39,603 nt of DNA from Parcubacteria group bacterium LiPW_15 (GTDB lineage: Bacteria; Patescibacteriota; Minisyncoccia; UBA6257; 2-01-FULL-56-20), in assembly GCA_007375645.1 (NCBI GenBank), contig VMER01000004.1, positions 1 through 39,603 of the forward strand, given 5' to 3'. Positions 1-39,603 of this stretch are shown here, piece by piece. Under the pieces are notes generated by a model. The model was not told where the DNA came from. It did not search any database and worked only from the letters and a program-made list of their open reading frames with translations. Numbering within the stretch: the first letter of the stretch is position 1; every line of letters begins with the position of its first letter. Both the position numbers and the translations under genes were made by a program.

Positions 1-114
1 GAGGAGATTATTCAGAACCGAGGGTTTTGAAAAGCGAAGCGCGTGAAACTCCCTGTAGCGCCCACAGAGATGAAATATCGGCCTTAGGTCGATATTTTTC
101 TTTATATTACAAGT

Positions 115-330
115 TTACTCCAGTCCTCGAAGATCAAGCTTCCTTGCCTCTTCTAGATGAAACTTTAACGCCCCGTTGGTCGCAGGCGGCGGCGATATGG
201 CTTTGGAAAAGTTTTCCGCTATTATCCCGGTGGTATCCACAAAAAACCAGATCAACAATCCGGCGAAAAGAAAGGCAATCACGATAAGCAGCTGATCAAT
301 ATATTGTTTTACGAACCTGCTTAATTTCAT
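115..330 (-). CDS. Small single-TM membrane protein, probably part of a type IV pilus assembly cluster
   Basis: 71-aa ORF with an N-terminal hydrophobic helix; overlaps the stop of the upstream pilO-like gene by 4 nt. Confidence 0.55.
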   Translation of the reverse strand: MKLSRFVKQYIDQLLIVIAFLFAGLLIWFFVDTTGIIAENFSKAISPPPATNGALKFHLEEARKLDLRGLE

Positions 331-860
331 TGGAAAAATGCTCGCCCTTGCAGAACCAAATGATAGTTTCCTTCGCCGACTTGCGAAAGGTCAAAAGTAT
401 CAATACTTATTATATATCTGGTCGCCTTCGGCTCTATGTCGTTTAAGAACAACAGAAGGTTTTCCAGTTTTCCACTGGAATCCAAAGAAAAAGCGGCTAT
501 TCCGGCCGCATTCGTTTGCGGCAGGATCGGCACTCCGCGGAAAGAAAAACTGAAGGTCACGGCATGGGCCGAAGCCGAAGACTGTAATGCCTGCGGCAAA
601 TTCAGGAGCTGCTCCTGCATCGGAAGAAGCGAGTTCATTTTTTGCGCATAAAGACTGACCTCCTGGCTGGATTTCTTTATGTCCGCAAGATTAGAAATAA
701 GCTCCGCACGTCTTAAAAGAAATACTTTGGAGGCGGCGATGTTAGTGCTCAACTCGGAAATAGCCCCGGAAAACAACGCGGAACCCACAAAAAATAGCGT
801 TATGGTGCCGACAATTATGCAGATTCCGACAATGACATCTTTTCTAAAACTTTTTTCCAT
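327..860 (-). CDS. PilO-like type IV pilus assembly protein
   Basis: N-terminal TM, coiled coil, then 'LLP...LPQALQSSA' and C-terminal 'G.LENLLLFLNDIE...I.IDTFDL' pattern resembling the PilO/GspM fold. Confidence 0.6.
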   Translation of the reverse strand: MEKSFRKDVIVGICIIVGTITLFFVGSALFSGAISELSTNIAASKVFLLRRAELISNLADIKKSSQEVSLYAQKMNSLLPMQEQLLNLPQALQSSASAHAVTFSFSFRGVPILPQTNAAGIAAFSLDSSGKLENLLLFLNDIEPKATRYIISIDTFDLSQVGEGNYHLVLQGRAFFQ

Positions 861-933
861 CTACATACAAATTATATCACACGCGGGTTGTGCTGGCAGA
901 CCAAGATTTTTTAATGTAAATTAATAAGTAATA

Positions 934-1944
934 GTGAAAAACGAAAAGATTTTTTACAATGCGGTTGCCAACATCCTGGGAGGTGATTATAAAAAAATCA
1001 ACCGTCTTTTTACTTCCAAGGGCACTTGGGAAAATTCCTTTAAGAGTCTTGGAAAAAACGATGAACTTCCGCAAAACCTGTGGCGGCAGCTCGAATCTCT
1101 CGGCGTTGGTCTGGTATTAAAAGGCGAGCGGGACTATCCTGCCTTACTCGGCGAAATTCCCCTGCCTCCCTTCGGCATATATTTCTTAGGAAATATTCCA
1201 AAAGTGGATGAGATTTCTTTGGCCATAGTCGGCACTCGAAAAGTAACGCCCGACGGCGAAGATCTGGCCCATGAATTCGCGAAGATCCTGGCCGGCAGAA
1301 ATATCAATATAATAAGCGGTTTGGCTTTCGGAGTAGATTCCGCCGCCCACCGAGGTGCGCTGACCGCGGGGCGCACATGCGCGGTCCTGGCGACCGCGGT
1401 AGATAACCCGACACCTGCCACAAATAAACGACTGGCTGAGGAAATTTTGGCTAAAGGCGGGGCGCTCATCTCCGAATACCCTCCTGGCTCGCCCGCTTTT
1501 GCCCATCGGTTTCTCGAAAGAAATAGGATCGTAAGCGGACTATGCCGCGCAGTTATATTGATCGAAGCGCCGGAGCGTTCCGGAAGTCTCGCTACCGCGC
1601 GCTTTGCGATGGAACAGAACCGGGATGTTTTTGTCGTACCGGGACCGGCTGTGCATCGCAACTATAAGGGCTCTCATGCTTTAATTAGGGAAGGTGCCAG
1701 GCTTGCGACATCCGCGGCGGAGGTGCTTGAAGATCTGGGATTTTCTCAAAAGAAAATTTCGCTCTTTGAGGGAACGCCGGAAGAGCAAACTGTCCTTGCG
1801 ACAATAACCGATCTTCCAAACGCCGGATTTGACGAAATCGCGGAAACGGTTAAACTGGACCCCGCGCTCTTGAGCCAGATACTGAATTCTCTGCTCATCG
1901 CGGAACAAATAGAAGAAACGCCAAATGGCTACAAAATCATCTAA
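934..1944 (+). CDS. dprA: DNA-protecting protein DprA
   Basis: Motifs AIVGTRK, ISGLAFGVD.AAH, SEYPPG, F..RNRIVSGL, SGSL.TA, plus a C-terminal winged helix; upstream of topA as usual. Confidence 0.95.
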   Translation: MKNEKIFYNAVANILGGDYKKINRLFTSKGTWENSFKSLGKNDELPQNLWRQLESLGVGLVLKGERDYPALLGEIPLPPFGIYFLGNIPKVDEISLAIVGTRKVTPDGEDLAHEFAKILAGRNINIISGLAFGVDSAAHRGALTAGRTCAVLATAVDNPTPATNKRLAEEILAKGGALISEYPPGSPAFAHRFLERNRIVSGLCRAVILIEAPERSGSLATARFAMEQNRDVFVVPGPAVHRNYKGSHALIREGARLATSAAEVLEDLGFSQKKISLFEGTPEEQTVLATITDLPNAGFDEIAETVKLDPALLSQILNSLLIAEQIEETPNGYKII

Positions 1945-4174
1945 GACATTAGTTATCGTGGAGTCCCCCACCAAAGCCAAAACCATCGGTTCGTTTTTGG
2001 GTTCCGAATATATAGTGGAATCTTCCATGGGACATGTCCGTGATCTGCCCAAAAGCAAGATAGGCATAGATGTAAAACACGATTTCACTCCGCAGTACGT
2101 GATTCCAAAAAAAGCGGCTGAACACGTCGCGGAGCTTAAAAAGCTCGCCTCCAAAGCCGCGGAAATAATACTGGCAAGCGATGAAGACCGTGAAGGAGAA
2201 GCTATCGCCTGGCATATCGCCGAACTTTTTAAAGAGTCCGGCTCGGTCAAAGATCCGGAGAAATTGAAGCGCATCGTTTTTCACGAAATAACAAAGAAGG
2301 CCATTGCCGAAGCTATTGAAAACCCGAGGCGCCTGGATATGAACCTGGTTAATGCCCAGCAAGCGAGAAGAATCTTAGACAGGCTTGTCGGCTACGAACT
2401 CTCCCCTTTTCTTTGGAGAAAAATACGCTACGGACTTTCCGCCGGCCGAGTGCAAAGCGTCGCGGTGCGTCTTGTGGTGGAACGCGAACGCGAGATACAA
2501 AATTTTAAAAGCGACGAATACTGGTCTATCGAAGGACTTTTCGAAAAGAAAAAGAGTCAGACCTTTGCCGCGAAGTTGAACACCGCTCACGGCAAGCCCG
2601 TCGGCAAAATGGACATCCACTCCGAAACGGAGGCAAAGGAAATACTTTCCGCGCTCAAGGGCGCCGAATATTCGATCGGAGAAGTATCCACCAAACAAAT
2701 AAACCGCAATCCCTCCGCGCCGTTTACGACCTCCACCCTGCAGCAAGAGGCGGCGAGAAAATTAGGATTCAGCGCCAAGCAGACCATGGTCCTGGCGCAA
2801 AAGCTTTACGAAAAAGGCTACATCACCTATATGCGCACGGATAGCTTGAATCTTTCCGCTTCTTCACTCGAACAAGCCCGCGAAGTTATAACTTCCGAGT
2901 TCGGCAAGCAATACGCGCTCGAGACCCCGAGGTCTTTCACCAATCGCTCCAAGGGAGCACAAGAAGCTCATGAAGCTATCCGCCCGACCGATCTTTCAAA
3001 GAAGATCGGGAATGCCGGCTTCCGGCTGGAAGACCGCGGAGAACAAAAACTATATGACCTTATCTGGAAACGAACCCTCGCCTCGCAGATGCAGCCCGCA
3101 CTCGTGGAACAAACCGCGGCAGATGTTGAAACTGCTGACAAGAAATTTGTTTTCCGCGCCAATGGCCAAACCATAGTTTTTGATGGTTTTATCCGGGTCT
3201 ATACCGAAGGAAACGACGATCAGGCCGAGGATGAGGCTAACACCCTGCCGCCTCTTTCGTCCGGCGACAAAATCTCCGCCAACGAAATAAAACCCTATCA
3301 GCACTTTACCGAACCGCCGGCCAGATATACGGACGCGACTCTCGTTAAAACTCTGGAAGCCGCCGGCGTGGGACGCCCCTCTACTTATGCTCCAACCCTC
3401 TCCACTATCCAGGAACGGGAATACGTGGAAAAAATTGATAAAAAATATCAACCGACCGAAATAGGAATTCTCGTGAACGACATGCTAGTCGAAAATTTTC
3501 CGGAAATTGTGGATATAAATTTCACCTCCCATGTGGAAGAAGAATTCGACAGTATTGCCGAAGGAAATATCGAATGGGTAAAAGTCTTGAAAGAATTTTA
3601 TGTACCCTTCAAAAAACATCTGGACGAGAAAGAGGCATCTGTCGAGAAACAAATTGAAGTCTCCGAGACTCCGTGCCCGCACTGCGGAAAACCGATGCTC
3701 ATAAAATTTGGCCGGATGGGAAAATTTCTGGCTTGTCCGGAACCCGGAAGCAAGGTAACCCAGCCACTGCCGGAGGAAGCAGCAAAAATAAAAGAGCTCC
3801 AAGAAAAAACCGAAGGCGAACTTTGTCCGATTTGCGGAAAACCGATGGAAGTAAAGCGCGGACGTTTCGGATTTTTCTTGGGCTGTTCGGATTATCCGAA
3901 GTGCAAAGGTATCTCCAAAATTTGGAATAAAACCGGATTTAAATGTCCGAATTGCCTTGCGGCGCCGGAAAGAGCCGACAAACCGGGCGATATCGTGGAA
4001 AAGAGAGGCCGCGGCCGCGGCAAACCGTTTTATGCCTGCACCCGCTATCCGGACTGCACTTTTGTGATGAACAAGAAACCGGAAACCCAAGCCGAACTTG
4101 ACGAAGGATATAAATATTGGAAAGCGAACCCTCCGAAGCCTTCGCGTTTCAAAAAAAAGCCGGAAGGAAAGTAA
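1925..4174 (+). CDS. topA: DNA topoisomerase I with C-terminal zinc ribbons
   Basis: LVIVESPTKAKTI, DEDREGEAIAWH, SAGRVQS, ITYMRTDS (catalytic Tyr) and three CPxC zinc-ribbon repeats. Confidence 0.97.
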   Translation: MATKSSKTLVIVESPTKAKTIGSFLGSEYIVESSMGHVRDLPKSKIGIDVKHDFTPQYVIPKKAAEHVAELKKLASKAAEIILASDEDREGEAIAWHIAELFKESGSVKDPEKLKRIVFHEITKKAIAEAIENPRRLDMNLVNAQQARRILDRLVGYELSPFLWRKIRYGLSAGRVQSVAVRLVVEREREIQNFKSDEYWSIEGLFEKKKSQTFAAKLNTAHGKPVGKMDIHSETEAKEILSALKGAEYSIGEVSTKQINRNPSAPFTTSTLQQEAARKLGFSAKQTMVLAQKLYEKGYITYMRTDSLNLSASSLEQAREVITSEFGKQYALETPRSFTNRSKGAQEAHEAIRPTDLSKKIGNAGFRLEDRGEQKLYDLIWKRTLASQMQPALVEQTAADVETADKKFVFRANGQTIVFDGFIRVYTEGNDDQAEDEANTLPPLSSGDKISANEIKPYQHFTEPPARYTDATLVKTLEAAGVGRPSTYAPTLSTIQEREYVEKIDKKYQPTEIGILVNDMLVENFPEIVDINFTSHVEEEFDSIAEGNIEWVKVLKEFYVPFKKHLDEKEASVEKQIEVSETPCPHCGKPMLIKFGRMGKFLACPEPGSKVTQPLPEEAAKIKELQEKTEGELCPICGKPMEVKRGRFGFFLGCSDYPKCKGISKIWNKTGFKCPNCLAAPERADKPGDIVEKRGRGRGKPFYACTRYPDCTFVMNKKPETQAELDEGYKYWKANPPKPSRFKKKPEGK

Positions 4175-4238
4175 TCCCTCCGCCCCCCTGGGTTATCTTT
4201 GCTAAAAAAAGCGTGCGGTTCTATCATAACCACACAAG

Positions 4239-5948
4239 ATGACTGTTAAAGAGACAGTAAAATCTGAGCCCCAAGGTCAGATAGCGAAAGCTTATAAGTT
4301 CGCCGAAATTGCGCACTCCAAACAAAAACGCCGAACCGGCGAACCATACTTCGTTCACGTCTTAGCTACCGCGGAGATATTGAACTCTTGGCATCTGGAC
4401 GAAGCGACCATCGTCGCCGGACTTCTTCACGACACGGTGGAAGACACCGGCACCACTTCGGAAACTATAACTCAAGAGTTCGGCGACCAGGTAACTTTTT
4501 TGGTAAACGGAGTGACCAAGCTCGGCAAAATTAAATATCGAGGAGCGGAAGCCGAGGCCAAAGCGGAAAATCTCAGGAAAATGATATTGGCCATTTCCGA
4601 AGATCTGCGCGTGGTTTTCATCAAACTTGCCGACAGACTTCACAATATGCGCACCCTCTCTGCTCTTCCTCCGCAAAAACAAAGGCGCATTGCTTTGGAG
4701 ACCCACGAAATCTATGCGCCCTTGGCCTATCGGCTCGGTATGCAAAATATTTCCGGCGAACTTCAGGATTTGGCATTCCCCTATCTCTATCCGGAAGAAT
4801 ATCGCTGGCTCAAAGCCCAGGTGGCGGAAGCATATGAAGCGCGCCTCAAATATTTGGAGAAACTTAAACCCGTAGTGCAAAAAGCCTTGGAGGATAAGGG
4901 TATCCGTTCCGCGACCATAGACTTTCGGGCAAAACGTTATTCCAGCCTTTATAAAAAACTTTTGCGCCAGAGCATGGATGTGGAAAATATTTATGACCTC
5001 GTCGCAATGAGGCTAATACTCAAAAACCAAGAAGCCTGCTATGGGGCGCTCGGCATAATCCACTCTATGTGGCCACCGCTCCCGGGACGCATCAAAGACT
5101 ATATCGCCATGCCCAAGCCGAACGGCTACCGGTCGCTTCACACCACGGTCATCGGACCGGAAAAGAAAATCGTGGAGTTCCAGATCCGCACCGAAGAGAT
5201 GCACGACGAAGCGGAACACGGCGTAGCCGCACACTGGATATATAAGGCGCATGGCGGAGCTAACCCAACCCAACAAAAACGAGTTTTCGATGAGGCCAAG
5301 TGGGTGGAACAACTAAGGCGCTGGCAGGAACATCATGCCGGCACGAACCCGGACGAATTTTTGGAGTCGCTGAAGGTAGATTTCTTCAGAGACAGAATAT
5401 TCGTCATCACTCCACGCGGGGAGGTTCTGGATCTGCCGGTCGGTTCCACGCCGATAGATTTTGCCTATGAGATACACTCCGAAGTCGGCGACACTGCAGT
5501 GGGAGCAAAAGTGAATAACCAGATCGTACCGTTGAGCCACGAACTTCGCTCCGGAGATTTTGTGGAAATTCTTACCCAAAAAAATAAGAAGCCGTCCGAA
5601 GATTGGCTAACCTTTGTAAAAACCTCCAACGCCAAGGATCACGTGCGAATCGCGCTCCGAAAGAAACAAACGGGCCTCCGAAAAATGGCGCCCTTAAAAT
5701 CCGAAATAAAGATGGTCACCAAAGACCGGGTGGGTCTTATAAAAGACATTGCGGTCGTCATCGCCCGTTCGCACGTAAACCTTGAAGGTCTTACAACCGC
5801 GCTTGTTCCCGGCGGTAATTTTCAATCCATTAAAGCTGTCTGCGACACTGCGGACAAACAAAAAATCGAGCGCTTGATCCTGAAATTAAAAGCGATAAAG
5901 GAGATTAAGGAAATAAGCTATCGTCTTCTTGAGCACCAAGCCGCCTAA
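4239..5948 (+). CDS. rel: RelA/SpoT family (p)ppGpp synthetase/hydrolase (HD-SYNTH-TGS-ACT)
   Basis: GEPY..H, LLHDTVEDT, IKLADRLHNMRTL, KDYIA.PKPNGY.SLHT, EFQIRT, TGS (TPIDFAY.IH) and C-terminal ACT (DRVGLIKDI). Confidence 0.93.
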   Translation: MTVKETVKSEPQGQIAKAYKFAEIAHSKQKRRTGEPYFVHVLATAEILNSWHLDEATIVAGLLHDTVEDTGTTSETITQEFGDQVTFLVNGVTKLGKIKYRGAEAEAKAENLRKMILAISEDLRVVFIKLADRLHNMRTLSALPPQKQRRIALETHEIYAPLAYRLGMQNISGELQDLAFPYLYPEEYRWLKAQVAEAYEARLKYLEKLKPVVQKALEDKGIRSATIDFRAKRYSSLYKKLLRQSMDVENIYDLVAMRLILKNQEACYGALGIIHSMWPPLPGRIKDYIAMPKPNGYRSLHTTVIGPEKKIVEFQIRTEEMHDEAEHGVAAHWIYKAHGGANPTQQKRVFDEAKWVEQLRRWQEHHAGTNPDEFLESLKVDFFRDRIFVITPRGEVLDLPVGSTPIDFAYEIHSEVGDTAVGAKVNNQIVPLSHELRSGDFVEILTQKNKKPSEDWLTFVKTSNAKDHVRIALRKKQTGLRKMAPLKSEIKMVTKDRVGLIKDIAVVIARSHVNLEGLTTALVPGGNFQSIKAVCDTADKQKIERLILKLKAIKEIKEISYRLLEHQAA

Positions 5949-7134
5949 GAAGGCCGATGAGTTCTTCCTTGGAATAAAAGGCGATGGTAATTTTTCCCGC
6001 GCCGCGGCTTTCTCGAATTGCAACCGGAGCGCCGAGTTCGGAAGCTAAACGTTCTTCGGCCATTTTAATTTCTGCGGGCATTTCCGCTTTGGCCTTTTGT
6101 TCTTCTTTGGCGTGGCTATAATTTGTAGCCTCCATTTTTAACTCCCTGGTAGTCAGCTTGTTTGCCAGTAAGTCCCTAAAAAGCTTTTTCTGAAGTGCGG
6201 CGTCATCAATCGTCAAAAGCAGCCTGCCGTGGCTTTCCGTAAGCTGTCCCTTTTCGATGGCTTCTTGAATAGGACTCGGAAGGTCTAGAAGGCGCAGAGT
6301 ATTCGCAACCGTCTCCCGGCTCTTCCCAAGCCTCGCGGCTACTTCCCTTTGGGTTAGGCGAAACTCGTCTTGAAGCCGCGCGTAAGCGCGGGCCATTTCC
6401 AACGGGTTAAGATTTTCGCGCTGAAGATTTTCAATTATCGCGAGCTCCAATCTCTCCCTCTCTAAACGCATATTGCGGATTATGGCGGGGATGGTTTCCA
6501 TACCCAAAAGCTTCGTGGCCATCAATCGCCTTTCTCCGGCAATCAGCTCATATTCCACCTCGGTGCCTGTTTCCGTGTCTTTCTCGATCTTTGAAACGAC
6601 TATCGGCTGCAGTAAGCCGAACTCCCGGATGGATGCAGCAAGTTCGCGGAGCGCGTCTTCATCAAAATTTTTGCGCGGTTGGTCCGGATTCGGATGAATT
6701 TTTGCTACTTCAATGTAATATATCGCCTCGCCGGTTTTTTTCGGTTCGTTTTCTTTTTTAAAATGCTGGACAGGTTTTTGAACTGCCGGTTCCGGTTTCT
6801 TTTCCGCGATTACAGGTCTGCCTTCGGGTTCGAGCTTTTTTTCGACTATGGGCTCAAGAACCATAAAATTTTTAACCGGTTCCGTTTTTATCGATTCACC
6901 TATTGAAGGGACTTCCTCCTCCTCCCAGATCGGTGCGATCCTTGCGGGAGGCGCGGTAAACACCCGAGCAGGCTCCTGCCTGCCGGCAGGCAGGTCTTCC
7001 GCCGGACCCATGGGGAGGTCCAAAACCGCATCATCGGGCGGTAGAACAGTCGGAGGTGGCGCATCGTCTGCTTTGCGCTGTTGGCTTTTTGGTATTAGAG
7101 ACTCAAGTCCCCGGCCCAAGGGATTTACGCTCAT
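5905..7134 (-). CDS. parB: ParB/Spo0J chromosome partitioning protein with long Pro/Glu-rich N-terminal linker
   Basis: LGRGL N-terminal peptide, PNPDQPRK.F, GLLQPI, LIAGERR, ENLQRENL, HTH; overlaps the rel 3' end convergently by 44 nt. Confidence 0.95.
   Translation of the reverse strand: MSVNPLGRGLESLIPKSQQRKADDAPPPTVLPPDDAVLDLPMGPAEDLPAGRQEPARVFTAPPARIAPIWEEEEVPSIGESIKTEPVKNFMVLEPIVEKKLEPEGRPVIAEKKPEPAVQKPVQHFKKENEPKKTGEAIYYIEVAKIHPNPDQPRKNFDEDALRELAASIREFGLLQPIVVSKIEKDTETGTEVEYELIAGERRLMATKLLGMETIPAIIRNMRLERERLELAIIENLQRENLNPLEMARAYARLQDEFRLTQREVAARLGKSRETVANTLRLLDLPSPIQEAIEKGQLTESHGRLLLTIDDAALQKKLFRDLLANKLTTRELKMEATNYSHAKEEQKAKAEMPAEIKMAEERLASELGAPVAIRESRGAGKITIAFYSKEELIGLLRRLGAQEDDSLFP
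6975..6994. repeat. 20-bp perfect palindrome CCTGCCTGCCGGCAGGCAGG, inside parB, encoding LPAGRQ
   Basis: Identical copy at 9430-9449 and a variant at 8733-8751. Confidence 0.85.
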
Positions 7135-7181
7135 GCTGGTTTTTTGGTAGGAGTGCAGCGACTATTTAAAAAAACCAAAGC

Positions 7182-7437
7182 ACCCCGCCCTCTATGCGTT
7201 AATTCGTTTTTTGAGGGACCTCCAAGCGCCGCTATATTGTTTGATTTTCCGCTCTCTATCTCTAGCTCCTTTTTCCGACACATATGCTTCATAATAAATC
7301 AATTTCCAATTATTGTCATCGCGCAAATGTTCTGCGGTCCTCCGCTTCAAATCATTAGTGTAGCCAAAATATATACCTTCTTTTTTGCTGGTCTTCTGCA
7401 AAACATAGAAATAAAACATTTGCCGTGAGGGCGGGGT
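7182..7437. mobile_element. Putative mini-cassette: GIY-YIG gene bracketed by 11-bp inverted repeats
   Basis: ACCCCGCCCTC (7182-7192) and GAGGGCGGGGT (7427-7437) are exact reverse complements tightly flanking the ORF, which separates parA from parB. Confidence 0.45.
7192..7419 (-). CDS. Small GIY-YIG nuclease family protein
   Basis: YFYVL...IYFGYTNDLKRR..EH, W.LIYYEAY, A..RE..IK: a stand-alone GIY-YIG signature in 75 aa. Confidence 0.88.
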   Translation of the reverse strand: MFYFYVLQKTSKKEGIYFGYTNDLKRRTAEHLRDDNNWKLIYYEAYVSEKGARDRERKIKQYSGAWRSLKKRINA

Positions 7438-7452
7438 TTCGATCTGATTTCA

Positions 7453-8280
7453 TCAGATCTCAATATTAAAGTTTCCGAAGTTTTCGCTCATTGAAGGACG
7501 TTCCGCGACATAATAAGCATTTTCGAGACGCAATATTTCTTTGGCTAGTTTTTCATAGGCTTGGGCCCCGGAAGAATCCGGCCGATATAGCGGAATAGGC
7601 TTACCGAAACTTGGAGCTTCGGCCAAAGCAACACTCCTCGGGATCTCCGTATCAAAAACAGTATGCGGGAAATAACGGCGCAGATTCTTGGCCACTTCCC
7701 GGCTCAAATGTTCGCGTTTATCAAACATAGTGAGGAGCGCACCTTTGACGGTTATCGGATGATTCAAATTCTCTTTGATCATGTCGATGGTCTCTAGAAG
7801 CTGACCCAAACCTTCCAAGCTATAATATTCCGCCTGCACGGGGATTATTATTTCGTCGCTTGCGGCGAGCGCGTTGATAGTTAAAAGCGTAAGCGAGGGA
7901 GAAAGATCTATAAGAATATAGTCGTATTCGTGGCGAAGTTGAGTCAAAAACTTGCGCAAAAAATACTCGCGGTTTTCGACGCCGACCAATTCCACCAGCG
8001 CTCCGGCAAGATGCGGGGCAGAAGGAATCAGATGGAAGTTATAAACAAGCGAGGGACGGATGAGACTTTTCGGCGGAACCAGATCTAAAATGCCGTGGTA
8101 AACGCTTTCGCTTATGTGAATCGGGCTCACCCCAAGGTGAGAACTCGCATTACCCTGCGGATCAAAATCCACGAGCAAGACCCGCTTGCCCTGAAGCGCC
8201 AAATACGCCCCCAGATTTACGGCTGTCGTGGTTTTTCCTACTCCGCCTTTTGCGTTGCAAACCGCTATAACACGTGCCAT
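7453..8280 (-). CDS. parA: ParA/Soj ATPase
   Basis: KGGVGKTTT deviant Walker A, D.DPQGN, IPVQAEYYSLEGL, LAEAPSFG; start placed at MARVIAV (ATG 8280). Confidence 0.95.
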   Translation of the reverse strand: MARVIAVCNAKGGVGKTTTAVNLGAYLALQGKRVLLVDFDPQGNASSHLGVSPIHISESVYHGILDLVPPKSLIRPSLVYNFHLIPSAPHLAGALVELVGVENREYFLRKFLTQLRHEYDYILIDLSPSLTLLTINALAASDEIIIPVQAEYYSLEGLGQLLETIDMIKENLNHPITVKGALLTMFDKREHLSREVAKNLRRYFPHTVFDTEIPRSVALAEAPSFGKPIPLYRPDSSGAQAYEKLAKEILRLENAYYVAERPSMSENFGNFNIEI

Positions 8281-8334
8281 TTTCTTGATTTTAACCCAGA
8301 AAGCCTCTATCATCAATCAGTAAAGTTTATGAAG

Positions 8335-8417
<83 letters not shown>

Positions 8418-8466
8418 CATAAATAAAAATACGGCCCTTGCGGCTGTTTTTTATTTGCTTAAAAAG

Positions 8467-8495
8467 TTGACAGAAAACCCGGGAAAATATAATCT
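8467..8495 (+). promoter_or_regulatory. Sigma70-type promoter
   Basis: TTGACA at 8467-8472 with TATAAT at 8488-8493 (15-nt spacer) or TAATCT at 8490-8495 (17-nt spacer). Confidence 0.6.
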
Positions 8496-8527
8496 TTGCT
8501 CAGCGGGACATCATCGAGGGCGGAAAC

Positions 8528-8650
8528 GTGAAGTGGGTGCACGTACACCCCTTTGCCAACTGGCTCCACCGCGCCATCCTCGTCTTCGCCGGCAAGCTCG
8601 ACTACTACAACGGCGACATCAACAAGCTCACCCTCGTCCACGCAAGCTGA
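8528..8650 (+). CDS. Putative 40-aa small protein (not in the ORF track)
   Basis: GTG...TGA encoding MKWVHVHPFANWLHRAILVFAGKLDYYNGDINKLTLVHAS; GAGGG upstream, strongly C-ending codons, with a promoter before and a terminator after. Confidence 0.5.
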   Translation: MKWVHVHPFANWLHRAILVFAGKLDYYNGDINKLTLVHAS

Positions 8651-8675
8651 AGACGGCCCTCTCGCCCCACCGCAA

Positions 8676-8705
8676 CCCCGCCGCACCGGCGGGGCCTTTT
8701 TATTT
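8676..8705 (+). terminator. Rho-independent terminator
   Basis: CCCCGCCG-cac-CGGCGGGG followed by CCTTTTTATTT; a second hairpin AAAACCCGCA/TGCGGGTTTT follows. Confidence 0.7.
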
Positions 8706-8743
8706 ACAAAACCCGCATTACTGCGGGTTTTGCCTGCCTGCCG

Positions 8744-9325
8744 TCAGGTAGATATTTCTATAATGTCTATCTCTTCTATTTCCACGATTTTCTCTTTCGG
8801 TTTCACGAGTCTCTCCCAATACGGTTTCAAAAGCTTATGAATAAAAATCGCCGAAAGTGCGCCGACCAACAATCCTCCTAAAATGTCCATTGGCCAGTGC
8901 ACTCCCGCGGCAATGCGCGCGATTCCGACCACGAAGGAGAGGCTCAAGAACCAATAGCCGAACTTTCGATTATAAAGCCAAACAATAAGCCCCAGCGCGA
9001 AAAGAAAAGTCATATGGCCTGACGGAAATGATGCGCCGGACTCCGGGATTAAACTTTGAAACCCAAGCGCTTCAAAAGGCCTCGCGTGATAATAGGCAAA
9101 GCGGATCCACTCCGTTATCAATCCCCTTGCCACTATGGCCGCGATAGAAAGCTCGGCGAATATGAAAAGACGCTTGCGGGAATCCTTGGAAAATAACCAA
9201 ATGATAAGTGCAATGACCAGAAAGTATGTCAGATATTTGGCAAAAAATATTATCCCAGCGTCCAAAATTCCGCTCCGATGAGCGAAGCCCCAAAACAACT
9301 CGAATATCTTTCCGTTTAAATCCAT
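8744..9325 (-). CDS. PAP2 family phosphatase (undecaprenyl-diphosphatase BcrC-like)
   Basis: RP, SFPSGH and RI.AGVHWP.D motifs; multiple TM helices. Confidence 0.9.
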   Translation of the reverse strand: MDLNGKIFELFWGFAHRSGILDAGIIFFAKYLTYFLVIALIIWLFSKDSRKRLFIFAELSIAAIVARGLITEWIRFAYYHARPFEALGFQSLIPESGASFPSGHMTFLFALGLIVWLYNRKFGYWFLSLSFVVGIARIAAGVHWPMDILGGLLVGALSAIFIHKLLKPYWERLVKPKEKIVEIEEIDIIEIST

Positions 9326-9387
9326 GGATTACATTATAAAGGATTTAATATCTTGCATAAAGCTGGGTTAAAAACATTCGACACATA

Positions 9388-9415
9388 CAACAAATGCCCC
9401 TCTGGGCATTTGTTG
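9388..9415. terminator. Hairpin downstream of rpsR, likely terminator
   Basis: CAACAAATGCCC / GGGCATTTGTTG, a 12-bp perfect stem. Confidence 0.5.
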
Positions 9416-9429
9416 ATTCGTGGCATTCG

Positions 9430-9449
9430 CCTGCCTGCCGGCAGGCAGG
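9430..9449. repeat. 20-bp perfect palindrome CCTGCCTGCCGGCAGGCAGG (intergenic copy)
   Basis: Exact match to 6975-6994. Confidence 0.85.
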
Positions 9450-9480
9450 GATGTATTCGTAGATTCGTATCGCGATTGGC

Positions 9481-9684
9481 CTATCTGGAAACGAATGGCA
9501 GAAGGGCCATATGCCTCGCGCGCTTTATGGCTTCGGAAAGCTTCCTTTGATGCTTGGCGCAGATGCCCGTATGCTTAGGATCAATTATCTTCGCCTGGCT
9601 CGAAATAAACCTCCGAACAAGGTCTACCTCCTTGTAATCAACGTCATTAAGATTTTGCGAGCAGAAGAAACACTGTTTGGTCAT
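9481..9684 (-). CDS. rpsR: 30S ribosomal protein S18 (Zn-binding C+ type)
   Basis: CFFC...DYK...KI...TG.CAKHQR.L..AIKRAR..ALLPF. Confidence 0.97.
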   Translation of the reverse strand: MTKQCFFCSQNLNDVDYKEVDLVRRFISSQAKIIDPKHTGICAKHQRKLSEAIKRARHMALLPFVSR

Positions 9685-9726
9685 TTGGGTTATAAGTATC
9701 GCGGAAAACTTGGTTTAAGTCAAGAT

Positions 9727-10200
9727 TTAAAACGGAATGTCGTCCATCTTCGGCTCCTCGCTGTCCAGGTCGATCACCGGAATGTCTTCCTGCGCCGGAG
9801 CTTGGGAAACTGGCTCGCTTTGAGCTTGAGGCTTCGCTCCTCCCCATTCGCCGGAACGTCCGGCCGAACCTTGCGGCTTCGGGCCAAGCTGGAAACGCTC
9901 GCAGATTATCTCCGTGGTCTTATGGGTTGAGCCCTGCTTATCCTGCCAGGAACGAGTCGCAAGACGGCCCTCCACCATTACCATCGCTCCCTTGACCAGA
10001 AACTGGCTTGCGATTTCCGCTTGGCGGCCCCAGACGACGACATTGTGAAACTCCGTGTCTTCCTGTCGAGCGCCCGCCTTATCCGTCCAGACGCGATTTG
10101 TGGCCACGCTGAAAGTGGTCACTGATTGGCCGCCGGCGGTCTTTCTGAGTTCCGGTTGAGCCGTAGTTCGTCCGACAATGAAAACCTTGTTTAAGTTCAT
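9727..10200 (-). CDS. ssb: Single-stranded DNA-binding protein
   Basis: MNLNKVFIVGR OB fold, EGRL.TRSW and C-terminal DDIPF. Confidence 0.97.
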   Translation of the reverse strand: MNLNKVFIVGRTTAQPELRKTAGGQSVTTFSVATNRVWTDKAGARQEDTEFHNVVVWGRQAEIASQFLVKGAMVMVEGRLATRSWQDKQGSTHKTTEIICERFQLGPKPQGSAGRSGEWGGAKPQAQSEPVSQAPAQEDIPVIDLDSEEPKMDDIPF

Positions 10201-10205
10201 TTAAT

Positions 10206-10634
10206 TTATCCGAGTATTTCTTCGATCTTCTTTTCCAGATCCTCATTGGTCAGCGCTTCGGGCTTCGTCCCCTCAGCCGCCCTTGGAATCTGAACTCTAG
10301 CGGACGGAGTGTGAGATGTCTCCGGACGCGGCCTTGCCTCCATCTTTTTGAAAGGCGGGGTAATAATAAGATGCCTTAAGACTGCGACGGAGGTCTCCAT
10401 TTCATGTTCCAAGTGCTTTATCTCTTCCGGAGAAAAAGCGAAGTGAAAATACCCGAAAAATCCGCTGGTCTGCTTCTTGATCGGATAAGCAAGGGCGATC
10501 TTCATGACCGGTCCTTCAAGCGCTATATCCCCTCCCAGCTCTTTGATGAACTTAAGGACGGTCTTCGCGCCATCTTCTTCCTTCACAAGGAAGGACATTT
10601 CGTACTGTTTTTTTTCTATTTCGTTTATTTCCAT
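10206..10634 (-). CDS. rpsF: 30S ribosomal protein S6
   Basis: YE...., LAYPIKK...G.F, VLR.LI motifs; conserved rpsF-ssb-rpsR order. Confidence 0.92.
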   Translation of the reverse strand: MEINEIEKKQYEMSFLVKEEDGAKTVLKFIKELGGDIALEGPVMKIALAYPIKKQTSGFFGYFHFAFSPEEIKHLEHEMETSVAVLRHLIITPPFKKMEARPRPETSHTPSARVQIPRAAEGTKPEALTNEDLEKKIEEILG

Positions 10635-10649
10635 GTGTATTTATCCCGT

Positions 10650-13600
10650 TTATTGGACTTCTTCATCAGCCGCGTCACCCGCATCGGTCAGGACAACGTC
10701 CTTTACCGTACCTGCCGGAATGAGCCGACCAATGATGACATTCTCCTTGAGACCGCGCAGTGTGTCAACCCTTCCCTCAACTGCGGCATTAACGAGCACC
10801 CTTGCGGTGTCTTGGAAGGATGCAGCGGACAAGAAGGATTCCGTGGAAAGAGCAACCCGGGTAATACCCAAAAGAAGTTGTCTCGCTTTGGCCGGAGCTT
10901 TGCCGGCGCGCTTCAGGGCGCGGTTTGTTTCTAGGAATCTGGACTTCTCGATCAGTTCTCCCATAACTAGCTCTGGAGAATCGCCCGCATCGGTAATGCG
11001 CACGCGAGAGAACATTTGTCGCGCAATGATCTCGATGTGTTTGTTGTTGATCGGCGCGCCTTCGCTCGAATAGATCTTCTGAATTTCGCCGATGATGTAA
11101 CGAATAACTTCCTGGGAACCCTTTAGCGCGAGAAGCTCTCTAAGATCAATATGACCCTCGGAAAGCTGATCTCCGGCCTTAACTTTGTCGCCAACCTTGA
11201 AACGCAAGATCAAGGAGCGCGGAACGGAATATTCCGCTTTCTCGGCCGGCTTCTTGGATTTGGATTTCTTTCCGATTTCGCTCTTCTTCCCGGCATCAAG
11301 CTTGACGATGATATTTTTGAGATTGCCTTTTTCTTCAATGTCTTCGATAACTCCGTCACCTTCCGAAAGTATGGCTTTTCCTTTCGGCGGCCGGGCTTCA
11401 AAAAGCTCTTCCACGCGGGGCAAACCATAGGTGATATCAGACGAAGCCACACCACCGGCGTGGAAAGTTTTCATAGTGAGCTGGGTTCCAGGTTCACCGA
11501 TAGACTGGGCAGCGATAACGCCGACCGCTTCGCCGATCTTAACCGGAGTATTGCGGCCGAGGTCCAAGCCGTAACACTGGGCACAAAGGCCGTAGAGCGT
11601 CTTACAGGTCAAGGGAGATCGAACCCTAACGCCATCCGCCTTAGATCTATCTATCTCTTCCGCAATATCTTTGGTGACGACGTCTCCGGCATGAGCAATT
11701 ATCTTGTTGCCGGATTTAACGTCTTCAATAAGCACCCTGGAGAATACGCGGGTGGCAAAACTCTGACGGCCCTGCTCTTCGCCTTCGGAACGAAGCATCG
11801 TCACGCCTTCCTTGGTGTGGCAGTCTTCTTCGCGAATAACAAGATCCTGAGCCACATCCACCAAGCGGCGAGTAAGATATCCGGCCTGGGCGGTCTTGAG
11901 AGCTGTGTCGGTAACACCTTTTCTCGATCCGTGAGTGGAGATGAAGTATTCCAAAACGGAAAGTCCTTCTTTGAGTGAAGATTTGATCGGCAATTCTATC
12001 GGTTCACCCTGAGGATCGCGGACGACACCTTTCATACCCATCATCTGCACCGGCTGAGCCCAGGTTCCGCGAGCGCCGGAATCGATTATCTGATATATCG
12101 GATTATCCGTGCCCAAAGATACGGTAACTTTTTGAGCGATCTCGTCTTTGGCTTTTTCCCAAATGCCGATAACGCGGGCTCGGCGCTCGGGGGCGGTCAA
12201 AAGTCCTTCACTGAAATGTTCTCTGACTTTCGCGGCCTCACCTTCGAACTTCGCAAGAATTGCTTTCTTTTCTACGGGGACTATCAAATCCATGATTGAC
12301 CAGGTGATACCGGAACGGGTCGCGGATTCAAAACCCAAAAGTTTCACGGTGTCCAAAACCTCCGCGGTTTTTTCCGTACCCTTGGTGCGGAAAACCAATT
12401 CCATTACTTTCTCGAGTTTCTTTTTGTTCAGCGCGTCGTTCACGTAAGGAACGGCTCCGCCCAGGGCTTCATTGAAGATCACTCTGCCAATGGTGGTTTT
12501 TTCCTTCATCCCGATCGCTTCAACCAATATCGGTTCGTGTACGGTTATCGCGCCGGTCGCATAAGCCATCATCGCTTCATTGATATCGACAAAAGCCTTG
12601 TTCCGATCGGCGATCAGCGGATCGTTGAGAGTAAGATAGTAAATACCCAAAACGGAATCCTGCGTAAGATTGGTTACGATATCTCCGGTTGCCGGCTTCA
12701 AAAGGTTCTTGCCGGCGGCCATTATTTCCCACGCTTCGCGCTGAGCTTCAACGGAAAGCGGGACATGGACGGCCATCTGGTCGCCATCAAAGTCCGCGTT
12801 GAACGCGTTGCAAACGAGCGGCGGGAATTGTATCGCCAAGCCTTCCACAAGGCGCGGCCTGAATGCCTGTACGGAAAGACGATGCAGGGTCGGAGCGCGG
12901 TTCAAGAGAACTCTCCTGTCTTTGATTATTTCTTCGAGTATCGCCCAAACCTCATCGGTTCCCTGCTCAATGACACGGTTCGCGTTCCTGATGTTATGTG
13001 CGATACCGCGGCGGATTATTTCGCCTATTACGAACGGGCGGAAAAGTTCCAAAGCCATTTTCTTCGGCAGACCGCATTCGTCGATCTTCAAACGAGGACC
13101 GACCACGATAACGGAACGGCCGGAATAGTCCACGCGCTTACCCAAAAGGTTTTGGCGGAAGCGGCCCTGCTTACCCTTCAACATGTCGGCCAAAGATCGA
13201 AGCGGACGCCTGGTGGCATTCATCTGCTGCGCGCCAAAGCGGGCGGAGTTGTCGATCAACGCATCCACGGCTTCCTGAAGCATTCTCTTCTCGTTCTTCA
13301 CTATGATTTCCGGAGCCTTAATCTCCAAAAGTTTTTTCAAACGGTTGTTGCGGTTAATAACGCGCCTATAAAGATCGTTCAGATCGGAAGTCGCATAGCG
13401 ACCGCCGTCCAAGGCAACCATCGGCCTAAGATCCGGAGGAAGCACCGGCAAGACGCTCAAAACCAACCACTCGGGGCGGGCATTATTCTTGATCATGGAG
13501 CGCACGATCTTTAATCTGCGCAGAAGCTTCGCTTCATTAAGCGGATCCTTAACTCCGGCAACTTCTTTTTCAATTTTTTTGACTTCACTCCTCAAATCCA

Positions 13601-16600
13601 GTTGTTCAAGAATTGAACGAACGGCCTCGGCTCCGGTTCCGGCCTTAAAGATGTCGCCGAAACGCTTGGACAACTTGAAATATTCGTCTTCGGAAAGCAC
13701 AAGACCCAGGCGCAGATCATCGATCATTTCACGCAAACCTTCCGCGGAAGAAAGAAGTTCTTTCTTCATAGTCCTGTCCTTTTCCTCGGTAGCTTTAAGT
13801 TTCGCTTTAAGCTCTTTGTCCAGTTCGCCGATAACACGCGTACGCTGTTCTTCGTCCACGTGGGTAACCACGTAATCGACGTAATACATAACTCTTTCGA
13901 GTTTCTGAGCAGGCACGTCCAACAAAAGACTCAGGGGAGACGGGGCGCTCTTCAAGAACCAAATGTGCGCAACCGGCGCAGCGAGAGTGATATGGCCCAA
14001 GCGTTCACGGCGAACGACTGAACGGGTGACCTCAACGCCGCACTTATCGCAAACCACGCCCTTATAACGGATCCTGCGGTATTTTCCGCAATAGCATTCG
14101 TAATCCTTGCTGGGTCCGAAAATGCGCTCGGAAAAGAGTCCGTCTTTTTCCGGCCGTTGAGTACGATAGTTGATAGTTTCCGGTTTTATGACCTCGCCAT
14201 GAGACCAGCCCATAATGTCCGCCGGAGACGCCACTCCTATTTCCAATGCCTCAAAAACATTCTGCTTGCCGCCTTCTTCCGGCTTCGGAACCTGATCCAC
14301 GCGCAAACCCAAAGCTTTAAGTTCGTTTATCAAAACATTAAAGGACGCGGGGATATTCGGCTCGCGGATAGGTTCGCTCCTGATAATGGATTCGTATGCG
14401 GCGGAACGGCCCATCACGTCGTCGGACTTGATGGTCAGCATTTCCTGAAGCATATGGCGGGCGCCATAACCTTCAAGCGCCCAAACTTCCATTTCTCCAA
14501 AACGTTGTCCTCCGAATTGCGCCTTGCCCCCTAAAGGCTGCTGGGTGATCAAGGAGTAGGGACCAATGGAGCGCATATGCACCTTATCTTCAACCAAGTG
14601 GTTGAGTTTCAACATATATATCTGTCCGACCATAACTTTCTGGTCAAACTTATCTCCGGTGCGGCCGTCGTAAAGGTCCACCTTGCCGTCTTCCGGAAGG
14701 CCGGCCTTCCTAAGTTCATCTTTAATTTCTTCTTCGCTTACCGGGTTGAACGAAGGCACAACGGCGCGATAGCCGAGCTTCTTCGCGGCCCAACCCAAAT
14801 GAGTTTCCAAAATTTGTCCGAGGTTCATACGGGAAGCAACGCCCAAAGGATTCAAAATAATATCCACCGGGGTCCCATCGGCCAAGTGAGGCATATCTTG
14901 CACCGGACGGATCTGGGAGATAACACCTTTGTTCCCGTGACGACCGGCGAGCTTATCACCCACCTGCACCTTTCTCAAACTCGCAACTTCCACATGAATC
15001 CTCTTGATAATGCCGGCCTCAAGCTTGTCGCCCTGATCGCGCGAGAAAACTTTTATGCCGACAATTCTGCCGCGCTTGCCGTGCGGAAGAGTAAGCGAAG
15101 TATCTTTAACGTCACGGGCTTTTTCTCCGAAGATGGCGCGCAAAAGTCTTTCCTCTGCGGTAAGCTCGGCTTCGCCGCGCGGAGAAATCTTTCCAACCAA
15201 AATATCTCCGGCCGTGACTTCCGCGCCGATCCTAATTATTCCCTCTTCGTCCAAGTTTTTTAGTTTTTCCTCGGAAACGTTCGGAATATCCGGAGTGGTT
15301 ATTTCGGGACCGAGTTTGGTATCGCGTACGTCGCAGGTATATTCCTCAATGTGAATAGAAGTGAAAATATCGTCGCGGACAACCTGCTCGGAGAGGATTA
15401 TGGCATCCTCGAAGTTCGCCCCGTCCCAAGAGATGAAAGAGACCAAAAGATTCTGGCCGAGAGCCAAAACTCCGTTGTCGATAGAGCTGCCGTCCACCAA
15501 AATATCTCCTTTCTTCACTATTTGGCCCTTATTTGCCAAGGGTTTCTGGGAAATGCGGGTAAACTGGTTGGAACGCTTGAACCTCTCCAAACGATAGTTT
15601 TTTGTGTCCTTCGCGTATTTTACGGTTATGTGATCCGCGTCCACCGCCGTAACTTCTCCCGGACCTTCGGCTTTAATGACGTAGCCGGAATCGGCCGCAA
15701 CTCTTTCCTCTTCGCCGGTACCGACAAGCGGAGCGACAGGTTTAATGGAGCTGACCGCCTGGCGTTGCATGTTCGAAGCCATAAGCGCGCGGTGCGGTTC
15801 GTCGTGTTGGAGAAACGGAATGAGCGAAGTCGCCACGGAAACGAATTGATGCGGGGCAAGTTCAAGAAGATCAACTTCGGCTCTTAAACAGGTACCCGGC
15901 GCGCCGTAGACGCGGGCTTCGACTATCTCCGGAATAATTTTTCCGGAGGCGTCTCTCGGAATCGCAGCGTGGATAATCCTGTATTTTTCTTCTTCAATAG
16001 CATCCATCCAGACCATCTCCTCGGTTGCTTTTCCGTTCTTAACTTTTATATAAGGAGTCTCCAAAAATCCCAGATCGTTCACGCGCGCAAAACTCGCGAG
16101 ATAAGAGATCAAACCGATGTTCGCTCCTTCCGGAGTTTGAATCGGACAAATGCGGCCGTAGTGAGAGCTATGCACGTCGCGGACTTCAAAAGACGCGCGC
16201 TCGCGGGTCAAACCTCCGGGACCCAACGCAGACAAACGCCGCTTGTGCTCCAATTCGGCCAGAGGATTCACCTGGTCCATGAACTGAGAAAGCTGGGAGG
16301 AAGCGAAAAATTCTTTGACCACCGCGGCGATAGGGCGGAAATTTATCAGCTGGGCCGGAACAATGGTGTCTTTCTCGAGCGTGGACATCCTATCCTGAAT
16401 AATGCGTCGAAGCCTCGCGATACCGACGCGCAACCTTCCCTGGAGAAGCTCGCCGACGGCTTTAACGCGGCGGTTTCCCAAATGGTCGATGTCGTCGGGT
16501 TTGGCCACGGGATCATTGTTCAAGCGGATAATCTCGCGAACTATGGCAATTATATCGGCGCCATCCAAAAGCATGTTCTGCTTAATCTTGCCGAAATTAA

Positions 16601-17426
16601 GCCTTTGATTGGCCTTAAAACGACCGACCGCGGAAAGATCATAACGATCCGGACGCTGGAACATGCCGTCAACCAATGACTGAGCTCCGTCCACGGTCGC
16701 CGGATCTCCGGGACGAAGACGGCGATAGATTTCTAGATAAGATTCTCCGACGTTGGCAGCCACATCTTTTTTGAGCGTTGCATCAATATGCTGTAGAGAG
16801 CCTGTATCGATATCGGCAAAAACTTTTCTGATCTCTTCGTCGGTCACGCCGAAAATGCGCAAAAGATCCGTCACCGGAACCTTCCTGTGGCGGTCGATCT
16901 TCACCCCGATGGAACCGTCTACGTCGGTTTCAAATTCGAGCCAACTTCCGCGGTTCGGAATAACCTTGGCTCCGAAAAGGCGGCGATCCCGATATTGGTT
17001 CGCGGTAAAATATACGCCCGCGCTCCTGATAAGCTGAGAAACGACTACGCGCTCTACTCCGTTCATGATGAACGTGCCCCTGTCGGTCATCATCGGAAAT
17101 TCGCCGAAATATACCTCTTGTACATCGGCCTTCCCGGTCAATTTATTAAAAAGTTTTACGCGGATATGAAGCGGCGCCTCCAGACTCGCATCCTTGTAGC
17201 GGGCAGTTACCTCATCATATTTCGGCTCTCCAAAACTATAATCTTCAAAAGTTAATTCAAATTCTTTACCGGTATGGTCGAGAATCGGCGAAACTTCTTT
17301 TAAGAGTTCCCTGAGTCCCTCTTTGAGGAACCATTCGTACGACTTGATCTGCACTTCGTTCAGGTTACTCGGAAACATGAACGATTTGGACTTTGAAAAA
17401 TCCTTGACCGGAAGTCGGTGAGGCAT
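10650..17426 (-). CDS. rpoBC: Fused DNA-directed RNA polymerase beta-beta' (RpoB-RpoC)
   Basis: One 2258-aa ORF with RpoB motifs ([26 protein letters not shown]) followed in frame by RpoC motifs (KPETINYRT, Zn finger, [23 protein letters not shown]). Confidence 0.96.
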
Positions 17427-17521
17427 TTGGTTTATGATTTATTAAAAATAGTTAATGATTTTTTGGGGGCCGAACCCAAAGACGCTAAAAAAACAATAAG
17501 CCAAGGGGACTTGGTTGTTTG

Positions 17522-18505
17522 TTATTTCATAAGGTATTTAACTCTATTTGAGGCATGTATGTCAAGAGTCTCGCTCCAAATGGTCTTTCCCGTGGCCGGG
17601 TCGCTCAGATAGTACCAATAAGAAGTGGCGACGGGAGCCATTGCGGCCTTAATTGATTCCGCTCCCGGATTCCCGATGGGGCCGGGGGGCAAACCTTTAT
17701 TTAGATAGGTATTGTAAGGAGAATCAACCTTGAAATCGGCTGGGCTGAGCGGGTAACAGCTCGTCTCCCCCGCCATTTCTTTGAGGTAGCAGATGGTCGC
17801 GTCCACCTGTAGCGGCATTCCGATCTTCACCCGTTTCAAAAGTATGCCGGCGGCAATCTGCCGATCCTTGAACTCCGGCACCTCACGCTCAAGAAGCGAA
17901 GCCAAAATAAGATTTCGTGTCGCCTGCTTCGGATCCTTGTCGAGAATCGACTTGGCCTTCAGATCAAAATTCGCCCTCATCCTCTCCGCAATATCTTTAG
18001 GATTTGATTCCAAAAAGAAGTCGTAGGTATCCGGAAAAAAATATCCTTCGCCAAAAATGCTTTGCGCTTTTACCCAAGAGACGAACTCTCCATTTTTGAC
18101 GACAAAATTATTGGCAAGAATTCCATCGATATCGTAAATAGAGGAGCCTTCTGGAATCACAACCTTTACCGTTTGTTTTTCGCCATTCCTTAAAATCTCG
18201 GATATCTTCGGCACCCCTTCTCCGGGATCAAAAATATATGCTCCAGGTTGGAGATGAAATGCGGAACCGGAAATTAAAAAGTATATTTTTGCCGCCAGCG
18301 CGGATCGAATGACCCCGCCCGTCCGCAACTTCTCGACCACATCCCTAAATCCGTCGCCCCCCGACACGGTAAAAAATTTCTTCTCCGCCAAAACCGGCTT
18401 TAGCGCCGCTACGAACCAGATCGCGAAACCCAAAATTAGCCCCGTAAAACAAAGCAGGACCAAACGCGCTCTAAATCTAATTTTAGGATCTTCTCCAAAT
18501 TGCAT
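17522..18505 (-). CDS. mltG: Endolytic transglycosylase MltG (YceG)
   Basis: N-terminal TM, IPEG, EGYFFPDTY, ASLLERE, LQVDAT, SPYNTY...GLPPGPI.NPG. Confidence 0.93.
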   Translation of the reverse strand: MQFGEDPKIRFRARLVLLCFTGLILGFAIWFVAALKPVLAEKKFFTVSGGDGFRDVVEKLRTGGVIRSALAAKIYFLISGSAFHLQPGAYIFDPGEGVPKISEILRNGEKQTVKVVIPEGSSIYDIDGILANNFVVKNGEFVSWVKAQSIFGEGYFFPDTYDFFLESNPKDIAERMRANFDLKAKSILDKDPKQATRNLILASLLEREVPEFKDRQIAAGILLKRVKIGMPLQVDATICYLKEMAGETSCYPLSPADFKVDSPYNTYLNKGLPPGPIGNPGAESIKAAMAPVATSYWYYLSDPATGKTIWSETLDIHASNRVKYLMK

Positions 18506-19538
18506 TGATTATTGCGAGCAAAAGCGAGCTCATCAAAATGTTCGACCCTCCGTAGCTTAAAAATGGGAACGGTACGCCCACAACCGGCGTAAGCCCCACA
18601 GCCATCCCGCCGTTTAGAAGCAGATGAAGCCCCAGCATTATAGCCGCACCCAGACAGATAAATTTTTCCATATTTTGATCCGCGTATAAACCAATTCGCA
18701 GAATATGGAAGACAAGGGAAAGAAAAGCCGCGATAACCAAAAGTCCCGCGACCAATCCCCACTCCTCTATTAAAGCAGGAAAAATGAAGTCTGTCGCCGG
18801 CTCGGTCAGAAACCCAAGCTGAGTCTGCGGGCCCTGTTTATAACCCCTACCCCAAAGCCCCGCGGACCCGATCGCGATCTTTGCCTGCGAGGTGCTGTAG
18901 TTTATTCCCAATGAATTTGATTCCGGATTTAAAACCCCGACAATTCTGGCCTTTTGATAATCTTTCAAAAAATATGTCCAACCGACCGGACCCAGAATCA
19001 TCAGGGCGATAAGTCCGGCGATGATCCACTTGCGCGGTAGGCCGGAGACCAAGAGAAATCCGAGCCAGATGCCAAAGAGTACCAGAGTCGAACCGGTATC
19101 ATTCAATCTAAGCGTGGCAAACGCCGGCAAAAGAAAAAGAAGAAATGAGCCTAAAATATTCGAGAATCTTGCGATAGATAAATGCCGTCGCGCGAAATAA
19201 CTTGCGTACATCAAAATGAGCGCGACCTTCGAGAGTTCTACCGGTTGAAATCTTATCGGTCCCAAGACCAACCAGCTCCTGGTGTTTCTTATTTCCGGGG
19301 CGGCAAAATATGTGAGAATCAGAAGTCCCAGGCTCACCGCATATATTACCCAAACGATTGGCCGAGAACGAAGGATGGAGTGCCAGTCAAAATACAGAAA
19401 ACCGAAAATAAGCGCAGCTCCCAAAATCACCCAGGAAAGCTGGGTTAAGAAAAGTTTTGTGGAAATACTCGATATTTCCAAAAGCCCCGCAAAAACTATA
19501 AATCCGGCGCTTAAAAGCAGACCTCGGGAACCTTTCAT
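18483..19538 (-). CDS. rodA: SEDS family protein, probably RodA
   Basis: RSW...FQPVE..K, YQ..R, AIGS.G..G.G, TDFIF....EEWG, G.P.PFLSYGGS. Confidence 0.85.
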   Translation of the reverse strand: MKGSRGLLLSAGFIVFAGLLEISSISTKLFLTQLSWVILGAALIFGFLYFDWHSILRSRPIVWVIYAVSLGLLILTYFAAPEIRNTRSWLVLGPIRFQPVELSKVALILMYASYFARRHLSIARFSNILGSFLLFLLPAFATLRLNDTGSTLVLFGIWLGFLLVSGLPRKWIIAGLIALMILGPVGWTYFLKDYQKARIVGVLNPESNSLGINYSTSQAKIAIGSAGLWGRGYKQGPQTQLGFLTEPATDFIFPALIEEWGLVAGLLVIAAFLSLVFHILRIGLYADQNMEKFICLGAAIMLGLHLLLNGGMAVGLTPVVGVPFPFLSYGGSNILMSSLLLAIINAIWRRS

Positions 19539-19622
19539 ATAAAATCAATTTATCACGGGACAGCGAAAAAGGACAGATTAAAACACGCCACAATCCTATC
19601 AAAAAATAAATTCTAAAGTCCG

Positions 19623-22600
19623 CTACATCCCGTTCAACACTCCCCTCGTCAAAGCTCCCACATATCCCGCTGCCGGGGTAATATTCTGCGCCTTCTGAAA
19701 AGCGATGACGGCTTTTTGGGTCAGAGAGTAGAAGTTGCCGGTAATGGGGCCGGTATAGAAACCGAGCTTGGTCAGAAGTTCTTGAAGTGCGGTGACATCC
19801 TGATCGTTCTCGAGTCCGTAGTAGAGGTTTTTCAAGAATGCGACTTTCGCTGCCGGAGAAACCCCGTTCGGAGTAGCTGCCTCGCCATTTGAAGGCGCAG
19901 AGTTAAGAACGCTTCTTGTTAAGACTCCCACATATCCCACGGCTGGGACAATGTCGTGTTCCTTTTGGAATTTGATGACGGCATTTTGCGTTAAGGAGTA
20001 GAAGTTTCCGGTAATGGGGCCGGAGTAAAATCCTAGTTTTTTCAGAAGCTCTTGAAGTGCGACGACATCATTACTACCCTCCATTCCATAATAGAGATTC
20101 TTGGAGAAGGAATATCCTGGAATGCCGGTGGTAGTAGCGGGAGAGACCGGGGGTGTGCTTGGAGTTGCCGTCGCGGTAGTTGTTGCGGTTGGCGTTACGG
20201 TCACTGACCCGCCGCCACCTCCCCCAGAAGAAGGTGTTCCGGCATTACCCACCATAACAGCACTCCCAGGGTTGGTGATAACCGTAATGGTATGCGTTCC
20301 GGACATCGCCACAGTTGAAGCACTACCCCAAGAACCCACATCGCTGGCTTCAAGAGTGAAAGAGTAGACTCCGGCTGCGGTTGGAGTCCCGGAAAGAGTA
20401 CTCCCATTGAAATGAAGACCGGGCGGCACTGCTCCGCTGGTCACAGAATAAACGACTGTTCCCTGGGAATCGGTAGCGGATGGCAAGGTATAAGAGTAGC
20501 TGTTGCCCATGGTTGCGGACGATGGAAAACTCGGCGAGCCCGGAGTGAAGAATTTATAGAACATGATGCGATTGTTCCCGCTATCGGAAACTATCAGGCG
20601 GCGATTCGTCGAGTTGTAAGATACACCGGTGGTGTAATATAGACCGCTTTGGCCAGTAGTCCCCGTTGAGCTTGTGAAGTCAGCTTTTCCAAAAACCGCA
20701 GAGGCGTTTTGGCCATCAGTCACCGATCCGGCAGCAACATCAAACACCAAAACCCGCTGATTGCTATTATCGCTCACAAATAATTTGCTGTTTGTAGGAT
20801 CATAAGCGAGTCCTGCAAGTTGGTTCATCCTGGACTGAGTTCTGCCGGAAACAGAAGCTGTAAATGTGGTCTGGCCCAAAACATTCGAAGCATTCATGCC
20901 ATTGGAAACCGTGCCGGTTGCGACGGAAAAAATAGTAACGCGATTATATTGCGAATCTCCGACAAACAAACGACTGTTTACGGAATCGTAAGTCAATGAG
21001 ATGGGAGAGCTCATTCCGGATTGGGTTGTTGCCTGGTTAGATGCGGTAAAAGTGGTCTGCCCCAAAACAAAAGAGGCGTTTTTCCCGTTGGAAATTGAGC
21101 TTGTTGCGACATCATATATCGTCACACGATGACTAGAATTACTTCCGACAAACAAACGACTGTTTACGGAATCGAAAGCCAGGGCCAGTGGAGCAATCAT
21201 CCCAGACTGAGTCGTAGCGCTAACCCCACTCGTAAAATCTACCTGTCCCAGGACATAGGATGCATTCATCCCGCTAGCAAGGCTGGATGTATCAAAAATA
21301 AGCACGCGAGAGTTAAAATAATCGGCGACAAATAAGCGATTGCCTACGGGGTCAAAAGCAACATCGGATGGTTTCCTCATTCGGTTTTGCGCACGCGTGG
21401 TGGTTGCCCGAGAATAAAGATTGTCCTGACCAAGCACATAATCGGCTTCGTAATCGACAGGATTGCCTGAAGCATCCAAATTGAAAACTAGGACGCGATT
21501 GTTGTCGAAATCGGCTGCAAAGAGCCTCTGCCCCGCAAGATCAAGCGCTGTCCCGTAGCGATTAGGAAATGTGTACGAATCTCTACCGTCCGCGCCGGCA
21601 GACAGACCATTTGCACTGGGAGCCCCGAACGGCAGATTTTTTATATAATCCGGGTTTCCATTTCCATCGTATTGCCCCAAAACACCTGAGGCGTTCATAC
21701 CATTCGAGACTGTTCCGGTCGCCACGGAAAAGATAAGAAAGCGCTGGTTGTCCGGATCGGAAGCGAACAATTTATTTTCTGCGGGATTGAACATGAGGGT
21801 TCCAATGTATCCAAAACTGGAACCGAATCCATCATTGCCATTACTGAATTTATTCTGGCTTGGCCACGTACTGGCCGGATAGGTTCCGGAGGTGAAATTG
21901 GCCTGTCCCAAAACGAAAGATGCGTTCTTTCCGTTCGTGACAGTGCCGGTAGCTACGTCAAAAATTAATGTGCGAAAATTCACGGCATCGTAAACAAAGA
22001 GCCTATCATTCGCAGTATCATAAGACACGCCTGAAGGATTTTTCATGCTAGCTTGCGTAGTTGCCTGGGTACTGGATGTAAAATTTATCTGCCCCAATAC
22101 AAAAGAAGCGTTTTTCCCGTTCGTGACAGTGCCGGTAGCTACGTCAAAGATAAGCACTCGATTATTATCTTTGTCGCCGACAAATAGCCGGTCATACTCA
22201 GAATCATATTCAAGACCGGTAGGCGCAGACACGCCGCCCTGGGTTGTAGTCGCCGTACTTGAGGTAAACCCGGTCTGCCCCAAAACGAAAGATGCGGACA
22301 TGCCGTTTGTAATGGTGGCCGTATTAAATATAAGTACTCGATTATTATCTTTGTCGCCGACAAATAGACGGTTGCCGACGGAATCATAAGCGAGACCTTC
22401 CGGCGAAGACATTCCAATTTGAGTGGTTGCCGCTGCGCTAGAAGTGAAATTGGCCTGTCCCAAAACGAAAGATGCGGACATGCCGTTTGTAATGGTGGAA
22501 AGATCAAAAACCAAAACTCGATTATTGTCTTGGTCGACCACAAAAAGGCGGTTGCCAACAGAATCATAAGCAAGATCAGTAGGACCCAATAAATTATTGT

Positions 22601-23561
22601 TGGCCACGCCAGCCACATAGTATTTACGAAAGTCCGATTTACCCAAAACATAGTCGGCCGCGGAATCCACCAATTGATTTGAAGAATTAAGATTATAAAC
22701 CAGCACCCTGTATCTATCGGAGACGAATAAACGGTGATTAACTGAATCGATAGCCGCATACCGAGCGTCTAAGAAACCTAAGTTATTAGGAGCATTATTC
22801 GGTGATCGATCGGTATAGGAAGGATTCCCGCTGTCGTCCAACTGCCCTAACAGGCCGTAGGCGTTGTAGTCGGAGCTCTGATAGATCACAAAACTTTGGT
22901 CGCCAGAAATTCCTCCGCCAGGAGCCGGAGTGGAAATATAAACATAGGATGTGCCGGCGCTCGCGATATTTGCGGCCGGGACGGAAGCGGTGAGAACGGT
23001 GGTTGAAGCATAGGTCGTGGTAAGCGGCGAACCGCCCCAGTAGATAACGGAGGAGGGCAGAAAATTAGTTCCGTTAACCGTAAGAGTGAAAGCACTGCCT
23101 CCGGCCAGCGCGGAACTTGGAGAAATGCAAGTGAGCGTCGGCGCAGGAGAGGAAGAGCTATGACAAATGCTTGCCTCAGAGATTGTATAGGTGGAAGAAG
23201 CCGTGGTCTGGGTTATCGTCACGCTCGCGGCAGCGGCGTCGCTACAGGCGGAACTTGTAAAAGTGCTTCCACTACCGCTGGTCAAAGAAACGGAAAAATC
23301 TGAAGATGTGGCATTGATGGTAAAAACATCGCCCGTGGCCAAGGTTACCACCACGGTTGAACTGCCAACCGTCAAAGCATCCGCAGTTGACCCTGGCTGG
23401 ATGACAAAATATGTGTCCGGAGTAGACAGATAAAGTGAGGTTGCAGAGGAATAGGTGAGGGTAGAGGCGGAAGCCGTGTTTACGAGAGAAAAAAGAAGGC
23501 CGAAGGCGACCAATAAAAAGAGACCAAAGGCTGTATTTACAATTCCCCTATTGAGACTCAT
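19623..23561 (-). CDS. Large secreted surface protein: IPT/TIG domain, NHL-like repeat propeller, Ig domain and two peptidoglycan-binding domains
   Basis: Signal peptide, 'FTLTVNGTNF', about 12 repeats of 'P..LAYDS...RLFV.D..N.RVLIF...A.FVLGQ..F', 'PPGL...LSGTPT.AG', and two copies of 'DV.ALQELL.KLGFY.GPITGNFYSLTQ.AV..FQK'. Confidence 0.85.
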   Translation of the reverse strand: MSLNRGIVNTAFGLFLLVAFGLLFSLVNTASASTLTYSSATSLYLSTPDTYFVIQPGSTADALTVGSSTVVVTLATGDVFTINATSSDFSVSLTSGSGSTFTSSACSDAAAASVTITQTTASSTYTISEASICHSSSSPAPTLTCISPSSALAGGSAFTLTVNGTNFLPSSVIYWGGSPLTTTYASTTVLTASVPAANIASAGTSYVYISTPAPGGGISGDQSFVIYQSSDYNAYGLLGQLDDSGNPSYTDRSPNNAPNNLGFLDARYAAIDSVNHRLFVSDRYRVLVYNLNSSNQLVDSAADYVLGKSDFRKYYVAGVANNNLLGPTDLAYDSVGNRLFVVDQDNNRVLVFDLSTITNGMSASFVLGQANFTSSAAATTQIGMSSPEGLAYDSVGNRLFVGDKDNNRVLIFNTATITNGMSASFVLGQTGFTSSTATTTQGGVSAPTGLEYDSEYDRLFVGDKDNNRVLIFDVATGTVTNGKNASFVLGQINFTSSTQATTQASMKNPSGVSYDTANDRLFVYDAVNFRTLIFDVATGTVTNGKNASFVLGQANFTSGTYPASTWPSQNKFSNGNDGFGSSFGYIGTLMFNPAENKLFASDPDNQRFLIFSVATGTVSNGMNASGVLGQYDGNGNPDYIKNLPFGAPSANGLSAGADGRDSYTFPNRYGTALDLAGQRLFAADFDNNRVLVFNLDASGNPVDYEADYVLGQDNLYSRATTTRAQNRMRKPSDVAFDPVGNRLFVADYFNSRVLIFDTSSLASGMNASYVLGQVDFTSGVSATTQSGMIAPLALAFDSVNSRLFVGSNSSHRVTIYDVATSSISNGKNASFVLGQTTFTASNQATTQSGMSSPISLTYDSVNSRLFVGDSQYNRVTIFSVATGTVSNGMNASNVLGQTTFTASVSGRTQSRMNQLAGLAYDPTNSKLFVSDNSNQRVLVFDVAAGSVTDGQNASAVFGKADFTSSTGTTGQSGLYYTTGVSYNSTNRRLIVSDSGNNRIMFYKFFTPGSPSFPSSATMGNSYSYTLPSATDSQGTVVYSVTSGAVPPGLHFNGSTLSGTPTAAGVYSFTLEASDVGSWGSASTVAMSGTHTITVITNPGSAVMVGNAGTPSSGGGGGGSVTVTPTATTTATATPSTPPVSPATTTGIPGYSFSKNLYYGMEGSNDVVALQELLKKLGFYSGPITGNFYSLTQNAVIKFQKEHDIVPAVGYVGVLTRSVLNSAPSNGEAATPNGVSPAAKVAFLKNLYYGLENDQDVTALQELLTKLGFYTGPITGNFYSLTQKAVIAFQKAQNITPAAGYVGALTRGVLNGM

Positions 23562-23603
23562 TTGAGTTTATTATAACAGTTAAGAACAAAATAAATCCGC
23601 CGC

Positions 23604-24719
23604 CTACTGGCAAACTGCCGGCTTAGTGGTGGTAGCAGACAAGACCCCGCCGGTGGCGGTTATATAGTTTATCGTGCCGTTCCCGGCGCTATCCAGAAGC
23701 TCGATACAACCGGCGATACTCGGTCCCCCAATGCGCAAGGTCGGAGTGGTCGCTCCGGTTATCTGCAAAGCGGTTGCGGGCGTGGTCGTGCCAATACCGA
23801 TCTTCCCGGCGAAATAAGAGTTTGAAGCGGAAGAAGAATAAATCGCGTATTTCGTTGTTGTGCCGATATCTATGGAATTGTCCATATATATTCCGTAAGA
23901 AGTTCCGGCGGCTCCGGTCCAACCGGAAAGCGCAAGTCCATAGGCCCGAGTGACCACAGCCGGACTGGTCTGCCTCACTTTTATGATCGCTCCATACGCA
24001 TCGGTGATGGTGCTGTTTTGAAGCGCAACGGTATCCGCATAAACCGAATAAGCCGTACCGATTGTACCGGTGCCATAGACCAGCACTTGATCGAAGGCCC
24101 CGTAGGCTTGATGCGCATATCCCGCAACTTGAGTCTCCGCATCAACCGAGATCATATTATCCGTTTCGATACTGGTCGCCAGCAATGCTTTTCCCTGAAC
24201 CCCAACCAACGTTCCATGGCCAAACCCTCCGGATGTTTTTTGGGCCTGGCCAAATACCCCCATTAATCCATTTTCGGTCATAGCTCCGGCAAGCGAATGA
24301 TACCCGCCATATTCGGTGGCAGAGGCGCCAAAAACACTTGAGTCGGCGCCAGTTATATCTATATTTATATGCTTTGCAGCATTAGGTACTGTCCCGGCAA
24401 GGCCGATATTCCCGCTTGTCGCGATTGAAAATACCGCTGCACCGGTTGTCGGACTGACCAATACAAATGAAGTCGACGGAGTGGTGGTCCCGACGCCGAC
24501 ATTGCCGTTCAAAACGGTAAAGCCCGTTCCGGAGGGGGTTAAAATAACATTCTGGTTTGTTCCTCCGGCGGAAAGATTAAGCACGCCATTGGACACCACG
24601 CTTTGATCGGAAAACGTAAGAGCCCCATGGACCACAAAGTATCCGAGGGACAGAAACATCAGCGAGAGAACAAAGACGGCTACGGGTTTTTTATTCAGCG
24701 TTTCGGAGATTTTTCTCAT
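23604..24719 (-). CDS. Secreted/membrane-anchored beta-rich fibre-like hypothetical protein
   Basis: N-terminal TM; GNVGVGTTTP and GKIGIGTTTP motifs typical of trimeric fibre-like proteins. Confidence 0.7.
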   Translation of the reverse strand: MRKISETLNKKPVAVFVLSLMFLSLGYFVVHGALTFSDQSVVSNGVLNLSAGGTNQNVILTPSGTGFTVLNGNVGVGTTTPSTSFVLVSPTTGAAVFSIATSGNIGLAGTVPNAAKHINIDITGADSSVFGASATEYGGYHSLAGAMTENGLMGVFGQAQKTSGGFGHGTLVGVQGKALLATSIETDNMISVDAETQVAGYAHQAYGAFDQVLVYGTGTIGTAYSVYADTVALQNSTITDAYGAIIKVRQTSPAVVTRAYGLALSGWTGAAGTSYGIYMDNSIDIGTTTKYAIYSSSASNSYFAGKIGIGTTTPATALQITGATTPTLRIGGPSIAGCIELLDSAGNGTINYITATGGVLSATTTKPAVCQ

Positions 24720-24807
24720 CGGTTAATCGATTGGTTAATCTTAGTTTATTCTTGCCGCTAAATTATACAACGGACGCGTTCGAATAATCCAGACTCGTTA
24801 TTAGCCC

Positions 24808-25566
24808 CTACTTCCTTGCCGCATAAACGAATGGCTGGATACTATCAAGATTGAGCTCCAGAGATGCCGGATAAAGTATGGTAAATTCTTTGTTTTCTCC
24901 AGGGGCGAGGCTCTGTATTTCGGTTTCCGAAACTCCGGCGCGATTACCCATTGCATCGTTAAATATGGCCACGACCTTAACGGTCGCAAAAGGAACTGTG
25001 TCACGATTGACGATGCGTCCCCGATATTCGACATTGTTCCCGGAAATAGATGCTGATGGGGATTGAACAACGAGATTGGGCTTGGAGAATTTTCCCGCCT
25101 CGATCCAAACCGGATCGGTTATCTGAAATTCCGCCTTGGCCGGCACAGAACCACCCAGGTTTATGGCAGGAATATCTATATATTTTATTTCGCTCGCGTA
25201 AAGGAAGGAATCCCCGCTTAGAGTTTTTACGATCAAGCCTGCTTCGTCATAGATGTTTACCGCGTATTTAAAGCTCGTTATCGCGTAATCCGGGTTGGGA
25301 TTCTCCGGCCAAAAAAGAACGCTCCATAGTCCGTTGGTAGAAAAAAGCTGAGCTTCTCCGGAGAGAGTCAGGGGTCGAATAGTGGAAGGCAAGCAGATCT
25401 TGGCGCAAGGACCGCCGCAGTCCACGCCCGGTTCGCTCTGATTCTGTCTGTTGTCAAAACAGCTCGCCGGAGGCTTAATGAACATCAAAAAAGCCAGATA
25501 TCCGATTCCCGTGAGAATCGCTAGGTAAAAAATTCCGTAAAAAAAGTGTTTTAGGAAACGCTTCAT
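24808..25566 (-). CDS. Membrane-anchored hypothetical protein with Cys-rich motif and FxLYD-like Ig domain
   Basis: TM, SCFDNRQNQSEPGVDCGGPC..C, and C-terminal 'G.IVN...V.VVAIF.D..GN..G...I..LAPGE...F'. Confidence 0.7.
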   Translation of the reverse strand: MKRFLKHFFYGIFYLAILTGIGYLAFLMFIKPPASCFDNRQNQSEPGVDCGGPCAKICLPSTIRPLTLSGEAQLFSTNGLWSVLFWPENPNPDYAITSFKYAVNIYDEAGLIVKTLSGDSFLYASEIKYIDIPAINLGGSVPAKAEFQITDPVWIEAGKFSKPNLVVQSPSASISGNNVEYRGRIVNRDTVPFATVKVVAIFNDAMGNRAGVSETEIQSLAPGENKEFTILYPASLELNLDSIQPFVYAARK

Positions 25567-25586
25567 CCTTTAATTGTATACCAATT

Positions 25587-26294
25587 TCAGCGAAATTCCT
25601 TGCTAAAATAAATTTTGAGATATGCTCCGATATACCTAAAATTTGTTGCAAATAGGCCTTCTTTTTCAAATCGCCGAGGAGAGCTCTTTACGCTAAGTTC
25701 CGGATCAAACCGCACTTTCCCGACATGGCGCGAAAGGAGCATGGCTATGGCCACGTCGTCGCCGTAAAACTTTAAGGGCGGCAATCCCCCGATCTTTTCC
25801 AAAGCCCAATTCCAAGCGGCAAAATTGCCGCCGATTATCACCCCCGCCTTCCGCCAGAAAAGAGTTCTCAATATTTTCGGCACATTCGGCAAAAAATGTT
25901 TTGAGTAGGCCTTGTCGACAAATCTCATTATCCCCTTGAATCCGTAATCGAATGGTCCGGAAACTGCCGCCATTCCCGGCTCCGAAAGATCCGCCTCGAT
26001 CCTAGAGAGCCAATCCATGGGCGGAGTGCTGTCGGCATCTAAAAACGCTATTATCTCGCCCTCGGCAGCTTTTCGTCCGGCCTCCCGAGCGAAGTTAGTT
26101 CCGGGTTCGCGCTCAAAGATAACTTTGTCCGCCTTATTCGCTCTGGCAATCTCTCCGGTTCTGTCTTTGGAATTATTGTCCACCACAATAATTTCGTAAT
26201 CTCTCCGCGGAGTGCCCAAGCGGCGCAAAGAACCGAGCGTCTTCGCGATAACCTCTTCTTCGTTGTAGGCGGGGATGACTATGGAAAATCGCAT
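25587..26294 (-). CDS. Glycosyltransferase family 2
   Basis: MRFSIVIPAYNEE, IIVVDNNSKD, AR..G, FLDAD; start set at ATG 26294. Confidence 0.92.
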   Translation of the reverse strand: MRFSIVIPAYNEEEVIAKTLGSLRRLGTPRRDYEIIVVDNNSKDRTGEIARANKADKVIFEREPGTNFAREAGRKAAEGEIIAFLDADSTPPMDWLSRIEADLSEPGMAAVSGPFDYGFKGIMRFVDKAYSKHFLPNVPKILRTLFWRKAGVIIGGNFAAWNWALEKIGGLPPLKFYGDDVAIAMLLSRHVGKVRFDPELSVKSSPRRFEKEGLFATNFRYIGAYLKIYFSKEFR

Positions 26295-26410
26295 CCCATT
26301 AGAAGCAGATCGCAATCAAGCGACTTGCATAATTAGCGACTTTTTTATTGTTTATTTTAATTCCCATGTTTTTTATGAAAAGCTGAACGCGATTGCGGCT
26401 TCTAACGGGA
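26294..26410. repeat. MITE/REP-like element with terminal inverted repeats
   Basis: TCCCATTAGAAGC (26294-26306) vs GCTTCTAACGGGA (26398-26410), one mismatch; inner CGCAATC/GATTGCG; AT-rich core. Confidence 0.6.
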
Positions 26411-26417
26411 CACGTTT

Positions 26418-27041
26418 TTATACCAGTTCTTTATCTTTGTGACTCTTTCGCCATTTTCGAAGCTGTCTTACAAAATAGAAAACCAAGAGAGCCGCAAGAA
26501 TAATGTAAATTATCCGGCTCGTTCCTCCGATCTTGTCCGCAAACGTCTGCCAGTACGGACCCATAAGTTTTCCGGCGATTACATATCCTCCGCTCCAGGT
26601 GACAGCAGAGAGAAAAACCATGGTAAGAAATATCTTTGGCTTGAGCTGCAGGAAACCCGCAGCGATCGAAGCATAACCCCTGAGGTACGGGATAAGGCGC
26701 CCCAAATATATCCCCCACCAATCTTTTTTTGAAATAAAATTGCTCAAGCGCTCGATATGCTCTTTATGGATCGGTATCCAGCGCGGTTTCTTGGCGATGA
26801 TGGTTTTACCGAAGAAATAGAAAACAAAATAAAGCAGGGTAGTGCCGATAAAATCACCGGCCACCGCGGAAAGGAAAACTAGCGGAAAACTTAGGGTTCC
26901 GGTGGAAGCCAAGAAGCCCGAAAACAAAAGTACGAGCTCGTTCGGCACCGGGTTCGGAATGCCTATTTCCTGCAAGAAAACTAGGGAAAAAATAGCCAAA
27001 TATCCATAGGAAGAAATGTAGCCGGCAAGTTCAGGAGGCAT
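26418..27041 (-). CDS. DedA family membrane protein
   Basis: GY.AIF..VFLQE.GIP.P.P.E..L..SGFL, GR.IPY.R....AG pattern. Confidence 0.9.
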   Translation of the reverse strand: MPPELAGYISSYGYLAIFSLVFLQEIGIPNPVPNELVLLFSGFLASTGTLSFPLVFLSAVAGDFIGTTLLYFVFYFFGKTIIAKKPRWIPIHKEHIERLSNFISKKDWWGIYLGRLIPYLRGYASIAAGFLQLKPKIFLTMVFLSAVTWSGGYVIAGKLMGPYWQTFADKIGGTSRIIYIILAALLVFYFVRQLRKWRKSHKDKELV

Positions 27042-27064
27042 AGCTAATTATAACATCGCCAGCG

Positions 27065-27883
27065 CTAAACCTCGGGTTCGAGTTCCAAGAGTATCGGATC
27101 GTGATCGGAAAGTTCCGGCTTCAAGTGTTGAGGCCCGTATTGAACGGCCCTCATTCCGATCTTTTTAAGATCCTTTACCAAGATATAATCGAACCGTTTG
27201 GGAACTACTGTCCGGTTGATCCAGTTATCCACATAAGGATTTTCCGGACGATAGCTCGGCATCTCATTGCTCGCGTGTCCGTTATGGAACGGATGGCGGA
27301 ATCCCGAGGACTCGAAAAGTATGGAAAAATCCTGCTGGTTTTGAAGAGCGTGCTCGTTAAAATCTCCGGTCAGAATAGTGGGCATATCTTTTTCGCCGGA
27401 CAGAAGACCGAACATCTTGGCCAGCTGGCTCAGGCGTACCGTGCGATCGAAAAACGGGGTTTCTTCGTGAAGGTGGGTGTTTAAAACCCTGATCTCTCCC
27501 GCCGGAGTTTTAAGGATGACTTCCAAAAATCCTTTACGGGCCACTATTTCTCCGAAGGCGGAATTGAATATGCGGCTGTAAGAAACGAAATTGCTCCTGA
27601 TTATCGGGAATTTGGAAAAGACTACCAATCCCCCGCTCATGTCGAAAAGTTTAAAAAAAAGTAAACGCCGGGTCTCCTCGGTATCGCCGGCCATATAATA
27701 ACTATCCGTGAGCGTGTCTTTTAAAAAAAGACGGTTTTTTATATCGAAGGATTCCTGAATACAAATGATGTCCGCATCGGATTTTTTCAGATATTCCGCC
27801 GTTCTCTTGATCCGCTCTTTGCGGTTTTTCACAAAGAATAACGGCAGATCCCAGATATTAAAGCTGATGACTTTAAGTTTCAT
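27065..27883 (-). CDS. Endonuclease/exonuclease/phosphatase (EEP) family protein, sphingomyelinase-like
   Basis: SFNI, DIICIQE, SGGL..FSKFPI, NTHL, GDFN, DYI and SDH.P motifs. Confidence 0.9.
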   Translation of the reverse strand: MKLKVISFNIWDLPLFFVKNRKERIKRTAEYLKKSDADIICIQESFDIKNRLFLKDTLTDSYYMAGDTEETRRLLFFKLFDMSGGLVVFSKFPIIRSNFVSYSRIFNSAFGEIVARKGFLEVILKTPAGEIRVLNTHLHEETPFFDRTVRLSQLAKMFGLLSGEKDMPTILTGDFNEHALQNQQDFSILFESSGFRHPFHNGHASNEMPSYRPENPYVDNWINRTVVPKRFDYILVKDLKKIGMRAVQYGPQHLKPELSDHDPILLELEPEV

Positions 27884-27926
27884 ATTTTAAGCTCTCCACA
27901 AAGTTTACCGCTTTGCCGATAAAATT

Positions 27927-27962
27927 AAAAAGGCCTCCGGAGCCCTGTTTTCCGGAGGCTTT
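27927..27962 (-). terminator. Rho-independent terminator
   Basis: GCCTCCGGA / TCCGGAGGC stem with an A-run on + (U-run on -), just after the 27984 stop. Confidence 0.7.
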
Positions 27963-27983
27963 ACTGACTCGCAGAACCCCTGC

Positions 27984-28265
27984 CTATTCTCGCCGACCCA
28001 GTCTCTTCCGCCGGATCCTCGCACCGCTTGCTCGATCCAACTTTTTGGGATTGATCTTCGACGGCCTGGGCATAAAAGGCTCGAGGTGTTTGTGCCCGCA
28101 ATCGTAAAGCTTGCTGCAGTTACATCCTCCGCCCACGGAGCTTGACGCCACGTATTCTTGGACGCGCCGCTTGAAATCCTGTTCGTCTTTCTCTTTGCGC
28201 GGCGCAACGACCGACGCCCTGTATGCGTTGAATTTGATACCTCGCAATTTACGCGCTGACGGCAC
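27984..28265 (-). CDS. Small, highly basic hypothetical protein with CxC-x5-CxH
   Basis: AAGGAGG (28277-28271) lies 5 nt before GTG 28265; terminator downstream; alternative ATG at 28283. Confidence 0.55.
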   Translation of the reverse strand: MPSARKLRGIKFNAYRASVVAPRKEKDEQDFKRRVQEYVASSSVGGGCNCSKLYDCGHKHLEPFMPRPSKINPKKLDRASGARIRRKRLGRRE

Positions 28266-28507
28266 ACGTGCCTCCTTTCTCATCTTTCATAATTGAAATG
28301 CCAGTTCCAAGATTAAACCATCGTCTTAATCAAAACAAGTGCAACAAAAAAGCGGGTCCTTACTGCGCCGAGCGAGGAGCAGAATATATTCCAAGATATT
28401 CTGGCCGAGCGATGTCGGAGGAAAAAGCGCAGCCTTTTGTTTGCCGGGAACCGGCAACTGAGGACTCGATTTACTAAAATATTTAAAACAAAAAATCGGG
28501 TCCTTAG

Positions 28508-28626
28508 TTGCCGGCACATCCTACTTTCCCGAGGCCCGAAGGCCCAAGTATCATCAGATTTGGACGCTTTCACTTCTCTGTTCGGAATGGGAAGAGGTGG
28601 GACACATCCAAATAAAACACCGGCAA
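28508..28626 (-). rRNA. rrf: 5S rRNA
   Basis: Minus strand reads UUGCCGGUG...CCCACCUCUUCCCAUUCCGAACAGAGAAGUGAAA...GAUGAUACU...GGGAAAGUAGG...GCCGGCAA. Confidence 0.95.
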
Positions 28627-29082
28627 CTAAAGACCCGATTCCGGGTCTTTGCTCCGACATCGCTCGGCCGTAGCGCAATTTGTATTTGCGTTACGCTCCT
28701 TCGCTCGTCGTAGTAAGAACTCCGATTTCAGATTTCAGTTTAAAATTTCGAAGTATTTGCGATTAATTAAAGATTACATTTGATCAAACCAGCATTGGGA
28801 TGGCTGGCGGCTATTAGTATTCCTTGGCTAAACACATTGCTGTGCTTACACCTAGAACCTATCAACGTCGTAGTCTCCGACGAAGCCATAGCACCTAATC
28901 TTGAGGTTGGTTTCGCGCTTAGATGCTTTCAGCGCTTATCCAGTCCGAACATAGCTACCCGGCATTTCAGTTGGTACCAAAGCCGGTAGACCAGAGGTTC
29001 GTTCATCCCGGTCCTCTCGTACTAGGGACAACTCCTCTCAAGTGCGAACGCCTGCAGCAGATAGAGCCCAACCTGTCTCACG

Positions 29083-29847
29083 CTGTTGAATTAGCCGCTA
29101 GCGACTAGTAAATAGCCACTAGGGTTCATTGTCCATCATTGCTGATGGGATCGGACTATACCATCACCCGAACATTTATGTTTTTGGGTGGTTGACGTGT
29201 TAGCAAGGCTTATGCCTCACTCTGCTCTTTGCATTTTTAGAGCAAGTCTCTACGGGGTCAATACACGTTTCTTTCTTTTTTTGGAATAATTGAGCTCCCG
29301 ATAAGAATCGATAAGCGTAAGCAGAGTCGAAAAATCTTTTTCGTTCTCAACCTTCGCTTTCAGTTCAATTATCTTAAGCATTAGTTCCAATTGTCTTTTC
29401 TTCAAAATGACGAATGGTTTTACCGACTCCAGGAACTTTTTGATGTCATCTATTTTACTGATGGCATATTCCAGGATTCCGTCTTTCCTTTCGCGCATTT
29501 TTCCGCATCCAATAAGTTCGCATACCGCTTCAAAGTTTTCCTTATCTTGGGCGGACTGAAACAACACTACGTACAGAGCGATTTGGAATCCGTACCGATA
29601 GGTAGAATTCGGTTTTGCTCTTACATAAATGCTGCCGTCCCCATCAAGGAAACCGGCGATATATGCTCTTTTATTGGACGATAAAGACTTTGATAACATG
29701 TACGACTTCCCTCGATATTATCCTAACATATGACAGGTTGAATGTCTTGTATTGTTAGGACTTCATCGATATGAGTCAACTTATGCATCCAGTTATTCCT
29801 AACTGGAGCCGCCGTGTGTTCGATGTCATTTCCTCGGGTTCATTTTG
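29083..29847 (-). mobile_element. Group I intron at 23S position 2593 (E. coli numbering), 765 nt
   Basis: Interrupts GGGUUCAAACCGU^CGUGAGACAG; 5' exon ends in U and intron ends in G; IGS CACGGCGG (29809-29816) forms P1 and P10; core elements CGUAGAGACU and GGUAUAGUCC are present. Confidence 0.93.
29250..29699 (-). CDS. Single-motif LAGLIDADG homing endonuclease, I-CreI-like
   Basis: YIAGFLDGDGSI...KPN..Y...QI.L.....Q...E.IG.G...FL....PF..LK..Q..L.LKIIE follows the I-CreI pattern along its length. Confidence 0.93.
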   Translation of the reverse strand: MLSKSLSSNKRAYIAGFLDGDGSIYVRAKPNSTYRYGFQIALYVVLFQSAQDKENFEAVCELIGCGKMRERKDGILEYAISKIDDIKKFLESVKPFVILKKRQLELMLKIIELKAKVENEKDFSTLLTLIDSYRELNYSKKRKKRVLTP

Positions 29848-31280
29848 ACGGTTTGAACCCAGCTCACGTGGCCTTTTAATTGGCGAACAGCCAAACGCTT
29901 GGGAGCTTCTCCACCCCCGCGCTAGGCCGAGCCGACATCGAGGTGCCGAGCATGATCGTCGCTGTGGACGCTCGGATCATACTAGCCTGTTATCCCCGGA
30001 GTAGCTTTTATCCGTTGTCTCCGACCGTTCTATTAAGTGTCGTCGGGTCACTAAGTTCTGCTTTCGCATCTGCTCGACTTGTAGGTCTCGCAGTTAAGCC
30101 GGCTTTTGCCTTTACGCGTCGTGCCCGGTTTCCATCCGGACTAAGCCGACCTTAATAAACTCCTCCGTTACTCTTTAGGAGGAAAACGCCCCATTTAAAC
30201 TACCCGCCAGACACTGTCCCAGTTAGGTTTACCTTTTTGGGCTTCCTAACCGGTTAGCTTTTAAAATTGTGAAGATGGCTGTTTCATTGTCGAGTCCACG
30301 CAAACCGAAATCCACGTATCAACCTCTCACCACTACGCTACGCATCAAAACTCTAAAAGCAATATCAAGCTATAGTAAAGCTTCCGGGGTCTTTTCGTCC
30401 CGCTGCAGGTATCCCGCGTCTTCACGGGAATCGCATTTTCACCGAGCTCATCGTTGAGACAGTTCTCCAGTCGTTACGCCTTTCGTGCGCTTCGGAACTT
30501 ACCCGAAAAGGAATTGCGCTACCTTAGAACGGTTATAGTTACCGCTGACATTGACGAGGGCTTCGGGCGGTACGTAACACACCTTGCGGCATGCCACATC
30601 CACCGTTAACCTTCTCGCATCGGTCAGGCGTCACCCCCTATACATCCTATTGCTAGTTAGCAGGGAGCTGTGTTTTTGGTAAACAGTCGCTAGAGATACT
30701 TTCGCTGCGGCTCCGCTTGCGCGGAGCAGGCCTTATCCCGAAGTTACGGCCGCTTTTTTGCCGAGTTCCTTAACGATGACTCACTCGTTCCCCTTAGGCT
30801 TCTCGCCTCACCCACCAGTGGCGGTTTACGGTACGGAAGCCACACTATCGCTTTACTGGGTTTTTCTCGGAAGGCTCTTCGTTCACGTCCGCCCGGTAAA
30901 AACCGAACGTTCTCCCTCTCTCGGCCGAAGCCTTCAAGCAGGAATGCCAAACCAATAAGGCACGTGAATTTATTTTCTTCGTCCCCCAGATATGATAATG
31001 CGGCTGTGCAGGAATATTAACCTGCTGTCCATCAGCTGCGGCTTTCGCCATTGCCTTAGGGCCGACTAACCCGTGGTTGATTGCCAGTGCCACGGAAACC
31101 TTGGATTTGCGGGGTCTCAATTTCTCATTGGGATTGTGGTTACTCATTCCAACATTCTCTCTTCTTGGCGCTCCACGGGTCCTCGCGGATCCCGCTTCGC
31201 AGCAGCCAAGAATGCTCTCCTACCACTTGCGGACTTGATTGAGGAGGCGAGTTTGGTACTCGCCGGAAACCTGAAAGGCG

Positions 31281-31356
31281 TGGTGTGTCGTAGAGGACTT
31301 GAACCCCCAACTGAGAGATTTAGAGTCTCCCGCTCTACCAATTGAGCTAACGACAC
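31281..31356 (-). tRNA. tRNA with CUA anticodon (putative amber suppressor), Lys-like body, CCA encoded
   Basis: GTGTCGT TA GCTC AATTGGTA GAGC G GGAGA CT-CTA-AA TCTCT CAGTT GGGGG TTCAAGT CCTCT ACGACAC A CCA: a canonical 76-nt cloverleaf. Confidence 0.88.
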
Positions 31357-31389
31357 ACGCTTCCTTTCGAAAAGAACTGGTCAAAGAAA

Positions 31390-31465
31390 TGGAGCAGGTG
31401 GAAGGATTCGAACCCCCGACCCCCGGCATCCTGTGACGGTGCTCTGCCCACTGAGCTACACCCGC
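31390..31465 (-). tRNA. tRNA-like gene, Gly-type acceptor (G1-C72, C2-G71, U73), aberrant anticodon arm (nominal AGG)
   Basis: GCGGGTG/CACCTGC-T-CCA with normal D and T arms; anticodon arm CCGTC-ACAGGAT-GCCGG has a mismatch and C at position 33. Confidence 0.72.
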
Positions 31466-31485
31466 TCATTTCTTTTCTGAGAATT

Positions 31486-31564
31486 TGGTGGAACTGGGTG
31501 GATTGCAACCACCGACCTCCCGAGACCCTCTCGGGCGCTCTTCTGCTTGCTGAGCTACAGTCCC
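31486..31564 (-). tRNA. tRNA-like gene, Ala-type acceptor (G3-U70, A73), closed anticodon loop (nominal GGG)
   Basis: GGGACTG/CAGTTCC-A-CCA; anticodon arm CCCGAGA-GGG-TCTCGGG; D loop lacks GG; T loop TTGCAAT. Confidence 0.7.
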
Positions 31565-31590
31565 ACTTATTTCTTTTTGAAGAAGATCAA

Positions 31591-31665
31591 TGGTGGGCGG
31601 TAGTCGATTCGAACGACTGACCGGCGGCCTATCGAGCCGCTGCTCTTCCGCTGAGCTACCCGCCC
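31591..31665 (-). tRNA. tRNA-like gene, nominal Ile(GAT), Ile/Val-like body, C33
   Basis: GGGCGGG/ACCGCCC-A-CCA (7-66 mismatch); GCGGC-TCGATAG-GCCGC; AGTCG-TTCGAAT-CGACT. Confidence 0.75.
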
Positions 31666-31710
31666 ACTCACTTTTCTTCTTATCTTTCACATGTATTGAT
31701 TCCCAAGAAA

Positions 31711-31800
31711 TGGTCGGGTCGGCAGGAATTGAACCCGCGACCCCGTCGGTCCCGAAGCGCTTCGGCTTTGACGTGCTCTGCCAGGCTGAGCTACGACCCG
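31711..31800 (-). tRNA. tRNA-Pro-like gene (C1-G72, A73) with ~13-nt insertion in the anticodon arm
   Basis: CGGGTCG/CGACCCG-A-CCA, D loop AGCCTGGCA; anticodon region CGTC-AAAG-CCGAAG-CG-CTTCGG-GACC-GACG; 90 nt. Confidence 0.7.
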
Positions 31801-32610
31801 ACCTTTCTTCCAACATGTGTAGACTGCCCGTTCTTAAGGAGTCATCGGAGTTTTGATGGGCTTGGTTTCACGCGAAGCGTGAACCATCAAAACGAGATAC
31901 AGGCGCAAAATTTCCGCTGGAGAAATTTTGACGCCGGTCCTTAAGAACGGGCAGTCGTGATCCTCAATCAAGTCCGCAAATCCATAGCTTCGGTAGCGCG
32001 CTTAGCCCCGGTACATTTTCGGCGCTCCATACCAATCGAATAGTGAGTTGTTACACACTCTTTAAAGGATGGCTACCTCTAAGCCAACCTCCTATCTGTC
32101 CATGGTACAAAACTGCCTTTTACACTTAGCGCGCATTTAGGGACCTTAGCTTATGGTCTGGGCTGTTCCCCTCACGTACACGGAGCTTAGCCCCCGCGTA
32201 CTGACTACCTGGATTCCATGCACGGTATTCGGAGTTTGATTGGTCGGGCAGTCTTTCGACTATTACCGACCATCCAGTGCTCTACCCCCATGCATTACCG
32301 CCAGGCGCTAGTCCTAAAACTATTTCGGAGAGAACTAGCTATTACCGAAATCGATTAGCTTTTCACTCCTTACCCCAAGTCATCCGAGAGTGTTGCACAA
32401 CTCACCGGTTCGGACCTTCCTCCATCTTTCGACGGAGTTCATCCTGCTCAGGGCAAGCTCTTCCGGCTTCGAGTCTTATGCACGCGACTATCCTAAAAGG
32501 ATTACGCCCTATTCAGACTCGGTTTCCCTATGGATGCTCCCCCTAGGGGGATTATCCGAGCCACGTGCACAAAGTCGTTGGATCATTCTTCAATAGGCAC
32601 ACTATCGTCC

Positions 32611-32880
32611 GCTGCATCCCGAACAAATAAAGCGAGATATTGGTGGATTCGGCTTCTGCCGATTCCGCGACGCTCCGACGAAAGTGTAGTCTCGATGAAA
32701 CTACATTGAGGAGGTGCAACAATGGAATCGGCGAAGTCCGAATCCATACCAGATTATTTTTATTTCTGGCTTCGTTGCGCGTCGCTCATGTATCAGCTTC
32801 TGATACACATCGCTTCTTGCGCCTGGCCAGAAATAAAAATTCTTCTGGCCAATGCTCGTTCTATTTGTTCGGGATGCAGT
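32611..32880 (-). other. Structured non-coding intervening sequence in 23S helix 25
   Basis: Perfect 18-bp closing stem (32612-32629 with 32862-32879) at the E. coli ~545 position, with several internal hairpins. Confidence 0.85.
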
Positions 32881-32949
32881 CTAGACTTTAGTTCCTTGTA
32901 GACAAATGGTTTCAGGTTCTATTTCAACGGCCTCACCGGCCTGCTTTTA

Positions 32950-32980
<31 letters not shown>

Positions 32981-33750
32981 ATCATCAAAAGTATTTAGCC
33001 TTGCCTGATAGTACAGGCGAATTCCTTCAAGGCTTTCTTACCTTGAAGTACTCAAGAAAATAAACTAAAAAGTTCATCTGTTTTCGCCTACGGGGCTATC
33101 ACCCACTTTGGCTTCGCTTTCCAGCGAATTCGACTAACAAATGATTTTGTAACTTCTCCTTAGATCTAACCGCTATGCACTAGAGATGCACACAGCGGTT
33201 AAATCCAGTGTCTATTTCTTATGACCCCAAAAATAAATCTTGCGAAAAACTTTTGGTTTAGGCTCTGCCCGTTTCGCTCGCCGCTACTAAGGGTATAAAG
33301 ATTTTTCTTTTTTCCACCAGGTACTGAAATGTTTTACTTCCCTGGGTTCGCTCCTTGGCTTGCGCCAAGATAATTGAGGTTTACTCAATTGGGTTGCCCC
33401 ATTCGGAAATCCCCGGATCATCGGTTGCTACACACCTTCCCGAGGCGTATCGCCGCTACGCTGCGTCCTTCGTCGCCTTTTGATGTCAAGGCATCCACCA
33501 TTCGCCCTTATGCCAGCCATCCCAATGCTGATTTAACTTAAATGCGGACTTAATTTCTATTAAGTCTTACCTTTAATTTACCCAATCACCTTCATAAGGT
33601 GTTGGGGTTCGCATACTTCGATTTTCAAATTTCAGGAATGTATATTCACGAAAAAACCGCTGAGAGTCCAGCGGTTCCAGAGTTCGTCAAAGAGACGGCT
33701 TTAGACCGCAGAGACTATTGGTTTTATCTGAATATTCATTCGTGAGGATA

Positions 33751-33780
33751 AGTTTATATGAACTGCCACCCGCAAGTCAA
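33751..33780 (-). promoter_or_regulatory. Probable promoter of the 23S-5S unit
   Basis: Minus strand TTGACT-N18-TAAACT (or N16-TATAAA), about 230 nt upstream of the 23S 5' end. Confidence 0.55.
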
Positions 33781-33918
33781 GGGGTTGAAATGCAAACTCG
33801 GCGCATAGATAATAGATGCCTCGGCCTCAAGCCTAGGTCTCTATATATAGTGGAGTTTTCGCCAATACCGCCAGGAAAAGCTTATTTTATGAGTTTCGCC
33901 GGGCATTGCCTCTCCCCA

Positions 33919-33947
33919 TTGACAAAACCTCTCTAAAATGCTACAAT
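33919..33947 (+). promoter_or_regulatory. Near-consensus sigma70 promoter
   Basis: TTGACA-N17-TACAAT with an extended -10 TG, 47 nt before ATG 33995. Confidence 0.8.
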
Positions 33948-33994
33948 TCCCGAACAATTCAATTACCCGAAAAACGGGCTAAAATAATAACGAA

Positions 33995-36373
33995 ATGACC
34001 ATAACCAACAAAAAAATTCTCGGAATCGCAATTGTCCTCGTGGGCCTCACGTTCGCGGGAACTTCTGTTTCTACGGTGAATGCCGCTACCTGCCCCACGC
34101 TTTACGGCCACATTGTCCATCCGGGCGGAAACGGCTATCCAGCAACAGCTACGGCCACTAACGGATCTGACAACTGTACTGCGGAAATAACTTTCAGCGC
34201 ATATAAAGTTTATGTCACCCCGGGTCATCCGGGCTGGCTTGATACTCAGACTCTTTTTGATTCCCAAACCCTCACCTTCGCCCCGGGAGAAACCAAAACC
34301 TTCACGGTTAACACTCCCCAATGTTACGCCCAGCTCGATCTTTATGAAGGACCCGCACAACCCCATTTGAGCGACGCTGCTGGTGGATTTCCGGGCCAAA
34401 ATCTTTTGTCCTATTTGTTTACTGGCGGATCCGCCCTCTGTACGAACACACCCCCGCCGCAGCTCTCCTGCTCTCCCGCCAACCAAAATGTGGACATCAA
34501 TCAATCCGCTAATTTTTCCGCGAACGGCGGAGATGGAACCTATTCCTGGAGCTCGGGGTCAGGTTCTCCTTCGACCGGCAACGGAGCAAATTTTTCTTCT
34601 TCCTGGAACACTTCCGGAAACAAAACTGTAACCGTTACGAGCGGCTCCCAAACCGCTACCTGTTCGGTGTCCGTAAATCCTCCGGCTGTCGAACTTTCTT
34701 GTCAGCCTCAAACCCAGACCATTAACGTCGGCGATATTGCGGTCTTTTCCGCGCAGGGCGGCAACGGCAACTACAACTGGACCTCTCCCGGCTCCCCCGC
34801 CTCCGGCGTAGGTGCCAATTTTAGTTCCGCATTCTCTAGCGCCGGAGTTAAAACCGTAAACGTTACGGACGGAACTCAAACCAAGCAGTGTTCGGTTACC
34901 GTGAACGAAGTTGCGCAAAATCTTACTTGCTCTCCTTCGAGCCAGACCGGAAACGTGAATGACTATCTTACTTTTAGCGCCCAGGGCGGCAGCGGAAATT
35001 ACACTTGGAATGGCGGCGGAAATCCGACTACCGGCAACGGCACTTCGTTTGTCACGCAGTTTTTAACTTCCGGAAATAAAACTGTAACCGTTACGAGCGG
35101 CTCCCAAACTGCGACTTGTTCCGCATACATCAACCAAACCTCCTGCATCCAACCGAGCATCTATTTGAACGCAGCCAACAACATCACCGAGAACTCCGCG
35201 ACCCTTAATGGTTATATTGACCCTCAGGGCAAACCAACCACTTATTACTTTGAGTATGGCGTGAGCCAATCTTACGGCTACACCACCAATTCTCAGACGA
35301 TCACTTCTCCCCAAACCGTCACCTTCAGCATCTATGGCCTGCAGCCGAATACTACCTATTATTACCGTCTGGTAGCTCAAAGTGAATGCGGAACCAACCG
35401 CACCTCGGCTTTCAGTTTCACCACCCCCGGCGGCTACACCCCGCCCCAGCAGCAAATTTACTGCAATCCCCAAAACCAGAATGTTAACGTTAACGACTGG
35501 GTAAACTTCAACGCGACCGGCGGCAATGGCAACTATTATTGGTCCACCTCCGGAGACGCTTCTCCCTACAGCGGAAACGGCCAGAGCTTTGGCACCCGCT
35601 TTTCCAATAATGGAACGAAGATCGTAACCGTAAGTTCTTCAAATGGTGGAAGCGCGCAATGTATCGTCTACATAAACACCCCCCAGCAATATTCGAATTT
35701 TCAGATAACCAAAAATGTCTTGAATCGCACCCTCGGTCAGAGCGTGTATGTGAATAACGTTGAGGCTCAGTCTCAGGACCTAGTAGAATTTGAGATTCGC
35801 GTCCAAAATGCCAACTACAACAATAATTATTCCAATAACAACAATTACTACAATAATTACCAAATATTGGTTCGCGATGCGTTGCCCTACGGACTGACCT
35901 ATGTTCCCGGTTCCACGCGCGTTAACAACAATCAGGTTGCGGACGGGCTTACCCAGGGCTCCGGAATTTATCTGAATAACAATTACGGAAACCAGGAGCA
36001 GATCATCCGCTTCCAGGCGACCGTAAATCCGGACCGCATTGACGGATTACTTACCAACCAGGCTACTGTTACAATTAACTCAGATACGCGAAGCGCTTAT
36101 GCCACCGTGACCGTTCGCCCCCGTGGAACCGTTTTGGGAGCGGCTGATATAGTTACCGGTCCGGAAGACACGCTTCCCATAGTGCTTGCTCTCGGTTTCG
36201 CGTCCGCGCTTGCAGCCTATTATCTTTTGTTCCATCGCAAGGATGCCTCCCCGAAGCTAAACCTCGCTTCCGCCATCGTTTCCGAGACGCCTCGCGTAGA
36301 ACCCAAAAAGAAAACTGAGTTCGAAAAAATGCTGGAACGCATCCGGACAGAAGAAAAGTCCCCCGACGCGTAA
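33995..36373 (+). CDS. Secreted Ig-like repeat / FnIII / DUF11-like surface protein with C-terminal TM anchor
   Basis: Signal peptide, four 'L.C.P..Q...V...F.A.GG.G.Y.W...KTV.V...C' repeats, FnIII-like 'L.PNTTYYYRL', DUF11-like 'VRDALP.GL.YVPGS', then IVTG, a TM and HRK. Confidence 0.82.
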   Translation: MTITNKKILGIAIVLVGLTFAGTSVSTVNAATCPTLYGHIVHPGGNGYPATATATNGSDNCTAEITFSAYKVYVTPGHPGWLDTQTLFDSQTLTFAPGETKTFTVNTPQCYAQLDLYEGPAQPHLSDAAGGFPGQNLLSYLFTGGSALCTNTPPPQLSCSPANQNVDINQSANFSANGGDGTYSWSSGSGSPSTGNGANFSSSWNTSGNKTVTVTSGSQTATCSVSVNPPAVELSCQPQTQTINVGDIAVFSAQGGNGNYNWTSPGSPASGVGANFSSAFSSAGVKTVNVTDGTQTKQCSVTVNEVAQNLTCSPSSQTGNVNDYLTFSAQGGSGNYTWNGGGNPTTGNGTSFVTQFLTSGNKTVTVTSGSQTATCSAYINQTSCIQPSIYLNAANNITENSATLNGYIDPQGKPTTYYFEYGVSQSYGYTTNSQTITSPQTVTFSIYGLQPNTTYYYRLVAQSECGTNRTSAFSFTTPGGYTPPQQQIYCNPQNQNVNVNDWVNFNATGGNGNYYWSTSGDASPYSGNGQSFGTRFSNNGTKIVTVSSSNGGSAQCIVYINTPQQYSNFQITKNVLNRTLGQSVYVNNVEAQSQDLVEFEIRVQNANYNNNYSNNNNYYNNYQILVRDALPYGLTYVPGSTRVNNNQVADGLTQGSGIYLNNNYGNQEQIIRFQATVNPDRIDGLLTNQATVTINSDTRSAYATVTVRPRGTVLGAADIVTGPEDTLPIVLALGFASALAAYYLLFHRKDASPKLNLASAIVSETPRVEPKKKTEFEKMLERIRTEEKSPDA

Positions 36374-36398
36374 TATCAAAAAGTCGGCGACCCACAAA

Positions 36399-37364
36399 AT
36401 GAAAATGCTACAAAGAATTAAAAATTTCTTTATGCCGACCGAAGAAAACGCGGGCCTCCCGATATTTCTTTCCTCCTTCTCTCTCACCTTGCTCGGCGTT
36501 TTGGCCGCCTTTCTTCTGCTTGCTCCAGCAACCATCCGCGAAAATCAACTTGCTCAGCTTTTGGGCGGACCGACTTTTGCGAAAACGGATGTTATCCGTT
36601 TGGTTAATTCCGCTCGCGTGAATGCAGGACTCCCAAGCCTCAAAGAAAATGAAGTCTTGGATATCGCCGCCGCGGCCAAGGCCGAGGATATGGCAAGTAA
36701 AGAATATTTTTCCCATAATTCTCCGGATGGAAAAACTCCGTGGGATTTTATCAAGGGCGCGGGCTATAAATATACCGCTGCCGGCGAAAACCTTGCGATG
36801 GACTTTACAACCGCAGAAGCGGCCGAGAACGCACTCATGGCTTCTCCGACTCACCGTGCGAACATTTTGAACCCGCTTTACACGGAAATCGGCGTTTCCG
36901 TTGTTCGGGGAACGTTTGAAAGCCGTCCGGCCATCTATTTGGTTCAACACTTCGGCAAGCCGTCGGTGAAAGTTTCTCAACTCCCGCCGATAAAAGACCT
37001 GACTGCCGCCAAAGAGATACTGAAGCTCCCTGTCCAAAAAATCGAAACTCCGACAACCACCGCCAAGACCGCGGTTCTGGGCACGGAAATCAAACCCCAG
37101 GCTGTAAATCAGGCCGGCTCTCCGGCAACCGATATTCCCGATGTTCCGATCCGTTTTTTGGGATTTTTCGTGACCTTCATGCTCTTAACGACTCTTGCTA
37201 TAGCGCTGATCCGCTTAGGCGCGCTGCCGTTCGGAGTCATGATAAAAACTTTTGTTCTTATACTTATTTTCGGCTACATCGCGACCCATAGCGCGATCCT
37301 CAAGGAGGCTGCCCAAATAACGCCGGTATCTTTTTCCACTAACGCGATTAGCGTCGCAAGGTAG
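36399..37364 (+). CDS. CAP (SCP) domain membrane protein
   Basis: N..R...GL..L, AA.AKA.DM....YFSH.SPDG, AGENLA, MASPTHRANIL; N- and C-terminal TMs. Confidence 0.9.
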   Translation: MKMLQRIKNFFMPTEENAGLPIFLSSFSLTLLGVLAAFLLLAPATIRENQLAQLLGGPTFAKTDVIRLVNSARVNAGLPSLKENEVLDIAAAAKAEDMASKEYFSHNSPDGKTPWDFIKGAGYKYTAAGENLAMDFTTAEAAENALMASPTHRANILNPLYTEIGVSVVRGTFESRPAIYLVQHFGKPSVKVSQLPPIKDLTAAKEILKLPVQKIETPTTTAKTAVLGTEIKPQAVNQAGSPATDIPDVPIRFLGFFVTFMLLTTLAIALIRLGALPFGVMIKTFVLILIFGYIATHSAILKEAAQITPVSFSTNAISVAR

Positions 37365-37382
37365 AACGAGTAGAATATAGTA

Positions 37383-38036
37383 GTGAGGCGCCCGCTCCAA
37401 AACAAATTCCGCCGCCTGGCAATTTTTATCTTGCTCTTCTTGGGCGCAAGTTTATTTTTTTATCTTTTGCTGAATGGCGGAGCATTCTTTAAAGAACTCC
37501 GCTACGCAATATTTTTGAATTCGCCTTTTGTTTCTTATGATCTGAAGACCGGGGAAATATTAAAATTGGCTTCTGCCTCAAACTTGCCGCCGGGAGCGAA
37601 CTATCAGTTATTCCTCCCGCGCGTGCAGATCCAAACACCCATCGTCTCCCCAAAAGATCCTGGAACGGCATCGGTTTTAGCCGCGATGGAAGACGGCGTG
37701 GCTCTTTACCCGGGTTCTGTTCTGCCCGGCAATGTCGGCCGCGCGGTAATGCTGGGACACAGCTCCAGGGCCAGTTGGTATAGGGGAAACTACGCGACGG
37801 TTTTTTCGCTCCTCCCCCAAATGAAAGCTGGAGACATCATATATATAGTGGGAAACGGCAAAAAATATACTTACCGGGTCTCCGACAAAAGGGTGATGAG
37901 CCCAAACGATACCAATGCCCTTTTGAAGTCCGCCCCGAATGATTCCGAAATCGCGCTGATAACCTGCTACCCCATAGGTTCCGCCTCGCAAAGGAATATC
38001 GTTCTAGCAAAACTAATTGCGACGGAAAATATTTGA
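37383..38036 (+). CDS. Sortase
   Basis: N-terminal TM, PG..G..V..GHS (catalytic His), LITCYP (catalytic Cys) and a downstream Arg. Confidence 0.88.
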   Translation: MRRPLQNKFRRLAIFILLFLGASLFFYLLLNGGAFFKELRYAIFLNSPFVSYDLKTGEILKLASASNLPPGANYQLFLPRVQIQTPIVSPKDPGTASVLAAMEDGVALYPGSVLPGNVGRAVMLGHSSRASWYRGNYATVFSLLPQMKAGDIIYIVGNGKKYTYRVSDKRVMSPNDTNALLKSAPNDSEIALITCYPIGSASQRNIVLAKLIATENI

Positions 38037-38067
38037 TTGAGGGCCCGCAACCGCGTAACATATAAAT

Positions 38068-38874
38068 ATGCTTCCGATAGATTTAATTCTGGTTCGCCAC
38101 GGACAATCCGAGGGCAATGTTGCGAACAAAACAAGCCGGAGCGGCGATAACCGTTTCTTTACCGAAGAATTCAGAAATAGACATAGTCGCACATTTCGAT
38201 TAACCGACAAAGGCATCGAAGAAGCAAAGGCTGCGGGAGAATGGCTTAAAAATAATATCTCTACACCTATCGACAGATTCTATGTAAGCGATTATATCCG
38301 CGCCATGGAAACCGCGACGCTCTTGGATCTATCGAATGCGCTTTGGAGAAGAGAGTTTCATCTTAGGGAGCGCGATATGGCGCTCCAAGACAATCTTCCG
38401 GACGATGAGCGAAAGGTTTTATATCCGAAAGAAGACAAGCAGTACGCACAAAACAAATTCCTATCCATACCCGCCGGAGGCGGAGAATCCATTGCAAGTC
38501 TCTGCTTGCGCTTAAAGGCAACAATGCTGGCACACTGGGCCAGAGAATGCAGCGACAAGCGAGTTATCGCAGTTTGCCATGGACATGTAATGCGAGCGCT
38601 GCAGGTTGAGATTGAAGACCTTTTGCCCGAAAGATTCATAGAGCTTGATGAGTCGGAAAAACCGGAAGACAAAATACGCAATTGTCAGATTTTTTGGTAC
38701 ACACGCCGGGATCCGGAGACAAATGCTCTTGCTCCGCACATAATCGCAGTTCGCTCCGTTTGCCCATGGGACAAGCAGGGTGATTTCGGCTGGCGAAAGA
38801 TTCCCCGCAAACACTGGAGTAACAAGGAGCTTGCGGCCGAGGTTGAGAAACAAGAACGGCAAATTGCGCAATAA
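38068..38874 (+). CDS. Histidine phosphatase / phosphoglycerate mutase family protein
   Basis: LVRHGQSEGN, RA.ETA, LRE, GGES and VCHG motifs. Confidence 0.9.
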   Translation: MLPIDLILVRHGQSEGNVANKTSRSGDNRFFTEEFRNRHSRTFRLTDKGIEEAKAAGEWLKNNISTPIDRFYVSDYIRAMETATLLDLSNALWRREFHLRERDMALQDNLPDDERKVLYPKEDKQYAQNKFLSIPAGGGESIASLCLRLKATMLAHWARECSDKRVIAVCHGHVMRALQVEIEDLLPERFIELDESEKPEDKIRNCQIFWYTRRDPETNALAPHIIAVRSVCPWDKQGDFGWRKIPRKHWSNKELAAEVEKQERQIAQ

Positions 38875-38906
38875 GTTTGTGTTTGTCGCTAAAAGTTACT
38901 TCGTTC

Positions 38907-39603
38907 CTATTTTGTAGCGTTATAGAGCGCCGCTATTTCCGCCGCGGAAAGCGCGCGATTGTAGACGCGGACATCATCGATCTGGCCGTCAACGCCGTTT
39001 ACGCTATTGGAAATATTCATTGCATGAGAGCTACCCACGGGGGTTATTGTTTGCACCGCCGAAAATTTAAATTTCCCGTCAACGTAAAATTTCAAGTTGC
39101 TCCCGTCTGTTGTAAAAGTAAGAAGAACCCAGCTGCCTGCGCCAACGCCATTGGTGGCTTCGGAACCGCTCACAACATTGCTCGTTACCCCGTTCGCGAT
39201 CAATCCGTTGATGGTGGTCGCCCCGGACATCAGTCTGTAATTTACGCTAATATTTCCTCCGCCCGAACTTTTTAATACCACATAGCCATAATCTTTTAAT
39301 TGATCGAAATTTACCCAGGCGCTTATTGAAAAATTGCTTTCGAGCTTTAGAACATTATCGCCATTGCAGGTTATATAATCGTTTACCCCGTTAAAATTCC
39401 CCGAGTAAGATCCGACTTTACCGCCCGCATATCTTTCGGTAGAGGTTCCGTTCCACGTGCCGTTGTTTCCGTATCCCGAAGAATCTATTGTGTCTCCATC
39501 CAACTTCCAATACCCCACAAGACCAGATGGATTGTATAGAGGTGAAAGAGACAGGTTGTTACCCATGGCTATGACTCCGGGGTAATTGGAGATATTAGGG
39601 TTA
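38907..39603 (-). CDS. LamG/concanavalin A-like domain protein, 5' part outside the window
   Basis: LVGYWKLDG...DSSG.GN.G, FNG..DY, ISAWV, G.IDDVRVYNRALSA.EI; the frame stays open to the window edge. Confidence 0.85.
   Translation of the reverse strand, partial: NPNISNYPGVIAMGNNLSLSPLYNPSGLVGYWKLDGDTIDSSGYGNNGTWNGTSTERYAGGKVGSYSGNFNGVNDYITCNGDNVLKLESNFSISAWVNFDQLKDYGYVVLKSSGGGNISVNYRLMSGATTINGLIANGVTSNVVSGSEATNGVGAGSWVLLTFTTDGSNLKFYVDGKFKFSAVQTITPVGSSHAMNISNSVNGVDGQIDDVRVYNRALSAAEIAALYNATK

Follow-up and report, generated by a model that had tools for sequence, protein, structure and literature searches.

A helix-45 insert carrying five tRNA-like modules in the 23S rRNA gene of a Parcubacteria group bacterium

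The 23S rRNA gene of Parcubacteria group bacterium LiPW_15 is interrupted by a long insert that holds five consecutive tRNA-shaped sequences, and the locus raises the question of what such an array is doing inside a large-subunit rRNA: whether it supplies working tRNAs together with ribosomes, marks the places at which the rRNA precursor is cut, yields tRNA mimics with some other role, or consists of passengers that the cell tolerates.

The interrupted 23S rRNA gene and its insert

The host gene, found in the window (the whole stretch of 39,603 nucleotides that was analysed), is the sole 23S rRNA gene in the genome of this ultra-small bacterium. It is 3793 nt long and matches the 2925-position Rfam bacterial LSU model from end to end. 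All of the extra sequence falls after LSU model position 1218, and in the Rfam LSU local alignment the flanks align contiguously on both sides, which bears out the initial annotation of a 753-nt interruption at helix 45 bounded by a perfect 19-bp stem. The stem arms, 31227-31245 and 31961-31979 (inverted repeat I1), are 19 nt each and 100% complementary, and the closing stem is prolonged to 21 pairs, one of them G-U. The interrupted hairpin, located between ACCGAAG and GGUAGGAGAGC in the 23S sequence, is one that we take to be helix 45 in the E. coli numbering. The host gene and the features that frame the modules are listed in transcription order.

29728..33520, minus strand: 23S rRNA gene, host of the insert (Rfam RF02541, 1981 bits, model positions 1-2925)
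31961..31981, minus strand: 5' arm of the closing stem (extended helix 45), with the 19-nt perfect inverted repeat and 21 pairs including one G-U
31822..31956, minus strand: element X, a three-way-junction structured mini-element (inverted repeat I2) with its own 19-bp outer stem
31246..31264, minus strand: terminal GC hairpin adjoining the 3' arm, read from the sequence and conserved in this insert type
31225..31245, minus strand: 3' arm of the closing stem (inverted repeat and 21-pair stem)

The location of the insert at helix 45, its closing stem, and its sporadic content are those of an RNase III-type 23S intervening sequence. A search of positions 31000-32250 for group I and group II introns returned no intron family at E values up to 10. 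No sigma-70-like promoter and no rRNA-sense terminator-like site was found within the insert, so that co-transcription with the 23S rRNA is the natural reading. The computed fold of the insert has an energy of -345 kcal/mol, compared with -254.9 +/- 6.8 kcal/mol in 20 shuffles (z = -13.3). This strong structure, and the position of helix 45 as an insertion-tolerant site on the ribosome surface, would suit an insert that is retained as a tRNA-studded expansion segment on the mature large subunit. Retention is nevertheless very improbable: the 21-bp near-perfect duplex occurs together with an RNase III gene (136 bits), the cargo is replaced more quickly than a ribosomal role would allow (see below), and RNase III cleavage of such inserts is described for other bacteria and assumed for the Candidate Phyla Radiation (CPR), as the available text of PMC11270868 has it.

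The initial annotation had named a chimeric assembly as a danger, and rRNA and tRNA repeats are frequent misjoin sites in metagenome bins. A separately built Logan contig from run X1 (1028 nt, depth 23.7) spans 31038-32065 and crosses both junctions with 0 mismatches and 0 gaps, and its depth is even with that of the neighbouring X1 contigs (25.6 and 20.6); X1, the sole run that contains this stretch in full, is possibly the source run and thus not independent evidence. The insert ends are also perfectly complementary and extend helix 45, and this stem, enclosing other tRNA cargo, recurs in 8 further genomes as well as in contigs from runs X3 and X4 of two other studies, which have the same flanks and closing stem. 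That a tRNA cluster was misjoined into the 23S gene is therefore barely credible. Six RNA runs shared just 0.07-0.10 of the words of the stretch, probably conserved parts of the 23S rRNA.

Element X, next to the 5' arm, recurs widely. Its full-length match to model R1 (31827-31951, 123.5 bits) holds by construction because this copy was in the seed alignment, and independent support comes from approximately 400 matches to the model in 53 of the 76 family genomes. This genome has 12 copies, and a comparison of 8 copies shows covariation at 30 of 42 pairs. Judged from these sequences, element X appears to be a secondary mobile passenger, an abundant structured mini-element.

Five modules and their decoding capacity

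ARAGORN placed five cloverleaves on the minus strand, which is the rRNA sense, with CCA after all five and with coordinates identical to those of the initial annotation.

31711..31800, minus strand: module 1 (ARAGORN; Rfam tRNA, 44.4 bits), with a proline-tRNA-like acceptor (C1-G72, A73) and T loop; CCA
31591..31665, minus strand: module 2 (ARAGORN; Rfam, 51.7 bits), Ile(GAU)-like; CCA
31486..31564, minus strand: module 3 (ARAGORN only), with a G3:U70 acceptor; CCA
31390..31465, minus strand: module 4 (ARAGORN; Rfam, 47.7 bits), with G3:U70, U73, and the loop ACAGGAU (C33); CCA
31281..31356, minus strand: module 5 (ARAGORN "Pyl"; Rfam, 65.5 bits), a canonical cloverleaf; CCA

Their expected scoring as tRNAs held for modules 1, 2, 4, and 5, which reached the gathering score of the Rfam tRNA model RF00005 (29 bits), and failed for module 3 (31486-31564), which fell below it. 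Relaxed-threshold ARAGORN with introns gave 34 calls, many in plain 23S sequence, and these were discarded as noise.

The loop of a working decoder (7 nt, U33, a purine at position 37, and a sense anticodon) was found in 0 of the 5 modules: the anticodon loops of modules 1 to 4 are malformed, and that of module 5 is canonical but carries an anticodon that reads a stop codon. The anticodon loop of module 1 is 20 nt long and contains a 14-nt palindrome that occurs a single time in the genome, the loop of module 2 (UCGAUAG) has C at position 33, and the loop of module 3 (GAGGGUC) is able to close to a triloop. Module 3 also has a D loop without GG and a T loop of the sequence UUGCAAU; by hand numbering, these changes resemble a swapped 19-56 tertiary pair and hint at selection for the L-shape. 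Module 5 has the loop CUCUAAA with the anticodon CUA, and its closest relatives are tRNA-Lys CUU/UUU genes; to judge from its sequence, it is an apparent amber suppressor derived from tRNA-Lys(CUU). A phage origin of the modules was rejected, as matches to phage tRNA-Lys and tRNA-Arg (approximately 83%) were generic.

Outside the array, the genome has 45 further tRNA genes, including canonical Ile-GAU and Pro-GGG/UGG/CGG genes, and the identity of the modules to any of these residents is at most 73%. The modules fill no gap in the isoacceptor set of the genome, and their sequences mark them as redundant and foreign. TAG is the stop of 179 of 664 crude ORFs (27%), and two release-factor homologues are encoded. 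These results tell against the idea, put forward in the initial annotation, that the 23S precursor is a carrier delivering working tRNAs approximately 1:1 with ribosomes, with at least module 5 acting as a real amber suppressor. Such a role would draw support from module 5, with its flawless cloverleaf, canonical loop, and score of 65.5 bits, and from genomes G248 and G238, in which the insert tRNAs (Arg-UCG, Thr-GGU, and Lys-CUU) look canonical, so that genes for apparently functional tRNAs can reside in helix-45 inserts. All insert tRNAs that were checked are, however, redundant with resident genes: the one-contig genome G238 has a second Lys-CUU outside its insert, and in G248 both Thr-GGU and Arg-UCG are encoded a second time, by genes that agree with the insert copies at just 53/76 and 44/75 positions, which ruled out that the insert tRNAs are sole isoacceptor copies in these two genomes. 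Because four of the five loops are disabled, TAG is a common stop, and canonical isoacceptors are encoded elsewhere, the array does not appear to be a supply of working tRNAs, and that explanation is improbable.

The modules also differ from the resident tRNAs at their ends. Pairing of -1 with 73 and of -2 with 74 is possible in 5/5 modules versus 2/45 resident tRNAs (Fisher 1e-5), and CCA is encoded in 5/5 versus 7/45, although the "5/5" counts overstate independence because tandem duplication may have given rise to the five modules. A leader-trailer duplex energy of -8.1 kcal/mol or lower was found in 4/5 modules versus 8/45 residents, and position -1 is U in 4/5 versus 18/45. Where the leader pairs with positions 73-74, RNase P might be impeded or made to cut elsewhere. 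From their sequences, the modules seem cassette-like and stem-bracketed. An origin of the encoded CCA by retro-copying was rejected, no reverse transcriptase having been found.

Recurrence and turnover in relatives

None of 60 relatives had a homologue of the whole insert, the matches being just element X and generic tRNA similarity. Homologues of the closing stem with compensatory changes were found at loci L045, L046, L047, L064, L115, and L163, and a GGCGA...UCGCC hairpin also precedes the 3' arm in L045, L046, L047, L115, and L163. Within the stem, different tRNA-like cargo is present in L045, L046, L047, L061, L115, and L163, while L064 keeps the closing stem and has no cargo. Turnover reaches to the strain level. 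In the contig from run X4, the flanks, stem, and element X are as in this genome, with 18 nt in place of modules 1 to 3 and 364 other nt in place of the module-5 stretch; X3 represents a third form of the insert, and a variant copy of module 4 is present in both runs. Modules have been swapped, then, in strains from other studies that are otherwise near-identical.

A degenerate 18-mer of the 3' arm matched 86 loci in genome contigs, nearly all of them chance matches in unrelated phyla; 9 of the 86 loci were scanned with ARAGORN, and tRNAs were present in 4, of which two belonged to known genomes and two, L115 and L163, were new. An exact 20-mer of the closing stem matched one locus in metagenome contigs, which was rejected as a chance match in unrelated DNA. 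Scanning CPR 23S insertions for tRNAs, as the initial annotation had suggested, gave a mixed outcome. tRNA-like sequences were present in the inserts of 8 genomes besides this one, every match examined being in the rRNA sense, whereas 46 of the 52 helix-45 inserts sampled had no tRNA match, and ARAGORN found tRNAs in 0 of 12 large helix-45 inserts in a phylum-wide sample outside the class of the window. Across the samples, the gap at the helix-45 site ranged from approximately 10 to approximately 590 nt.

The patchy occurrence of the cargo bears on a second idea from the initial annotation, in which the cloverleaves are RNase P/Z punctuation required for excision of the insert and fragmentation of the 23S rRNA. 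tRNA-like processing signals do exist elsewhere (mitochondrial punctuation and MALAT1/mascRNA), an RNase P RNA is present in this genome (120.6 bits), and the U at -1 in four modules is in keeping with such a function. That U is common in residents too, however, a search for RNase Z reached 20.8 bits, short of the 293-bit cut-off, and the cloverleaves do not adjoin the rRNA ends: module 1 starts approximately 160 nt inside the 5' stem arm, module 5 ends approximately 35 nt before the 3' arm and 54 nt before the 3' end of the insert, and the closing stem, element X, and the GC hairpin lie between the modules and the rRNA ends. Because L064 and many other inserts keep the stem although they hold no tRNA, and the cloverleaves lie inside its arms, the tRNA folds are not needed to make the 23S fragment ends. 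A required punctuation function is accordingly quite doubtful; RNase P may still cut the excised insert.

Passengers, mimics, and known systems

We favour, with a probability of roughly 0.55, the reading that an RNase III-type helix-45 intervening sequence has become a safe harbour for mobile tRNA-derived passengers and element X, the apical loop of the insert having become a landing site for mobile DNA and the excised insert being a harmless place for them. The entire insert would be transcribed within the 23S precursor, and RNase III would cut the 21-bp stem, leaving two 23S pieces, of approximately 1.54 and 1.50 kb, that the ribosome would keep together. RNase P would then cut the freed 0.75-kb RNA 5' of each cloverleaf, trimming would proceed to the encoded CCA, and the outcome would be five L-shaped RNAs of 75-90 nt produced in step with ribosomes. 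The genome also encodes a CCA-adding enzyme. The sequences establish how the insert is built, that its modules are redundant and foreign and change from strain to strain, that the stem is conserved, and that genes for the enzymes are present. The modules are probably released from the precursor, and we infer transcription through the insert, its excision, the RNase P cuts, the stability of the products, and their lack of a cellular role. We think that the module RNAs are tolerated passengers and not a needed tRNA supply; damage focused on the loops of otherwise intact cloverleaves would be expected because a decoding-competent extra tRNA made at the level of rRNA would be harmful.

Some observations run counter to the passenger view. 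Stems, elbows, and CCA are intact in 5/5 modules, which could reflect functional selection and not recency, and an excess of G3:U70, the alanine identity pair, is unexpected for junk. This pair was found in 5/18 insert tRNA-like sequences (4 genomes) versus 3/45 resident tRNAs (p = 0.04, with copies that are not independent).

These observations would be accommodated if the modules were tRNA mimics with a function other than decoding, produced at a rate that follows that of ribosomes. Such mimics might draw off mobile elements or nucleases that target tRNAs, donate amino acids after charging at the acceptor stem alone (with alanine via G3:U70), or act as regulators for which the L-shape and CCA suffice. 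Disabled loops on intact stems and elbows, the G3:U70 excess, and the encoded CCA are consistent with this, as is the disruption of the anticodon loop itself, by the palindrome in module 1, by a large insertion in L045, and by a 23-nt loop in L039. When the loops were read by hand, non-canonical ones tended to go with the presence of CCA: canonical loops were counted in 3/11 CCA-bearing insert modules versus 5 or 6 of 7 CCA-less ones (p = 0.05 to 0.14). The statistics are weak, however, and the samples non-independent; the cargo is not conserved across genera or even between near-identical strains, the stem occurs without cargo in L064, and no partner protein was identified. A Fem-type transferase as the user of alanine-charged mimics was rejected, as no FemAB-type transferase was found in the genome. 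Functional mimicry is thus possible but unlikely, and it is somewhat less likely still that the insert is a ribosome-coupled source of CCA-ended, L-shaped, non-decoding mimics with a role outside normal decoding. A mimic class of this kind would include several members with the alanine identity pair and one Lys-derived stop-codon reader.

Non-decoding RNAs with a cloverleaf or L-shape and CCA are known from MALAT1/mascRNA, mitochondrial punctuation, the tRNA-like domain of tmRNA, and YrlA. As with these, RNase P cleavage would release the modules, and G3:U70 is shared with tmRNA; unlike punctuation signals, the modules do not set the ends of the host RNA. A tmRNA-type domain was rejected (module 3 scored 14 bits against a threshold of 47, and modules 3 and 4 have G3:U70 alone), as was YrlA (15-31 bits against a threshold of 69). 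The real tmRNA of the genome is on contig C1.

No five-tRNA-like array in a helix-45 insert was found in the literature searched, as the initial annotation had supposed. The closest counterparts are the classical helix-45 intervening sequences described in the accessible portions of PMC2801512 and PMC4990558 for Salmonella, Campylobacter, Leptospira, and Coxiella. By these accounts, they share with the present insert the site, a long complementary stem, a patchy distribution among relatives, a selfish or horizontally moved character, and an expected RNase III excision without re-ligation. As described there, they are simple hairpins or contain a single small ORF (S23p in Coxiella), whereas the insert here holds five tRNA-shaped modules and element X, in a stem that is vertically conserved across genera while its cargo changes. 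Within the same phylum, non-intron ORF-less insertions, including 500- to 1000-bp ones of uncharacterised function, have been reported at the CPR 23S site 23IS4, for which RNase III-type intervening sequences were suggested (Tsurumaki et al. 2024, PMC11270868, in its available text); this is probably the same class of site as the helix-45 insert. Their cargo is uncharacterised in that paper, and the word "tRNA" appears neither in its main text nor in one supplement.

Spacer tRNA-Ile and tRNA-Ala genes between 16S and 23S genes, with CPR cases in the sections available of PMC8172020, offer a parallel in their co-transcription with rRNA and release by precursor processing, which for the modules would be the presumed route, and module 2 is Ile(GAU)-like, while two modules have G3:U70. 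Spacer tRNAs are working tRNAs located between rRNA genes, whereas the modules lie inside the 23S gene and are mostly disabled and redundant. In Tetrahymena mitochondria, the LSU rRNA is discontinuous, with a tRNA gene between its two parts (Heinonen et al. 1987, as relayed in part by PMC2996981), and a tRNA there likewise separates LSU rRNA pieces that function without re-joining. That case, as relayed, differs in being organellar, at another site, with rearranged pieces, one working tRNA, and no closing stem.

The locus widens the known cargo of bacterial rRNA intervening sequences, beyond hairpins or one small ORF, to whole tRNA-shaped arrays, and the modules, if released, would rank with the small RNAs that the cell makes in the largest amounts. 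It is also an annotation trap: inside a 23S gene, tRNA finders call a "Pyl/suppressor" tRNA together with additional Pro and Ile tRNAs and one that they cannot classify, and stop-codon reassignment could be wrongly read where TAG is an ordinary stop. The insert system is tractable for the study of how extra tRNA genes are disarmed, and its alanine-identity and suppressor modules allow direct biochemical tests of mimic charging. For ultra-small bacteria, the preferred reading would mean that excised parts of rRNA precursors are safe harbours in which mobile tRNA modules and mini-elements build up and are replaced from one near-identical strain to the next.

The 23S rRNA gene and the anatomy of its insert

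The window constitutes the whole of C4, one of the five contigs of a 0.79-Mb genome (G000) that is 98% complete and belongs to the candidate phyla radiation (CPR). The rRNA genes and the components of the insert were located as follows:

28509-28624: 5S rRNA gene (Rfam search)
29728-33520, minus strand: 23S rRNA gene (LSU model)
31227-31245 and 31961-31979: arms of the closing stem, a perfect 19-nt inverted repeat
31822-31956: element X, a 135-nt three-way junction closed by a 19-bp stem of its own, lying between module 1 and the 5' arm
31711-31800, minus strand: tRNA-like module 1
31591-31665, minus strand: tRNA-like module 2
31486-31564, minus strand: tRNA-like module 3
31390-31465, minus strand: tRNA-like module 4
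31281-31356, minus strand: tRNA-like module 5

The initial annotation had placed this array in an interruption of the 23S rRNA gene closed by a perfect 19-bp stem. The flanks were contiguous on the LSU model, with the alignment unbroken on either side of a single large insertion after model position 1218, in a hairpin bounded by ACCGAAG and GGUAGGAGAGC that corresponds to helix 45. The two arms paired fully, and with its extension the stem comprised 21 pairs, including one G-U. The insert RNA fold had an energy of -345 kcal/mol (z = -13.3 relative to 20 shuffled sequences), and the insert contained neither a promoter-like site nor a terminator-like site in the rRNA sense. Elsewhere in the 23S rRNA gene were two smaller insertions relative to the LSU model, at about 33150-33220 (~59 nt, after model position 312) and about 32800-32880 (at least 68 nt, after model position 583). 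In addition, the 1.1-kb spacer separating the 23S gene from the 5S gene contained a 149-amino-acid LAGLIDADG endonuclease ORF (29250-29699, minus strand, which is the rRNA strand; Pfam, 44.5 bits).

Both junctions, for which read support had been called for, were spanned by a separately built 1028-nt contig from sequencing run X1 that matched 31038-32065 with no mismatch; this run, in which 0.97 of the sampled words occur, is possibly the source run, so the contig is not independent. Its depth was 23.7, and the depths of neighboring contigs were 25.6 and 20.6. No insert-free allele of the window's strain was seen among the X1 joints listed; the joints skipping the insert had short sides (21 to 25 nt) or other letters between them and fit 23S genes of other organisms. 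Contigs from X3 and X4, runs from two other studies, are more telling evidence of real DNA than the X1 contig. Their flanks and closing stem were 98 to 99% identical to those of the window, and the interior differed. The X4 insert retained element X and included the following: 18 nt in place of modules 1 to 3, a diverged copy of module 4 (98 nt compared, of which 20 differed, with 3 gaps), and 364 other nt in place of the 134-nt stretch containing module 5. The X3 contig had a third arrangement of the interior.

The five tRNA-like modules

ARAGORN recovered the five cloverleaves, in the rRNA sense, at exactly the coordinates first proposed, and each was followed by an encoded CCA. The expectation that all would score as tRNA-like held for four modules, which passed the Rfam tRNA threshold (44.4 to 65.5 bits); module 3 fell below it. 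None of the modules had a close match among the 45 tRNA genes of the genome outside the insert (the resident tRNAs), the maximum identity being 73%.

Module 1 resembled proline tRNA in its acceptor (C1-G72, A73) and T loop, and its 20-nt anticodon loop contained a 14-nt palindrome found nowhere else in the genome. Module 2 was Ile(GAU)-like, with the loop UCGAUAG and a C at the U33 position. Module 3 had a G3:U70 acceptor, a loop (GAGGGUC) able to close into a triloop, no GG in the D loop, and the T loop UUGCAAU; by the authors' own numbering, the D- and T-loop changes may convert tertiary pair 19-56 from G-C into C-G. Module 4 combined G3:U70 and U73 with the loop ACAGGAU. Module 5 folds as a flawless cloverleaf, and its loop reads CUCUAAA. 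It is a putative amber suppressor of Lys origin, since its nearest relatives (79 to 84% identity) were tRNA-Lys(CUU/UUU) genes from phages and related genomes. TAG was the stop codon of 179 of 664 crude ORFs, unusual back-up stops were absent, and the genome contained two release-factor homologues. Ordinary sense-codon decoding is possible for none of the five modules.

The modules also differed from the resident tRNAs in their ends. All five had an encoded CCA, compared with 7/45 resident tRNAs (P = 4e-4), and a leader pairing with positions 73-74, compared with 2/45 (P = 1e-5), although the modules may descend from tandem duplication, and the 5/5 counts are then not five independent events. 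In module 4 this leader pair was changed on both sides (A-1 with U73). A leader-trailer duplex of -8.1 kcal/mol or lower was present in four of the five modules and 8/45 resident tRNAs, and an inverted motif, AAGAAA...UUUCUU, was common to the module spacers. Each module thus stands on a separate stalk and resembles a small cassette with hairpin ends. Among tRNA-shaped genes within helix-45 inserts, 5/18 had G3:U70, compared with 3/45 resident tRNAs.

ARAGORN detected a single CAU-anticodon tRNA and no tRNA-Phe among the 45 resident tRNAs, and RNase Z was below the detection threshold, though 38/45 of these genes lack an encoded CCA; gaps in the assembly or unusual genes could account for these oddities.

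Element X and helix-45 inserts in relatives

Element X is a repeat of roughly 125 nt whose junction and loop motifs are conserved and whose stems covary freely. In an alignment of eight copies from six genomes, 30 of the 42 predicted pairs had changes on both sides. A covariance model (R1) built from these copies identified 12 copies in G000 (besides that in the window, C5:348199-348324, C2:163637-163752, C5:382635-382758, and 8 more). It also matched 53/76 family genomes, with a maximum of 29 matches per genome. Copies were often situated just beyond the 3' end of a tRNA or protein gene; in G000, three had the same orientation as a tRNA-Pro or tRNA-Glu gene lying 12 to 190 nt upstream. No Rfam match was found for X. 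Of 41 helix-45 loci searched, only the window's own contained X; the second match of this search was in another stem-closed insert, near model position 2270 of the 23S gene of a relative (G007), where a copy of X at the start is followed by a LAGLIDADG-type protein coding sequence (L021, contig C22 of G007, 5150-6591). X entered secondarily and does not belong to the design of the insert itself.

Sampled genomes were searched with a query of flank, insert, and flank, and loci with large gaps at this site were fetched.

Table. Survey of helix-45 inserts in relatives
Window's family: 23S match in 40/75 genomes; 20 large-gap loci fetched; 4 with tRNA-family hits in the insert (L045, L046, L047, L061)
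Window's class: 23S match in 98/150 genomes; 20 large-gap loci fetched; 2 with tRNA-family hits in the insert (L029, L039)
Rest of phylum: 23S match in 66/106 genomes; 12 large-gap loci fetched; 0 with tRNA hits (ARAGORN only)

In total, 6 of 52 fetched loci had tRNA-bearing inserts, with every match in the rRNA sense, and a pattern scan of the species collection identified two further genomes with insert tRNAs (L115 and L163). Such inserts thus recur, concentrated near the window's family. Family members shared a homologous closing stem, in which differences from the window's were compensated on the other strand, and a GC hairpin ahead of the 3' arm; in L064, the stem enclosed only a short loop and no cargo. 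The cargo of relatives ranged from canonical-looking, CCA-less tRNAs (Lys-CUU in genome G238; Arg-UCG and Thr-GGU in genome G248) to disabled, CCA-ended cloverleaves with 6-nt loops or with an anticodon loop or D arm that had received a large insertion. G238 had a second Lys-CUU gene, and the second Thr-GGU and Arg-UCG genes of G248 shared only 70% and 59% identity with their insert counterparts; in these two genomes, the insert copies are redundant and foreign.

Several other features were seen at these loci. In L045 (G238), a second tRNA-like module at about 470-614 had an anticodon-loop insertion of roughly 60 nt, the first hairpin of which resembled stem P2 of X by eye, with no R1 match. 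In G248, three extra tRNA genes (Pro-CGG, Arg-GCG, and Arg-UCU; L185, contig C25, 1997-2229, plus strand) were encoded on the other strand from the 23S gene, about 1.7 kb away from the helix-45 insert; their isoacceptors were duplicated elsewhere in the genome, and their D-arm style was that of the insert tRNAs. Six loci of the same family (L049, L051, L052, L054, L056, and L057) contained a second insert type, without tRNAs, consisting of mirror-image arrays of about 7-nt repeats between GC-rich hairpins. A weak YrlA (Y-RNA-like) match in L046 (387-516; 31.4 bits, where the gathering score is 69) ran from the T arm of one insert tRNA-like through the spacer into the D arm of its neighbor; the window's own array gave still weaker matches (about 15 bits).

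Novelty, proposed processing, and interpretation

A full-text literature search returned no account of a tRNA or tRNA-like gene within a bacterial 23S intervening sequence. The word tRNA occurs in neither the main text nor one supplement of a catalogue of CPR rRNA insertions (PMC11270868), and passages of PMC9297842 and PMC8172020 concern CPR rRNA insertions and spacer tRNAs, not a tRNA array inside a 23S insert. The nearest printed analogue, as summarized in PMC2996981, is the Tetrahymena mitochondrial LSU rRNA, which is split by a tRNA gene. The helix-45 insert is of a kind already known, and the tRNA-like array is a new form of it.

The genome encodes RNase III, RNase P RNA, and a CCA-adding enzyme, and RNase Z was not found above threshold. 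Given these genes and the lack of an insert promoter or rRNA-sense terminator, the whole insert would be transcribed through, RNase III would cleave the 21-bp stem, leaving a 23S rRNA that functions in two parts of about 1.54 and 1.50 kb, RNase P would cleave 5' of the cloverleaves, and the 3' ends would be trimmed to CCA. RNase III cutting of inserts at this site is described in other bacteria and presumed in CPR, according to PMC11270868.

The initial observation was confirmed, and its interpretation, in which the 23S precursor carries the RNAs or the tRNA folds excise the insert, was partly supported. The modules may be non-decoding tRNA mimics with a real role, a possibility compatible with their intact folds, CCA ends, and excess of G3:U70. 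They are read best as tolerated passengers, because they are redundant, foreign, and disabled, because the cargo turns over fast, and because the stem persists cargo-free in some relatives. That the damage is concentrated in the anticodon loops is consistent with selection against a surplus decoder produced at the level of rRNA.

Follow-up and report, generated by a model that had tools for sequence, protein, structure and literature searches.

The locus raises the question of what a structurally complete tRNA with the anticodon CUA, complementary to the amber stop codon, is doing within the gene for 23S rRNA in a bacterium that commonly uses TAG as a stop. The organism belongs to the Parcubacteria group, and its genome, called G000 in the comparisons, comprises 791,784 bp (0.79 Mb) in five contigs. 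The window, that is, the whole stretch of 39,603 nucleotides that was analysed, is one of these contigs and is contained in runs that are groundwater metagenomes. The answer to which we lean, with a little better than even confidence, is that CUA is the incidental anticodon of a redundant, foreign tRNA-Lys copy carried in a 23S insert, and not that of a selected suppressor.

The tRNA is the last of five units in an array and is referred to as unit 5. It occupies positions 31281..31356 on the minus strand, where ARAGORN finds a 76-nt tRNA with the anticodon cta at position 34 (C34 U35 A36, 31321..31323, minus strand; the plus strand reads TAG). The label 'tRNA-Pyl' that the program gives it is the name of the anticodon only. 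Against the Rfam tRNA family (RF00005) unit 5 scores 65.5 bits (gathering score 29, E = 3.4e-12), a value close to the 65.2 bits of the genuine tRNA-Lys(CTT) of the genome. The acceptor stem has 7 bp (GTGTCGT/ACGACAC) and is followed by U8 A9, the D arm reads GCTC-AATTGGTA-GAGC with G18 G19 present, and the 5-bp anticodon stem (GGAGA/TCTCT) carries the loop C32 U33 C34 U35 A36 A37 A38 (CUCUAAA). A variable loop of 5 nt, the T arm GGGGG-TTCAAGT-CCTCT, A73 and an encoded CCA complete the molecule, and the tertiary positions (U8, A14, A15-U48, G18 G19, T54 T55 C56 and A58) are all proper. The RF00005 score, the cloverleaf, U33 and the purine at position 37 are those of a canonical elongator tRNA, and the anticodon is that of an amber suppressor. 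The body, A73 and U35 correspond to a tRNA-Lys, as judged from the sequence and a comparison with phage tRNAs; the anticodon departs from UUU/CUU by A36 in place of U36.

A canonical 7-nt anticodon loop is found in one of the five units of the array, unit 5 only. ARAGORN, Rfam and the sequence thus bear out the initial annotation, which had described the canonical loop, the GG of the D loop and the TTC as peculiar to this unit. The resemblance to tRNA-Pyl, which is characterized by a 6-bp anticodon stem, a 3-nt variable loop, a small D loop that lacks GG, and the associated PylS/PylBCD, is limited to the CUA anticodon. Unit 5 differs from it by its 5-bp anticodon stem, its 5-nt variable loop, the GG in its normal D loop and its normal T loop, so the earlier statement that the tRNA-Pyl hallmarks are missing stands.

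The array lies within the 23S rRNA gene, which spans 29728..33520 on the minus strand and has 3793 nt against the 2925 positions of the Rfam model LSU_rRNA_bacteria (1981 bits, model 1-2925). The initial annotation had not said outright that the array is placed inside the rRNA gene itself. It had proposed expression at the level of rRNA, and co-transcription of unit 5 with the rRNA does follow from its position within the 23S gene. In the Rfam alignment, all five units form one single insertion at model position 1218, which falls in a hairpin loop. We take this to be the loop of helix 45, which lies at the surface, tolerates insertions and is where intervening sequences (IVSs) of 23S rRNA are classically found. 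The assignment draws on an ORF at the same site of a relative (G060) that matches the Pfam family 23S_rRNA_IVP (E = 1.1e-28), on a table in PMC2441807 that has H45 (E. coli 1170-1178) among the tolerated insertion sites, and on the statement in PMC4990558 that the Coxiella IVS sits in helix 45.

The IVS was delimited at 31229..31977 (minus strand; about 750 nt with its basal stem) from the LSU alignment, the anchors and the relatives. It shows both marks of a helix-45 IVS, an insertion in the loop and a long closing stem. The 5' strand of this 17-bp basal stem (GCGGACTTGATTGAGGA, 31961..31977, minus strand) is the perfect complement of the 3' strand (TCCTCAATCAAGTCCGC, 31229..31245, minus strand), and the two are paired in the minimum-free-energy fold. 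The stem is followed by a hairpin element (31822..31956, minus strand) with 19-bp perfect inverted ends (GACTGCCCGTTCTTAAGGA), which was recognized from sequence, fold and repeats; its core recurs elsewhere in the genome and in relatives, and it matches no Rfam family. Then come the five units with A/T-rich spacers and, directly 5' of the 3' stem strand, a small hairpin GGCGAG...CTCGCC (31246..31264, minus strand) that is supported by sequence, fold and relatives.

The rRNA regions of metagenome bins are, as is generally known, often misassembled, and the tRNA genes might be suspected of having been misjoined into the 23S gene. We regard such an assembly chimera as scarcely credible. A public contig of 1028 nt, independently built although it may share the same sample, covers 31038..32065 and spans both junctions with no differences. 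In addition, a perfect stem of 17 bp closes the insert, whose site and architecture are shared by ten family genomes in separate assemblies and by metagenome contigs.

The other four units, all on the minus strand, are tRNA-shaped and, as read from their sequences, incapable of decoding. Unit 1 (31711..31800) carries an extended hairpin where the anticodon arm would be, and an ACCA end; it is called 'tRNA-??? (gaag)' by ARAGORN and scores 44.4 bits in Rfam. Unit 2 (31591..31665), called Ile(gat) and scoring 51.7 bits, carries the loop UCGAUAG with C33 and likewise ends in ACCA. Unit 3 (31486..31564), called Pro(ggg), combines a 7-bp stem and a 3-nt loop with G3-U70, A73 and CCA, and has nothing above the gathering score in a comparison with the Rfam tRNA family. 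Unit 4 (31390..31465), called Pro(agg) and scoring 47.7 bits, has a defective anticodon stem, G3-U70, U73 and CCA; homologues of it are present in contigs of two relatives. The genes of all five insert units encode CCA; among the 45 genuine tRNAs of the genome, 7 do so. A genuine tRNA-Ile(GAU) is found at C5:323-395, and a genuine Pro(GGG) also lies outside the insert. Duplication of host tRNAs was considered as the source of the units and was rejected, since none of them exceeds 67% identity to any genuine tRNA of G000. The anticodon arm of unit 5 matches that of the host tRNA-Tyr at 15 of 17 positions, which could be chance.

Helix-45 inserts were compared across a family sample of 125 genomes, in which the 23S flank was available for 60 and both anchors for 57; the same-genus genomes G104 and G105, whose assemblies have no 23S flank, fall outside the comparison. 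The anchors are 43-52 nt apart in 30 of the 57 genomes and more than 60 nt apart in 27. With 777 nt between them, G000 has the longest insert of all 57. Some inserts are plain repeat-rich hairpins and one is the IVP ORF; those of another kind have ACTTCAT(T/A)GAGGA / TCCTC(A/T)ATGAAGT as their closing stem. The basal stem shows compensatory changes in G000 (TTCAT/ATGAA to TTGAT/ATCAA), G010 (ATTGA/TCAAT to ATAGA/TCTAT) and G068 (GACTT/AAGTC to GGCTT/AAGCC). ARAGORN detects tRNA units in seven genomes with this type of stem (G000, G003, G010, G012, G053, G068 and G120). A scan for acceptor and T arms, which is noisy, sets several unit borders wrongly and was used solely for this addition, contributes G004, G005 and G007, so that tRNA-bearing inserts occur in 10 of the 57 genomes. 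The stem is present with no units in G084 and G011, and the number of units among the relatives ranges from 0 to 5. A scan for the stem pattern retrieved four metagenome contigs, of which three carry units, and the four loci found in a collection of species genomes are those of G003, G007, G120 and G012.

Manual reading of the loops of the 18 ARAGORN-called insert units from the family and the metagenome loci gave nine canonical and nine non-canonical ones. The canonical anticodons are of eight kinds (CUA, GGA, CGG, CUU in two units, UCG, GGU, GUC and UGA). Acceptor stems and T arms are intact in all 18, and large insertions are found in the anticodon arms of units of G005 and G012. The closed genome of G012 has a tRNA-Lys(CTT) in its insert and a genuine copy at C1:514855; in G120, for which 47 of 48 Rfam tRNA matches were recovered in the tRNA inventory, the Arg(TCG) and Thr(GGT) of the insert also occur at C38:421 and C18:2936. 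Lys(CUU) units are carried both by the insert of G012 and by that of the metagenome locus L086. The insert units therefore appear to be spare, in that their anticodons are already covered in G012 and G120, and foreign. Because acceptor and T arms, usually with CCA, are kept while anticodon arms break, swell and swap, the family argues for a constraint on tRNA shape and not on decoding.

The fold of a 761-nt region of the insert is far more stable than that of shuffled sequences (z = -15.3; none of 20 shuffles as stable). The cloverleaf of unit 5 is recovered in the prediction, with its T arm absent from the centroid, and those of units 1 and 3 are largely recovered. The flanks lengthen the acceptor helices of units 5, 1 and 3 to 9-10 bp, A73 and C74 included, the partner of these two nucleotides in unit 5 being its 5' leader. 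Pairing of this type disfavours RNase P, and it speaks against processing of unit 5 by that enzyme. It also favours the alternative that the insert is retained and its modules form an expansion segment of helix 45 on the mature 50S subunit, so that unit 5 would never be a free tRNA. Sequence conservation of the basal stem and the GGCGA..TCGCC hairpin extends across genera, the hairpin being found in relatives with the same type of stem and even in the unit-less G084, and engineered tRNA-like tags in 23S rRNA are mentioned as tolerated in the introduction of PMC2441807. Against this stand the excision of classical helix-45 inserts, as described in passages of PMC4990558 and PMC11270868, the presence of an RNase III gene, and the variation from 0 to 5 units, which is hard to fit to a structural role. 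We consider retention improbable.

Whether the anticodon itself is maintained can be judged from public DNA contigs of four runs aligned over the region, among which those of two relatives (from runs X2 and X6) are comparable. The X2 contig (778 nt) has flanks identical over 31961-32060. Its unit 5 homologue shows at least 10 differences in 76 nt, 6 of them in the anticodon arm, where it has G34 A35 C36 and positions 38, 42 and 43 are also changed; four listed changes elsewhere (U4-G69, A49-U65, R57 and loop position 59) leave the fold intact. The X6 contig (855 nt), with 2 differences per flank, is missing units 1-3, keeps a homologue of unit 4 and has 364 other letters at the place of unit 5. 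The anticodon GAC of X2 and the replacement of unit 5 in X6 indicate a turnover, among close relatives, of the units present and of their anticodon arms, as far as these contigs represent them. The conservation of the anticodon in orthologues that a suppressor calls for is thus not seen in the two contigs compared. Other contigs of X6 and X7 that cover the anticodon, with summed depths of 62-73 and 38, respectively, have no difference among those listed, an observation that runs against an incidental CUA.

The origin of unit 5 was approached through viral sequences. In a phage database, its best-covering matches are annotated tRNA-Lys at 73-78% identity, and tRNA-Lys occurs in 14 of the 20 rows listed. 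A pattern of the 5' half with the anticodon left free matched 10 viral loci, from which nine tRNAs were recovered, all of them tRNA-Lys (UUU in seven, CUU in two); their identity to unit 5, 74-82%, is inflated, about 31 positions being fixed by the pattern. These matches lend support to the tRNA-Lys-like body proposed in the initial annotation. The common bacterial Lys acceptor GGGTCGT/ACGACCC, moreover, is one compensated pair apart from that of unit 5. With the anticodon masked, the genuine tRNA-Lys(CTT) of the nearest relatives reach at most 70% identity to unit 5, which equals the level of tRNA-Tyr, and for this reason the Lys assignment, drawn from sequence likeness, seems good but not overwhelming. 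The simplest history for unit 5 would be a foreign tRNA-Lys(CUU) in which U36 changed to A. U35 and A73 are the main determinants for LysRS, and charging of unit 5 is plausible because both are retained.

Viral contigs also include 15 with CUA tRNAs in the same loop context, CUCUAAA. This finding, together with the phage tRNA-Lys genes that provide the best partial matches of unit 5, could suggest that the array is the relic of a phage or mobile tRNA array, including a suppressor of the type of TAG-recoded phages, which decays in the helix-45 loop with no role. The units are foreign to the host tRNA set, their content changes between close relatives, and the insert also has the repeated hairpin element bounded by inverted ends of 19 bp, all of which would suit such an origin. 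A close phage relative, however, is lacking: the nearest CUA tRNAs of IMG/VR agree with unit 5 at no more than 59 of 73 positions, 19 of them fixed by the pattern, and viral tRNA-Lys at no more than 82%, much of it pattern-fixed as well. The pattern of unit 4 matches nothing in viral contigs, and no phage genes were found near the array. Acceptor and T arms and CCA are kept across genera while anticodon arms decay, which points to some constraint. The relic of a TAG-recoded phage, one of the possibilities raised initially, thus gains no specific support from the IMG/VR tRNAs or the neighbouring genes, and we see a mobile relic in general as a rather improbable explanation.

The genome was also inspected for signs that TAG is recoded. 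In a greedy set of 741 ORFs without overlap and with a minimum of 100 aa, the stops are TAA in 417, TAG in 196 (about 26%) and TGA in 128. A back-up stop within 5 codons follows 20% of the ORFs that end in TAG, 27% of those in TAA and 25% of those in TGA, and no tandem-stop signal after TAG is seen among the 741 ORFs. The distances to the next in-frame stop are alike across the three stops, with medians of 15, 16 and 16.5 codons. Long open continuations past one stop number 108 for TAG, 201 for TAA and 120 for TGA, non-coding frames included, and the whole-genome ORF counts reveal no TAG-specific enrichment of long in-frame continuations. Both release factors are encoded, RF1 with the PKT (PxT) motif and RF2 with SPF. 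A PylS gene is absent from the genome (PylS_Cterm, 19 bits versus a cut-off of 178), and a single LysRS, of class II (C5:323271-324698), is present. RNase III, RNase P RNA of type A and the CCA-adding enzyme are all encoded. Because TAG is a common stop and RF1 is present, there is no sign, at the level of the genome sequence, of a recoding system. The initial view of TAG as a normal stop in a genome that is not recoded holds, and the presence of RF1, the absence of PylS and the single LysRS conform to it.

RF1 is short, about 110 N-terminal residues being missing. Of 21 genomes searched, 20 gave an RF1 match, and in 18 of these it starts at profile positions 107-113. The short form is hence a trait of the whole order, and it was rejected as a correlate of the suppressor.

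These data bear on the alternative that unit 5 is a selected, Lys-inserting amber suppressor, which would be excised by the enzymes of tRNA maturation, charged by the class-II LysRS and compete with RF1; the outcome would be growth-coupled read-through, with C-terminal extensions or regulated genes, or an altered course of infection by TAG-recoded or TAG-rich phages. We hold this to be unlikely, outcome included, but several features speak for it. Unit 5 is structurally flawless, with a perfect cloverleaf, an encoded CCA and an Rfam score equal to those of genuine tRNAs, and pure drift might have led to decay like that of units 1-4. It has a Lys-type body one step from CUU, and the U35 and A73 that make charging plausible are at odds with a merely incidental anticodon. 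The RF1 proteins of the order are devoid of the N-terminal domain, and the X6 and X7 contigs mentioned above leave the anticodon unchanged among the differences listed. On the other side, CUA is not retained in the contigs of both closest relatives, TAG makes up 26% of the stops and is not compensated by back-up stops, long continuations are not specific to TAG, the short RF1 has no specific tie to unit 5, and the units adjacent in the array plainly do not decode. The readthrough by a suppressor that had initially been envisaged is accordingly left unsupported in its selected form by an anticodon that is not kept and by the lack of any TAG-specific signal.

CUA tRNAs elsewhere weigh on the same question. 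Among 401 genomes of the order, a pattern of the loop context retrieved tRNAs from two, G000 and G204, and among 401 of the phylum from G000 only; the phylum-level matches in G827, G527 and G671 were discarded, as ARAGORN finds no tRNA there. With a second pattern, 401 genomes of the class yielded two (G000 and G1107). The three samples overlap, and together they hold just three CUA tRNAs. In G204, three tRNA-like units that end in CCA form an array of their own outside any rRNA gene, flanked by MnmA-like and adenosyltransferase-like ORFs (named from their translations). The loops of two of its units are non-canonical; the third and last unit is a canonical CUA tRNA that shares the loop context of unit 5 and is 73-74% identical to it, the differences in the acceptor and stems preserving the pairing. 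The first unit of that array is 74% identical to unit 4; the best background of genuine tRNAs, 68-69%, is a little lower than both values. G1107 has a lone canonical CUA tRNA, likewise in this loop context, with its own terminator, upstream of a seryl-tRNA synthetase-like ORF (serS). The recurrence of canonical CUA tRNAs, in G204 again among degenerate units that end in CCA, favours a suppressor and counts against the incidental reading; however, G204 and G1107 were found by a search for CUA and cannot be counted as enrichment. Judged by their sequences, the two raise the chance that such tRNAs exceed noise.

The reading that CUA is incidental would account for the locus as follows. A foreign and redundant copy of a bacterial-type tRNA-Lys(CUU) would have acquired the change of U36 to A, and it would be carried as one of five tRNA-derived modules by the IVS in the helix-45 loop. 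The position of the insert shows that the whole of it is transcribed within the 23S precursor. RNase III probably cuts the 17-bp basal stem and the insert is removed, and RNase P and 3' trimming probably act on the tRNA-shaped units, which would leave the 23S rRNA in two pieces. The anticodon of unit 5 would be free of selection for decoding, CUA being merely the state in which it happens to be. Release and lysylation of unit 5 would turn it into a Lys-inserting amber suppressor made in step with rRNA. A more far-reaching version, in which the helix-45 insert is a docking site, the 23S rRNA is punctuated by tRNAs, and unit 5 is a Lys amber suppressor that causes read-through of UAG genome-wide, appears quite unlikely to us.

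Several known systems resemble the insert in part. The classical helix-45 IVSs of Salmonella, Coxiella and Leptospira occupy the same site, have a long basal stem and are patchy among relatives, as the inserts are here (27 of 57); the typical IVP ORF is present in G060, and G000 encodes RNase III. In contrast to them, the insert of G000 carries tRNA-shaped units in an array that includes one canonical tRNA, and its excision is predicted. tRNA genes are known from the spacers of rRNA operons, and tRNA punctuation of organelle transcripts combines release of the tRNA with breakage of the precursor. The tRNAs of the 16S-Ile-Ala-23S spacer and of organelle punctuation are likewise co-transcribed and potentially cut by RNase P and a 3' nuclease, whereas the units of G000 lie inside the 23S coding body, are mostly non-decoding and are redundant with the real tRNA set. 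Amber suppressors (E. coli supE and supF, tRNA-Lys(CUA) constructs and phage Sup-CUA tRNAs) likewise arise by a one-base change from sense to CUA. Unit 5, by contrast, is located in an rRNA insert, is a tRNA for which no close relative in phages was found, and is not a mutated host tRNA-Lys, its function being a prediction.

Insertions carried by CPR rRNA genes were reportedly first described in a paper of 2015. A survey of such insertions from 2024 (PMC11270868) describes non-intron inserts that are short and lie at known IVS sites, along with long ones left unexplained; 'tRNA' has no occurrence in its main text, and its supplementary tables of insertions might mention such inserts. Full-text searches of the literature yielded no account of tRNA genes, or of modules resembling tRNAs, that lie within a 23S IVS. 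As far as these searches reach, tRNA-shaped modules in the coding body of a bacterial 23S gene are undescribed.

The insert of G000 offers a concrete case of rRNA fragmentation that may use the enzymes of tRNA processing, and it presents the helix-45 loop as a place where foreign RNA genes settle in genomes of less than 1 Mb. Were the docking-site and suppressor reading true, foreign tRNAs would be made one-for-one with ribosomes, the 23S rRNA would be fragmented as in organelles, and UAG would be read through in a cell where a quarter of the genes end in TAG and RF1 is devoid of its N-terminal domain. If unit 5 is inactive, the locus would illustrate that stop-reading anticodons arise easily in redundant tRNA copies, and it is a caution that 'Sup' tRNA calls do not always mean recoding. 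A perfect CUA tRNA made in step with rRNA in a genome with TAG as about one-quarter of its stops provides a natural test of how a minimal cell tolerates suppression or silences it.

The 23S rRNA gene that carries the helix-45 insert (29728–33520, minus strand) contains two smaller insertions, one of approximately 55 nt near LSU model position 312 and another of at least 70 nt near position 583. No 16S rRNA gene was found within the window. The 23S match ends (3′) at 29728, and the interval separating it from the 5S rRNA gene (28509–28624) holds a minus-strand LAGLIDADG_1 endonuclease ORF of 149 amino acids (29250–29699; E = 3.2e-11). This ORF falls outside the Rfam 23S alignment and not within a recognised intron. 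The insert itself includes a hairpin element with perfect inverted ends of 19 bp (31822–31956, minus strand), whose core of approximately 50 nt consists of CCGGCG, a hairpin and CGCCTGTATCTCG. Two further copies of this core, with 79–88% identity, are present in the LiPW_15 genome (contig C2, 163693–163741; contig C5, 348210–348266), and the outer hairpin enclosing the core is different at each of them. The core also occurs in several relatives (genomes G039, G040, G037, G096, G124 and G019), and a comparison of the element with Rfam returned no family match. This hairpin may be a mobile element; alternatively, it could represent a structured RNA of an as yet undescribed type.

Canonical tRNAs with a CUA anticodon were located outside rRNA genes in two other genomes of the class. 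In G204, a member of the same order, the CUA tRNA is the last of a three-unit, CCA-ending array (locus L112, 1302–1555), which is followed by approximately 100 nt of unassigned sequence with a terminator-like hairpin at its end. In G1107, it is a lone gene (locus L161, 1479–1552) that adjoins a seryl-tRNA synthetase-like ORF and has A8 in place of U8. The family member G120 has a second array (contig C25, 1997–2229; loci L140, L144 and L146), which comprises three additional tRNAs: Pro(CGG), Arg(GCG) and Arg(TCT). Its estimated position is a short distance upstream of the 23S gene, on the strand opposite to that gene. All three anticodons are also present elsewhere in G120.

In the 98%-complete LiPW_15 assembly, ARAGORN found no tRNA-Phe and only one tRNA with a CAT anticodon. 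A second tRNA-His(GTG), at C5:156561, displays an odd D loop that lacks GG, and its T loop reads GTGCAAGT. The RF1-type release factor of this genome (C5:75828–76562) comprises 242 residues and lacks the N-terminal domain, with the Pfam PCRF match beginning at profile position 101. Of 21 genomes searched across the family and order, 20 gave a match, and 18 of these share the short form.

The predicted fold of the region 31225–31985 (minus strand) pairs the 5′ and 3′ flanks of units 1, 3 and 5 with each other, which lengthens their acceptor helices to approximately 9–10 bp and incorporates A73 and C74. Extended acceptors are likewise seen in units of the family member G003 and of the metagenome locus L086. 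The acceptor stems of units 3 (31486–31564, minus strand) and 4 (31390–31465, minus strand) each contain a G3-U70 wobble pair; unit 3 additionally bears G1-C72, G2-C71 and A73. Together these four features constitute the alanine identity set, which is read by AlaRS independently of the anticodon. The two anticodon-less units might thus be substrates for charging with alanine.

Follow-up and report, generated by a model that had tools for sequence, protein, structure and literature searches.

The window analyzed in this study is the whole 39,603-nucleotide stretch of DNA (contig C4, VMER01000004.1:1-39603) from Parcubacteria group bacterium LiPW_15 (GCA_007375645.1), a tiny bacterium from groundwater. 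The genome, referred to as G000 where it is compared with others, is of the CPR/Paceibacteria type and comprises 791,784 bases (0.79 Mb) in five contigs, with a completeness of 98%. The minus strand of the window carries a 5S gene and a 23S rRNA gene (Table 1), the latter being the single 23S gene of the genome. The true 3′ end of the 23S gene probably lies further downstream than the Rfam call, and near this end the gene contains one additional insertion. The feature considered here is an intervening sequence (IVS) in the loop of helix 45, which a genome-wide search found once.

The minimum-energy fold of the IVS is multi-branched and is closed by a stem of ∼22 bp; both features by which helix-45 IVSs are recognized, insertion into the loop of this helix and a long closing stem, are present. 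Read from 5′ to 3′ on the minus strand, the IVS consists of an extension of helix 45, a long branched hairpin, five tRNA-shaped units designated A, B, C, D and E, and a small hairpin. The branched hairpin includes a repeat element that is also carried by two further sites in the genome. A near-identical hairpin occurs in sequencing runs X2, X3 and X6, and related hairpins occur in two of the IVSs described below (L068 and L072). Other IVSs likewise have a hairpin at the place equivalent to that of the small 3′ hairpin, with a different sequence.

The array shows no obvious assembly error. Run X1 was assembled separately, and a 1028-nucleotide contig of that assembly covers positions 31038-32065, including both IVS junctions, with zero differences; this contig is not independent support, since X1 may be the source sample. 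Mechanical translation of the IVS region yields 13 open reading frames of 40-116 amino acids, which overlap the RNA units on both strands.

Table 1. Features of the 23S rRNA locus and its helix 45 insert, with the evidence for each.
Feature	Position	Strand	Evidence and remarks
5S gene	28509-28624	(-)	Rfam
23S rRNA gene	29728..33520	(-)	Rfam RF02541, 1981 bits, model 1-2925
Intervening sequence (IVS), 741 nt	31233..31973	(-)	Insertion at LSU model position 1218, helix 45 loop
IVS closing stem, 3′ arm	31233..31245	(-)	Fold
Small hairpin adjacent to the closing-stem 3′ arm	31246..31264	(-)	Fold
Unit E	31281..31356	(-)	ARAGORN; RF00005 65.5 bits; A73, CCA
Unit D	31390..31465	(-)	ARAGORN; RF00005 47.7 bits; G1-C72, C2-G71, G3.U70, U73, CCA
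Unit C, Ala-like	31486..31564	(-)	ARAGORN only; G3.U70, A73, CCA
Unit B	31591..31665	(-)	ARAGORN; RF00005 51.7 bits; A73, CCA
Unit A, Pro-like	31711..31800	(-)	ARAGORN; RF00005 44.4 bits; C1-G72, A73, CCA
Long branched hairpin, 5′ side of IVS	31822..31957	(-)	Fold
IVS closing stem, 5′ arm (helix 45 extension)	31961..31973	(-)	Fold; recurs with compensating changes in 13 other IVSs

Structure of the tRNA-shaped units

The units were detected with ARAGORN, which called five tRNA-type genes on the minus strand, and with the Rfam family RF00005 at its gathering score of 29 bits. A previous sequence-only reading had described units A-D as RNAs that keep acceptor stems of the aminoacylation type but have disabled anticodon arms; unit E lies outside the region that it covered. 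Unit C has no RF00005 match in Rfam. Its sole Rfam match is a weak one to tmRNA (14 bits), which falls short of the gathering score of 47 for RF00023; a genuine tmRNA is located on contig C1.

The observation made in the sequence-only reading is confirmed. The acceptor and T stems of A-D are essentially intact: seven of seven acceptor pairs are formed in A, C and D and six of seven in B (the exception being G7.A66), all five T-stem pairs are formed in each unit, and a discriminator and CCA directly follow all five units A-E. The statements that U33 is missing from the canonical register in A-D and that each anticodon arm is broken differently also hold. The arm of unit A is enlarged by an insertion, being 22 nucleotides longer and containing an inner hairpin of 5 bp with a 4-nt loop; unit B has C33 in the loop UCGAUAG; in unit C, a stem of 7 bp bears a loop of 3 nt; and unit D combines a U30.C40 mismatch with C33 in the loop ACAGGAU. 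All four units fail a decoder test comprising a 5-bp stem, a 7-nt loop, U33 and a purine at position 37. Unit C furthermore has a D loop without GG and the T loop UUGCAAU. The features of an RNase P substrate, namely a coaxial acceptor/T minihelix, a T loop and a 3′ NCCA, are present in A-D.

When folded on energy alone, units C and E form cloverleaves and unit A nearly does so, while B and D do not. The cloverleaf of unit C is its minimum-energy fold (z = -2.48); the folding energy of unit D has z = +0.87. The cloverleaves of B and D therefore rest on the covariance-model match and on their relatives.

With regard to amino-acid identity, the bases that had been listed are all present and unit D additionally has G3.U70, but the reading of the four units as Gly, Ala, Pro and Ile types was over-specific, as A-D resemble each other most. 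By textbook identity rules, only units with G3.U70 are chargeable when the anticodon is lost; C and D could in principle be recognized by AlaRS through this pair.

Unit E is a canonical cloverleaf with the anticodon CUA. TAG closes 84 of the 318 long open frames of the genome and is therefore an ordinary stop codon, so that unit E is no evidence for a suppressor. Its orthologue in the IVS of another species (L069, see below) has the anticodon GAC in the loop CUGACAC; on these two grounds a reassignment of TAG served by unit E was rejected.

Comparison with the normal tRNA genes

Elsewhere in the genome there are 45 normal tRNAs, among which are the Gly, Ala, Ile and Pro species whose presence it had been proposed to confirm (three Gly, three Ala, three Pro and Ile-GAU). 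Units A-D are more alike among themselves than to any normal tRNA of the genome, with 64 identical positions between A and D. Judged by sequence similarity, the units form a lineage of their own that is separate from the local tRNA genes.

The units also differ from the normal tRNAs at their ends. CCA is encoded in 5/5 units of this IVS versus 7/45 normal tRNAs (p = 3.7e-4), and U occupies position -1 in 17/23 units across the IVSs versus 18/45 normal tRNAs (p = 0.011). In each unit, a purine-rich leader pairs with a pyrimidine-rich trailer, and the resulting helix also takes in the discriminator and CC. The energies of this leader-trailer duplex are -8.3, -9.3, -1.8, -10.2 and -7.1 kcal/mol in the five units, compared with a median of -2.3 kcal/mol for the 45 normal tRNAs (p = 0.008).

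Related IVSs in other genomes and metagenomes

By DNA similarity, the whole IVS is absent from 100 related genomes, in which the matches are short pieces corresponding to ordinary tRNAs or to the hairpin repeat; the assemblies of two genomes of the same genus gave no 23S match. In 54 relatives with matches to the 23S flanks, the distance across helix 45 ranges from ∼20 to ∼575 nt. Among 20 helix-45 regions taken from relatives, tRNA-type matches were found in G018 and G006 only, the other inserts being of the hairpin type; there was no such match in the inserts of ∼375 and ∼575 nt (G007 and G064), nor in many of 100-170 nt. G018, G006 and G013 have the closing-stem sequence of G000, with compensating changes.

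A scan for the closing-stem pattern in one genome per species gave nine matches, seven of which are in 23S genes, and a scan of metagenome contigs gave 11, of which nine are in 23S genes. The chance matches outside rRNA (L055 and L060 in genomes, L071 and L077 in metagenomes) were removed before counting. Of the nine metagenome 23S matches, two repeat other matches (L073 equals L068, and L074 equals L069 over the compared length) and a third is the contig of G013. This leaves 14 distinct IVSs with the common closing stem, comprising G000, seven from genomes and six new ones from metagenomes. The genomes that bear them are assigned to the Minisyncoccia/Paceibacterota/Parcubacteria, that is, to the CPR bacteria.

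At least one tRNA-shaped unit is present in 12 of the 14 IVSs. An Rfam tRNA match above the gathering score was obtained in ten of these 12, the units of L054 and L068 being called by the author's script alone. The two IVSs without such a unit have a short hairpin (G013) and a hairpin ending in GCCA (L067).

In total, 24 units were compared across the IVSs. Of these, seven have a 7-nt loop of the canonical form (U33, purine at position 37) and 17 do not (author's reading), and the length of the anticodon region varies from 17 to ∼110 nt. CCA is encoded in 15 units and missing in nine. G3.U70, the most frequent position of a G.U pair in the acceptor stems, occurs in six of the 24 units from five lineages (unit C of G000; unit D of G000 together with unit D of L069; unit 2 of L054; L062; and unit 1 of L076), and in four of these lineages, represented by unit C and three units of other IVSs, it is accompanied by A73. 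Some units in other IVSs are badly degenerate, and the set as a whole forms a continuum from canonical cloverleaves through units with inserts of ∼70-110 nt to simple hairpins with a terminal NCCA, such as L067 and the middle unit of L069. The IVS of L059 has a Lys-CUU-like unit, and a DNA search of the L059 genome otherwise gave only tRNA-Lys(UUU).

Conservation between species

L069 and L074 represent a different species from G000: the 23S core is 97-99.5% identical, whereas neighbouring protein-coding DNA is 76-77% identical. Their IVS contains orthologues of units D and E, and L069 does not contain A-C. The 3′ arm of the closing stem with the adjoining helix 45 strand is 22/23 identical between G000 and L069. 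In units D and E taken together, the leaders, acceptor stems, D arms, T arms, CCA and trailers are identical to those of L069 at 160 of 173 positions, but the anticodon arms at only 13 of 39 (Fisher p = 1.7e-14 versus the remainder). The leader-trailer helix and the acceptor stem are 100% identical between the two species, pairing is kept where the T stems differ, and the conserved parts of the units match rRNA in their level of conservation. A similar pattern is found in the shorter IVS variant of run X3, which has the same 5′ hairpin, keeps unit D and does not contain A-C or E; among the substitutions listed for this variant, all ten that lie inside unit D fall in nucleotides 19-44.

A second comparison was provided by the Pro-like units (C1-G72, A73, CCA) of six IVSs, namely unit A of G000 and those of L056, L054, L059, L068 and L072. 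All 72 of their 72 acceptor and T-stem cells are paired, while the anticodon regions are unalignable. Six of the 12 pairs have changed on both sides, which was reached in 0/500 shuffles. Furthermore, 11 real tRNA-Pro genes from four genomes have other acceptor stems and do not encode CCA (0/11), whereas ACCA follows 6/6 IVS units. The Pro-like units of L054 and L059 have a common acceptor stem, which is found in 0/11 of the genuine tRNA-Pro genes. The Pro-like units are therefore no copies of the tRNA-Pro genes of their own genomes.

The suggestion that the units are under selection on shape rather than in random decay is therefore strongly supported by their homologues, and uniform decay of all arms with no compensatory changes, which had been named as the mark of ordinary pseudogenes, is seen neither in L069 nor in the Pro-like orthologues. 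As read from these alignments, selection keeps the acceptor stem, T arm, D stem, discriminator and CCA, and the leader-trailer helix, whereas the anticodon arm can change in sequence and become shorter or longer without constraint. There is no need to invoke hypermutation of this arm: with an identity of only 76-77% in coding DNA between the species, neutral drift suffices.

Proposed mechanism and alternatives

The genome encodes RNase III (a PF14622 match of 136.3 bits in a 284-aa open frame), a class A RNase P RNA (120.6 bits) and an enzyme of the CCA-adding type. For RNase Z, the best match in the genome scored 20.8 bits against a cut-off of 292.95.

The most probable interpretation, to which a probability of about 0.5 is assigned, is that units A-E are non-decoding modules kept for their tRNA top half and leader-trailer helix, on which RNase III, RNase P and 3′ trimming would act during removal of the IVS. 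As for other IVSs of helix 45, RNase III would cut the pre-23S in the long stem that closes the insert, and perhaps also at the leader-trailer helices. Each module could then be read as a pre-tRNA, in which RNase P would generate the 5′ end and trimming would bring the 3′ end back to CCA, so that the insert would be dismantled to tRNA-sized pieces and the 23S rRNA left as two fragments. A disabled anticodon arm may stop RNAs made at rRNA levels from disturbing decoding. This processing within the IVS is proposed from sequence features of the units and the gene content of the genome. Pure processing signals had been one of several roles put forward in the sequence-only reading, and among these they would best fit the helix-45 position and the parts that are conserved.

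Several observations are difficult to accommodate in this interpretation. Units are evidently not needed for excision in every case, since in G013 this stem encloses just a short hairpin, and related IVSs have no tRNA-type match. In addition, leader pairing with the discriminator and CC is expected to hinder cleavage by RNase P rather than to help it. In RNase P RNA, a GGU motif in loop L15 binds the CCA of the substrate. The consensus GGGU of the model aligns to UUUGU in the RNase P RNA of this genome with low posterior probabilities (2-4), so that the alignment is weak there; if it holds, RNase P does not explain the encoded CCA.

The encoded CCA is one of the reasons for considering that the units instead mature into stable CCA-ended small RNAs, which are made in step with rRNA and act in trans. 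The enrichment of CCA (5/5 versus 7/45, and 6/6 versus 0/11 for the Pro-like units) is not obviously needed by a cis cleavage signal, the kept parts of the units are conserved like rRNA, and G3.U70 recurs in five lineages, four of them with A73. In one variant, AlaRS would charge the G3.U70 class, whose members would then be non-ribosomal aminoacyl carriers; in another, proteins that recognize the acceptor end or elbow of tRNAs would be bound or titrated by the units. The anticodon arm would be a free slot. However, CCA is absent from 9/24 units, and the commonest unit type is Pro-like, whereas ProRS needs the anticodon. Units have also been gained and lost among close relatives (both the X3 variant and L069 are without A-C, and the former also without E), and a fixed role in trans therefore looks odd. 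The proposal that such RNAs are aminoacyl donors for Fem/MprF-type transferases found no backing, as the FemAB, PF13480 and MprF-C families (PF02388, PF13480 and PF09924) gave zero matches in this 98%-complete genome, where absence is no proof. A role as decoys for anticodon nucleases, which had also been put forward, is unlikely, as such nucleases would find no conserved anticodon loop. Taken as a whole, the earlier interpretation is partly supported, and an action in trans is regarded as clearly less probable than the processing interpretation.

In its broadest form, this alternative would make the IVS an expression platform, in which RNase III, RNase P and 3′ trimming free abundant CCA-ended RNAs on a tRNA scaffold in a fixed ratio to ribosomes. 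The top half would be read by tRNA-binding proteins, the G3.U70 class could be alanylated and the anticodon arm would provide a slot for cargo, 17 to ∼110 nt long and free to evolve. Such a platform would parallel, in nature, the `tRNA scaffold' devised by engineers, and would function in trans in a host-dependent cell; it is a speculative proposal that is considered rather improbable.

It is also conceivable, though unlikely, that the insert is structural ballast, which must self-fold with its ends together so that helix 45 closes and domain II of the 23S rRNA folds; the tRNAs and the hairpins derived from them would be merely tolerated, and no enzyme would read them as tRNAs. The end-to-end helix is indeed the most conserved part of the units, the continuum of units extends to plain NCCA-ended hairpins, and other IVSs of the family are made of hairpins only. 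However, D stems, T stems and the T-loop consensus are kept, the T stems show compensatory changes, and CCA and U-1 are enriched; none of these features is needed for holding the ends together, and they count against this explanation.

Retention of the IVS, by which the tRNA-shaped modules would form a helix-45 expansion segment of the mature ribosome, would agree with the rRNA-like conservation of their kept parts and with their location in the sole 23S gene of the genome. Such retention is nevertheless very improbable given the long perfect closing stem, the presence of an RNase III gene, the variation in unit number between close relatives and the description of helix 45 as a classical site of IVSs excised by RNase III (PMC11270868; PMC4990558). 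Finally, although the differently broken anticodon arms, the heavy degeneration of certain units in other IVSs and the gain and loss of units might suggest ordinary tRNA pseudogenes that were captured in the IVS and are decaying neutrally, this can hardly be reconciled with the contrast between anticodon arms and remaining parts (13/39 versus 160/173 against a background of 76-77% in coding DNA), the compensatory stem changes and the separation of the units from the local tRNA genes.

Implications

Until now, helix-45 IVSs were viewed as hairpins that are selfish or inert, and the tRNA-like processing signals on record were single elements at transcript ends. The present case is an rRNA insert with up to five modules, in which the top half, CCA and flanking helices are conserved like rRNA and the anticodon arm drifts. 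Of the 14 related IVSs, which come from uncultured bacteria of the Paceibacteria type (CPR), 12 share this organization. Some of the `long insertions of unknown function' in CPR rRNA now have concrete content. For genome annotation, tRNA gene finders over-count tRNAs in such genomes and may falsely point to an amber suppressor. The array is also a natural experiment that separates the parts of a tRNA needed for recognition by processing enzymes from those needed for decoding. Should the RNAs freed from the IVS work in trans, minimal-genome organisms would possess a novel class of small RNAs coupled to rRNA.

Comparison with known systems

Helix 45 is described as a classical site of IVSs that are excised by RNase III (PMC11270868; PMC4990558). 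In Salmonella, Leptospira, Coxiella and other bacteria, helix-45 IVSs are removed by RNase III without religation, and the IVS reported here has the same site and a long closing stem of the same kind. Such IVSs are described as patchy among relatives and as occurring in reduced genomes with a single rRNA operon, as is also the case here, where an RNase III gene is present (PMC11270868; PMC4990558). Known helix-45 IVSs contain hairpins or a small ORF, whereas the present one contains an array of tRNA-shaped units under selection. Long inserts to which no function is assigned are mentioned in a 2024 survey of insertions in CPR rRNA; the word tRNA is absent from the main text of that survey, and its supplements might list inserts with tRNA-like units (PMC11270868). 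A literature search found no description of tRNA-like units inside a 23S IVS.

A second likeness is to tRNAs that are co-transcribed with other RNAs. In rRNA spacers (16S-tRNA-Ile-tRNA-Ala-23S) and in mitochondrial `tRNA punctuation', RNase P and 3′ enzymes separate the neighbouring RNAs. The Ile-Ala order of rRNA spacers is also the order of unit B (anticodon GAU) and unit C (G3.U70). However, spacer and punctuation tRNAs are working decoders located between genes, whereas the present units lie inside the 23S gene and in most cases have no anticodon loop fit for use; the 45 normal tRNAs make them redundant.

Non-decoding aminoacyl carriers are represented by the staphylococcal non-proteinogenic tRNA-Gly and the tRNA-like domain of tmRNA, in which the acceptor end is kept for charging and decoding has been given up. 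The corresponding feature here is G3.U70 with A73, in unit C and in three units elsewhere. The staphylococcal tRNA-Gly retains a normal anticodon loop. The search of this genome gave no match to the Fem/MprF families.

Plant mitochondrial t-elements and the MALAT1 mascRNA are non-decoding tRNA mimics that recruit tRNA-end nucleases. In Haloferax volcanii, a tRNA-like structure upstream of the 5S rRNA is a cleavage signal that is cut by tRNase Z (PMC3296008, citing Holzle et al. 2008). The common property of these three is that of a non-decoding tRNA mimic whose sole known job is to recruit the nucleases of tRNA ends, and by analogy the units of the present IVS would act most like such tRNA-like processing elements. 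Unlike the Haloferax element, they occur in a genome in which RNase Z was not found. Whereas the known elements are single and located at the end of a transcript, here up to five occur in tandem inside an rRNA helix, each tRNA-shaped unit being carried on its own leader-trailer helix.

The tRNA-shaped units of the intervening sequence

Annotation as an amber suppressor is what unit E, the tRNA-shaped unit at window 31281-31356 of the intervening sequence (IVS) in helix 45 of the LiPW_15 23S rRNA gene, would receive. The orthologue of this unit in the IVS of L069, a locus from a different species, has the anticodon GAC rather than CUA, and TAG terminates 84 of the 318 long open frames of the LiPW_15 genome. 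On these two grounds, unit E is almost certainly not a decoder.

The L069 IVS also contains a 142-nt element that is missing from LiPW_15, where only a short 'GACCA' remnant is found at the corresponding position, a difference that points to the deletion of an entire unit between units D and E. In some genomes an IVS unit might still serve as a decoder, since a DNA search of the complete 888 kb genome of L059, another locus with the same type of IVS closing stem, found only a tRNA-Lys(UUU) besides the Lys(CUU)-like unit of its IVS.

Of the 45 normal tRNA genes in the whole LiPW_15 genome, only 7 encode CCA, and the best RNase Z match (20.8 bits) was below the cut-off. In its five contigs, ARAGORN detected a single CAU tRNA and no tRNA-Phe(GAA).

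Features of the intervening sequences and of the 23S rRNA gene (window coordinates unless a locus or contig is named)
Feature	Position	Strand	Description
Unit E	31281-31356	-	Clean cloverleaf, anticodon CUA, ARAGORN label 'tRNA-Pyl'
First IVS unit of L059	L059:988-1063		Lys(CUU)-like tRNA, 67.9 bits, U1.C72 mismatch
142-nt element of L069	within L069:2970-3592	-	Between D and E orthologues; acceptor-like stem, ACCA end, without T arm
Two-hairpin element	31887-31940	-	Roughly 50-110 nt; within 5' hairpin of IVS
Further LiPW_15 copies	C2:163693-163741; C5:348210-348266		Two-hairpin element
764-nt stretch	29083-29846		Inside 3' part of 23S gene; no counterpart in L069
155-aa ORF	29253-29717	-	LAGLIDADG-type motif; within 764-nt stretch
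~270-nt stretch	32610-32886		No counterpart in L069, which has 8 nt there

Other elements of the 23S rRNA gene

The 764-nt stretch is an intron or homing-endonuclease insertion. Rfam has therefore probably misplaced the 3' end of the gene (29728), whose last exon probably lies near 28950-29082. The ~270-nt stretch seems to be a further insertion, the third in the 23S gene, and lies in its 5' third. The rRNA genes appear to be unlinked, because no 16S rRNA gene adjoins the 23S gene at window 33520-39603 and protein-coding DNA lies upstream of the 23S 5' end instead.

The two-hairpin element, which may be a small mobile element or a small structured RNA element, also occurs in several relatives (G019, G007, G008, G003 and L068), and in G007 it shares a contig with the 23S gene.
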